Position numbers and translations under genes: made by a program. The notes under the pieces are model-generated. The model was not told the origin of the DNA. It made no database searches and saw only the letters and a program-made list of their open reading frames with translations. From Octopus vulgaris (lineage: Eukaryota), in NCBI GenBank assembly GCA_951406725.2, contig OX597815.1, forward strand, positions 41,664,001-41,728,000: a DNA stretch of 64,000 bases, given 5' to 3'. Below, piece after piece: positions 1 to 64,000 of this stretch (position 1 is its first letter; every line of letters starts with the position of its first letter).

Positions 1-1530
1 TCAGTGAATTTGGAACGTAGCGGGAAATGTCTCCACCCAACTTACTTGTGCTTTATTGACCCTTATAGGATACAAAGTAAAAGTGCACCTTCCCTGCTCC
101 AAATCTATATTTATCAAACTTAATCTATTTTTATCATTTATTGCTACTACTGATAAGCAATGGTTCATTCATATTTCTGTACTCTCTTAACCAGTCACTA
201 AACTCAGTACTTTTTCCTGACTCCAAGATTAGAATTTCAACATTTTTTTCTTCTTTTACTGCTGTATAATTCAAACATTGGTTTATTTGTCGTTTATTTT
301 CTCTCAAAGCTTAACAGATTTAACCCTTTCATAACCTTTTTTTATGGTTTTTACCACAATGCTTTTGTGTTTTAATTAATTTGAAAATAATCAATAATTT
401 GGAGGCACTTAGTAAAATTTTTTTATTATTATTATTATTAAGCATGTGTTTGGAATATATTTCAACAGAAGACTCTTACATACAATTATTGTGGAAGGTT
501 TTAATTTAAATACACTTTAAAATACATAGTTTTTGTATCCTAGAACTAAGAATAATCTTAGGTGGATTGTTATCAAGTGTTAAAGAGATTTCAAAAACAC
601 TCGGTGAACCTTTACTAATGACTAACAATTTGTGCTGAAATCTTTCTTTAAGAGCAACTTTGTCTTTTACTTTGAAGAACCTATTTCTTACAGCTGCTAT
701 AGTGAAATTGAACTTGTTTTAACCTCAATTTGTTCTCTCTGTCTCTCTCTCTATCTATCAATCAATCTATCTCTTTTTCTTTTTTTTTTTTTTTCAAGTA
801 AGCTATTGTTCTAATTGGAGTAGGGTTAGTTTTAAGGGCCAGTAAATATTCTTTGGGCTGAATTTTGCATAGCAGACTTATTCTATTAGTTTAGTTTTAA
901 ATCAATGATGCTTTTTAAACTACATTTTCCTAAAAAGTTTGATATTTGATTGTGGTGTTGAGTTTTTGGCAACTATCTTGAACAGAGCTGTCTCTCTCAT
1001 CTAGTTATTCAACAATGGGAGATTAACTGTACATTGAAAAGTCTGTATGTTGAACAGACCTGTGAGATTACCTATTAGAAATTATTAACCTTTTCATGAT
1101 CATATTTCTAATAATGTTAAATGCCTGTGTGTTTCAGTTAATTTTAAAAATAATAATGGACAAATTTAATTATTTTACTGATTCATTCCAAATTCTTAAT
1201 TAAGCTGGTGTTTGGAGCAGTAAAGGCTCAAGGCCTTGTGAAGAGGCTATCAAATTCACAATCATAAATTTGTAGGTTCATTTCCCAGATCAGGGAGCAT
1301 GTTGTACTCCTTGAGCAAGGCACTTCATTTCACATTACTCAACTTCACTCAACTGAAAGTGACCACCAGCAGCTGTGAGGGGTTGCTCTTGTGCCAGTTG
1401 TAAGATTGTGGGTTTAATTTCTGGACTGGACAGTACATTGTGTCCTCGAGCAAGGCATTTCATCTTACATTGCTCCAGTCTATTTGGCTGAAAATGAGCT
1501 ACAGCTACTGCTCATTTTTAGCCAAATAAA

Positions 1531-1755
1531 TCCCACCCCCAGCTTGGGGGTAAAGTCTCGAATGTAATTTCTTCCTGGTAGGAATTGATTGGGTTGAATT
1601 ATCGATAGCTGTTTGATAGTTATTTGGGAGTGAAGAGAAGACATTGCAACCTACACATGCGCCTTCGTTCCCTAGAGGGAAAGGACTAGATTGGGATTAG
1701 TCATTGCCAACTAGGGGCTCTTACATACCCGGGCAACGCCGGGCTATGCTGCTAG
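1531..1755 (+). mobile_element. Short non-autonomous Helitron (3' end clear)
   Basis: GC hairpin cccgggcaacgccggg (1728-1743), then CTAG|t at 1752-1756. Possible a|TC 5' end at 1531. Confidence 0.7.
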
Positions 1756-2904
1756 TAAAATTATAATGGAAGGTTTTAATTTCAATATGATATCCAATAT
1801 CAACTAGGCCAGTGTTGAAGGGATTAATTATATGCTGACTGCATTATATTATCCAATAAGGAAGCCTTTATGTGATCACTTGACCTGTTAGAAATAACCA
1901 CTATTTTTCCCTCTAATTATACAGCCTGACATTTTTAAACAGTGGTGAATACATTGGATAATGTGTCTGGGAAACACTATTTCAGAGTGGGGAAAAAAAG
2001 TTGTGGAGACAGGAAGGTTAGAGCTTAAAGGTTTTTGATCTTATTAGTTCTAGTCATGAGCATCCAGTCTTTTCAACCTTAGTTTATCTTGTACTACATT
2101 ATCCAATGTATATTTTTAAAGTCTTTTGTTTAGATGGAATTTGGCTGCTATTTCTACAAGTTAAAATAACAAACTATGTACAAGTTCCTTCATCATTTCA
2201 TTTCATAAATACATGATGTTTTGAAAATATGATTCATAAATGAAATGCAGAATGAAAAAAATTAATTTAAGGATTTACTGCAGACAATAGGAATAGTTAT
2301 TTTTTCTCAAGAAGGAAAAAAATTAATTTGACTATTTTTTTTTTGCTGTTCTAAAATGCAGTTGATATTTTGATATGAATGATATTATAAAGCATTTTAT
2401 TAGATATTTTAAAAATGTAATGTTGTAAGGATGATATACTCACTTTCCAAGATATGGTATTTTTTAGGGATGGAAAATATTTATTAAAAGATTACATTGA
2501 CATAGAACTGATTGTAGGAGAAATTAAATGTTACCAATTCTATAGTCGAATTAGATTCATTAACTTTATTAAATTTCTTCAGAAAATTCTTAAACTTGTT
2601 ATTCATTTGAAAATGTGAGCTTCTGAAAATGCTTAAAATAATAAAATTTAAATCATTTCCAGCATACACTTTCTTTCCTGTTTCCTTGACAATCCTATTT
2701 AATTAATAAGTTCAAGAATTGGTACCAACCTTGCTGGAGTTTCGAAGAAAATCTTTGGACACATTTAAAAATATAAACCAAATTAACATTTTTTTTTTAT
2801 AATTGTTTTGATTTTTTTGATTTAAAGAGACTTGTTAATATGTATTTGATTTAATTTATTTTAACATTATTTTAATTTCTTTTTCATATTTTTCTTTTCC
2901 ACAG

Positions 2905-4458
2905 ATGCAGCATCTTTTCTTTCACAACTACAAAGAGGAGAAAGGATCATTCACATACAGCCTGAACAAAGCAGATCTAAATCAAGCCATCACTTTACAT
3001 CCTATCAAGGAACCAACACATCAATTCCGCGTTCATAATTACATTTTAGGACAACGCATATCGAGCTTACGCCAAAAGACCCTGAATCTACACCGGGAGA
3101 TAAATTCAGTAAATCAGTTGCTAGGGGAACAAGACTCTGAGAAACCAAACAATCTTGGTTTAAGGACTTCTATAACAAAATATAATCCAAAAGATGAGGA
3201 AGATGTTTTTGAGTGGGATTTTTTTACTAGACCCTTGTATTCAGCTGCTGACGTTAATCCTAAACGAGGAATGCCTGCTCATATGCGTGTAGCACTTGAT
3301 GACATTATACAGCAGACCATACACATGATCAATGGAAATGCCAGACAGCGTGGCCGTCATATTGATTTTAAAGAAATTCTTTATGGTTACCGGAGATTAA
3401 ATCCATATTTAAGCTGTGACTATATTCTTGACCTGCTTTTAATTTACAGGAAACACAAGGGACGTCGAATGACTGTCCCCGTTCGAAGACATGCATACTT
3501 ACAGCAGAATTTTGGCCCTATGGAAATTTTGGAAGACTATTTTCCATCAAATAAGGAAGAATACATTTCATACGATTCTGTTCATCCTTTCGCACATCTC
3601 TTTACAGACTATAAATCTCCAGAACGGACTAACGTTGATAAAACCAAAGAAACTATACATATCGTTCTATCATTATCTGGTCGGTATGAAACCTTTAAAA
3701 GATTTATGAAAAACTATGAACAAATTGTTCTAATTCCAAAAGAAAAAGTTCACTTAAATATTGTTCTTTTTGACAGTACAGATGATACAGCCTTACAGAA
3801 ATCTATAAATTTGATTGTCCAGTATCAACAACGCTATGGTGCTAATTCAGTCGAACTTATTGAAGCTAATGGAGCATTTTCTCGGGCTAAGGCATTGAAG
3901 TTAGGTTCATCTGATACAAAACCTAATTCTCTACTATTTTTTATGGATGTCGATATTCTCGTTAGTAGGGATGTTTTTCAACGTGTTCGTATGAACACCA
4001 GACAGGGACTTCAAGTATATTTTCCAATTGTGTTCAGTCAGTTTGATACAAGAAGTTTTTGCCCTGATCCAGTTAATTGCAAATTTGATATTAGAGATTT
4101 CCGTAATGACTATGGGAATTGGCGACAGTTTGGTTTTGGAATTGCAAGTATATATAAAAGTGATCTTGAAGCTGTTGGTGGTTTTGATACGAGTATTCAA
4201 GGATGGGGCAAAGAGGATGTTGATCTTTACCAAAAATTTATCAATAGTAACTTAACTATTTTTCGCACTGTTGACCCTGGGTTGTATCATGCATTCCATC
4301 ATGTTTCTTGTGATCCTGCCTTGGAACCAGCGCAGTATCAAATGTGTCTTGGTTCTCGTGCTTCTGGTTATCAGTCTGTTCATGAATTAGCAAAACAATT
4401 TTATAGCCAGCCCCATCTCTTAAATAGCAGACCAATGGATAGTAATCATAACTCCTGA
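2905..4458 (+). CDS. CHSY1: Last coding exon of chondroitin sulfate synthase 1-like glycosyltransferase (earlier exons lie left of the window)
   Basis: 517-codon ORF starts directly after a strong acceptor (tttcttttccacag|ATGCAG). It carries CHSY-family motifs AITLHP, IDFKEILYGYRR, VRRHAYLQQNF, FMDVD (DxD), WRQFGFG and GWGKEDVDLY. The ATG is an internal Met at the exon start, as in the large terminal exon of vertebrate CHSY1. Confidence 0.93.
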   Translation: MQHLFFHNYKEEKGSFTYSLNKADLNQAITLHPIKEPTHQFRVHNYILGQRISSLRQKTLNLHREINSVNQLLGEQDSEKPNNLGLRTSITKYNPKDEEDVFEWDFFTRPLYSAADVNPKRGMPAHMRVALDDIIQQTIHMINGNARQRGRHIDFKEILYGYRRLNPYLSCDYILDLLLIYRKHKGRRMTVPVRRHAYLQQNFGPMEILEDYFPSNKEEYISYDSVHPFAHLFTDYKSPERTNVDKTKETIHIVLSLSGRYETFKRFMKNYEQIVLIPKEKVHLNIVLFDSTDDTALQKSINLIVQYQQRYGANSVELIEANGAFSRAKALKLGSSDTKPNSLLFFMDVDILVSRDVFQRVRMNTRQGLQVYFPIVFSQFDTRSFCPDPVNCKFDIRDFRNDYGNWRQFGFGIASIYKSDLEAVGGFDTSIQGWGKEDVDLYQKFINSNLTIFRTVDPGLYHAFHHVSCDPALEPAQYQMCLGSRASGYQSVHELAKQFYSQPHLLNSRPMDSNHNS

Positions 4459-5304
4459 TAAAGGCTTTTATCTCTTTAGGTTCCTTTTTTTTTTATTTTT
4501 TTATTTCCATGTACCTGCAGATACACTTTCGTTAAATCATGTGTGAATATATGCTTGTGTGTCTGATAACATCTTTGGTAGTCTCATTATTGTGTAAATA
4601 TATTACATATTGTTTTTTTTAACATCAAGATATATATATTATTACCATTTCAAAAAAAAAAGTGACATTTGCTTTTATTTTTTTTCCCTCCCCCAAAATT
4701 AATAACTTTGATTTTGGTGGAAGATATGTTGTAATATTTCTTGCATTTGAGTTTTTTTTTTTTTTTTTTTCACATAAGAAATATTTATTTCTCTTTATGT
4801 CTTAAAAAAAAATAAATAAATTCTAAAAAAAGAAAAAAGAAAACATCAGATCATCGACTAGAAATCAGAAGTACACCTCAATAACAAGATCAGAAACGAT
4901 TTGAAGAACAATGATGATGATGATGATGATGATGGTGATGATGGTGTTATGTGCAGCAGTAGAAATAACAACAATAATGAAAAAAAAACAACCAACCAAC
5001 CAACCAACCAGCTGGATTTAGATACTGAAGTTTTAATTATTTGTAAATTTTATATGTGCATGTGTGCGTGAGTGTTTGTGTGAGAGAGAGAGAGAGAGAA
5101 AGAGAGAGAGTATATGTATATCTCTCTTTTTGTTTGTTTCTCTGCTAATTTATGTGTGTGTGATGGTGTAATGTGTGTGTGTTATCTATCTATACGCACA
5201 CACACACACATACATATACAAGTGTGTTTATGTATACACACACACACATATGTATTCAAGATGAATGGGAAGCAGTCCGAGGGATAACAATATTGAGCGC
5301 ACAT

Positions 5305-5730
5305 ACACAAGGTATGTGTTTTGTCAGTTTGTGAGGAAGCTGTGATTGTAGGCATAAGAGACTATATTCTCATAATGTACTTGGTGTTAAAACACCTGGA
5401 AGTCATAGACAAGCAAGATAAACTCGCATCAGGTCCCATTGCAAGAACGATAGACATTAATGTTTTGTCATCTTTGTGACTTGTCAATACCACATACGAG
5501 ACTATGTGCAAAATGGTGTAAGAACCATCTGCTGGTATGCCCCAACATTTCATACCATGGAAAAAATTCAAATATGAACGAGAAGCAGCCTGAAAGATAT
5601 AAACAATTCAAATAGACATACACAGCGTATATGTTTTGTCAGTTTATGGGCAGGTGACTTCATGAGAATATATTTACTTATGTTTACAATCACAGCCTGC
5701 CCACAAACTGATAAAATACATACCTTGTGT
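5305..5730. mobile_element. MITE-like fold-back element in the putative CHSY1 3' UTR
   Basis: 54-bp inverted arms 5305-5358 / 5677-5730, plus an internal partial direct copy at ~5618-5655. Confidence 0.65.
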
Positions 5731-5771
5731 GTGTGTATGTATGTATGTGTATATATATATATATATATATA

Positions 5772-6321
5772 TTGGGTTGTCCAGAAAGTTTGTGCTGATT
5801 TTTAAAGGAAAGAAAAAGGTCAATAAATACTTGTCATTACATTTCTAATCAACCAAATATGAACCATTTTGTTGCACAATGCGTTTCTATCTTTCGTTTG
5901 ACTTGAAAATACCCTCTTTCCAGAACAGAGGTGGTTTCATGACAAAGAATTCATCAAGATATCTCTTTACGTCATCCAAGGAATTGAAATTTTTACCATT
6001 AAGACTATTTTGCAGAGACCTGAATAAGTGGAAATCCGAAGGAGCAATATCTGGTGAATATGGAGGGTGGGGTAACACATCCCAGCCGAGTTGCAGCAAT
6101 TTTTGTCTGGTTCCCAAAGCATCAAGTGCCGAAAATGAACTTTCTTATCTTCCATTTTAACACCGATTATAGGAACATAAACCTTCTTCCACAAAAACGT
6201 AGCTTAAACTGTGCTTTAAATGGAGGTGTAGTAAAATCCTATTTTATGGACTCAACCATGTTCTAAAATATGTCGAAAGGTAAGCTACTATAAATCGGCA
6301 CAAACTTTCCGGACAACCCAA
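5772..6321 (-). mobile_element. Internally deleted mariner (Tc1/mariner) element
   Basis: TIRs ttgggttgtccagaaagtttgtgc / gcacaaactttccggacaacccaa inside (TA)n. Transposase N-terminus MEDKKVHFRHLML is joined to the C-terminal HPPYSPDIAPSDFHLF segment. Confidence 0.9.
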
Positions 6322-6336
6322 TATATATATATATAT

Positions 6337-6385
<49 letters not shown>

Positions 6386-7090
6386 TAGATGTGTGTGTGT
6401 ATACATACTGTGAAAACTCTCTACAACATGATTAACCTCACAATGAAAATATATGCATGCAGTAAATCCTCAATCTAAGCAAACCTGATTAATAATAATA
6501 ATAATTATTATTATTATTATTATTATTATACACTGCTATAACTGTCGTCACAGCAAAACACTCTTCAAATTACACCATCGAAAAAAGGATGTAAAACTTA
6601 AATATTTTTTATTTTAATATAATAATTTTATATTGTGCTCTAGTTCATATTGCCTTAAAGCAAATGGTCTAAAGGTTAATCATCAGATTTTCAGTATTAA
6701 GGAACATATTGTCCCTACTTATTAATCCATTAATCAAGGTTTATCATGCAGATTCTCATTTTATTTCTGGTGACACAAATGATGACAAGTCTTCACTGTA
6801 GACTTGTCAGATGTGTTGGTGCTGTTGAGGCGATATTGGTACTTATTAGTACTGTTAGTCACAAACTGTCATTATTAAGAATAGATTTACATAATCTTCC
6901 CAACAATCAAGCATATGTCTTCATCTCCCACCCCTCTTCTACACCTCTTTTTTTTTGTCATTATTTAGTTTTTGGCATTTCACTGTTCTTCAAATTAATA
7001 AGTTAATGGGTGCTATTTTTGTATAAAAACACATCTATAAAAAAAAACTGTAGAGATATGTAACTGTAAATTGCTAACTAAATTCTGTAT

Positions 7091-7096
7091 AATAAA
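7091..7096 (+). promoter_or_regulatory. Possible distal CHSY1 poly(A) signal
   Basis: AATAAA followed by GT-rich sequence, just before the SINE-dense region starts. A proximal AATAAA also occurs at 4811. Confidence 0.3.
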
Positions 7097-7902
7097 ATGT
7101 GTATTTCAGTAGTGTCCTAGGTTGTGACTCAAATGTTATCAATACTACTATTGTTCCTACTACTACTAAATGCCAAATAACTATTACATGTGTGATGCAA
7201 AAGTATTAACTATATGTTGCTGAACTGCCATATTTAATTGTACAACTTCTCAATCAAATATTCCCTATGAAATTTCTGATTTTTTAGAATTGAATTTTTT
7301 TAGTATTTATGAATTAATGTTAATTTCATTTAAAAAAAGAAAAAAAATTAAGAAGCAAAACAAAATTATTAAGAAACAAAAGAAAAATATCAAATGAACA
7401 TGCTAGTTGATCTTCTTGATTTGATTCTTAACTTAAAACCCTTAATTGTTTTTTAACCTGCTATAGAGAAAACTTGTTTCTTTTAAGTTTATAGTTAAAA
7501 TCATAACCTGCAATACGGAAAATCAATTCTTTTTAAGTTTATAAAATTTCACTTCTTTTGTTTAATGTCTTTCTTTTATATTTACTTGTCTAAGTGAGAT
7601 AGAACTATTGTATCCCAACAAAATTTACCAATATGTTATAAAAAAAAAAGTAACTGACTCTTTAGCATTTAGATTTCTCTGTCAAATGTAATGCTTATTT
7701 ATTCACCATTGTTTTGAATTAATCATGCATTATCTCATAGCTGCATGATTTCAGTGATGTGAATTTTTATTTTTAGAATAATATTGTAGGGTGGATGTGA
7801 GAAGCAGGATCTGGCCTGTTTGAGTATAAAACAAGTAGAATATTTGGACTGGATATGGTCACTTCAAGTGATAAAGGTTTCAAAGCAAGATTTTTTAAAA
7901 AT

Positions 7903-8269
7903 TACTCTTTACTCTTTTACTTGTTTCAGTCATTTGACTGTGGCCATGCTGGAGCACCGCCTTTAGTCAAGCAAATCAACCCCAGGACTTATTCTTTGTA
8001 AGCCTAGTACTTATTCTATCGGTCTCTTTTGCCAAACCACTAAGTTACGGGGACGTAAACACACCAGCATCGGTTGTCAAGCGATGTTGGGGGGGGACAA
8101 ACATATACACACACACATACAGTTTCCTTCTACCAAATCCACTCACAAGGTTTTGGTTGACCCAAGGCTATAGTAGAAGACACTTGCCCAAGGTGCCACA
8201 CTGTGGGACTGAACCCAGAATCATGTGGTTCATAAGCAAGCTACTTACCACACAGCCACTCCTATGCCT
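7903..8269 (-). mobile_element. tRNA-headed SINE family A (internal CA/TA microsatellite, stem-loop plus (TAAAAGAG)n tail)
   Basis: On -: A box TGGCTGTGTGG and B box GGTTCAGTCC; near-identical to many copies in the window. Confidence 0.85.
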
Positions 8270-8777
8270 ATACGCATATTGAATGATGGTGTCTTGAATA
8301 TATTGTCTGAAAATATGTTGAGATGGTCATGGTTGGACCACTTTGACTTTGGATGTACTTGACTACTAAACAACAGCAAAAAATAGATTTTGTTGTTTTG
8401 TGCTATAGTTTATTTTGTCATCATGCATACATAAGAGAGAGTGATAGACAGAAAGTTGTGTTATAAAGTTGCCAACCTGGTAAGGCTTAAACTCAGAATT
8501 TGAGAGAATTAATCAATATTTGACTTTGCCCTTCTACATTGTGAATTCAATCCACAGGTAATAAAATACATACCAGTAATATACTGGAGTTGATTTCATT
8601 CAAAACTATCACTTACCTACAAAAATATTTCACTGGAGGCAGTAATTTTAGCTTGATGATATTTTATTTATCATGGAGTTTTTATCATGATCATTATTAG
8701 TGGATATTTTCTGTTGAACAGAGGGTCTATTGTATTGTATTATATTTTAAAAATTATGTATGTGTGTATGTATGCAT

Positions 8778-8811
<34 letters not shown>

Positions 8812-9226
8812 AATATAATTTTCATAAATTGAGGTATTTCAGTGTCTTGATAAGTAATGGTATTACCACATTCTTCATTAATATGCTACCAACATACACA
8901 CATTAGCTTTGCATTGGTTGTTATAAACTGATATATTCAGAGTTCTCATCTTGGTCTTAGTATTTTGGTTGTTGTATTCTCCAGCATACTTCAAGTACTT
9001 GTCACATTTGGTAATATCTCAGAATTTCTACTTGAACACTTTATGAAATTCCACAGGAGTGGAATGGATTGTTGTCATTTTGTTATCCATACCAAGAATA
9101 TTCTCCCGTTAGCTATCTACTCGCCTCTTTTTTACTTGAACCAGAAAATATATTACTTGACTGACCCAGAGATTGAACTCTCACCCACTAGTTGAACTAC
9201 TACACTTAACACTAGATACTTAATCT

Positions 9227-9621
9227 TTTTGTTTTACTTGTTTCAATCATATGACTGTGGCCGTACTGGGGCACCACCTTGAAGGGTTTCAGTAGAACAA
9301 ATTGAGCCCCAAGACATTTTTTTAAAGCCTAGTACTTGTTCTGTTTTTCTCTTTTATGGGGATATAAACACGCCAACACTGGTTGTCAAGCAGTGGTTGG
9401 GGACAAACACAGACATGAAGACACACACACACACACACGTATATATATATATACACACAAGAGGTTTCTTTTAGTTTCCATTTACTAAATCCACTCACAA
9501 GGCTTTGGTCAGCCTGAAGCTATAGTAGAAGACACTTGCCCAAGGTGTCTTGCTGTGGGACTGAACCCAGAACCATGTGGTTAGGAAGCAAGCTTCTTAC
9601 CACACAGCCATGCCTGCACCT
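9227..9621 (-). mobile_element. SINE family A
   Basis: Same head, body and tail as the 7903 copy. Confidence 0.8.
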
Positions 9622-10381
9622 AATAATGTTTATATCCACTGTCCCACTCTTAATATAATCAAGGCTGTGTTTGCAAGTTAGTTTATTTATATAACATTCA
9701 CCTCTTGCTCAGTATTTAAGCACAACTCTTCAAATTGGACACAGTTGTATTTCAGGCATGGGCAACATTTTTCTAGAAGTGAGCCACATAAGACATGGTT
9801 TATCATCAGGTGGGCCATACTACTAAAAAGATTCACAGCAATTTCTGGTTAGGCATGCTCATTAGACATGCCATTCAGAAAGTCTTGCAGGCCACACATT
9901 GTCCATGACTGTTTACATAACAGACTTCTTTAGTACCCTGCTAGGGGTTAACCCTTATAATTTTTACTGAATTGAAGCTACATGTATGTCTTTGTGTCTG
10001 TGTTTGTCCCCACTATCACCATTTGACAACTGGTGTTGGTATGTTTATGTCCCTGAAACTTAGCAGCTTGGCAAAAGAGACCAATAGAATAAGTACTAGG
10101 TTTAAAAAACGTAAGGGGTTGATTTGATCGACTAAAACCCTTCAAGGTGGTGCTCCAGCATGGACACAGTCAAATAACTGAAACAAGTAAAAGAATATAT
10201 AGTTATGACAAGCTTCTTTCAGTTTTCATCTACCAAATCTACTCATAAGGCTTTGGTCAGCCTGAGGCTATAGTAGAAAAACTTGCCCAAGGTGCCATGC
10301 AGTGGGACTGAACCCGGAAGCATGTGGTTGGGATGCAAGTTTCTTACCATACACCCACGCGTATATATATATATATAGATA

Positions 10382-10742
10382 TCATCATCGTTTAACGTCC
10401 GTTTTCCATGCTGGACAGTTCAACCGGGTCTGGGAAGCTAGGAGGCTGCACCAGGCTCCAGTCTGATCTGGCGGTGTTTCTACAGCTGGATGTCCTTCCT
10501 AACACCAACCACTCTGTGAGTGTAGTGGGTGCTTTTTATGTGCCACTGGCACAGGTGCCAGGGGAGGCTGGCAAGGGCCACAATCGGTTGGTGCTTTTTA
10601 CATGCCACCGGCACGGAAGCCGGTCAAGGTGGCACTGGCATCGGCCACGTTTGGATGGTGCTTTTTATGTGCCACTGGCACAGGTATCACAACTACAATT
10701 TCCATTTGATTTTTTGATGATGTACTTGACTCAGTAGGTCTC

Positions 10743-10746
<4 letters not shown>
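10382..10746 (-). mobile_element. SINE family C with RTE-like (GAT)n tail and internal tandem units (other copies ~34750-35020, 41415-41590, 42737-42895, 47058-47260, 48450-48637, 51760-51935)
   Basis: Shared ttggcgttaggaagggcatccagc...gcatggaaaacggacgttaaacgatgatgat; three ggtgctttttatgtgccactggcac-like units. Confidence 0.75.
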
Positions 10747-10794
<48 letters not shown>

Positions 10795-11725
10795 GATATT
10801 TTAATAAAACCCTTTCTAAACTTATGATCATAATGAAAATTAATTTTAACGCAGAAGCCTTTTGTAAATAATTTTCTAATGTGTAAATTGTCTAAGTCAA
10901 AGAAATGTTAAATGTATTGCTGACTGATTTCAATCTTAGGCTATGTTCCAAATGCCAAAAATATTGGCTTTATCTTGGTAACATACAGTGAAGATAAGTA
11001 AAATTTAAATACCCTGTTGTCTGAAGCTGATAGCATTTATTTTTATAGACTGGGATTAATTTATTAGCTAATTAGAAATAATACAAAACATTTTTCTTAC
11101 ATGGTATATTTCCAGAAGTATCCAACAGTAAGGCTTGTGCCACAACACCATATATATACATATATATATAGCTGCCTGAACAGAATTTGAAGAATTTTCC
11201 CTAGGAATAATTGTTTGACTATGTTAGTCAATGGCCCCAAGATGAGTTTCACAACATTTATGTTGACTTAAGTCACAGGACAACTCTGCTTGTTTTACAT
11301 GCCTTAACATTTTTCATCTTTCCTCCCTCCACTTCACTCATTCTCTCTCTCTTTCTCTCCTTAATTTCTCTCTCTCTCTCAGGTTAAAACTCATGCATGG
11401 TGTTAAAAAAACAAATTATTGTGGTAGTTAGTTGTATAACCAAAGACCGCTTCCATTAGACCACCATATTTCAGATGTACTTTATTTTCTTTTTCCATAC
11501 AAAGCCCTCCCAATAATATTTTCCTTCATACTTATATACATTAGGTGCTAGTAGTTTTCTAGTATGATGTTTTCACTAAATAATCCTTCCAAATTATTTC
11601 TGGTTATATTATAGGATAAGATCTTGATTCAGGAAAACAGCTGCTACTTCATTATATGTAATTATGATGTGAGTGTGTTTGTGTGTATGTATTTGTGTGT
11701 GTATGTATGTATGCTTGTATGTATG

Positions 11726-11760
<35 letters not shown>

Positions 11761-12371
11761 ATATATAAGGTATGTGTGTGTATATATATACATACACATC
11801 ACATATATATTTACACACACACATTATGTATGTGTGTAATCTGTAGAAAATCTACATATTCAACTGTCATTCGGTTGGAACTACAAGAGTTATTATCTTA
11901 AGCTATTCCTCCCTTTGCCATTATTCTTTACCCCTTGTGTTTGGGTTGGTCACAGAAAATGATCAGATAATAAAGCACTTCTCACTTCCATGTTAGAAAT
12001 GTCTTGGAACGAATCTAAAACCAAGAAAATACTGAACAGGTTTATTTTTTTAAATACATTTTATTTGTATTAACACTTATTCTTCAGAGAGGCATAACAA
12101 CACCTTTTTTTGTTTGTCTTTTGTATTGGTGTTTTGTCATATCATTTTATCTTTTCCATAGATGATTTTCTGCTGTGAGGTTAGACCTGCTCTCTTTTCT
12201 GTGTGTGTGTATGTATATATATATATATATATATGTACATACGCAAAAATGTGTGTGTGTGTGTGTAGGGTATAGCTTAAGTATAAGACCACATATATAT
12301 AGTTAAGATTTTTTTTAAAGATATATCATTTTATAAGTGTAACCTAAACTAGAATAGAGAACAACTTTCAA

Positions 12372-12405
<34 letters not shown>

Positions 12406-12594
12406 AAAGGTAATGAAAAATTTTGTAGACATATATACTACTTTGAGTTCAGCTATGTAATGTAGCTGAAATGTTTAAAAAATTATTCTGAATCATTTGA
12501 AAGAAAAGTGTTCAACTTCTATTTAATTCCAAGATAATCTTATATTTCATTATGGATACTGACTATTTAGCCTGCATACAATATATATATATAT

Positions 12595-13098
12595 TTTCTT
12601 TTACTTGTTTCAGCTATTTGACTGCGGCCATGCTGGAGCACTGCCTTTAGTCAAACAAATCAACCCCAGGACTTATTCTTCATAAGCCTAGTATTTATTT
12701 TATCAGTCTCTTTTGTTAAGTTACAGGAATGTAAACACACCAACATTGGTGTTAAACACACCAACATTGGTGTCAAGCAGTGGTGGGAGGACAAACACAG
12801 ACACACAAATACATATATATATATATATAGATAGATACATACACAACAGGCTTCTTTCAGTTTCCATCTACCAAATCCACTCACAAGGCTTTGGTCGGCT
12901 CGAGGCTATAGTAGAAGATACTTGCCCAAGGTACCACTCCTGTGTGGCTATGTGGTAAGAAGCTTGCTTCCCAACCACATGGTTCAGGGTTCAGTCTTAC
13001 TACATGGCACCTTGGGCCAGTGCTTTCTACTATAGCCTCAAGCCAACCAAAGCCTTGTGAGTGGATTTGGAAGACAGAAACTGAAAGAAGCCTGTCGG

Positions 13099-13129
<31 letters not shown>

Positions 13130-13356
13130 TATATACATATACATATATATAATGTTTATATGTCTGTTTTTATGCCCCCCACCATCGCTTGACAACCGAT
13201 GTTGGTGTGTTTACATCCCTATAACTTAGCAGTTCAGCAAAAGAGATGGATAGAATAATTACTAGGCCTCTAAAGAATGTCCTGGGGGTTGATTCTTTCA
13301 ACTGAAGGTGGTGCTCCAGCATGGTTACAGTCAAATGACTGAAACCAGTAAAAGAA
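12595..13356. mobile_element. Two SINE A copies joined head-to-head (- 12595-12932, + 12940-13356)
   Basis: Left copy lacks its tRNA head and abuts the head of the oppositely oriented copy. Confidence 0.85.
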
Positions 13357-13875
13357 TATATAGTTATCATCATCATCATTTAACATATGATGATGATATG
13401 TAGCTATATATGTATCATCATATATATATATATGCTAGCATGGAGAACGGACGTTAAACGACGATGATGATGATGATGATATATATGGTTAGATATATAT
13501 AGTTAGATATTTTTCTCGTACCATTACCAGCCAACAGTGGGAAAATATTTTAGTAAATCCAATTTATAATGTATGCAAATCAACACTGGAACTTCTCGTT
13601 GCTAAAGTCTCTAGAATTAGCATCAAAATTTTCTGAAGACCCTTCCCTACCATCTTGGCACAGGGAGAAGCACATTGGTTCACACAGTATTTGAAAGAAA
13701 GAAAACCAAGATGGGATGGTCACACCTAAAATTCCTTTTGATCATATATCTACTGAAGAACCATATACTCCTCTATCATTCTAAGAACTATTTCTTCTGC
13801 TGTTTTCTATTGAGGATATCTATTAACATTTAAATTAACAAATCCTTCTCATTCATACAAAGTCATTCATTTTGT

Positions 13876-14105
13876 TTAACCCTTTCGTTACTGTATTTAT
13901 TTTGAGATAGTCTTTGATTCTTTCAATTAATTTTAAATATAACAAAGAATTTAGTAAAATAACTCAGTTATCATTAAGCTAGTGTTAGGAACATAAATTA
14001 TGACTAAGGTTTAGTGGAAGATTTTAATTCAAAATTTAGGAAAACAAGACATTTGTACTACAGAGCCAGAGGCGGTTTCAGCTGGGTTGGTATCTAAAGG
14101 GTTAA
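13876..14105. mobile_element. piggyBac-type MITE, family 2 (degenerate relatives at ~320-582 and 1085-1826)
   Basis: TTAA|cccttt...aaaggg|TTAA termini. Confidence 0.7.
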
Positions 14106-14726
14106 GTTTAGAATGACATTAAAGCAATGGATGCTAATGAAAGGTATATAAAAAGGAATATCAAGATTATTAGACTTTTAAGATATTTAATTATATTATA
14201 TTTCATCTGTGATTGATGGTCTCATTAGAGTTTTATATTTCCTATTGACTATAGAATTATTGTTAGTTTGAATGTTCGGGGGTTTTTTCCCACTTGCTCT
14301 TTCATTTGTTTCTGTTTATTTCTATCTCAATAACTTTGTAAGTATTACTTGCAGAAGTACAGATTCGAAAATGTATTCTGTTTGCTATTCTCCTTTGTAG
14401 AGAAACCTGTGCTGAACTATCAAATATCACTTACTTCCTACCTAGATAGATTCAAGAATATCAAATGGTTGAAGTTAAAGGATTGTAAAGGTTATTCTGG
14501 CTTGCTTTAATGTAAACCATATTTTTAGTTTGTTTTTTCTTTCCCCACTGGCTTTCCTCAATAATTTTTATTTCATTTCATTCTCTTGATATAGCTTCAG
14601 TTTCCATTTGTAGTTAAACATTAGACTTAGTAGTTGAAGATAAATTGTTAGTTTTGATCTTTTTTCAGCAAGCTGCTTTAGCTTGGTTCTCTTCAATTGA
14701 TGTTTGTGTACATGTGTCTGTGTATG

Positions 14727-14971
14727 TTATGCACAACAAAAGCAGTATTAGATTAAAATAGCCTTCTGTATATCATACTTAAGGCAAATACATCAAAAAA
14801 AAAAACAAGAAATATTTCTTCTGGATATACTGTGTTAAATAACACAAAAATATATCAGCAGCAGATATCCACCATCATCCACCATCAGTGGTGAGTGTTC
14901 AATGCACATTTCTACCAAGTGATGATACACAGATAACTATTTTAATCTAATACTGCTTCTGTTGCACATAA
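14727..14971. mobile_element. MITE with ~35-55-bp TIRs
   Basis: ttatgcacaacaaaagcagtattagattaaaatag vs ctattttaatctaatactgcttctgttgcacataa. Confidence 0.65.
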
Positions 14972-16329
14972 ACTTTTATTCAGATAGGCAGCTAATTGCA
15001 ACATCAGTGCAAGTTTCTTTTTTTTTCTCAATCACTGTTTTTTTTCTATCAGTGAATACGGATTTTATTTTAACATAGGGTTGCCAGTGAGTATATACTA
15101 CTGACAAACCCCAAAGTAACATAAATATGCATCTAACATTCTCTTCTCTGCTTCTGAACTATTTTCTTCTGGCATACAAGTTGATGTAATATATAGTGTA
15201 AGCATGTAGTGAAAACGTTCAAACATCTGTACTATCTTTCAAAATCTTGTTGCGTTTCACATGGGATTCTTGGTCTTCCAAAGTGGTCTACCATCTTGGG
15301 GCTGTAAATTTTGGTCTGAAAAACTTGACTTGTATACTATATATATATATATATTTTTGTGTTATTTAATAACAGTATATCCATTAGATGTATTCCCCTG
15401 AATCTATTTGCATTAAGTACTATACAGATGTATGTGTATGTGTGTGTGCATGCATTTGAGTATATACACATATGCACCTATACATATTTTTTTTTTTAAA
15501 TACTGTATCTTTAAACTTACATTTTTGCTAATTGCCAGTCACCACACTGATAATAGCTTTCTGACATAAAGAAAAGGCTAGAAATTTGTGAGGTGAGAAG
15601 TTAGTTGATTATTTTGACCCTCAACGGTTGACTGCTATTTTATTCTATTCTCCCCAGAAGATTGAAATATAAAGCTGAATTTTGCGGGATTTGAACCCAG
15701 AATGTTAAGAACTGGAATAAGTACCACAAGGTATTCTCTCCAGTACTACAGATACTGCCAATACACCACCCTAATAATAAAAATAATAATCTTTTCTACT
15801 ATAGACACAAGGCCTGAAATCTAGGGGGAAGGGACTAATCGATTACATTAACCCCCAGTGTACAACTGGTACTTATTTCTTGAACTCCAAAAGGATGAAA
15901 GGCAAAGTTAACCTCAGAAGCATTTGAACCTCAGAATGGAAAGATGCTAACAATTTTACCAGCTCGAATGACCACATAGAGGTTCCCTCATTGATTCATG
16001 AAATAGTTGCATATATTATTAATGGGTTAAGGTTAAAGTTGGTTGAATTGATTTTGCAATATTTCCAGTATTTATTTTAATTTCTTAACCACGAGAGAAA
16101 CCACTGATAAGACTTGATTCAGGACATAAAAGAAACTAAATATTACAAAACACTCTACCAGTTTTGTCATCTCCCACCAACTGTAACTAGTTATCCATCT
16201 TCTCTGTGAATTATTCTTGGAAGAAGTCATGGCACCTCCTCTGTAGGATCCTATCTGAAGCCACCATCATTAGTCTCTCTGGCTGGATTATCAAGCATGA
16301 CCAACTGAGACTATGGCTATTATCCAATC

Positions 16330-16650
16330 ATCTTCTTCTAGGTCTCCATCAGTTATGACGATGTGGGTTCCAGTTGATCCGATCAATGGAACAGCCTGCT
16401 AGGGAAATTAATGTGCAAGTGGCTGAGCACTCCACAGACATATGTATCCTTAATGTAGTTCTCAGAGAGATTCAGCGTGACACATAAAGTGACAAGGCTG
16501 GCCCTTTGAAATACAGGTACTACTTATTTTTGCCAGCTGAGTGGACTAGAGCAACATGAAATAAAGCATCTTGCTCAAGGACACATGTTGCCAGGAACTG
16601 AACCAAATTCATAAGCCAAATACCCTAACCACTAAGCCACACACCTTCAC
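16330..16650 (-). mobile_element. SINE family D (other copies ~60680-60940 on -, 61970-62270 on +; tandem heads at ~1225-1500)
   Basis: Shared gtgcaagtggctgagcactccacagaca core and tRNA-like head. Confidence 0.7.
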
Positions 16651-16989
16651 TGTTCTTGATCTGTTCTTAGGTAAACCTGCTGGTTGGATCAGCTTGAAGA
16701 ATCCTTCAATTCTTTCCTGTGATTTCTCAATGCAGCGAAATAGCAGCATGACCTGGAGAAACAGCCTAATCTCTGAAGTACACACCCTGTTGAGTAATGT
16801 TTCTCCAGAGATCCTTCAGCACCAGTTGAAATGATAAGGAAAGTTTATTTTTGGCATATGATCACGAAGGGTTAAAGTGAATTGTATGTATGTTACATCA
16901 CTGCTGCTGTTTGATCAAACACTGCCTCAGGGTTAATTAAAATGCAAACACTGTACCATTTCTGTTACTCACTACCCTAATAACTAATT

Positions 16990-17316
16990 GTTTTATTCTT
17001 TTACTTGTTTCAGTAATTTGACTGCAGCCATACTGGAACACTGTCTTAAAGGGTTTTTAGTTGAAGAAATCGCCCCCCCCCAGGACTTATTCATTGTAAG
17101 CCTAGTACTTGTCAAGTTATGTCAAGTGATGCGTGGTGGGGAGGGAAAACACACATACACATACACAAACATATTTGTGTGCATATATATATATATATAA
17201 AACATGCTTCTGTCTACTGAATTCACTCACAAAGCATTGGTCGGCCCGAAGCTATAGTAAAAGACACTTGCCCAAAGTCTCATGCAGTGAAATTGAGCCA
17301 GGAACCATGAGATGGG
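16990..17316 (-). mobile_element. SINE family A (degenerate)
   Basis: Homology to other copies. Confidence 0.75.
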
Positions 17317-17652
17317 GTTAATTATATCAACCTCAAAATAAGACTAGAACTGTATCTTATCAACCCCAGAGGAAGAAAAAGGTAAAGTTGACTGTGGCAA
17401 GATTTGAACTCAGACTATAAAGAGCTATGAGCAATAACCACAAGATATTTTGGCTTATGCTCAAGTGATTCTGCTTTTTCACTGCACTAATATATACTGA
17501 TAAAAATTTCTAGTATAGGTGCAAGACTACGAATTTCACTGGTACATATATTTCTTAGACCACAGTAGAATTTGAAATCAGAATTTAAAGGGACATAACT
17601 AAATACTAGAAGAAATTTTTTTCCCTAGTTCTACTGATTCTGCTAATGATAA

Positions 17653-18040
17653 TACTCTTTTACTTGTTTCAGTCATGTGACTGTGGCCATGCTGGAGCAC
17701 CGCCTTTAGTCGAGCCAATCAACCCCAGGACTTATTCCTTGTAAGCCTAGTACTTATTCTATCAGTCACTTTTGCCAAACCGCTAAGTTACAGGGACGTA
17801 AACACACCAGCATCAGTTGTCAAGCGATATTGGAGGGACAAATACAGACACACAAACATATACACATACATACATATATATATACGACGGGCTTCTTTCA
17901 GTTTCCATCTACCAAATCCACTCACAAGGCTTTGGTTGGCCCGAGGCTGTAGTAGAAGACACTTACCCAAGATGCCACACAGTGGGACTGAACCCGGAAC
18001 CATGTGGTTGGTAAGCAAGGTACTTACCACACCTACACCT
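17653..18040 (-). mobile_element. SINE family A
   Basis: Homology to other copies. Confidence 0.85.
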
Positions 18041-18914
18041 AATAATAATAATAATCATAATCATAAGAAGAATTCTTTCTAAATTTGGCATAAAGGCAAT
18101 CAATTTTAGTGGGAGGGATGTTAGTTGATTACAGTGACCCCAGTATTTAATTGTTTTTTTTTTGTCGGCCTCGAAAGGATGAAAGACAAAGTTGACCTTG
18201 ATAGGATTTGAGCTCAAAATGTAAAGAGCCAGAACAAATATCACAAAGCATATTTTCTAATGCTCTACTAAGTTTACCAACTAGCTGCCATAATAATAAT
18301 AATAACACTTTCTACTATAGGCACAAGGCCAGCAATTTTGAGAGCAGGGAGTAAGTCAACACCATCATTCCCAGTTCTAGACTGAAACTAGTTTATTAAA
18401 CCTGAAAGGATAAAATGCAAAGTTGACGTCAGTGGGATTTGAACTCGGTATGTAAAGATCCAAAAGAAATACTGTAAGATATTTTTTTCAGCATTCTAAT
18501 GTTTCTAACAACCCACTGTCCTAATGATTATAATAATGGTTTCTAATTTAAGTAAATGGTCAGCCATTTTGAGGGGTTGGGGTTAATCATTTCCATCAAA
18601 TCCAAAACTTGGCTGGTGGTATGTACTTTATTCAATCTGGAAAGACAAAAGATAAAGTTGGCTTCAGCTGGATTTGAACTCATAATGTAAAGAGTAGGAA
18701 CAAATAAATACCACACTACCTAATAATAATGAGGATTTCTTAAACTGAGCACAAATACATAAATTAGTAATTTGATTGAATTGATCCCTTCTCTGGTATG
18801 ATTTCGATCTGGAACATGAAGAGGAAATACTACAAGGAATTTCCATTACTCCAATGCCTGTATAATTTCTATATATGCTTCATAAATTAGCACAAACCTG
18901 TGGAAAATATGGAG

Positions 18915-19234
18915 TTTATTCTTTAATTGTTTCAGTCATTTGACTGTGGCCATGCTGGAGCACTGCCTTTAGTCAAGCAAATTGCCCCCAGGACTTATTC
19001 TTTGTAAGCCTAGTACTTATTCTATCGGTCTCTTTTTGCCGAACCGCTAAGTTACGGGGACGTAAATACACCAGCATCGGTTGTCAAGCGATGTTGGGGG
19101 TACAAACATATATACGACAGGCTTCTTTCAGTTTCCATCTGCCAAATCCTATCACAAGGCTTTGGTCAGAAGACTGAACCCCGGAACCATGTGGTTCCTA
19201 AGCAAGTTATTTACCACGCAGCCACTCCTACGCC
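18915..19234 (-). mobile_element. SINE family A (internal deletion)
   Basis: Homology to other copies. Confidence 0.8.
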
Positions 19235-19569
19235 TTTGTTGACAGCTGTTATTTTTTTACAAAGTTACATTTATTATTGCAAATTTTTCATGAATATTTA
19301 AAAACTAGACTACTCATTGGGTCACTGACAGCTCAGGTTATAAATCATTGAAGCTGATTTCAACATTGCATTGAAAGGAAAGTTAATTTTATGATGATTC
19401 AGTTAAATATTCCCACATAGGTCTGGTTTACAAGGTTCATGTTTAAGGTTTTATTGATTATTTACAGCATCTAATAGAATTAGAACTTCTAAGATAAACT
19501 TGAACTCCAGTAACAGCATTTATTTATGGCACATGTGCACACTTCTACAAAAATGCAAAAGGAATTGTT

Positions 19570-19876
19570 ATATAACGTAAGCATAAAATTAATGAAAACA
19601 ATTTTAGACAGTATCATGTGTTCCCATTTCAGAGTTATGTTACTTTCAGAGTATATTCCCATTATGCGCCATTTTGGCTATTTATGAAGGTACCCCAAAA
19701 AACTGCGTATCTCGGGAATCCATGGTCTGATTTACATGAAATTTCTTTTTTTCCATTTGTATTCACATTTCAGAGGTACCTTACTTTCGGAATATTTTCC
19801 CCATTATGTGGTGGTTTCGCTGTATTAAAGTACAGACAAGCAAGCAAGCAATCACAAAGTTTTAGGAGTATAGAGA
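19570..19876 (-). mobile_element. Helitron/Helentron-like non-autonomous element (DINE/HINE-like)
   Basis: On -: a|TCtctatact..., then a (TTGC)n/gtct microsatellite and an internally duplicated block (catttcagag..ttactttc..cccattatg twice). Confidence 0.45.
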
Positions 19877-20580
19877 TTTGAAAATAAATACCATATTTTC
19901 AATCATACTAGTCAATGTAGTATATATAGTGTAAACATTTAAACATCGTCACTACCTTTCCAAATCTTGCTGTATTTCACATTGGATCTTTGGTTCTTCC
20001 ACAGTTAATCTATCTTTTTTGGTTGCAAATTTTGGTCTGCAACATTCAACTTGTATGCTGAAAAACATTGATTTTATAATGTTTGTTACTTGGATCAATT
20101 GTTACTCCACATTCTGTAGTTGTTTCAAGGGTTACAGATGGTTTGGGAAGAGCAGCAATAACTTCTAATGGTTATTGTAACCTTCTTTCCAGTGACTCTA
20201 GACATACAATGGCAATTTTAGAGATATAACAGAAAATTAATTCAGAGATATAAGAATTGTGAAGATGGGTCTGTGCATGATAACACAAATAAGATGAGAA
20301 AAATAAACAAATGAGATATATATAGATGTACTATAAATAGTAGTACTATAGGAAAGGAGTCATCTGATGAAAGAAACAAATCCAATTTTATTAATTTTGT
20401 AGATAGCTAAGTTACAAAAATATATACTTTATATATCAAAAATAAAAGCCTGAACAAATTTACTGTGATATAATCTACTCATGAGATTAGAAAATATTTT
20501 CAAATTCGTCTTGTTTCGAATTTTCAACATCTGTTTTTAAGTCTCTCATTGTAGTTATCAATTAATCATATTTAGCTTAG

Positions 20581-20632
<52 letters not shown>

Positions 20633-20905
20633 TACATGCCACTCTGCAATTTCTCATTTGTTTGAAGTTATCTTGAATCTATAAGTAAGCAGAAACTTGG
20701 TTTTATTTTTATTGTTATTTTACCAATCTTCATTTATTTTTGTTTCACTGTTCTTTAGCTATCCTAATGAGAAATATTTTCAAAATTATTATCATCAATT
20801 TTTTAGAAGTTTTATTGATAATGCTGTCAGACTTATTTTATTTACAAGCAAATGAATTCTTATTTAAACTCTACAAAATTCTGTGTACATCTTCTTTGAC
20901 ACCTG

Positions 20906-20906
<1 letters not shown>

Positions 20907-20958
<52 letters not shown>
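20907..20958. repeat. (CT)n microsatellite, one of dozens of (TA)n/(CA)n/(GA)n/(AAT)n/(GAT)n tracts
   Basis: Direct reading. Confidence 0.95.
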
Positions 20959-20964
<6 letters not shown>

Positions 20965-21896
20965 ATTGTTTTCTTCATCATTGTTTTAGCATTCACTTTT
21001 CAATTCTTGCACAAATCAGAGTTTATTGAGACTGATTTTTACTACAATCACCTGTTTCCAAACAAGGTAATATTTTCCCATAACTGTAGTTTTGCAGAAT
21101 GGACTGATACTCATTTAGAATTAGAATTCGATATCAAAACAAGGAGACACAAACAAACACACACACTTGGGCACATGCAAATATATACAATCGGCTACTT
21201 TCAGTTTCTCTCTACCAAATCTACTCAAGATTTTTGTTGTTCTGAAGGCTGTAGTAGAAGGCACTTACCCAAGATGCCACACAGTGAACCCAAAAACCAT
21301 GTGATTGAGAAACAAATTTCATACCACACAGCCAGATTTGTACCTAATCTTTACAGAAAAAAATAAAACATTCAGAATAAACAGAGATTAGAGATTACAA
21401 GTAATATATTTTCACAACACCTTGACACAAGCCACAAAAAATTCCATATTGTTAGGCTATTTCCAAATTTTCTTCTCTTTCCTATTATTAATTCATATCA
21501 AAATATATGAATTACCACATTAATTCTTGCAGACAGATTTTCTACATCACTCTAAAGACTTACAAAAATATATATTTTAGGGAAATATTCAATACTAAAC
21601 TATCATGTTTAGGTGGTTGGTGGTATTTGTTACTAAGCATTTATTTTCAGGGATGGTTTATTTTAAATCCCTTTTGGATACTATCACTGTATATATAATT
21701 TTCTTTCTCTCCCTTCTTCTTCCATTGAACTATGGTTAATGACAAGAGGAACACCCCCACAGGAAGTACACTTTATGTTTTGTAAACTGTCAGTCAGGAA
21801 AATGTTTGAGCATTATTGTACTGGAATAGGAAGGAAGAAGACAAGTGATGAGGAAGTGGGAGTAAGTAGAGACAAGTCAGCATTTTGAGATAGACT

Positions 21897-21932
<36 letters not shown>

Positions 21933-22191
21933 TCTATCAGCCTCCACCAATTCCAGACTTTTTTTTTTCTTCACTTCCAGATTTTGGTATTTTTGTTGCC
22001 TTTTCACATATCTGATTAAATGCATTTAATAACAACTATACATATATTTAGTCTGTTGTTTCTGAATTTTGCTTAGGTTAATTTAAACTCTCTCTCTTTT
22101 TTGTTCTTACTGGCAGCTATTTTTGGCTGAGTATCAATTAAATACAACTAAAATTTAAGAAATAGATTTTACGCTTTTATACTCTCATTTT

Positions 22192-22389
22192 GCTCTTTAC
22201 TCTTTTACTTGTTTCAGTCATTTGACTGTGGCCATGCTGGAGCACCGCCTTTAGTCGAGCAAATCGACCCCAGGACTTATTCTTTGTAAGCCTAGTACTT
22301 ATTCTATCGGTCTCTTTTGCCGAACCACTAAGTCACAGGGATGTAAACTCACCAGCATTGGTCAAGCGATGCTGAGGGGACAAACACAG

Positions 22390-22446
<57 letters not shown>

Positions 22447-22621
22447 TATACATATATACGATGGACCTCTTTCAGTTTCCGTCTACCAAATCCACTCACA
22501 AGGCTTTGGTTGGCCCGAGACTATAGTAGAAGACACTTGCCCAAGGTGCCACGCAGTGGAATTGAACCCGGGACCATGTGGTTCGTAAGGAACTACTTAC
22601 CACACAGCCACTCCTATGCCT
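22192..22621 (-). mobile_element. SINE family A
   Basis: Homology to other copies. Confidence 0.85.
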
Positions 22622-22934
22622 ATTCCAAGTACTCTTAGATGAAACTAAGAAACTCTTACCCACAATGAAAATAGACCAATTATTGAATGAATACATATGA
22701 AAATATCTTATAAAAATCAAGAAGGTGTTTGAAAAACTGACTTGATGCCAAAATGTATTCTGTGCTAAGTTAGTTTGATATCATATTGCTGATCCACTTT
22801 CTTATAAGGAATAATCTTTCTTCCTAGCAATATTTACTTACCAAAATGAAAGTAATTGATCTTCTTGCATAACAGTAACAAATTTTGCATTTGAATCTGC
22901 TGATACATATTAAGAATAAATATTCTTTTCTTTT

Positions 22935-23141
22935 CTTTTATTCTTTTACTTGTTTCAGTCATTTGACTGTGGCCATGCTGGAGCACCACCTTTAGTCGAG
23001 CAAATCGACCCCAGGACTTATTCTTTGTAAGCCTAGTACTTATTCTATTGGTCTCTTTTGCCGAACTGCTACGTTACGGGGACGTAAACAAACCAGCATC
23101 GGTTGTCAAGCGATGTTGGGGGGACAAACACAGACACACAA

Positions 23142-23193
<52 letters not shown>

Positions 23194-23356
23194 TCAATGG
23201 GTTTCTTTCAGTTTCCATCTACCAAATCCACTCACAAGGCTTTGGTTGGCCCAAGGCTATAGTAGAAGACACTAACCCAAGGTGCCATGCAGTGGGACTG
23301 AACCCGGAACCGTGTGGTTCGTAAGCAAGCTACTTACCTCACAGCCACTCCTACGC
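22935..23356 (-). mobile_element. SINE family A
   Basis: Homology to other copies. Confidence 0.85.
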
Positions 23357-23719
23357 AATTTATAATTCCAGATCATGCAGTAGACAGTGCAAATAATGAC
23401 TTTTTTATTTTCATATGTATTGCATTCCATCAAGAACCATGAAGGGTCTGATAATCATGCATCATATCTTTGCATATTAACAGCTTTACTCGTGGATCTT
23501 GAGGTACCTGCTTTTTATTGGAAATGTGTTTCTTAGGTTCTCCTTAACATCATGAAATTATGAAATTTTTGATTCATAAAATATAATATATATATATTTA
23601 ACTTTTTTACGTTATTCTGGTACGTAAAAACATGGTGAATCATAAATTATTCTCTTAAGATGTCAAATCAGCAAGTACTTGATTATTATACCAATTTTTT
23701 TTCTTTTAGCTGCTTTTGC

Positions 23720-24110
23720 AGATTCCCATGTCTTTCTGTCGCCATCCAATTCCATTATTAGGAATTTGAATTGGGAGCTTGAGTCATAGGGAATCTTTCA
23801 TTAGCTGATTACACAATCATGGACACCACTTCTATGGATGCATTGTAGTTACTCCTTTGATAGAGCTTGGTGATCCTAACTGTTGATCTAGGATTTGTCT
23901 GCTCAGTATCAGTGTAAGAAGCACTGTTGGCTCAGTTGAGATCTTTCGCTATCTCTTCACAATCCGCCATGCTGCAGTCACATGCATGACTTTGTTGTAT
24001 CCCTAGTAGGATGGCTGAACAGGTTTTATACCTTGCAAAAGGGCAGCCCATAACTATGCAGGGCATAGTTGTCACTCCATGAGGTATTTTCAAAATACCC
24101 ACATTCCATA
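23720..24110 (-). mobile_element. Probable highly decayed RTE-LINE 3' ORF fragment
   Basis: Frame-hopping resemblance to an RTE C-terminus (AALLQG; P*LCNQLMKDSL; DGDRKTW). Confidence 0.35.
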
Positions 24111-25489
24111 CTGAAAAATAAATATTAATATCATTATAAATTCATTGAAGGGTGGTGGGCTGGCGGATTCATTATTATGCTGGAAAAAATGCTAAGCAGT
24201 GTTTTGTCCATTTTTATATTCTGAGTTCAAATTCCAAAGAGGTTTGTTTTGCTTTTCATCCCTTTGGAGTCAATAAAACAAATACCTGTTGAGTACTGAG
24301 GTCAATATAATCAATTGCACCCCTGCCTGAAATTTCAGTCCTTCTACCTGAGTAGAAACGATTATAGATCAATTGTTGTTATAATGAGCATTTAGCTGTA
24401 ATTTTCTATTTTGAAACCTTGAATTTTTGTTAAATTAAGATATTCATTATTTATATAACTTCAGAGGAGAAAAAAAGAAGCTTCATGGAGTGGTTACAAA
24501 ATTAGCTTATGAGGTCCAGATTTATTGTGTTTGTGATGTAACGAAAATAAAATTTGATTTAAATTAAGTTTAAGTAAATACAAATTGTAGAAAAAAATTA
24601 ATATCTAAATATTTTCCAAAAATTGTATTTACTTATGTATTTATTTAAGCTCAGATAAAACATTCTTTCCCAGATGTAGCTTATTATAACTATAATATGG
24701 TTTTAGGGTATATTGAAAAATACTTCATATTGTTGTTGTTTTTTTTTAATGTAGTAAGCACAATGTCTTTACTGAAGTCCTTCAGTCTTACTTCTGTTTG
24801 AAGACCATCTTTTAATTCCTTTTTTATTCTTAAACTAAAAACTTTCTGTATTTGTTTGCTTTCCATGGATATATTTAGAATCCTGTGACAGCTTTCAAAA
24901 GCATTTTTTCACTTGATACCTTCATATCTAAATAGCAGAATCATTTTTAATGATTATAGTTAGTACACTATGTAAGATTAAGGAAAGAAAATGTCTGGCT
25001 ACAATATAGAAATGATTAATTAATTTTTTTAAAAATCATGTTAATGAATTTGAAATTCAGTCTTTTAAAAAGATGAATCTTATAGAATATCTATATTTAC
25101 AAATGAAATACAATAAAACTTTGATTTAGCAAATTGTGATTTAATGAGTTTTAGATTTAATGGACTGAATAATAACAATAATAATAATCCTTTCTATGAA
25201 AGACACAAGGCCTGAAATTTTGGAGGAGGTGTTTCACTGGTACTTAATTCATTGACCCCCAAAAGGATGAAAGGCAAGGTCGACCTTGGCAGAATGTGAA
25301 CTCAGAACGTAAAAACGGATGAAATGCTGCTAAGCATTTTGCCCAGTGTGCTAACGATTCTGCCAGCTTGTCACCACAGTAATAACAATAATAATAATAC
25401 TGTACTTACATGGTAAAATATTTGTCAACAAAGGAAGTCAACATTTATTTTATTACAATTTAATAATGTTTATAGTGTGCACTAGCATC

Positions 25490-25903
25490 TTTTTTTTTAC
25501 TTGTTTTAGTCATTTGACTGTGGCCATACTGGAGCACTGCCTTAAAGGGGCTTTAGTCGAAGAAATCAACGCCTGGACTTATTCTTTGTAAGCCTAGTAC
25601 TTATTGTAATGGTCTCTTTTGCCAAACGGTTATGTTACAGGGACATAAACACACCACCATTGGTTGTAAAGTGATGGCGGAGGTGGGTGGGTGTGGGACA
25701 AACACAAACACACACATAAATATATACATATATATATATCTAACAGGCTTCTTTCAGTTTCTGTCTACGAAATGTACTCACAAGGCTTTGGTCAGCTTGA
25801 GACTATAGTAGAAGACACTTGGTGAAAATGTTATGCAGTGGGACTGAACTTGGAACCATGTGGTTGGGAAGCAAGCTTCATACCACACAGCCATGCCTGC
25901 ACC
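25490..25903 (-). mobile_element. SINE family A
   Basis: Homology to other copies. Confidence 0.8.
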
Positions 25904-28900
25904 TATATACTGGATTAAAGTTCTCATTTATATTAAAAACAATAAGAAAGGGCCCTAGACTATCTTTGAATTAACATACTCTCGGTATTAATAGCTACAC
26001 CTATTAGTCCATTAAAACATAAGTTTATGCTTACGAATATTAGCAGGTAGTAGGGTGGTGAACTGAGAGAATCGTTAGCATGCTTAGTGGCATTTAGTCT
26101 GTCTTTACATTCTAAGTTCAAATTCGTCTTACCAGTTAAGCACTGGAATCGATGTAATTAATTCCACCCACCTCCAAAAAAAATTGCTGGCCATGTGAAA
26201 AGACCCATTTTCCAAAGTGATATTGCATCAATATTTAGTATCATTATAGTTCATGTTATATATTTAATTGCTTCTTGGATTGACTCTAATATCTGTTTAT
26301 CTTAGATAACTAGAAGATATGTGGTAGACCTGCTAAGAATAGTAACTCAGAAATGTGTCTCCACTGTAGAAATTGAGATAAAAATACTCATTCCACGATC
26401 AAAGTGTTAAATTTATATTTTTGTTCTTTTATAAATATATAAAGAATATATTTCTTATCGCTGACTCAAGTAAGTCATTCGTTTAATTTGTTCTTGTTAA
26501 TTCTGTGAAATCTGTCTTGAAAATATAAAAGGAAAATAAAGCAACATTCATTTATCATTAAAACTTAAATAAATTGTTAAAATTGAGCAAGTTTTGGCTA
26601 ATTATCTCCCTTGACTAATCTATCTCAATAAGTTTTAATTGTTATCTCCCTTCAAAAATACACCCGACGTAATTCTGTGACGAACAGGTTGTTCAGTGTG
26701 GAAGTTGTGAGAACTTGTTCCAAAGGTACGCGAAAATTAGACAGCTCCACTCTGACAATTATATGCTATCTCTGCAGCAGAAACGGAGAAAAACGGTAAT
26801 ATTCTATGCAATAACATCATAAATTGCCGACAGATTTAAAGTTGAAGTATCTTAGATACTTCAAATTTACATCCTAATAACTGCACATTTACTAAATTAG
26901 ACAATTTATTCATTGTTCTTTAATTATTAACAGTTCACTTGAATGTTAGTTCTTGTTCAACTGAATAATATTTCGTTTTATGTATTGGCAATTTTGTACA
27001 GGAGAGAGAAAAAATACCCCATACTTTTTCAGTCTTACAAAGTAATCTCAGTTAATTTGTTGTTCAATTTAGTGGCGGAGGTAAAGAATACGTACACCAC
27101 CCGTTTTTGGCGTAACAAAAAGCTTAACTCTAAACACCAGGTGTGCATATTCTGTTCTTTCGCCCAATTTAGTTGTTTCTGGGAAGTATGTTAGGTGGAT
27201 GCAGTAGTTCTTCTGTACTTATTTATCGTTAGTAGAGTGCATTCCAGCAGAGTTTAGTGGGCTTAAAAAGGTTAGTAATGCTGCTAATAGTTTAATCTAT
27301 ATGCAAATTTGTTTTAAAACTTGTCTTGTCCTTCTCAAAACTAAGACATAGGCACACTAAACACACCCAGGGTCCAACTCTATGTAAGATGATGCTTGTT
27401 GTCAAGAAATAAATGTAGAGACTCCAGTGCAATACTTTGCCAAGGAGTCTATTATGCTGCTAAAAACAGTTCAGATGGCAAGCCTACCAAATAAAAAGGG
27501 AAATTGCTTGCCTCTCCTTTCTTTATTAATAAGTTAAATTAGAGTTTGCATCCACATAATTCTTTCTATATCATGAACAATTTTAAAACCATTTTACTTT
27601 TTATTAAATGTGGCAATATATCCACGCACTTTTTAATTCTTTACTGGCCCCATAAAATATTTCCCTCACACATCCATATCATCTTTCATTATTAGTATTT
27701 TGATTCCATTGTACTGTTGGGCTGTGCAACATGTGGTGATGTAAAGTATGTGATTTATAGTTTATTGTGGAAGAGAAGACTTTGAGATTGATAGCAAGAT
27801 TGATATCCAGCATAGTTCTTGTATATTATTTGTTTGCATCATTAAAATTTTGAAATTTCAAGAGGTATGAAATAAATCATTTTTAACAGTAGAATAATTC
27901 AAAGTAGATAAAGCTTAAGATAACAGCAAGTTGTAAGAATATCAGGTTAAAAACCATTCAATTAGAAAAAAGTCAAGGGGAGCCTTCACCTGTTTTCTGT
28001 CTAAGGATTTTTAAAACCTACATGCTATTATTTATAGCTTTATGAAAGCTACAATCTGGCAGAATTGTTAGCACACTGAGCAGTGCTTTGTGGCATTTCA
28101 TCTACCTTTACGTTCTGACTTCAAATTCTACCTAGGTTAACTTTGCCTTTCATCTTTTCAGGTTTAATAAATTAAGTGCCAGTGAAACACTGGGATTCAA
28201 TGTAATCAACTAGCCCCACCACCCACCCAAGATTTCGGGCCTTGTGCCTATAGCAGAAAGGGTTATTTATAGCTTTATCTACTTTGAGTTCCACAGTTAA
28301 AAACAGTTTGTTTAGTTTTGAACACTCACAGACTAGTATTTAAAGAGTAAATATAGCAAAGGATGTTCTGTAGGGTAGTAGTTTTGTATTCATATGAAAT
28401 ATGACAAAATATTTAGCACATTGATGGTAAAGGGGCCATTACTGTTTTCCTCACTAGTACAGCTCCATGAAATATATTTTTTAATTAATAATTTATTATT
28501 GAACTAATGACTAATGCAATATGTTGTGTTCAAATTAATTTATATAGGTTAGAAAAGCTGTTGCAATACCATCTGTTATACTTTGAATGTCTCATGAATA
28601 ATGACAAAATGTACTAAAAAAAGCATTTTCTCATTATGTAGTAATCTTGGAAATTTTATTCCTTGTTTCTTCTATTAATTCTCCACAAAAATCATTTCCA
28701 TTCCATTCATATTTTAATTCCTAAGTGTCCTTAGTGTCAATTCAGTTGACACAGCTAATATATCATTCTCTCATCTATAACTGCTTACTGCATTTATTTC
28801 AGAGCCATTCAAGAGTTGATTGTTAATGACAAGATACTCACTTTGTCAAATCTTCAACGAAATGGTCCAACAGCCTATCTAGTCAGTTATCTATCATCTC

Positions 28901-30669
28901 TTTGGATTAATTGCCATTATTTAGTTAAGAGAAATATGCTTAATTTTGGTTTTGAAACTTTTTTTTGCTTGTATGTACACAAAACATTTTAGTTTTAAAA
29001 AAAATTTTTTTTTACTTTAAATAGTTTGACTTAATCTTATCAAAACATTTCAGTATTGAAATCTAAGTACTTGTCAACTTTTTTTTTTTACATAAATAAT
29101 TAGGATTATTTATTTTCCAAACTATTGTAGGTCTAAGTATATAGATTTATATTGAACAAGTAAAAAAAAAAAATCTTATTAATTCTATACATATTCTCTA
29201 ACATTTTCAACAAAATTTCTTTTAGCAGTTCTCATGTAAGTTTTTAATAGATTTACAGTCAGTTACTCCCAATTAATTTCCTGTTGACCTAATCATATAT
29301 TAATGTATCTGCAGGCTGTATTAAGAGTTATTGATTTTATATGCCTTACACATATGCAAGTGATTAATCGAATATTTGTTTCAGAAAAGGATTTTTTTCA
29401 GAATCTATATTATGTAATTTAATCTTTTTTTAAAAAATATTATTTGTATTCATTTTTCATTTTAACTGACATTTTCCCATATATCTGAGCTACATAATTC
29501 CGTCCAGCTTGCACATGAAATGATACAATCTTATATATTTTGGCACCAATTCAGTCTGCAGTAAATGATTCAGTGTTTTTGTTTGTTTTTTTTCTTCTCC
29601 TTCCTTCCTTCCCCTGTCAACACAATGCCAAAGAACAATTTGATACATGATCAGAAAACAAAACAAAACTGTCTGAAGGTATCCATTAAATAAGCTGGTT
29701 TGTTCACTCATTATCATTATAATTTCTCTGTAAACGAAAAAAAAAATATATCATCCATGTAAAAAAAAAATTTTTAAAAAAAGGAAGAATGTTGTATCCA
29801 TCAGCCCGGAATTTTATGGAACCAGTTACATTTTCACTTATAAGAATTTCTTTTTTGTAAAATAACTATGTAAACAAAGATGTTTTTAAAAATTTATGAA
29901 TGCCAACTGTAATTTTAAACATTTCATCAGTCATTTATATGTCCTTAAAATAGTTTAATGTTTCTATAAAAAAAAAACAAAAACAAAAAAATGTTAAGAT
30001 TTTAGTGATTCCCACCTCCCTACCATTGTCACTTTTTTTTCTATTGGAGAAATGAATTCTTGCAGGCAAAATTCCCAAGACAAAAACAATTATGAAAACT
30101 TTTCCATTATTCTCACTTTTGTTCATATTTTTGTAAAATGTTTTAAATGTCTATTTACAATTTTTTTAAGCCTAAATATAAAAAAAAAATACTCTTTGTA
30201 TCATACTTCGTCTATCAGTTTAAATATCCAATCTCTAAATTTCTCATTAAGAAATATGGTTGCTAAAATACTTATTGTTTTTTTCTGACAAATAGTTTTC
30301 CCCCCTCAAAATAAATAAATGTTGAACAAATTCTAACCGGAGTTCAAAAACTTTTCCTTACATCAATGTATAATTTATCTATTTTTCTTCATTTTAATGC
30401 TTTCCGTTTTTCACTGTCAAGTTATAAATGCAGAGTGGTTACATTTTAAGACCCTTGTTCATATTAAACCAAAAATGAGTTTTTTCCCTAATTGTCAGCA
30501 GCTCCTGAACATTTTGCAACTAAAAGCATCAGAATCTTTATAATTACCAAACACTTTGTAAGTACAGTAATCCCTTATCATATCATGGCTCGTTATTCAA
30601 GCTTACTTCGATTCCTCTGTGGTGTTGTTTTACATTTATAAAATAAATACACACAAATTGTAAAAATTT

Positions 30670-31135
30670 GGATCTTTTCACTTTGACCGGCAGATTTTTA
30701 AAATAATTATTTCGTAACTAAACACTTTTAAACTTCGTATACTGGTAGAATGTTACATAAAACATCTTTTTCTCTTGGCTTTCTTGAGAAAATTCTGTAG
30801 TTTGTAAGCTATTTGTTAAATTTCTTGCATTTCGACAATTTCAACCATTCAATGACGTCTATTGAGGTGAATACAATTTCTGCTGTTATTTGCCAACAAG
30901 TTCAACAAGAACTTCTAGCGGTGTAGCTGTCACTTATAAACCCACGTGGGTTTATTTACATTTCTGAAGAAAAAAGAAACCCTTCTTCCCCACCCATAAC
31001 CCCACAATCTTTTATTCATACGAACGTGACTGATATGAAATATGTCATAAATAACAGTGACAAACAAAATAGAGACCGCAGGAAGTTCTTAACAAACAAC
31101 AGCAGAAATTGTATTCACCTCAATAGATGTCATTG
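30670..31135. mobile_element. Non-autonomous DNA-transposon-like repeat with internal inverted duplication
   Basis: Starts ggatcttttcactttgaccggcag. Inverted arms 30850-30887 / 31098-31135 (37 of 38 match) and 30907-30922 / 31075-31090. Confidence 0.55.
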
Positions 31136-31511
31136 ACGAGCAGTCTCCGGGAACGAATTAACTCGTATACCCGAGGCACAGCAAAGGGGCGGTTACTCAA
31201 ATCTTAAAAATTATACATGCAGTGAAGTAACGGTTACTTCCCTTTACTAAATTGTAATGTTTGGTGTCTAATGGAAGCCATTCATATTATGACAAAACTA
31301 AAAAAGAAAATGAATTTGTTTGGACAAATTATTTGCTTCAATATTAGTTCATTGATCTATTGAAAACAAACTAACACACGTGATATATTTAACTTTTTAT
31401 GTAAAACCCATTAGGCTATAAAATCTGAGCAATACCAGTTTCAAAAATGAATATAACAATTTTCTCAGAGACAGACAGCAAAATAAAAATCAAATAGATT
31501 ATGAATACATT

Positions 31512-31517
31512 TTTATT
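31512..31517 (-). promoter_or_regulatory. Possible EFL1 poly(A) signal
   Basis: AATAAA on - strand about 85 nt past the stop; common by chance in AT-rich DNA. Confidence 0.3.
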
Positions 31518-31600
31518 TTTTGACAATATACCTTAGTTTGTAAAATTACATTCATTAGAATAATTGGTCTCCAACATAAATTTTAAAGAATTAGTATGGT

Positions 31601-31789
31601 TTATTTGTTTTTCTTTAACGTCCTTTGTTTTTCTGCATGTTCTACAATTTTTTCATTAACCTTTAAACCTTTTCGTTTACGGACTGCATTCATATATGAC
31701 CGAGCCAAATTCTCTGAATCAGCCTTTTCTCCAAAATGTAGATATTCTTCCTCGGTTTGAGGTTCCCAGAATGGATCCATGTCAACCAC
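31601..31789 (-). CDS. EFL1: EFL1 last coding exon ([10 protein letters not shown]...[12 protein letters not shown]), 189 nt
   Basis: ttttag|GTG...TAA. EFL1-specific C-terminus DPFW.P.TEEE...EKQRTL. Confidence 0.95.
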
Positions 31790-31916
31790 CTAAAAATATA
31801 AAAGAACATTAGCTATCATAAATTACTTTTGATGACTTGAATCCCACAGGCAGACATATATTTTCTATCCAAAAGGGATTTTCCACCCAATATTAACACT
31901 ATATATATATATATAT

Positions 31917-32162
31917 AGGGGTCAGAGGATATCCCATAAGTAATAGGTTTTTTTTTTAAATACTTTTATTTTTTTAAAATTAAGATAAAGTTTTGTTTAA
32001 TCTATATACTGCATTAATATTCCCCACACTTTCCATTGAATTGTTGCCTTTATTGAACTCAAAGCAAAATATGCCCCTTTGTTACCTCCATTATAGCTTT
32101 GAAAAAGTAACTGCTTAGTTCATGCAATTGAAAAAAAACAACATATTTATGGGATGACCCAA
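31917..32162 (-). mobile_element. Short deletion derivative of the 49.7-kb mariner family
   Basis: Same TIR (tttatgggatgacccaa) and shared internal pieces (ccattatagctttgaaaa, agttcatgcaattgaaaaa). Confidence 0.75.
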
Positions 32163-33589
32163 TACACGTGTGTGTGTGTAACTTCATGTGCTTCAAGATC
32201 CCCAGGTCCCAAAAGAATTATTACAAAGTCATTTAAGAACATTTGTCAGCTGGAGTTGACTTTCTATCAAGGTTGTGTGTGTGTGGTTACTGACAGTTGT
32301 CCATGCATGAAAGGCTCTTCTCCATGCCACAGATGTTGTCCAAAGCCATTGCTTTAGAGCCAATATACTTTGGCACTAGTGTTGTTGCCATAAGAACACA
32401 AAGGCCAATGCTCTAACAGTTCTACCATTTGGAGTGGTTTTATTGATCCAGAAAGGATCAAAGACAAAGTTAATCTCAGTGAAATCTGAACTTAGAACAT
32501 CTATTCAATGCCTCAACAACTTTATCACCTTCTAAATAGTAATTACTGAAATAATTTGTTAAATTATCTTCCTTAATTTAACTTTCAGAATAATTGGGCA
32601 ACACTAATTCATTTTCATATTGGTTTCAAATTTTTGCACAAGGTCAGCAATTTTGGGAGAGTGGGTAAGTCTGTATGCCAAAAGAAATGCATTTCTATTA
32701 AATTTCATTGAATAATAATACATCAACCCCAGTGGTCAAGTGATATATATTTTACTGACCTCGGCAGGATTTGAAATCAGAATGTAAAGATGGAGTAAAT
32801 GCAGCTAAGCATTTTGCCTGGCATGCTAACAATTTTGTCAGCTTGCCCCTTAATTTTAATACTAAATGCTTTTAACAGGCAAAAATGCTAAGTGTCGTTT
32901 CATCAGTCTTTGTGTTCCGATTTAAAATTCTGCCAGGGTCAGCTTTGCCTTTCAGAGTTGATAAAATAAATACCAGCTGAGAACTGGGGTTGATGCAACA
33001 ATCAGCTTGTCCCCCTGCCCTGAAGTTGCTGGTTTTGTGCCAAAATTTGAAACCAATATTAAAAGCTTTGCAACATGCAATGGATCAAATACAGAAATAT
33101 CATTTACAATATAAAGCTAACAAAACTTGAAAATTGTCTAGGCCAATCTTGCTAGTCAGCTTAAATTTCTCTCTTTCAGAAAAACAAAATTTACCAACTT
33201 CCATTTCAAAGATCTTAATACTAATGTTGTAGCTTTCACAATTACTTTGTAATTAAAAATTGCTAATCTTTACATATACCTATTTCCTAAAAGGTCAGAT
33301 AGCCAATATAATGCAATGAATACACACAAACATTCTTTAATTAACTAGTTTGTAATTTTCTCTTCTTGGATGTCATGCTTTCATTGAAGTATTCCACAAG
33401 GATGCTGTTTAGCTATTAACTGGAGAAAATATATTTAGTACCATATTTGTAGTGTAACTTTTAGTGCTTGAAAGTACTGATATGGATCAATTGGGTACTA
33501 GTCAAAGATATTAGTGATTCTTTTCTTATAACTAGCTCTAAATTGTTTGTATCACATATCCAAGTAAGAGAACTTCCAAATCATCCCAC

Positions 33590-34490
33590 TTAACAGTAAG
33601 CCAGTACTGAAGAGTTGGAAATAGACACTGCTCTAAGTGGTAGCACTTCTGTTAAAAATTAACAAGTGCTTTGTAATGCTAGCCATGTAAAGAAAGCAAG
33701 GTGCGAGTTTAGTGAAGAATTTAGCATACAGACAGGTAGCAATCAAGGCCCTCTATTGCATATTATAGTTCTGCTGACCATAAAAGAAGTTTAAGAGACT
33801 AACCCCCCCGCCAAAAAAAAGGAACTGTTGTATGTTGATAATTATCAAAAAAAAGTCTTAGCATGAAATTAAGTCCTTAAAGTAAGCCTAGTAGAAAAAA
33901 ATGGAATAAAACAGGACTTTGCTACCACTGGGAAGTGGCCCTTGCTCAGTATGCAAAAAAAAAAAAAAAAGTGTACAAGAGGAGTAATGGATTCATAGGC
34001 AGGTTATCAGGAAAGGAAGACTTCATCTATAGCAGATCACAGGAATAGTTAATAGTAAGAGCATCTAGGAAATAAGTACTTTCAACTGCAGAGAAGTTTC
34101 TCTAGAAATAGTTGATAGCTTCTGTTACCTATGTAACATAATTAACAGCAGTGATAGAGTTTTGAAAGGAATGAAGGGAAGATTGCATGACATGTATGAA
34201 GTACATTGATGTGTAGCAGCAAAACACTGGGCATTAAATGCAGAAGAATTGCAAAGGCTGAACATAAAAATGAGACAAAAATGCTCTGCTGAGTATGCAA
34301 TGTTAATGTGCATGAATTATGAAGCACAAATGATCTGAGTGAAATCAGATGTAAAGAGCAAAAGAGATGAACTGCACAGGTATAAATAATCATGTGATGC
34401 ATATACAGGAATACAGTTGAGTAAAGACATACCAAGCAATTCCAGTTAAGACACCCTATAGAAGCTAAAGACCATGGAAGATATAGGAGA
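33590..34490 (+). mobile_element. Decayed RTE-clade LINE reverse transcriptase fragment
   Basis: Broken peptides resembling EFS..G..QG...PLL.IIVL, ELLY.D and LEIVDSFCYL. A similar 3' piece lies at ~40990-41400. Confidence 0.6.
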
Positions 34491-35223
34491 AATTATAAAA
34501 ACTGGTCTGTAAAGTGGTTGTCACTAGGAAGGACATCCTGCTATAGAAACCAAGCCAAAACATCTGGCCTTACCAGTTCCTGTCAATCCACCCAACCCAT
34601 GCCCGGATGGAAAACGTACATTAAATGTTGTTGATGATGATCAGAGAAGGTGGAACCTTACAAAAGAAATGACAAAGAAACACATCAAATGGTGTGACGC
34701 CCATGCTGGAGATTACCTATTCAAGACATGCGAGCAGGAATGAGTGGATATCATCATCATCGTTTAGCGTCCGCTTTCCATGCTAGCATGGGTTGGACGG
34801 TTCAACTGGGGTCTGGGAAGCCAGAAGGCTGCACCAAGCCTAGTCTCATCTGGCAATGTTTCTACGGCTGGATGCCCTTCCTAATGCCAACCACTCCATG
34901 AGTGTAGTGGGTGCTTTTTACGTGCCACCGGCACGGGGGCCAGGCGAGGCTGGCAATGGCCACGATCGGATGGTGCTTTTTACGTGCCACCAGCACAAGG
35001 CCAGTCGGGGCGGCGCTGATGATTGTAATGAAGTGACAGTACCAGCAGAGTACTAGACAAAATACCTTAGTGCTTAGTAACCAAATCCAAAACTCACTGG
35101 CTTTGATCAAAAAGGAATATGTCAAAGTCTAAAATTGATTAAGTCAACATATTTTGGCTATGTTAGAAATCACTGTATATAATCAGTTCTTTTAATTTAT
35201 CCTTAATCAAAATTTTTCCTTAC

Positions 35224-35408
35224 CTCCCAATGACTAAAACGGAGTTGTGGACTAGCCAAACCACTTGTTTTTTTCCTGATGTCTTCAGCAAAACCAAAGC
35301 TTTCAATAATTGGTAGAGCTGCTTCAATATTAAATACCCGAGTACCTTCTCTCATATCTTCATGAAGTATCTTACCATTGCGCTTTCCAAGTACAGCATA
35401 CAGTTTAC
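35224..35408 (-). CDS. EFL1: EFL1 exon ([11 protein letters not shown]...[27 protein letters not shown]), 185 nt
   Basis: tttcag|GT...GAG|gtaagg. Domain V motif. Confidence 0.95.
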
Positions 35409-35588
35409 CTGAAATAAGTAAATATATGAGCAAGGATTAACAACTAAAATCTTTTTCAAATTAATGCAGGTGGAGTAGTAGTTAAAAGTAATGACATTTT
35501 AAAAAGTACATTCTAAGATTTGCAATTGTAAATATTTTTTTATCTTTGTTTCCTTTTTCTTGTGTCAGAATGAAAAAGTGTTTGAAAC

Positions 35589-35781
35589 TGTTGTGTGGAC
35601 GCCCTCAGACGATGAAGTAGGCTAGCCCAATATGTTGATATAGAGGGAGAAGTCTAGACGTCAAGTAGTAGAGAGTGCAGTTGAGTAACAGTCGGTAGAG
35701 TAGAGCAGAGTAGAAGGCATCCGAATGTGCGACGAGGATTTCATAGCACACACCGCCTCTGTGTAGTATTGCGACATAACA
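35589..35781. mobile_element. Solo LTR, 193 bp
   Basis: TGTTGTGT...ACATAACA inverted termini, perfect 5-bp TSD GAAAC (35584-88 / 35782-86), CpGs retained. Confidence 0.8.
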
Positions 35782-35851
35782 GAAACTAATATTTTCATAC
35801 TGCCAGAGCCATTGTTTAGACAGCAAAGCACTCTGTTTGGCCAGTTGAAAG

Positions 35852-36078
35852 TTAACCCTTTAGTGTTCAGATTATTCAATCAAACATAATGCTTATTGAT
35901 TCCCATTGATTTGAATTAATCATGCATTATCTCATATCTTCAAGATCTTGATGGTGTAATTACTTAATGTAGAATAACATTGTAGGGTAGGTGTGAGGGC
36001 CTGGATCTGGTCAGTTTGAACATAAAACAGATTAAATATTATAGCCGGATATGGCCGGTTTAAATACTAAAGGGTTAA
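35852..36078. mobile_element. piggyBac-type MITE, family 1 (related copies at ~7655-7880, 53187-53390, 55540-55630, 59020-59220)
   Basis: TTAA|ccctttag...ctaaaggg|TTAA with a shared internal core (ttgaattaatcatgcattatctc). Confidence 0.75.
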
Positions 36079-36437
36079 ATATGTTAATGAAACAAGCAAA
36101 ATTATGTTTATCATGTACCTTTCTCATGAAGACAATACACCAGTTGTTGAAAATGCTGAACCAATGTGCAATCCAGTATTTTAACGGTCAGCAAAGTGTA
36201 TGAGATTGTATGAAACACTTAACATTAGTGAACCAATAATTGAAATTAATACATCATTCAAAGCTGAATTAGCAAGAAAATATTTTCTGACTTAAAATTT
36301 CCAACTAGGAAAAGCTCATATCTATATTACAGAGTAAAGTTTTTTATAAATCTATCTTTTGAATTAAAGAGTAAATATTTCATAAACATATGAATGCAAA
36401 AATTTGGAAATTTACTTTCAAAAGAAATTCAACTTAC

Positions 36438-37321
36438 CAAGTACATCAGCAGTAGCTTGAATATCACATTTGTACATAGCAACCATTAAACGCATTGACT
36501 GAGTTAAGAATACCTTTCTACAACTATCTTTTATAGTCGACATTAACTGCCCTGACAATGAGCCATATGTAACCTCATTAGTGTATGTTAAGTCTTTTCT
36601 CTCTTCTGATGCACCGTTTGTATCACCTATACAACATGATGATGTCCCATTAAGACTGTCCAAGTAATCCCACTGTTCAATAATAAAACAGACACCATGC
36701 ATTGGTTCTTCACAAAGAGGGCCCGACAAAGTAGCCATTTGAAAACCACTGATAATGCTATCATCATAACTACGCAGCATGCCAGTGGTATCATCTGTAA
36801 TGTTCCATAACGAAGGTCTTTGGTAATTAGGAATTTTATTCACAAGTATATTTGGTCCAACATGTCGAGGCCCAAAGGACCATATATGATCGGTGAACCC
36901 CTGCCATTCTTTACCCGCTTGTGAAAAAGCATCATCTAACTGTTTCTTTAGATTTCGGACACCTTCATCCAGAACATGATTTATTTCAGTACTTTTTAAT
37001 TGGTCTCCTTTAGAAGTTCGGATTTTTATTTGAGCTTGGAAATATTTTAAGACCTCTGTACTTTTTTCCAAAATGCTTGCAACTTCTTCTGGAAGAGGTT
37101 TTGCACTGAGGTGAATAGTGCATTTTCGATTTGATGTTTGTATTTCAATAAGACCGGGTCTAATCTCCTCTATATCATTCTCCATATTCTTCATACGTAA
37201 ACATTTTGTATCAGTCATTTGAACAATAGCTTCATTGACCATATCAGTTTTAGGAGGAGTAATTATTGTTTCACGGAATGGCACAATCGGTGAAGAAGCA
37301 ATGATCTGTACGTTAGCATAC
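36438..37321 (-). CDS. EFL1: EFL1 large exon (domain IV), 884 nt
   Basis: ttgcag|G...CTTG|gtaagt. PIVPFRETI, IWSFGP and GPLCEEPMHGV motifs. Confidence 0.95.
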
Positions 37322-37434
37322 CTGCAATGAAACAAAAAGAAAAAAAAAATCAAAGTTTGAAACCGTCTTTGATCAATTTTCCATAATTTCTGTAATAAAG
37401 GCAGGAAGCCATATATACAAAATCTAGTAATTAC

Positions 37435-37582
37435 CTATCTGTTAAATCTTCAAGGCAACGCTGTAAATGAACTTCTCCTGCTGCAACAATAACATGCTCA
37501 CCAGTTTCTTGGACAAGGACTTCTACACAGGGATCAGCTTGATTTAACAAACGAAGTCCTTTCACCAAATTAGGCATATCAC
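37435..37582 (-). CDS. EFL1: EFL1 exon ([46 protein letters not shown]), 148 nt
   Basis: ttgttag|GT...GATAG|gtaatt. Domain [11 protein letters not shown] motif. Confidence 0.95.
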
Positions 37583-37927
37583 CTAACAACAGCAACAAAG
37601 AAAAAAAAGTTACATTTCATATAAAGATTTTTGTAATATAAGACTGAAGCAACTTCAAAATAATACTGATTTCAAATTTTGGCACAAGACCAGCAATACC
37701 AAGAGAAGGAGTAAGTTGATTACATTGATCCCAGTACTCAACTGGTACTTATTTTATCATTCCTGAAAGGATGAAAGACAAAGTAGACCATGGCAGAATT
37801 TGAACTCAGAACATAAAGATGAACTCAGAATGTAAAAATGATAAGCATTTTGCCTGGCATGTTAATGATTCAGCAAGCTCACTGCCTTCAACTTTAAAAT
37901 AATACTGAAAAAATAAAGCAGACTTAC

Positions 37928-38059
37928 AGATATTTTGTGGCTCAATAGCAACACGTACAATGGGAGCAGCCTCGAAGTGCATTTCAGTGAAAGCAGGACA
38001 TGCTATGGTTTCACATAATGTTGCTGTCTTCAGAACATATTCTTCTAAATTTCCAATTC
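37928..38059 (-). CDS. EFL1: EFL1 exon (IGNLEEYVLKTATL...PIVRVAIEPQNI), 132 nt
   Basis: tttgtag|GA...ATCT|gtaagt. PIVRVA.EP motif. Confidence 0.94.
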
Positions 38060-38924
38060 CTACAAATTGAACCAATACCACAAAAGTAAAAAAACATGTT
38101 TAATAACCTTACATATTAAATCTCAGATTGAGGAAATTAAGTAACAACGCAGGAGAAATTTCTTAGATAACTCCTAGTCATACAGTAACTTCAACTCCAT
38201 GACTACATACCTAACTCGAAAATAATACAACACTACCACTGAAATAAATTCATTATCTTCTGCACTAGACATAAAATGCCTCAAAATAGCTTTATTTCCA
38301 TTCTAAGCCCAAATTCTGTGACTCAAGTAACTAAAACTCTTATATACTGGTTGAGTCTGCTTTACAAATCTCGTCTGTAGTCACTTATGGCAAAATGAAG
38401 ACATCAGGCCTTCCTAATTGCTAAGCTACGTGTCACAGGTTACTGATTGTCACAGGGTATATAGAATGGTTCTAGATTAGACAAATGATATGGTATATCC
38501 AGAATGCATGACCTATATGATTAGCAGCTTTTGTACCACGAATTTATTCAACCTATACAACTATATTGACTAGGGCTACTCAACAACTAATACTAAGGTA
38601 AAATAGGGATATGCTCGAGTATGTGCATGCATGTGCAAGCGCAGAGGGAGTAGGTTGCAGCAAAAGGATTAAAAATAGTAAAAATAGCAGGACAAATGCT
38701 AATTAATATATGGATTTGATACAACAGTTTGTGTAACAGCTTGTAACTACTGATACTATGAATGTACTTCAGCATCAACACAAGTACTTTGAACAAATCA
38801 AAGAACCATACAAATTTGCACAAGTTGGGGTTCTATCTAATATACGAAAAAAAAATATGGTCAAAATGAATTCAAAACAATAAAAAGCCCAACTGTATAA
38901 TGAAAATAACCTCTGGCTTGTTTG

Positions 38925-39672
38925 TCATTAGACTACAGGGATGTAAACACACCCAACAACGGTTGTCAAGCAGTGGTAGAGACAAACACAAATTACATAC
39001 ATATATATATTCATACACACACACACAATGGGTTTCTTTCGGTTCCCATCTACCAACTCCACTCACAAGGTTTTGGTCGAACCAAAGCTATAGTAGAAGA
39101 CACTTGCTCAAGGTGCTATGCAGTGGGACTGAACCCAGAACCATGTGGTTGGAAAGCAAACATTTTACCACACAGCCATGCCTTTATCTGAATATAGAGA
39201 GTTAATAGGTACCCAATATAGTGTAAACAGAGTAAACAATGGAGAAAGTAAAAAAGTACAGTGGGATCATTGATAAGTAAACAGAACTTTAGATACAACA
39301 GCAGCAATGGTGTAGCCAACAATGAGAAGTAAGTAGCTTGCTTACCAACCTCATGGTTCTGGGTTCAGTCCCACTGCGTGGCACCTTGGGCAAGTGTCTT
39401 CTACTATAGCCTCGGGCCGACCAAAGCCTTGTGAGTGGATTTGGGAGACGGAAACTGAAAGAAGCCCGTCGCATATATATGTTTGTGTGTCTGTGTTTGT
39501 CCCCCAAACGACCGATGCTGGTGTGTTTACGTCCTTGTAACTTAGCGGTTCGGCATAAGAGACCGATATAAGTACTAGGCTTACAAAGAATAAGTCCTGG
39601 GATCGATTTGCTCGACTAAAGGCGGTGCTCCAGCATGGCCACAGTCAAATGACTGAAACAAGTAAAAGAGTA
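38925..39672. mobile_element. Divergent SINE A pair (- 38925-39183, + 39328-39672) in an EFL1 intron
   Basis: Oppositely oriented copies ~145 bp apart; a further + copy at 40075-40447. Confidence 0.8.
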
Positions 39673-40727
39673 AATGACAAATCTTTTACTGGAAGAAGTT
39701 GTTGTTGTCTGGCCTCAGGTCAGCTTTAACTGGACAAATCTATGATCAAAGAAGATCCACTGCTGGAAGCCAGCAGTGTTTAAAGAACAAACTATTTTAT
39801 GTAAAAGACAAGTTAAGGGCAGTTGAGTTGCAAAAGGAACTGAATATCACAATCATTCACTGATATATGCACGAGATGAAACAGTGCTTCCAGTTGTTAG
39901 AAAGTAATTATGATATAAGCAGAGAATTAGTTTATAAGAACTCTGGGTTTTGTAGATTAAACATTGAGATTCATGAGATGGAGATGCTATTATTCAAATT
40001 TACCAACACAAAGAAAAAAAAGCATTAAAACAATTAAATTCATAAACAAATAAAACTTTCAACAAAAAGTTAAAAGATGTGGGTGTGTGGTAAGAAGTTT
40101 GCTTCCCAACCACATGGTTCCAAGTTCAGTCCCACAGTATGGCCCTAGGCAACTTTCTTCTACTATAGCCTTGGGCTGATCAAAACCTTGCGAGTGGATT
40201 TGATAGAGTGAAACTGATAGAAGCCTGTTGTATATAAAAATATGTGTGTATAGTGTGTATTTGTCCTTCACCACTGCTTGACAACTGGTGTTGTTTTATT
40301 TACATCCCCATAGCAGTTTGGCAAAAGAGATTGATAGAATAAGTACTAGGCTTAAAATAAATACTGGAGTTGAGCCATTTGACTAAAAGACTTTCAGGCA
40401 GTGCCCCAGCATGGCCATAGTCCAATGACTGAAACAAACAAAAAGATATATATATATATCATTAATGCAATTCCAAGCCATATCCATGTGACACAATATT
40501 TGTCACACTGATATAGCTTGGACCTCACAATTACTTGTACAATCCATCCAATAGGCTCCCACAGCTTTTACCTCCCCAATTTTATTCACAAGACTTGGAT
40601 TAATCTGGGCTATGGTAAAGATACTCATACAAGATGCTTTATAATGGAATCAAACTCAAGATCTTATGGTTTTGAAGCAAACTTTTTAACCCATGGCTAC
40701 ATCTACAAGTAAACTATCTAAACTCAC

Positions 40728-40881
40728 CAAGAACATTTCCTGCAGGTACTTCATCCATAATTTCCAGCTCTCTTCCCATAAATAGATATAAATCTTGTAC
40801 TATAAATGACATGATGTGTTGACCACTTGAAAGTTCATTAACAGTAAGGTCAGAATTTTCAAGTAAAGTTGATTGTTCATT
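40728..40881 (-). CDS. EFL1: EFL1 exon (...LYLFMGRELEIMDEVPAGNVL), 154 nt
   Basis: ctctacag|AAT...CTTG|gtgagt. LYL.MGRELE..VPAGN motif. Confidence 0.93.
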
Positions 40882-43091
40882 CTGTAGAGAAATAGAAATT
40901 CAGAATGAAAATGAGGAGAAAGCAAAAGCAATAAACTACAATAACAAATTAAACAAACAATTCATATAACAGTATTATAAATTATTTACTTTAAACAAAA
41001 GTAAGAACAGCCATTCTACATGATAGTGAGACATGGGCCCTGAATGCAGAGGACATGCAAGGCTAGTATGCTCCCCTAGATGTGCAATATAAAATGTGCA
41101 TGTATGACAGAGTACTGGTGTGCTAAGAGAAAAGTTAGACACGAGAGGAATTATATGCAGTGTGTAAGAGAGAAGACTGCACTGGTTTGGTCAAGTGATG
41201 CATCATAAAGAAGTGCTGATTATTCAAAATGGATGGAACTAATGGAAGAGGAAGTCTCAGGAAGACATGGGACAAAGTATGACCTAAGGACACAAAGTTA
41301 TGAAAGAGATGACAAAAGACTTAGATATCTTGCACCTTATTGTACTCATGAAGACCCATCCTCCAGAGCAGAAGTGTTAGGGTTGCTCCCACTGCTGAAG
41401 ATTAACCTGCAAGAGCCATGTTGAAAGCATCCAGTACACTCTGTAAAATGGTTGGCATTAGGAAAGACAATTAGCCATAGAAACCAAGCCAAATCACACT
41501 GGAACCTGGTGCAGCTTACCTGCTTGCCAGCTCTGGTCAAACCATCCAATCCATGCCAGCATGGAAAACGAACATTAAAAGATGATGAATAATTTTAACA
41601 TCCACTTTTCAATGCTTGCATGGGTCAGATGGAGTTGAGGCTGGAAGGAAGGGCTTAATAGATTACACTGGCCCTATCACTTGACTGGTACTTTATTCAT
41701 CAGCTTCAAAAATAAATTAATGGCAAAATTGAATTAGGTGGGATTTCAGTTCAGAATGTGAAACACTAGAACATATACTGAAAGGCATTTTCTCTGACGC
41801 ACAAATGATTCTGCCAACCCAATACCTTTGTTCACTGTATTTATAACAACATTCATTACAACTAAACCAAAACTATATAAACACTAAGTAGTAATTAGTG
41901 TCACAATGAAAATCTAATTAAATTTAAGTAGAACGCTAGATTAAACTTAATAATCAATGTGTAAAGTGACTGACTGCTTACAAGATCAGCTTACGTTTTT
42001 GCCTCCTGTGGTTGGAAAATTAACAATCAGTACCATATGCATGAAACAAATTGAAGACCTGAAGTTGTAGCGCCTTGACCTCAAGCATGCTAAGGCCAGT
42101 GCCATGGGATTGGAAAGCATGAATAACATCACCACCAGAATCCATCATCTGGCTAACCCACAGCAGCATATTGGTTGAGATGACAGCCACCGAGTCTGGT
42201 TGCCAGATAGGGATTTTACTCACTATATGGATAGCGTACAAAAATCTAACATGTATGTTACAACTGGCTTATATACAATTGATTTACAACTAGACTACAG
42301 AATCCTCAGTTTCTTAACATTCTATGTAATTTGTTTAGAGCACAAAATATACTTATAGCTAATTCATTTATGTAATTACCAAAGAACTGACTTTTAATAT
42401 AGACAGTAATCTATTGATGATTACAGAACTCAGAACCAAAGTGAATAATATCATGAAGTCAGATGTGGATGTATGGTAAGTTTGCTTTCCAGCGACATAG
42501 TTCCAGGAAAGTGTCTTCTATTATACCCTGACGCCAACCAAAGCCTTTTGAGTGCATTCAGTAAATGGAAATTGAAAGAAGCTCATCATATATATATATG
42601 TTGTGTGTGCGCGCGTCACTGTCTTGATACTGGAAACTAAAAGAAGCCCCTGTGTGTGTGTGCGTACATGCACATGTTTGTGTTTGTTTACATCTGCATT
42701 TCTCTGAAAATCAGCAAGCTAGAAACAGTGATTTGCCACTCACGGAGTGGTTGGCGTTAGGAAGGGCATCCAGCTGTAGAAACATTGCCAGATAAGACCG
42801 GAGCCTGGTGCAGCCTTCTGGCTTCCCAGATCCCCGGTCGAACCGTCCAACCCATGCTAGCATGGAGAACGGACGTTAAACGATGATGATGATGATTATC
42901 TTGGCTGACTACATGAGATCCTTTGAAAAACAGATAAGAGCAACAATGCCTCAATATATTTATCTAACCTTTGCTAACATGGTTAAAATTGGGCATAAAA
43001 AATAAGCAGAACAAAAATTCAAATTACCTCAAGGGCTTACAAAGAGCCTAAACAGACTACTCTCGATAATAATGATTTTTTAAAAAGGAAC

Positions 43092-43481
43092 ATTTACATT
43101 CGATGAATATTTGTCCTCATCTTGTTTGTTGTTAACATGTTTCGGCTGATATACCCTCCAGCCTTCTTCAGGTGTCTTGGGGAAATTTCGAACCTGGGTT
43201 TTCATTCCTAAGGTATTTTTTGATATTATTATTAAGATCATTGCTTGGAATCGAACTCGGAATCTTGGGGTTAAGAGTGCAGGCTACAAGCCCCAAGATT
43301 CCGAGTTCGATTCCAAGCAGTGACCTGAACAACAACAACAACAATAATAATAACATCGAAAAATACCATAGGAATGAGAACCTAGGTTTGAAATTTCTCC
43401 AAGACACCTGAAGAAGGCTGGAGGGTATATCAGCCGAAAAGTGTTAACAACAAACAAGATAAGAACAAATATCTGTTGAAT
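43092..43481. mobile_element. Head-to-head inverted pair of a tRNA-headed element with Penelope-type hammerhead core (~390-bp palindrome)
   Basis: Arms 43092-43270 and 43291-43481 are reverse complements. Each has a B-box-like gagttcgattcc and gacac-CTGAAGA-a-ggctg..cagcc-GAAA (+ at 43403-43445; - at ~43133-43176). The right arm resumes at 43899-43953 after a SINE insertion. Confidence 0.75.
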
Positions 43482-43677
43482 ACTCTTTTACTTGTTTCAG
43501 TCATTTGACTGCGGCCATGCTGGAGCACCGCCTTTAGTCGGGCAAATTGACCCCGGGACTTATTCTTTGTAAGCCCAGTACTTATTCTATCAGTCTCTTT
43601 TGCCGAACCGCTAAGTGACAGGGACGTAAACACACCAGCATCGGTTGTCAAGCAATGCTAGGGGGACAAACACAGAC

Positions 43678-43728
<51 letters not shown>

Positions 43729-43898
43729 TATATACGACAGGCTTCTTTCAGTTTCCGTCTACCAAATCCACTCACAAGGCATTGGTCGGCCCGGGGCTAT
43801 AGCAGAAGACACTTGCCCAAGATGCCACGCAGTGGGACTGAACCCGGAACCATGTGGTTGTTTAGCAAGCTACTTACCACACAGCCACTCCTGCGCCT
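43482..43898 (-). mobile_element. SINE family A nested in the right arm of the palindromic element
   Basis: Near-consensus copy; host sequence gaat|gtaaat is split around it. Confidence 0.85.
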
Positions 43899-44023
43899 AT
43901 GTAAATAATATAAATAATGTACATAATTCCTCATCTCTTAAATCTAGAACTGTTTAAAAAAGTTAAGTAAAAAGGGCATGCAATTTTGATTTGATAAAAA
44001 GAAAGAAAAAGAAAAAAACTTAC

Positions 44024-44184
44024 TTGTAGAGCTTTTTCTGGGTCATGCTTTGGTCCAAGAACAAACACTTTACATCCTTTTCTCACTGTACCACTAAATA
44101 TACGTGCAAAGGCAACAAATACATGCTCGGATTGAGGTTCTACAGTTCCATTTAAATCAGTGTCATTATTAACAGGATCACCAG
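44024..44184 (-). CDS. EFL1: EFL1 exon (...HVFVAFARIFSGTVRKGCKVFVLGPKHDPEKALQ), 161 nt
   Basis: gttttag|CT...CAA|gtaagt. FARIFSG and VLGPK motifs. Confidence 0.93.
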
Positions 44185-44269
44185 CTAAAACAAAAAAAAA
44201 AATTACTAAATAAAATACAGAAATGACATAAAAATATGGACATTACAACAATCTGATGCAAGCATGGCG

Positions 44270-44536
44270 AGAACTTTGCTTTCCAACTACCTGATCCTGG
44301 GTTTGGTCCAACAGTTGTCGGAGCACTGCATCCTTCAAAACTTCCATGCTTCCTGAGATTCGCCAACACTACACTTGATTTTCTCCCCTCCATACACATA
44401 CAAGCATGTAACTGACTCATACATTGTTCGCTTTCCAGACATTTCTACATTACTGCATGTACTTTATATGCACTTTCTGACAAGTTGTGGTGCACCTGAG
44501 CACTGTATACAATAATTTCATTATTATTATTATTAT
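44270..44536 (+). mobile_element. 3' end of a LINE (CR1/L2-like) with (TTA)n tail
   Basis: ttgtggtgcacctgagcactgtatacaa stem-loop followed by taatttc(att)n. Confidence 0.55.
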
Positions 44537-44677
44537 AGTATGCCCAAGCTGATGAAAGTGACTTAGAAGTCAACGTCAACAACATTCTTGTATAAGAAAA
44601 ATAAATATTTTTTGTGATCAGTGAATTTACTTCACTGAAATTATATATGTTTGAAAGGTCTAGACAGGTATCTTCAA

Positions 44678-44755
44678 CCAGCTAGCAAGCCATGCTACTC
44701 CAGACTGATGACGAGCAAGACTCAGAAACATGTCTCTGGATGCAGGCTTAGCTGG
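44678..44755 (+). ncRNA. Type I hammerhead ribozyme motif
   Basis: tccaga-CTGATGA(44705-11)-cgag caaga ctca-GAAA(44725-28)-catgTC-tctgga. Stem I is extended by tgc/gca, agcc/ggct and ccagcta/tagctgg. Predicted cleavage after C44734. Confidence 0.8.
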
Positions 44756-46031
44756 ATGGGGGTGCTTGTCTCCCCCTTGAAACATAAGGGCACAGGTAAT
44801 GTATCAAGGCCGACGGTAAGCGTTGATGCTTCCTAGGGCTAAATAGCAGTGGTGTGATTCCCTTTATGGGACTGTCACGTTAAGTTGACAGTATACAACT
44901 GCTTTATCGTTCCACCACTGCTTATATCTCTCTGAGATGTTTAGAAATTTAAAAATAAATCCATACTCTACAAAAGTATAGAGCATTCTTGTATAAGAAA
45001 AATTCACTCTACAAAAGTTATAGAGTAACCCATCAGACGAATGTAAAATTTTCTTTATTATAACTGAATATAAAAACAAACAAACTGTATCTATGCATAT
45101 GTCTATGTGTCTTTCTGTTTGTAACCCACAAGTTTGACAACTAGGGTTGGTTATGTCCCCATAACATCCAAGTTCAGCAAAAGAGACAGAATAAGCACCA
45201 GGCTTTAAGAACTGGGATCAATTTATTAAACTAAAACCTTTCAAGGCAGTGCCTCAATATGGCTACTGACAAATGACTCACATAAGTAATAGATGATAGA
45301 GCCAGGTTTCAGGTTCAGTCCCACTACTTGGCACTTTGGGCAAGTGTCTTCTACTAAAGACCATAGACAAACAAAGCTTTGTGAATAGATATGGTAGATG
45401 TAAACTGGAAGAACTCCATCATGTGTGTGTGTGTGTATATATATGCATGTTATTGACTGTGTCTTTGCCTTAATATCACATGATAATTGCAAATGAGTTC
45501 CCTGCCATGTCCTTCGTTTCCAAACATTCATGAAAACTCATGTAATCACAGGGAAATGCTGATTTCAAACTTTTATGCCAGGCCAGCAATTTTAGGGGAG
45601 TGGGGAGGTCAATTACACCTCCCCCACCCCCTCTACTTATTTTATTGACCCCAAAAGGATGAAAAGCAAAGTCGACCACAACAGAATTTGAACTCAGAAT
45701 GTGAAGGCAGACGAAATACCACTAAGCATTTTGCCCAGTGTGCTAACGATCCTGCCAGCTTGCCACCATAATCACAGGGTAATATTATCTTACTAGGAAA
45801 CATGATGATGACAGGAAGAACATCTGGCTCACCAAATTCCATCCAACTCATGCAAGCATGTAGAAGATGTTAAAAATGATGACGACGATGTTTTTCTTTT
45901 ATTTCCAATGCTCACTTGTTTTAAATTGAACATAAAATTTTAACTGCAATGTGAAATTGACCCAATAAAGTACTTAATGGATTAAACTGAAGTTTCTTTA
46001 AAATAAAATAAATGCCATCAAACTGACTTAC

Positions 46032-46162
46032 GTAAATTTTCTTTGGATTTTTGCTTGTCTTCTGCATTCTCAGTATTTTCTGTGGCTTTTGCAGCTAACC
46101 TTTCTGCCCTCTTTTGTAAAGCAATTCTTCTTTTCTCTTGCATATCAGCTTCAGTCAAAGGC
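46032..46162 (-). CDS. EFL1: EFL1 exon (PLTEADMQEKRRIALQKRAERL...), domain II insertion, 131 nt
   Basis: tttacag|G...TTAC|gtaagt. RPLT..helical EFL1-specific insertion; open frame. Confidence 0.88.
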
Positions 46163-46736
46163 CTGTAAAATATACAGCAAATGTCACAGAGTCAACATAT
46201 AAATATATTGTAGGAGTAAAAAAAAAAAAACAACAACAACGGTTGAGGGGCTCATTTTTCTTCCTTACAATTAAAAATAGGCAGATATTGCAACTATCAC
46301 TGACATTTAGTGTATTTTCACATTTTTTGTATGTGGGAATTAATAGGGAGAAAAGGTAGAAGTGTTACTTTATTCCAAAGGAGGAATTGCAGAACTAGTA
46401 AGTAACCAAACTGATATTCTTATGATCCCTTACATTTCATCCCCACCTGAGTTGATAAAATAAGGTATCAGTAATGTACTAGAGAAAATACAAATGACTA
46501 CAATCTTTTGTAACAAATACGTGAGCTTGTGCCAAAGTAACTATATTCTAAATGCTTTTCTATAAGTCTTAGATTATCTCATGCAGATTTATTCTAAACG
46601 GTCTTCTATTCATGTATTGTAATTCTCTTCAGCTCATGTTACTGATATGCTCCAAATATTAGAAGCATTTTCATTTTCAGAACATTTAATATAGTGAAAC
46701 TGACACAAATATTTCCAGATTCCAAAATATAAGTAC

Positions 46737-46836
46737 CTTGCTTTATGCTGAGGAAGTGATTTTCTTTCAATTGCTACCATTTTTGAAACAAATATAATTA
46801 CTGGAGCATCTTCTGATGAACTGCAAGCCAGAAAAT
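46737..46836 (-). CDS. EFL1: EFL1 exon (FLACSSSEDAPVIIFVSKMVA...), 100 nt
   Basis: ttattag|AT...AAG|gtactt. Domain II start APVIIFVSKM. Confidence 0.92.
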
Positions 46837-47856
46837 CTAATAAATATGGAACAGAGTAAATATTACAAAATATTACAAAACACAAAGAGAAAAGAGTTAA
46901 CTCATACAGAAAAGAAAAATGACAACAGTGCACTATCACAATGGATCCAATAAGAAGCAATATTATTTTGTTAGGGAATGATTATTCTTCTATTCCAATA
47001 TCTTAGTTTCAGAACTAGTTCTGTCCTAGCCAATTAACAAGGAAATGTCAGTAAAATCATCATCATCATTTAACGTCTGTTTTCCATGCTGGCAATGGTT
47101 GAACAGTTTGACAGGAACTGGCAAGCTGAAGAGCTGCCCATGTCTGTTTTGGCATGGTTTCCATGGCTGGATGCCCTTCCTAACACCAATCACTTTAGAG
47201 TGTACTGGGTGCTTTTACACAGCCCTGGCATGGATGCATTTTATGTGGCACCAGCAGCTACGAGTCCTCAAAAGCAATCAACCATCAAAAGTATGGTTTT
47301 ACTTGAAATAAATTCAAGAAGCCCACATTGCAAGAGCCGCAGTCGTTTTTCTAGAAAAATTTCAATACCTTTTATTCAGGTCCCATTTTATACCACATTT
47401 TGACCAGTGTCACTGAAGTGTATTTTCTATCACTCTAAGTTCCATTACCTTTTAAATAAAGTTGTTATAGCTCAGAGGCAGAACAGAAAAATTTCAATTA
47501 CATTTTCAAAATTAGATGAATTTTGAAAGACCTCTAGACTATTCATAATGCTTGTAAGGCACTACATAATACCAAAATCAAAAGCTTTGGCACCATCTAG
47601 TGCCTTGAACAACTAAGGATAATTGTGATGATTTATTCAATGGCAGGGCTTAAAGTCTCTCTGCTTATGCCATAAATGGATGACAAACTTGACTGTACAG
47701 AATATATGGGTAATTAGTAAAAGAAAAACACCAAATAGACAACCTCCTGACAAGGCAGGTGAGAATAATAGAATAGTTAAGTAACATTCCATGATTCCTT
47801 ATTTAGAAAAAGAATAATTAAATGAAACAAGAAAGAATGATGATAAAATCTCATAC

Positions 47857-47979
47857 CATTTCTTAAATCTTGGCTCTTCTGTGGAAGTGATTCAAAACCA
47901 CGGGAGTTGCTGGACATGAGTTTCTCAATGCGAGCTTTTGACATATTTGTTGGAGCAGGGATTTTCTTTGCTACCATTG
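47857..47979 (-). CDS. EFL1: EFL1 exon (MVAKKIPAP...QDLRN), 123 nt
   Basis: ttttgtag|CA...AATG|gtatga. Phase-compatible. Confidence 0.9.
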
Positions 47980-48118
47980 CTACAAAAAGAAAATATAAAC
48001 ATCAAGACATTAAAAAAAAGGTTCCATGTTAAAAAATATATTTCCTTTTTGGTTGGTTTGTTTTTGTGCATGCTATTTCTCAAAGCAATATTTATAGACT
48101 TTATATGAAATAGAGAAA

Positions 48119-48196
48119 GGTTGTTCTGGTAAGACTAAAGTATGGTAAGACTAAAGGTTGTTCTGGTAAGATTAAAGTATGGTAAGACTAAACTAA
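48119..48196. repeat. Local tandem duplication (~37-bp unit built from tggtaagactaaa sub-repeats)
   Basis: ggttgttctggtaagactaaagtatggtaagactaaa twice. Confidence 0.8.
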
Positions 48197-48998
48197 AAAT
48201 ATAACAAATAATGTTTGAAGTCATACAAAAGGAAATTTTTAACGTAGTAATAATAGCTATGATGATAATCTTACTAACTAGTGTCTACTAAATTATTAAT
48301 ATAAACTCCTCTATCCCAAGCGTCATGGAGCTGCAGAGAGAATTGTCTAGCAATCAACAGTATACAAAACTAGTTCAAGCACTTGAATTTACATAAATTA
48401 GTAAAACTTAGGAGAAACTATCAATTGACAATGTGCTGCTACCTCGTTAAAAGCACTGGTGCCACATAAAAAATAACCAGTACACTCTGTGGAGTGGTTG
48501 GAGCAAGGAAGGGCATCCAGCTGTAGAACCCATGCCAAAACAGACAATAGAGTCTAGTGTAGCCCCTGGCCTTGCCAGCTCTGGTCAAACCGTCCAACCA
48601 GCATGGAAAACAGGTGTTAAACGATGATGATGATGATAAATAGTAATCTATCACCAGAAATAAGCAGCTAGCATCAAATGCATCTTTCCTTTTCATTACA
48701 GTAGCAATATTCTGTTGCAATATAGGTGTTATTTCATTTTGGAACCAAGTCCCAAGAAAATAGAATGGCATCTTGTAACAAAGTGGTTGTCTGTCTGGTT
48801 AATGTGTCGTGTCATATATCTAAATGATGATGCATGTTGAACCGATTGGAACTTTACATTTCCTTCCCTGTTAATATTATTGTTACTATTAATAATCAGA
48901 AAGTTTCAATATTTCTGACCTCTTTCACAGAGTTCTGTTGTTAAACCTTTCCAAACGCAATATGCACTATCAAATTCTCCACACAATGTATTCATACC

Positions 48999-49229
48999 TA
49001 TTTCTTTATTACCCACAAGGGGCTAAACACAGAGGGAACAAACAAGGACAAACATAGGTATTAAGTCGATTACATCGACCCCAGTTCGTAACTGGTACTT
49101 AATTTATCGACCCCGAAAGGATGAAAGGCAAAGTCGACCTCGGCGGAATTTGAACTCACAACGTAACGCAGACGAAATACCGCTAAGCATTTCGCCCGGC
49201 GTGCTAACGTTTCTGCCAGCTCGCCGCCT
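48999..49229 (-). mobile_element. tRNA-headed SINE family B, young copy
   Basis: B box gagttcaaattcc, core gcctttcatcctttcggggtcgataa, CpGs retained, perfect 12-bp TSD tgtattcatacc (48987-98 / 49230-41). Older copies at ~15790, 18070, 25190, 28055, 32620, 37670, 45560, 52000. Confidence 0.85.
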
Positions 49230-49700
49230 TGTATTCATACCATCATATGCCAATATGTCCATACACCATAGCAGATAGAGTTGCATAGCATGTTCCACAC
49301 AAATTATCACAGTAAACAAATCCACTAACACTAATGCTTTGTCTTGACCAACACTGCATAACAAAAATGTTCCCCAATTTCTCTATAATAAAAACAAAAT
49401 TTTGCTTTCTCTCTACAACTCCTACGTAAAACATTACATGCATTTCTTCATATTGACAACCATCTTCCTGTGGAGAAACTTGCTTGCCCATGTTCTAGTC
49501 AAAAACTAACTTCTGACCAACTTTCCAAATATTGTATTATTTATCTTAATAAACAACCTGTCCAATTTGTTAAAAAAAAAAAAACCTGATCAAAATGCAG
49601 CAGCAAATCTTTGTTTCATAGAGGAGATCTGCTGCTTCTTTTTGACCAAACACGAAGCAGAGTTCCCTTTGTTACAGTCTATAGAAATTTTGTGAAAATA

Positions 49701-50985
49701 CTGGGTCATCCCATAAATAATGCAGTTTTTTTTACAAATCTTTTATTTTTCAAAATTAAGATAGAGTTCTTTTTCAATCTAAAATATACTCTCCTTCATT
49801 TTCTACAATGCTCTTCCATCTATCTGGTACACTTGCAAGACCCCTCTTCCAAAATTCACTTGTCCCTAATGAAAAATACTCCTCCAGTACTGTTCTGACC
49901 TCATCTAGAGAATTCATATTTTTTCTGTCCAAATAATTTTGAAGACAGCAGAATAAATGATAATCAGATGGAGCAATGTCTGGCAAATTGGTGGGTGGGG
50001 CATCGTTTCCCATTCAAAATTCTCCAGCCTTTGGAATGTCATCCTCACTGTATGTGGTCAAGCATAATCCTGATGGAAGAACACCCGTCGTCTTGAAACC
50101 AAAGATGGTTGTTTTCCTTCTAGTGCTGACTTAAGCCACTCAAGATGCTAAGAGTAAATCTCCTTTGTTATCATTTGGTTTGGGTTTAAAAGTTCAAAAT
50201 GGACTAAACTTTTCATATCCCACCAAACAGATAACACCACCTTATGTGGGTGAAGATCTTTTTTAGCCTAGAATGCCAGTGTTTCTCCTTTCCCTACCAA
50301 CTGTCTTCAGCACTTGAAATTTTTATAGAGACCCCATTTCTTGTTACAAGTCATTATTTGGTTCCAAAAAATTTCATTTGTGAGACGTGACAGCAAAGAA
50401 GAGCACACATTCACTCTCTGCATGCAGTTAGTCTCAGAAAGTTTGTGAGGAACCCATTGACCCAATTTGCTAACTTTTCTGATGGCACACAGGTGTCAAT
50501 GAATGGTTGAATGACCAAATCCAAGCTTCTCTACTAGTACCTCAATAGTTACGATGGGATTTTGTTCCAATAGGGTTTGCAGGACATCCACATTGAACTC
50601 TACAGATCTTCCAGGACAAGGCCCGCCTTCTAAGCTGTAGTTTCTGGCATGGAATTTCTTGAACCACCATTGACACTGGCTTACGCTTATTGTCTGATCC
50701 CCATATACTGCATTAATTTTCCTAGCACTTTCCATTGCGTTGTTGCCTTTGTTGAACTCATAAAGCAAAATATGCTGAATATGCTCCTTTGTCACTTCCA
50801 TTATAGCTTTGAAAAAACAACTGTTAAAAATTGAACTGCATTCTACAAAACTTGCACTAAGAGTAAGGTCAAAGTAAAATTACTACCTGCTTTTATAGCA
50901 AGTTGATGCAGGTGGTTTATCCTGTCACTCTCCGACTTTTAGTTCATGCAATTGAAAAAACAGCATTATTTATGGGATGACCCAA
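49701..50985 (-). mobile_element. Full-length decayed mariner transposon (transposase pseudogene)
   Basis: TA-flanked TIRs ctgggtcatcccataaataatgc / gcattatttatgggatgacccaa; ~1.29 kb. Broken ORFs MEVTKEHIQHILLYEF (HTH) and PDIAPSDYHLF. Confidence 0.92.
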
Positions 50986-51188
50986 TATTTATAAAATGAT
51001 AATCTAGTTATTCTGTTTATATAAAGCAATTTTAGAATCACAAACAGTAGTTTATAGAAATTTCATTTTGAAATCTATTTATTTTTTGTTATTCTGCTGT
51101 CTGAATCCAAGAAGACAAAACTCATAACACTGAAGCAACATATAACAGATTCAAAAAGAGGTAAAGAATGAAGTGATTAAGAGCTTAC

Positions 51189-51322
51189 AAAGAACTGCAT
51201 TTGAAAGAGGGAGCCATTGACTGCAAATAGCTTGAATATGAACTTTAGGATCAGACCGAGAGTCTCTTGCAGAAATTTTCAGATTTAATGAATTTACAAT
51301 CTTTGCAATCATTTCTTTGTCT
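51189..51322 (-). CDS. EFL1: EFL1 exon ([12 protein letters not shown]...[15 protein letters not shown]), 134 nt
   Basis: cttcag|A...CTTT|gtaagc. QWLPLS motif; phases join both neighbours. Confidence 0.92.
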
Positions 51323-52483
51323 CTGAAGAGAAAAAATAGATAAAATATACTTCGGTATTTAATTGAATGCCTGAAGATTACAAAAAAAAATTAAGATTTT
51401 AATAATGATATTGCACCCCAAATTTTCCAGCTAAATGCTTTATTATAAAAGAGCTGGGAGAATATTAATAATAACTAAATAAGTAGTTAAATAACTAAGC
51501 TGATCAAAATTTGTCATTCTTTTCAACAGTATGGCTACCAACTGAGTCTAATGAATTTACATTTTAGGAGTTAGAAGAAATTAATAACAAAGATAAAGAA
51601 TTTTTGTATCAGATAGCCCAATGATAATAATGGTAGCCAAAACTTCGAAAATGTGTTAAACTTCAAGAAAGACACTTGAATATGAAAATCTTTCTCTTTT
51701 AGGAATATGGAATTTTATTTAAGAAACACTTATACATTTGTACATCATTTTGTTCATGCTAATAGCTGCATAAAAAGCACCCAATACACACTGTAAAGTG
51801 GTTGGCATTAGGAAGGCCATCCAGCCATAGAAACCATGCTAAAGCAGATATTAGAGACTATTGCAGTTGTTTGGCTTGCCAGCTCCTGTCAAACCATCCA
51901 ACCTTTACCAGCATGGAAAATGGATGTTAAATGATGAGTTATGCATCTCTGGAAATTTGCACGAAGTGTGAATTAGTGCAGGATATTTTATCTTAATATT
52001 GATTTCAAATTCTGGCACAAGGCCAACAATTTTGGGAAAGAAGTAAACCAATTACAGACTCCAGTGTTCAACTGGTACTTATGTTATCGACCCCCTAAAA
52101 GATGAAATGCAAAGCTGACCTCAGTGGAATTTGAACTCAGAAAGTAAAGACAAACGAAATACCGCTAAGCATTTTGCCTGGTATGCTAACAATTCTGCCA
52201 GCTCGCCTATGTTACTTTATCTAATATTAATTACAATGAAGTGATTACGATATATACATAGTTCAACAGAATGACATATAAATAGAATATAAAAATTAAA
52301 AGCAATAGTAAACTGTTAACTAAACTACATTCATTAGCACATGAGTTGATATTACCTCCACCCAAGCTGCTCTAAACATATCACTTGTGAAAGTTCATTG
52401 AAACACTTTCATTGTCAGAGTAATTGTAATTGCTTCACTAAGCATGAAAAATATTATGTGATTTATTCACAGGGAAAACTTAC

Positions 52484-52563
52484 TTTTTAATCATTACAGC
52501 TTGATACACAGCCCAGATGTTATCGAGGACAAACTGAACAAATAAGGGTTTTTTATTTTTAGC
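52484..52563 (-). CDS. EFL1: EFL1 exon (AKNKKPLFVQFVLDNIWAVYQAVMIK), 80 nt
   Basis: cttcag|GCT...AAAAA|gtaagt. KKPLFVQ motif. Confidence 0.92.
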
Positions 52564-52885
52564 CTGAAGAAAAAAAACACATTTTTATAAATTTTTACCA
52601 AACCAACAACTCATATAAAATCATATTTAAAAAGAAAAAAAAAGCCAAAATAGGAATCTATGATATTAAAAAATTATTTCCCAACTTGTGGATCACTTTT
52701 GAATGTTGTCTTTTCTCAGGATTCAAAAGCTCCAATTCTTTGGAAACTGCAGTCTTAATTAAGACCTTGTCAACAGATCAATAGATATCATTTGATTATT
52801 TTTCCTGATAAATAGCGTTAAATAATTCAACCTAAATAAATCGTGTCAACCATTCCGCTCTGAGCCAACAAAAGAGCCTCTACAT

Positions 52886-53031
52886 CAGGCATGGGCAACC
52901 TTTTTCATGTGGTAGGCTGTATGAGACATCTTATCATCAGGGAAGCTGCATTACTAAAAATTTATTCACGGTAATCTTTCATTTGGCATGCCATTCACAC
53001 AGTCCCACAGGCTGCAGTTTGCCCATGACTG
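52886..53031. mobile_element. hAT-like MITE (second copy 9753-9911)
   Basis: TIR caggcatgggcaa / ttgcccatgactg; partial 8-bp TSD ctctacat/ctctaacc. Confidence 0.6.
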
Positions 53032-53497
53032 CTCTAACCATTGCTCAGCCTGCATGAAATAACAACCAGATGACCCTCAGATCATCGCTTACCAAAATAA
53101 TTAAGGAAAGAACACATCAGATGATGTAGTTCATGACTGAAATGCTCTTCGCCAACAAGTTTGTTTGATCAGAGGTAATCTTGGATTAACCCTTTAGCAT
53201 TTAAATTTATCTGTCAAATGTAATGCTTATTCATTCATATTGTTTTGAATTAATAATACATTATCTCATAGCTTTGAGATTTAGATGTGATTGTTTATTT
53301 TTAGAATGACATTGCAGGATAGGTGTGAGAGACTGGATCTGGCCAGTTTGAACATAAAACAAGGTAGATCATTTGGGCCAGATACAGCCTGAACAACAAT
53401 CACTTTCCATTATTCTCACTCAATAAGTAGACATTGAAATTCTACCATTCCAATTTGGGATAAAAATACTTATAAGAATAAAAAAGAAAACACTCAC

Positions 53498-53621
53498 TTG
53501 TGCGCCTTTCATTATTCTTTTGGCTTTTGAATTAAGATAATAGTCTCCCCACAGTGTCTTGTTTAGAACTGCAGTACTGATACCTAGCTTTTCTGAATAC
53601 ATATCAACAAAGTGACTGATG
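53498..53621 (-). CDS. EFL1: EFL1 exon ([13 protein letters not shown]...KTLWGDYY...KGAQ), 124 nt
   Basis: tctctag|C...CAA|gtgagt. LWGDYY motif. Confidence 0.93.
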
Positions 53622-54108
53622 CTAGAGAAAAAAGACAAAAAACAATCATAATAAATTTAACAGCCATACATATTTATATGCAGATACTTTGTATTGGGTT
53701 GTTGAATTAGCTATCAAGAAATAAAAATTAACTAATATTCTTTGGGAATGTTACTATCACAGAGTAAAATATGAAATTTAATAATAAAAAATATTTTGAT
53801 GTCTTTTTTTTTTTTTTTTTTTTCAATGAGAGAGATAGTAAGAAACTCTAAGGAGAGCTGAACAGCAGAATTCTTCAGAGAAGTCGTCCCCCACCCTCAT
53901 GCAAGTGTTTCAGCCTTTAACACTTTAAAGGGACTGGGCTGCATCCAGATCATAGCTCCTGGAAACCACTCAGTTGCAGCCTCCCTTAGGTGGTTAAGGT
54001 GCCACACAAACAAGGTACCTTGGGTGTTGTAACCAGTTCAGTCACAAGTTGACTGTAAGGTAAATCATACTTTTTGAAATTCTATGAATGAATGTTGAGA
54101 AAACTTAC

Positions 54109-54227
54109 CTGAAACCCCAGCCATCCAAGGCACTAGCAAATATCACATTGCCTTGGTCTGGGGAAAAGTAGATGTTGGAGTCATCACCTTCTTCCTCTAA
54201 TATCATGTTCAAGTCAGCTGACCAACT
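54109..54227 (-). CDS. EFL1: EFL1 exon (SWSADL...[25 protein letters not shown]), 119 nt
   Basis: ttatag|AGT...TTCAG|gtaagt. G5-region FSP..GNV.FASA.DGWGF motif. Confidence 0.9.
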
Positions 54228-55395
54228 CTATAATGTATATAATGTATTCAAAAATTTAAAAAATGAAATATGTGACAACCAAGTAGTTTTTGCAGTCAAA
54301 TGAAAATTGCCATTGCTGCAGCTAACATTGTTTTACATCAGCTTAAGGATAAAATGCTTAGTTTAATTTCTTCCATCTCTTTATGTTCTGAGTTCAAATC
54401 TCACCAAGGTCAACTTTGCTTTTCCTCCTTATGGGGGTTGATAAAATTAAATACCGGGGACGTACTAAGGTCAGTGGTATTGACTACCCCGACTTCTACA
54501 ATTCTACCTCTGTGCCAAAAATTGAAACCATTATTTTACATCTTTTTATGCCGGTTTAGGTTGGATCCAAGTAATTTCATATTTAGAGTCACTAACCTCT
54601 TAAATGGGTCAGAGGACTTCATGTCATTTGTACAATATCATTTTTGGCTTAGTTTCAACCCCATTCTTAGAGCCACTACTTTACTGAAGCATTGGGTACA
54701 TTTTATCATTGTACCAGCACTAAAGAGGTTACCATGTTCTCAGCAACACTAAAAGGGTCCACTCGACTAAGTTATCTCAGCTTGTTTGCCAACATCTTTA
54801 CAGAGTAGTTAGATCAATGGTTAGAAACCATTAAAATCAGTATTACCTTGATACAATTTTAGGCCTTTCATCTGTAAAACTTAGATTTTTAAAAATAATA
54901 CTACAAGAAATTACATTGTAGTAGAGTGATGACAAAATGTTTTGTGGTGTCTAATACCTCCTCTTACACCAAGTTCAAATCCTGCAAAGACTGATTTATT
55001 TTCCCTCCACCTGAAACCCTATTTAATTAAGTATTAATAATAAATTGAATTGACTATAGCACTCACATAGATTTCATACTTTTATTGAATCCAGTCACTG
55101 AACTGTGACCAAGCTGGCAATGCCTCATTGCATCAGGCTCAGTACTAATTTTATCAGCCATGGAAGGATAAATGGTAAATAGATCTAGGTGGAATTTCAA
55201 CTCAGAATGTAAAAACATGCACTACAAGGTATTTTATCCAATACCTACTTTTTCTGCCAACTAACCATCATATCCTTTACTTTTAGCTTATGTATTTCTT
55301 TGGCTTCATTTAAATATTTGAAATACTTTTCCCCTTATTTGCAGATATACTTCAACCCTACACCTAAAAATGGAAAATTTTGAAATTATATTTAC

Positions 55396-55425
55396 CTCCG
55401 AGTCTTCACTTGCATTAAGTGGCAT
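55396..55425 (-). CDS. EFL1: Candidate EFL1 micro-exon (MPLNASEDSE), 30 nt
   Basis: ttttgtag|ATG...GAG|gtaaat. Open frame, phase 0/0, fits the acidic linker between flanking exons. Confidence 0.6.
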
Positions 55426-56258
55426 CTACAAAATTTTAAAATATGGTAGAAGTTATTTTCTTTTCTTGTTTTCAGAAAATTTTCCTAACTTTTATTTAAA
55501 GCCAATCCATTAAAAAAAAAGTTAATATTTATGACATTATGGGGAAGCTGTGAGAAGTCCAGATCAAGCCAGTTTGAACATTAAAACAGTTTGGGCTGGA
55601 TATGGCTGGTTTGAACGGTAAAGGGTTAAATAAAAGGGGTTCTTAGTAGTGAAAAGATTGGAAACCAATGAATTACAGTTATTCTGTTCAAGAAAAACAG
55701 ATCAATATTTTGTAATTAATTTGTTATTGAAGTTTCATTAATAATTCCATCTCTGTGTAAGCTAAACATATGATAGAATTTGAACAGCATTACAAGTTAA
55801 AGAAATTCACATTTACTAATACTAAAAGCACATGCTGCTGATGATTAACCCTAATTAGTTACAGTTAGGTAGATTAATCTGGGATTCACACTCAACATGC
55901 AGCATATACTCTAATATGCAATTGGAGTGTATCATGGATACTTATCGACATTTTACCTACGGTAATAACAGAAGGCTATGTTATATTGCAGAGGGATGGT
56001 AACATTTGTATAATGATTTCATTAAAGCATCAATGGCTGATATCTAGAAACCAATTTAGAAAATTTCAGAGGTATACTTGCCAAGCAAGTTATTTGATCT
56101 GAGATTATGTGTCAAAACTATGTTGAAAACATTTTCTAAAATATGATACTTCATAAAATAAATATATATCAAAACTAAACTGAACTAATATTGAAGACAA
56201 TCTTAAATGCTAATTTCAAAATAAAAACACATTCTTAAAGTTTATAAAAATTACTTAC

Positions 56259-56315
56259 ATTGGAACTTTTCTCCATCCATTCAGAAGTAAACAATTCACT
56301 GGTTAAAACATTGAT
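56259..56315 (-). CDS. EFL1: EFL1 exon (INVLTSELFTSEWMEKSSN), 57 nt
   Basis: ttttatgtag|ATC...AAT|gtaagt. Phase 0/0; matches the INxxxxxLFTS segment of EFL1. Confidence 0.85.
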
Positions 56316-57254
56316 CTACATAAAAAAAAAGTAAGTTTCTTTAGAAGCAAAACCAAGAACAGAAATTTTCTAAAATGTTAATTGTATTTCCATAAATAAT
56401 ATTCAGATATTTTCTATTCTAAATAGTAAATATATAATGTTTATCATTATATTTTATTATGTTATCTTTCAATTTGAGGATCAGTGGTCTACAAAAGTTT
56501 GGATTTTCCAATGTATTTACACAATTTACTAACCTGCACATCTTTAAACTGTACATTAAGCTTCATTTCATAAAACTAATGTTCAATTCTTCACCTTCTT
56601 GTAAAGAGTTTGCTCTGGCACTCCCCTGCCCATCCTTATATAATGTGTGGTAGCCATGTATCTCCTCTACAGTAAGACACCTATGTTTGTCTCTCTTGTA
56701 CTTTAATCCTTCAACACTTGGCATTAAGCCATCTCCCAGCTCAAATAACCACTATCACCACCACATAGTTGCTGGAGCTTTTTCCTTTCTCTTTTCCCAT
56801 CTTGCAAGCTACTTGGTAACCTCACTGTAGGAACCATGGCAAAGCTGACACAGGATCTCAGAGCAGCCCTAAGGCTTACCAGATCCTGTCAAACAGTCCA
56901 ACACATGCTAGCATGTAAAACAGACATTAAATGATAATGACAACCAGACCAATCTCAACCCTTAATGATCTACAAGCACTCTCACCTCCCAACTTAGACA
57001 CAATAACAAAATAAAAAACACTAATATTTATCTTTGATGTTTTTATTTGTTGTTTCAGTCATTAGGCTGCAGCCATGGTGGGACACCACCTCCAAAAATA
57101 TTTTTTAGTCGAATGAATCAACCCCAGTACATATTTTTTTTAAAGCCTGGTGCTTATTCTATCAGACCCTTATGCTGAACTACTAAGTTACAGGGACATA
57201 AACAAACCAGCACCAGTTGTCAAGTGGTGGTGGGGAACAGACACACACACACAG

Positions 57255-58377
57255 GTGTCCAGGTCAAGTACTGCCTCATTCTAAACAGCGTTATTGAACG
57301 TGGCAATTTCCGCTGAGGTTTGCCTTTGAATCCTTTGTGGGACGTCCTCTGCCATACTGGTTTTTATGGGTCGCCCAAAGCTTGAGTGGTTCACCCAAGC
57401 CACAGGTCATCAACATGATAGAAAATAACTGGAGCAGTAGACTTGGTGCTCTGCTGACTGCTGCTTTCTCCAGTGTGTGGTCCCCGTGAACATTGTCCTC
57501 CAGTAGTCCAGGTTTGACGCAGGCTTCTCTGTAGGTCATGCAAACTTCCCCATTGTGTCTTCGAAGGTCTGACAGTGTGCAGCAGTAGACGCAGAAAGAA
57601 GTACTTCTGCTGATTAGGGAGCACAGTGTACACCTACCCAGTGGCCTCACTTCTGATAACAGCATGTCCTTCCCCAGTCCTCAACAAGTGATCCTTACTT
57701 GTGTTTGGCCCATCTATTGTGTGCACTGATATAGTACACAGGAACCTCAACATACAACAGTGTTCAGGCAAACAGATGACATTGGCATAATTTGAAGAAA
57801 GCTCTCAAAGTGGTTTCTGGTAGATTCAGAAATATGTTTCGAGCATGGTCTTCTGTGAAATATACATGCTGGCCATTTTCAAGATGTACAGATAGATTCA
57901 CCACTGCTGGATGCCACTCGTGGATTTCGAAGATCAGAATGTGCCACTTTGCCTCGTTAGAGGAAATATACCTGCCCACCTTATATTACTGGATTTCATC
58001 TGCCTACCTGCCCTCCTATTCTCCAAAAACCACCATATCTGAGCCCTTATTGATGTATTTACATACATATTTAATACTTTTTGACCGGCACGATCTACCT
58101 ATTGTCAATTTCTATTCCTTGACCATTAACTTTGAGCTTGTTAGTGTTTCTACCATCTTGTGGTTTTCGGCGCCTGTAAAGTGAGTAACCGTCATGTCTC
58201 GTACGCGTCCCGTGGAATTTCCCTGGGGAACCATTTGATGCAAAGGAAATTGAATGGGTTATCTCCCTTGGCTAGGAAAATGAATGGGTTATTTCCCTTG
58301 GTTGTTAAAGTACTCTCCCTATAATATGTGTGTGTGTGTGTGAACTCTTTTAGGGGCCCTAGCCATCTAATTATAGA
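57255..58377 (-). mobile_element. Decayed Helitron (Rep-helicase fragment plus probable 5' end)
   Basis: Frameshifted peptides KYVCKYINKGSD, GRYISSNEAKW..HP.V..LSVHLENGQ, MYTV.P....FFLRLLL and TYREAC..GLLEDN are typical of the Helitron Rep-Hel region. a|TCtataat at 58377 fits a Helitron 5' terminus. Confidence 0.85.
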
Positions 58378-58741
58378 TTTTTATTAAACTTCAATGAGTC
58401 TAGTAACAAACTGGATATTACTTCAACATGTTTGCGAAGTTTCACGAAAATTCGTTAAAGGATGTAGACAACAACTTGACACAAACAGACAACTTGCATT
58501 TATATATGTATAGACTTGACGAGTTTCTTTCAGTTTCTGTCCACCAAATCCACCCACAAGGCTTTGGACAGACCATAGCAAAAGACACTTGCCCAAGGTA
58601 CCCCACAGTAGGACTGAATCCAGAACTACGTGGTTGAGATGCAAGCATCTTACCACACCACCACACCTGCACCTATTTGAAACATTCAAGATATGAATTC
58701 TATCAGGAGTTAGAGACGTTATTAAAAGCAGAGAAACTTAC

Positions 58742-58879
58742 ATGTTCCAGAATCTGCCGAAGATGTAAATATGCCTCTTGAGGTTCCATGTGGAGTTCAA
58801 GTATCAGTCGATCAATTTTATTGAGCAACAACACTGGTTTAATACCTTCCTGCCAGGCTTGCCGTAACACAGCATGAGT
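58742..58879 (-). CDS. EFL1: EFL1 exon ([29 protein letters not shown]...LEH), 138 nt
   Basis: ctttag|ACT...CAT|gtaagt. G4 motif NKID. Confidence 0.94.
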
Positions 58880-60437
58880 CTAAAGAAGTAAATTAGAGCA
58901 ACAACACAATGAGTATTATAATGAGATCTAGTAAAGACAATATTCTAACTTGTTCAGAGATTCATTTATATAACTTCTGAAACTAATTTAAATAAACTAA
59001 CTAAATGTATTTTTTCCAGCTTCAACCCTTTAGCATTTAGATTATTGTTGAATGCAATGCTCATTTATTCACATTGTTTTAAATTAATCATGCATTATCT
59101 CACTGATTTGAGATTTTGATGACACAGTTTTTTATTTTTACAACATTGTAGGGTAAGTGTGAGAGGTCAGATCGGACAAGTTTGAACAAAAATAGAATAT
59201 AAGGCAAGTTTAAATGCTATGGAGTTTATAGTGACTATTAAAGCAAGAATGAGAGATATATACATAGACTGAACATCATCCAAGGTACAGTTATTGCTTG
59301 GCGAAAATCATAACCTTAGATGGCAAAGATTAAATTTATATTTAGAATATCAGTCCTATTTATCCACTCTACAACCATACAATATTACAGAGAGCAAGCT
59401 TTGCTTTACTTTACATTAACTTCTATGTAATATTGGTGTCAGGCCAGCAAATCTAGGAGAGGGGACAAGTTGATTACATCAACCCCAATGTTTCCTTCTC
59501 AAGCCATGTCATGCTCATAAGGGCCGGTTTCCCGGTTTCAGTGGCGTAGAAATTCCTCACCTGGACGGGACGCCAGTCCATCGAAGCGTTACTCATATTT
59601 GCCAGCTGAGTGGACTGGAGCAACGTGAAATGAAGTGTTTTGCTCAAGAATACAAGACATCGCCCGGTCCAGGAATCTAAACCACAACCTTACAATCACG
59701 AGTTCAACACCCTAACCACTAAGCCACGCACCTCCACAACCCCAGTGTCCTATAGTTACATATATTATTGATCCCAAAAGGACGGAAGGCAAGTCTGACC
59801 TCAGCAGAATTTGAACTCAGAATATACAGTCTGAAGAAATGGTGTTAAGCATTTTGTCCAACATGCAAACAATTCTGCCTGCTCACCACCTTCAACTTCT
59901 ATGTAATAATATTCTGCAATAAATTTTCCTTACAAAATCTATCAGCTGTTTAAACCACTTGAATATAATTCATGATTCTATTTACTTTATATAGTAATTA
60001 GTGAAAAGAGCATTGTTGGTTACAGATCTTCAAGAAATCAACCACAAATTCTCTGGATTTCTAATAGTGAGAGTAATATGGAACTATTTGTTAACTTGAT
60101 GCAGAACAAATATCTCAAAGGGCTTCATTTGTGAAACACCAGCTTTTCAGTTTTCTCACTCATTTTTATATCCTTCACTGGTATACATCACCAAAGGATA
60201 TACATATGAACTTCAGCACAGAATTCCACTAAGAAATTACTAATAAACACAAATACATGGTAGAAAGAAGAGATATGCCCAAAGTAACATGCAGCAGGTT
60301 TGAGCCTGAAATTACTTGGTTGCAAAGAAAACATCTTAACCAAACAACCAAGCCTCACCTGTAAATTTTATAAAGCAGAAAACCATGAAAATGTTTCAAT
60401 ATTTTTGAAACAGAAAGAAAAATTAAAAGATACTGAC

Positions 60438-60571
60438 CTGTGGGCTGACTCCTTCAATGACATCAACAATAATAATAGCACCATCACAAAGACGTACAGC
60501 TGTCGACACTTCACTAGAAAAGTCAACATGTCCAGGAGAGTCAATTAGATTTATCAAATAATCCTCTTGTT
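60438..60571 (-). CDS. EFL1: EFL1 exon ([28 protein letters not shown]...SPQ), 134 nt
   Basis: tttcag|AA...CAG|gtcagt. G3 motif DSPGH. Confidence 0.95.
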
Positions 60572-62341
60572 CTGAAATAAAAGAGAACCCATTTAGTGAC
60601 TTAATTAAAATGAAAACTTTGTCAAGATAAAGAAAAATGATTATCAAATATTTGTGGACAAATCGTTTCCTCAATGTCTGGCTCTCTGTTAGTTATGATA
60701 ACGAGCGTTCTAGTTGATGCTATCAACCGAACAGCCAGCTCACGAAATTAATGTGCAAGTGGCTGAGCATTCCAGACACACATACCCTTTCAGGGAATTC
60801 AGCATGATACAACTCATTTTTGCCAGTTGAGTAACTGGAGCAACAAGAATTAAAGTTTCTTGCCCAAAAACACAACACACTGCTGGGAATTGAATTCACA
60901 ACTTTACTATTGTGAGCCAAATATCCAAGCCACGTGCCTTCACAAATGTGATGAACATAGAATAGCGGTCAATGTGCTTAGACTGAATGCAAGGAAGGTT
61001 AAATGGGTTTGTTTGTTCCTTCTCAAGTCATGCCTGGCTCATAAGGGCCAGTTTTCTGGTTTCCTTGGCATATAGCTTCCCCACCTGGATGGGACGCCGG
61101 TCCGTCGCAGATGAACTGCAAGATGCAGGAGGAAAAAGTAAGAGAAAGTTGTGGCGAAAGAGTCAGCAGAAGTTTGCCATTATCTTCTGCCGGAGCTGCA
61201 TGGAGCTTAGGTGTTTCGCTCATAAACACACACATCGCATTTGAGATTCGAACCCGCGATCCCTCAACCGCGAGTCTGCTGCTCTAACCACTAGGCCATG
61301 TGCCTCCACTAAGGAAGGTCTAAATGAAAAATCATAACTTGGATAAAGAAGATGTGGAAGCCAAAAGGTATTTTGTTCAATAAATATTCCTTGAGGATGA
61401 TGATGAAAGGAAATCTATAGCAGAGGAAAACTAGTTTGATCACTTTAAAGTTTGTTACACTATGACCACAGCCTCTATGCACACCAGTATTTCTCATTGG
61501 ATATGTTACTATAAGAGGTTGTTAAAAGCAGAATATAAACTGGATTGGAAGAACTTAGCCCTAACAGAAACAATAGTGTTGTAACAGTAGAAGTTTTGGG
61601 GCAAGTTGATTACATCAACCCTAGTGTTTCACTGGTACTCATTTTATTGAACCTTAAAAGGATGAAAGGCAAAGTCAATCTCAATGGAATTTGAAGTTAG
61701 TAAGAATATTAATGAGGAAGCGAAGGACATGAAGGCAAAGAAATAACAAATACGTTATAGATTATTGATGCTAAAAGTCTAATGCTGCTGCATGTAGTGA
61801 TTTGATAAGAATTTACTAGTGTATTAAATGCAGGAGGATCTGTGGTACTGACAGGGAACTAAGAGTGATGTGATAAATGATGAATATTTGAGAGTATTCA
61901 GGAAATACCAACTATGGATAGCTCAGCAAATAGTTTCTGGAAACTAGGAACACAATTAGTTCTCTAAATGAAGACATGTGGCTTAGTGGCTAGGCTTGTG
62001 ATCACAAGGTTGTGAGTTCAATTTCCAGCAGTGCATTGTGTCCTCGAGAAAAACACTTTATTTCACATTGCTGCAGTCTACTTAGTTGGCAAAAATGAGT
62101 TGTACCTGTAATTCAATGGGTCAATCTTGTCACATTTTGTGTTGCGCTGAATCTCTCTGAAAACTACTACACATGTCTGTGGAGTGCTCAGCCACTTGCA
62201 CAATTTCACGAGCAGGCTGCTCCGCTGATCAAATCAACTGGAACTCTTATCATAACCAAAGGAGTGCCAGTTAAAGTTCTGGAATTATTATAATAAACTT
62301 TTGTTTTTGTAGTGTATGAAAAGAAAATTAAGTTAACATAC

Positions 62342-62426
62342 CATGTACATAATGTAAAGAAATTGCACTGGACTTCATAGTAATCCCTCGTAACTGTTCA
62401 TCTTCTCTGCTGTCCATGTAACGGAT
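62342..62426 (-). CDS. EFL1: EFL1 exon ([28 protein letters not shown]), 85 nt
   Basis: tttgtag|ATC...CATG|gtatgt. Switch I RGIT motif; translated by hand, not in the ORF track. Confidence 0.93.
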
Positions 62427-63843
62427 CTACAAATTTCAAAACAAAGTTTTATTACTAAAATACAGTGATATTTCTAAAACAAAAATTGTTTTACTGTCAC
62501 CAAATGCATTAAATAGTTTGATACAAAAACTAATTAAAACCAGGATAAAGAAATGCATTTTGGATATTGTGAACTTATTTGTAAGCTAGTTCTTTATTAC
62601 ATTCAGAATATATAAATAAATATAAGACCTGAAGAGAATAGATAATCTCAAAAATAAAAAGACTTGTGATGATATTTTTGTTAAAAATTCAAACACAATC
62701 TATAGATGCAGACATGGCCATGTAGTTGCTTCTCAACTATGCGTTTTCAGGTTCAGTCCCACAGTACAGTACCTTAGGTACTTCTACTATAGCTCTGGGC
62801 CAATGCCTTGTGAGTAGGTTTGGTAGAAATATACCCATGTATATATTTCCCTTCCATCTATCAAAGGAAATACCAGCACACACAATGTCTTGACATCATG
62901 TGATGGTTGTAAGCAAGTGTCACTGTTATACAAGTGATTTTGTTTGTTTCCAGTCCTCCATAAAAAACATGTCTGACCATTGGGAAATATCTTACTTGAA
63001 AACAGGTGAGGGTTAAAGACAGCAACAGCATCAAGCTACAGAAAAATCTGCCTCTGCAAATTCCATCTGACCCATGTAAGCATGGCAAAGTGGTGATGAT
63101 ATTTTGGTTTCAGTTCATACAAGTATACAAGTATAAAATACTCATTTACCAGTTTACCTTTAAAATACCAAAATAAATGTGAAGGCTAAAAGATGTCTTA
63201 ACCTTGAGTAGTTTAGACTCTAAAACGTCTTCACTACAGAGAGCTATTCCGAGATGATGTGGCTTTTAATCATTTACATTTAGATTTACAGAGATGTACT
63301 TGCATAACAAGTGATTTGATCTGAGATCATGCGCTGAAATTCCGAATTTTGTCAGTGAAGGGTCATGGTTTCAAAGCCACAAGAATATTTTGACAAACTA
63401 AATTAAAAATAACATGAATGAATAAGCATTGCATTTTCATATAGATTTCATGACAATTAGAAAAATTAGAAAGTAAGATGATGCATAAACCTATCCAACA
63501 CAGGTCAGAAGAAGATGAATTTTGTTTTTATTTCACAACACTAAGAAGAAGAATATCCTTAGCCTTACCAGTCCAATGCAATTATATTTAAGTTAATACA
63601 TGTAGGGAAAGATGTTGGCTGGAAGAGAATCTCAGAAGGCTGCAGATTTGGGGATAATGGATTAACCATAGAGTTTTGTACAAGGTGTCAATACTGAAAT
63701 GCAACATGAATGTAGGTGCCCTGGGTGGCTTATGGCAGGAGTGGTACACAGCTTGTTAGTTCAGTGGTATGATAGTTGATGGATCGTGAGCAACAACATA
63801 AAACAAGATAAAATTCATGAAAAAAAAACACAGAAATGATTAC

Positions 63844-63911
63844 CTTTCCAGACATCCTCTGGGAAATGATGCCATTACTAGCCACAAGATAATCAGCCAA
63901 GGTAGTCTTTC
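63844..63911 (-). CDS. EFL1: EFL1 exon (G1 P-loop end: GKTTLADYLVASNGIISQRMSGK), 68 nt
   Basis: ttttatag|GA...AAG|gtaatc. EF-2/EFL1 G1 motif; the start exon is outside the window. Confidence 0.92.
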
Positions 63912-64000
63912 CTATAAAAAAATTATACATAATATAGATGGAAAAATGAAGCTACATAACGCAAATATATTTTGTTAATATAAAATAACTGTAAGATTAT

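What the first reader, a model, noticed from the sequence alone, without database searches (positions are those of the whole stretch)
44583..45003. ~400-bp hairpin-packed cassette between 20-bp direct repeats: candidate cephalopod retrozyme/circRNA unit
Seen in sequence: cattcttgtataagaaaaat occurs at 44583-44602 and 44984-45003, 401 bp apart, bracketing the hammerhead. The sequence downstream of the ribozyme is GC-richer and folds into successive stems: ggggg/ccccc, gtatcaa/ttgatgc, and a 9-bp gcagtggtg/caccactgc stem (44846-54 / 44913-21) enclosing tccc/ggga and ctgtca/tgacag hairpins. It has no credible ORF. Inference: this fits a non-LTR retrozyme, a non-autonomous 150-400-nt hammerhead retroelement that forms circular RNA. 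I do not know of such a family characterised in octopus.
Basis: partly seen in the sequence, partly recalled or inferred. Interest (0 to 1): 0.72.

Follow-up and report, generated by a model that had tools for sequence, protein, structure and literature searches.

The report
Hammerhead retrozyme with Penelope-type ends
This is one copy of an abundant 354-base non-coding jumping repeat that carries a conserved motif predicted to cut its own RNA; its ends show it was likely pasted in by a Penelope-type retrotransposon enzyme, possibly from an RNA circle, and the 20-base repeats around it belong to an older repeat it landed in.

Summary
The insertion is 44606-44952: one nearly full monomer of a 354-nt unit with a type I hammerhead (predicted cut after 44734). 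The genome holds over 1,000 exact hits of two subfamily markers, with head-to-tail dimers and a trimer. Across subfamilies, 7 of 12 hammerhead pairs change on both sides and helix III stays palindromic, so the ribozyme looks selected. Copy ends are Penelope-like: 43 of 50 end at one of two fixed points, 21 of 50 carry a 5' inverted copy, and target duplications are 11-15 bp. No linked Penelope ORF was found. The 20-bp repeat is not the target duplication: it is internal to another repeat family and locally duplicated; the likely duplication is a 10-mer 354 bp apart. Self-cleavage and circular RNA are untested. Verdict: a new member of the animal non-LTR retrozymes. The scan already noted sister families elsewhere in this genome. 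Side finding: a zinc-knuckle-ORF element sits directly in front of this hammerhead in 17 of 30 copies.

The parts
44606..44952 (+). Inserted retrozyme monomer (347 of 354 nt), circularly permuted: the ribozyme sits in the middle of the genomic copy
   Evidence: All close genome matches cover query 77-423 of 44530-45060; natural trimer at G000:C1:169.83 Mb has periods 355 and 354
44705..44734 (+). Type I hammerhead core: CUGAUGA, Y.A mismatch at base of a 3-bp helix II, GAAA, short helix III, GUC; predicted cleavage after 44734
   Evidence: Sequence; 262 exact genome hits of the core pattern; covariation
44728..44733 (+). Palindromic helix III (ACAUGU), too short to close in one molecule; predicted to pair between two ribozymes
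   Evidence: ACATGT 22 and ACTAGT 14 of 38; 98 of the 100 listed hits palindromic where 2 of 4 allowed words are; cofold forms the intermolecular helix
44646..44790 (+). Long irregular extension of helix I that encloses the ribozyme, with a 3-nt UAC bulge at 44696-44698
   Evidence: MFE and centroid folds; also in circular fold of natural monomers
44846..44921 (+).
44906..44952 (+). About 50-nt tail between the short and the long 3' end of family copies
   Evidence: 21 of 50 copies end short, 22 of 50 long; 15 of 21 inverted pairs have one arm of each kind
44597..44606 (+). Likely target-site duplication, left copy (AAAAATAAAT)
   Evidence: Only two copies in 44000-46000, 354 apart, abutting the element; family duplications abut the 3' end and are 11-15 nt. 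Inferred; AT-rich
44951..44960 (+). Likely target-site duplication, right copy (2 bases shared with the element end)
44547..44606 (+). Left part of the older host repeat, holding the first 20-mer (44583-44602)
   Evidence: Matches uninterrupted host-repeat copies
44951..45082 (+). Right part of the host repeat, with a local duplication of about 42-47 bp that makes the second 20-mer (44984-45003)
   Evidence: (D12)
44672..44692 (+). Site at which another element inserts in other family copies (empty here)
44024..44184 (-). Exon of the host gene, EFL1/EFTUD1-like; the element lies antisense in the intron 44185-46031
   Evidence: Best PDB match human EFTUD1, E 1.3e-7; Pfam EF-Tu D2 below cutoff; borders read from splice motifs
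46032..46162 (-). Probable preceding exon of the same gene
   Evidence: Open frame with splice motifs; no Pfam hit; assignment inferred

Best explanation
The stretch 44606-44952 is a single copy of a 354-nt non-coding, hammerhead-bearing repeat family (an animal non-LTR retrozyme) that is likely copied in trans by a Penelope-like element's enzyme, probably from a circular RNA. Shown: unit, arrays, conserved ribozyme structure, two fixed 3' ends, 5' truncation and inversion, 11-15-bp target duplications, no own ORF. Inferred: read-through transcripts of arrays cut themselves at successive hammerheads (as pairs in this subfamily, because helix III only closes between two ribozymes), the 354-nt piece is ligated to a circle, and the Penelope-type enzyme starts copying about 172 or 227 nt downstream of the cut site and runs round through it, which gives permuted monomers, 1.x-mers and short arrays. 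This copy is a lone monomer, antisense in an intron, and would be a passive product, not a source.
For: 617 + 407 exact hits of two mutually exclusive subfamily patterns, control 0. Trimer with period 354/355 and dimers; two exact cores 350 apart at C2:72552119/72552469. 44 hammerheads: 94% of cells paired, 7 of 12 pairs with two-sided change, 64 such cells against 21.5 shuffled and at most 5 in slid controls. Helix III palindromic in three or four different words. Circular fold z -4.2 and -8.6. 43 of 50 pattern-picked copies end at two points, 21 of 50 have an abutting inverted copy, 15 of these asymmetric by the tail, as described for Penelope-like elements (10.1101/2021.04.23.441226, passages). 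23 of 50 run through the cut site, 8 of 50 run on into a preceding unit, only 2 of 50 begin at the cut site: the template was not a linear cut-to-cut monomer. Target duplications of 10+ nt in 10 of 49 loci against 0.10 in mismatched controls. An intact, very young Penelope-like family with the same two-end pattern exists in the genome.
Against: No cleavage assay and no RNA data on circles. Rfam finds no hammerhead. The core is imperfect: 3-bp helix II on a C.A or U.A pair (A in 38 of 38); 8 of 9 predicted Xenopus retrozyme dimers did not cleave in vitro (10.64898/2026.07.22.740005). Covarying cells reflect a handful of subfamily events, not 64. An uncut linear multimer as template explains the ends as well as a circle. 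Units within arrays are not clearly more alike than between loci (92-99% against 95-97%). No sequence link to any autonomous partner (best E 0.3 outside poly-T). Long arrays were not seen; most copies are monomers or shorter.
Confidence: 0.75

Rival explanations
1. Same family, but copied from uncut or partly cut linear transcripts of tandem master loci, like a SINE riding a Penelope enzyme; the hammerhead trims transcripts or is inherited baggage, and no circle is needed.
For: End patterns do not separate circle from linear multimer; no excess identity inside arrays; weak core; minimal Penelope hammerheads cleave poorly in vitro (PMC4209133).
Against: Compensatory changes in all three helices and a kept palindrome point to selection on the ribozyme; the unit folds well as a closed circle; equivalent coral, mussel and axolotl repeats form circles (PMC7229834).
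Confidence: 0.17
2. The unit is the pseudo-LTR of an autonomous Penelope-like element whose ORF-bearing copies were missed.
For: All insertion hallmarks are those of Penelope-like elements; Xenopus retrozymes are homologous to pseudo-LTRs; Penelope-type coding fragments lie near two loci (L040, L020).
Against: Where copies extend upstream they continue into the previous unit, not into an ORF; no shared upstream flank among 52 loci except segmental duplicates; both nearby fragments are separated by unrelated sequence (0.4 kb downstream, 1.1 kb upstream), and the young family's own 3' UTR is unrelated. Only 1.5-kb flanks of about 80 of >1,000 hits were read.
Confidence: 0.06
3. One reading: a 381-bp cassette inserted with a 20-bp target duplication.
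For: The exact 20-bp repeat is real and not chance.
Against: The 31 bp between the element's end and the second 20-mer continue the host repeat; the 20-mer is internal to that repeat in its other copies; family duplications abut the 3' end and are 11-15 nt.
Confidence: 0.02

Closest known systems
Animal non-LTR retrozymes (Cervera and de la Pena 2020, PMC7229834: coral 220-245 nt, mussel, axolotl 330/350 nt)
   Same: Non-coding 150-450-nt unit, one type I hammerhead per unit, head-to-tail copies, GC under 50%, target duplication longer than 4 bp, self-paired circular fold; weak palindromic helix III as in axolotl Amex1 and a mismatch at the base of helix II as in Amex2.
   Different: Mostly dispersed monomers and truncated copies, arrays of at most 3 seen; fixed double 3' ends and 5' inversions, which I did not see described in the sections read; cleavage and circles not shown; no cephalopod mention in that text.
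Retrozymes as non-autonomous Penelope-like sequences (Li, Clavereau, Pollet 2026, 10.64898/2026.07.22.740005)
   Same: Same proposed dependence on Penelope-like elements; monomers dispersed, few multimers.
   Different: Their evidence is co-occurrence and homology to pseudo-LTRs in Xenopus; here there is no homology to a partner but direct insertion footprints. No mollusc among the groups they list; their supplements were not visible.
Penelope-like elements, pseudo-LTR with minimal hammerhead (PMC4209133; Craig et al. 10.1101/2021.04.23.441226; Hydra clade)
   Same: 5' truncation, partial tandems, inverted 5' copy, a tail on one arm only, TA-rich targets (22 of 49), palindromic helix III, extra base after A9.
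   Different: No RT/GIY-YIG ORF; tail about 50-55 nt rather than 30-40; helix I of 6 bp plus a long extension and helix II of only 3 bp, where minimal hammerheads have a long helix II and short helix I.

Membership tests
Animal non-LTR retrozyme | Type I hammerhead in each unit | tested here: met
   Core and three helices with covariation; not recognised by Rfam models
Animal non-LTR retrozyme | 150-450-bp unit in head-to-tail repeats | tested here: met
   354/355-nt trimer and dimers; the window copy itself is a monomer
Animal non-LTR retrozyme | Two consecutive units with complete hammerheads (Li et al. criterion for active) | tested here: met
   Met by the family (C2:72552119 and 72552469), not by the window copy
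Animal non-LTR retrozyme | No protein-coding frame; GC below 50% | tested here: met
   (41-43% GC)
Animal non-LTR retrozyme | No LTR, primer-binding site or polypurine tract | not tested
   No LTR-internal-LTR layout seen in the loci; PBS and PPT were not searched
Animal non-LTR retrozyme | Target duplication longer than 4 bp | tested here: met
   11-15 nt in 10 of 49 loci, control 0.10; 10 nt inferred for the window copy
Animal non-LTR retrozyme | Highly self-paired circular monomer | tested here: met
   Predicted only: 65-70% paired, z -4.2 and -8.6
Animal non-LTR retrozyme | Loop 1-loop 2 tertiary contact of canonical type I hammerheads | tested here: inconclusive
   UAC bulge in helix I and A-rich loop 2 are conserved; likeness to the canonical contact is recalled, not checked against a source
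Animal non-LTR retrozyme | Self-cleavage in vitro | not testable with these tools
   needs transcription assay
Animal non-LTR retrozyme | Accumulates as circular RNA in vivo | not testable with these tools
   only contigs were on offer, which cannot show ends, strand or circles
Autonomous Penelope-like element (pseudo-LTR) | RT plus GIY-YIG ORF contiguous with the repeat | tested here: not met
   None in 1.5-kb flanks of 52 loci and 30 loci; two nearby fragments are separated from the unit
Autonomous Penelope-like element (pseudo-LTR) | 5' truncation, partial tandem, inverted 5' copy, one-sided tail | tested here: met

The most novel reading that the evidence does not exclude
A three-tier parasite chain: a Penelope enzyme copies a 354-nt ribozyme circle from two fixed start points into both ends of a break, and a third, ORF1-only element has evolved to insert about 30 nt in front of this hammerhead so that the ribozyme cuts out its RNA ends or carries it along in enlarged circles. 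That would be a retrotransposon that targets a ribozyme parasite to borrow its catalysis.
Probability: 0.2. Interest if true: 0.78.

Novelty: new member of a known kind. Interest (0 to 1): 0.43.

Why it matters
The class is known, and its mobilisation by Penelope-like enzymes has been proposed from co-occurrence and homology. This family adds footprint evidence (two fixed starts, one-sided tail, copies that run through the cut site) and a set of natural ribozyme variants, monomer-competent and dimer-dependent, that make cleavage and circle formation easy to test. I found no cephalopod retrozyme in print in four searches of the held library (listings, plus word searches in PMC7229834 and PMC13282606), but subscription papers, Repbase and supplements were out of reach. 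The element that targets the ribozyme is the more surprising lead.

Tried and rejected
Rfam: no hit at gathering, three chance hits at E 4-9. Expression: no RNA holder listed; four runs guessed to be RNA hold family pieces as contigs, but X1 has no cover of the host-gene exons, so RNA status is unproven and nothing is concluded. Empty orthologous site: joints 44605-44964 in X15, X16, X17 have only 20-base sides and come at depths that fit other host-repeat copies; not usable. A 20-nt loose-end motif had 0 genome hits. Partner search: the young Hydra-like family shares no sequence with the unit; only this one family was compared. Single-template test on four arrays inconclusive. The CTGATGA at 44549 looked like a second hammerhead but aligns with a non-core part of the host repeat. 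Lunse et al. 2017 was not held. One literature search for a Tx1-type element aimed at a ribozyme gave three unrelated listings. No earlier scan note by sequence or near this place. Rows left out: one search used 50 of 60 pattern-picked loci (eight same-place or already-seen loci including the trimer, two segmental duplicates among the ten; L128 was dropped although independent; L122 and L123 are one interrupted insertion counted twice); alignment A1 used 44 of 46 distinct motifs (one unrelated element, one with a duplicated helix III) and my regex admits only near-intact cores, so core conservation there is partly by construction.

Full report
Observation. A type I hammerhead core lies at 44705-44734 with helix I formed by 44699-44704 and 44735-44740; Rfam does not recognise it.

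Boundaries. A search of the own genome (2.8 Gb, 227 contigs) with 44530-45060 gave 3455 candidates; the 40 scored cover only 44606-44952. The flanks belong to a second repeat family: a search with 44961-45090 gave 1263 candidates, and 19 copies aligned show the 20-mer as an internal segment followed directly by the sequence that in the window comes after the element. The window's host copy has a local duplication of about 42-47 bp, which makes the second 20-mer. The element sits in the first duplicate, between two copies of AAAAATAAAT that are 354 bp apart. Family duplications fit this: 10 of 49 loci have 11-15 nt abutting the 3' end, against 0.10 in 300 mismatched controls. Whether the local duplication arose before or with the insertion is not known. 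The element is antisense in an intron of an EFL1-like gene.

Family. Two exclusive patterns give 617 and 407 exact hits (hits, not loci), and the window-type core 262. A natural trimer has cut-to-cut periods of 355 and 354 nt; dimers exist too. At least four subfamilies, 76-94% identical to the window copy over the 3' part, keep the same unit layout. Contigs of two other organism labels hold pieces of the unit (X16, X17).

Ribozyme. In 44 distinct motifs 94% of cells pair; 7 of 12 pairs change on both sides (64 cells; shuffles 21.5; slid controls at most 5; the count of such pairs alone is reached by 37 of 500 shuffles). These are a few subfamily events. Helix III is palindromic as ACATGT, ACTAGT, ACATGCATGT and ACTGCAGT in a more distant relative. 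The window's six-base form cannot close within one molecule; a cofold of two copies forms it between strands. Weak palindromic helix III with dimer cleavage, and a mismatch at the base of helix II, are both described for axolotl retrozymes (PMC7229834, section 15 read). Against: helix II has only 3 bp over a Y.A pair, and most predicted Xenopus dimers did not cleave.

Insertion footprints. Numbering the unit from the cut site, 21 of 50 pattern-picked copies end at 160-182 and 22 at 215-240; 5' ends scatter. 21 have an abutting inverted copy and 15 of those have one short and one long arm. 22 of 49 have TA-rich 3' flanks. This is the layout described for Penelope-like elements (10.1101/2021.04.23.441226, passages). 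23 of 50 run through the cut site and 8 into a preceding unit, so copying starts in mid-monomer and passes the cut site: the template was a circle or an uncut multimer. A circular template was proposed for such elements in PMC4209133 (parts 1-2 of 4 read). The array test did not separate the two.

Partner. No RT or endonuclease frame is contiguous with the unit in the flanks read; two nearby fragments are separate insertions. One of them led to a very young family (150 of 150 scored hits identical over 158 aa, open frames to 717 aa) with the DKT and CxCX5C motifs given for the Hydra clade (Pfam GIY-YIG only below cutoff for the fragment and no hit for the full protein). It shows the same two 3' ends and an extra base before GAAA in its hammerhead-like motif, but no sequence likeness to the unit. 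It is a candidate enzyme source only; the retrozyme copies read here are older than it.

Side finding. In two loci an element of about 1.7 kb with one zinc-knuckle ORF and no RT interrupts the unit in the extension of helix I, with apparent duplications of about 12-19 bp read by eye (zf-CCHC below cutoff). Of the 30 best copies of its 3' end (171 candidates), 17 are followed directly by this family, typically 25-33 nt before the core, 3 by a more distant hammerhead relative and 2 by a short piece of the target; 8 are elsewhere. The query came from a copy in the target, which may favour that lineage. A Tx1-like or HAL1-like identity is recalled, not tested. An earlier scan note (e1-8823666) made a similar remark, seen after I had noticed the shared flank; it prompted the test.

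Literature. Read: 10.64898/2026.07.22.740005 parts 1-3 of 5 (through discussion; supplements closed); PMC7229834 sections 13, 15, 17 and passages; PMC4209133 parts 1-2; passages of 10.1101/2021.04.23.441226, PMC7761336 and PMC13282606 (no 'ribozyme' or 'hammerhead' in its main text). Searches listed no cephalopod retrozyme paper.

Verdict. A real, selected, ribozyme-bearing mobile family; new member of the animal non-LTR retrozymes, with Penelope-type ends. The scan has noted 359-360-nt and 485-495-nt families of the same kind in this genome; none matched this sequence by word search. Interest 0.43.

Noticed in passing
L147:7880-9537, L148:5250-6950, L152-L181 (target equals window 44672-44692): A ~1.7-kb element with a single zinc-knuckle ORF inserts at one site just upstream of this family's hammerhead: 17 of 30 best 3'-end copies are followed by the unit, across several subfamilies, sometimes in tandem.
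   Followed up: partly
L083-L116 (e.g. L113:3601-5751): Very young, high-copy Hydra-clade-like Penelope family: 150 of 150 scored hits identical over 158 aa, 22114 candidates, intact 717-aa frames, two 3' ends about 70 nt apart into (TA)n, hammerhead-like motif with CCGA core.
   Followed up: partly
window 44547-45082; L062-L080: The host repeat is itself a fold-back repeat with a hammerhead-like motif and palindromic helix III in its fuller copies, ending in (TA)n: one ribozyme repeat nested in another.
   Followed up: partly
window 43098-43481: Inverted pair of another common repeat with a minimal-hammerhead-like motif at 43171 (-) and 43408 (+).
   Followed up: no
L170, L179, L180: A more distant hammerhead family with helix III ACTGCAGT and the same Y.A base of helix II, also hit by the targeting element.
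   Followed up: no
window 44791-44952: Summed contig depth in three large runs is several to more than ten times higher over the 3' half than over the ribozyme half, as expected from 5' truncation and diverged subfamilies.
   Followed up: partly
L009/L012 and L048/L049/L050: Copies carried inside recent segmental duplications (97-99% identical flanks).
   Followed up: no
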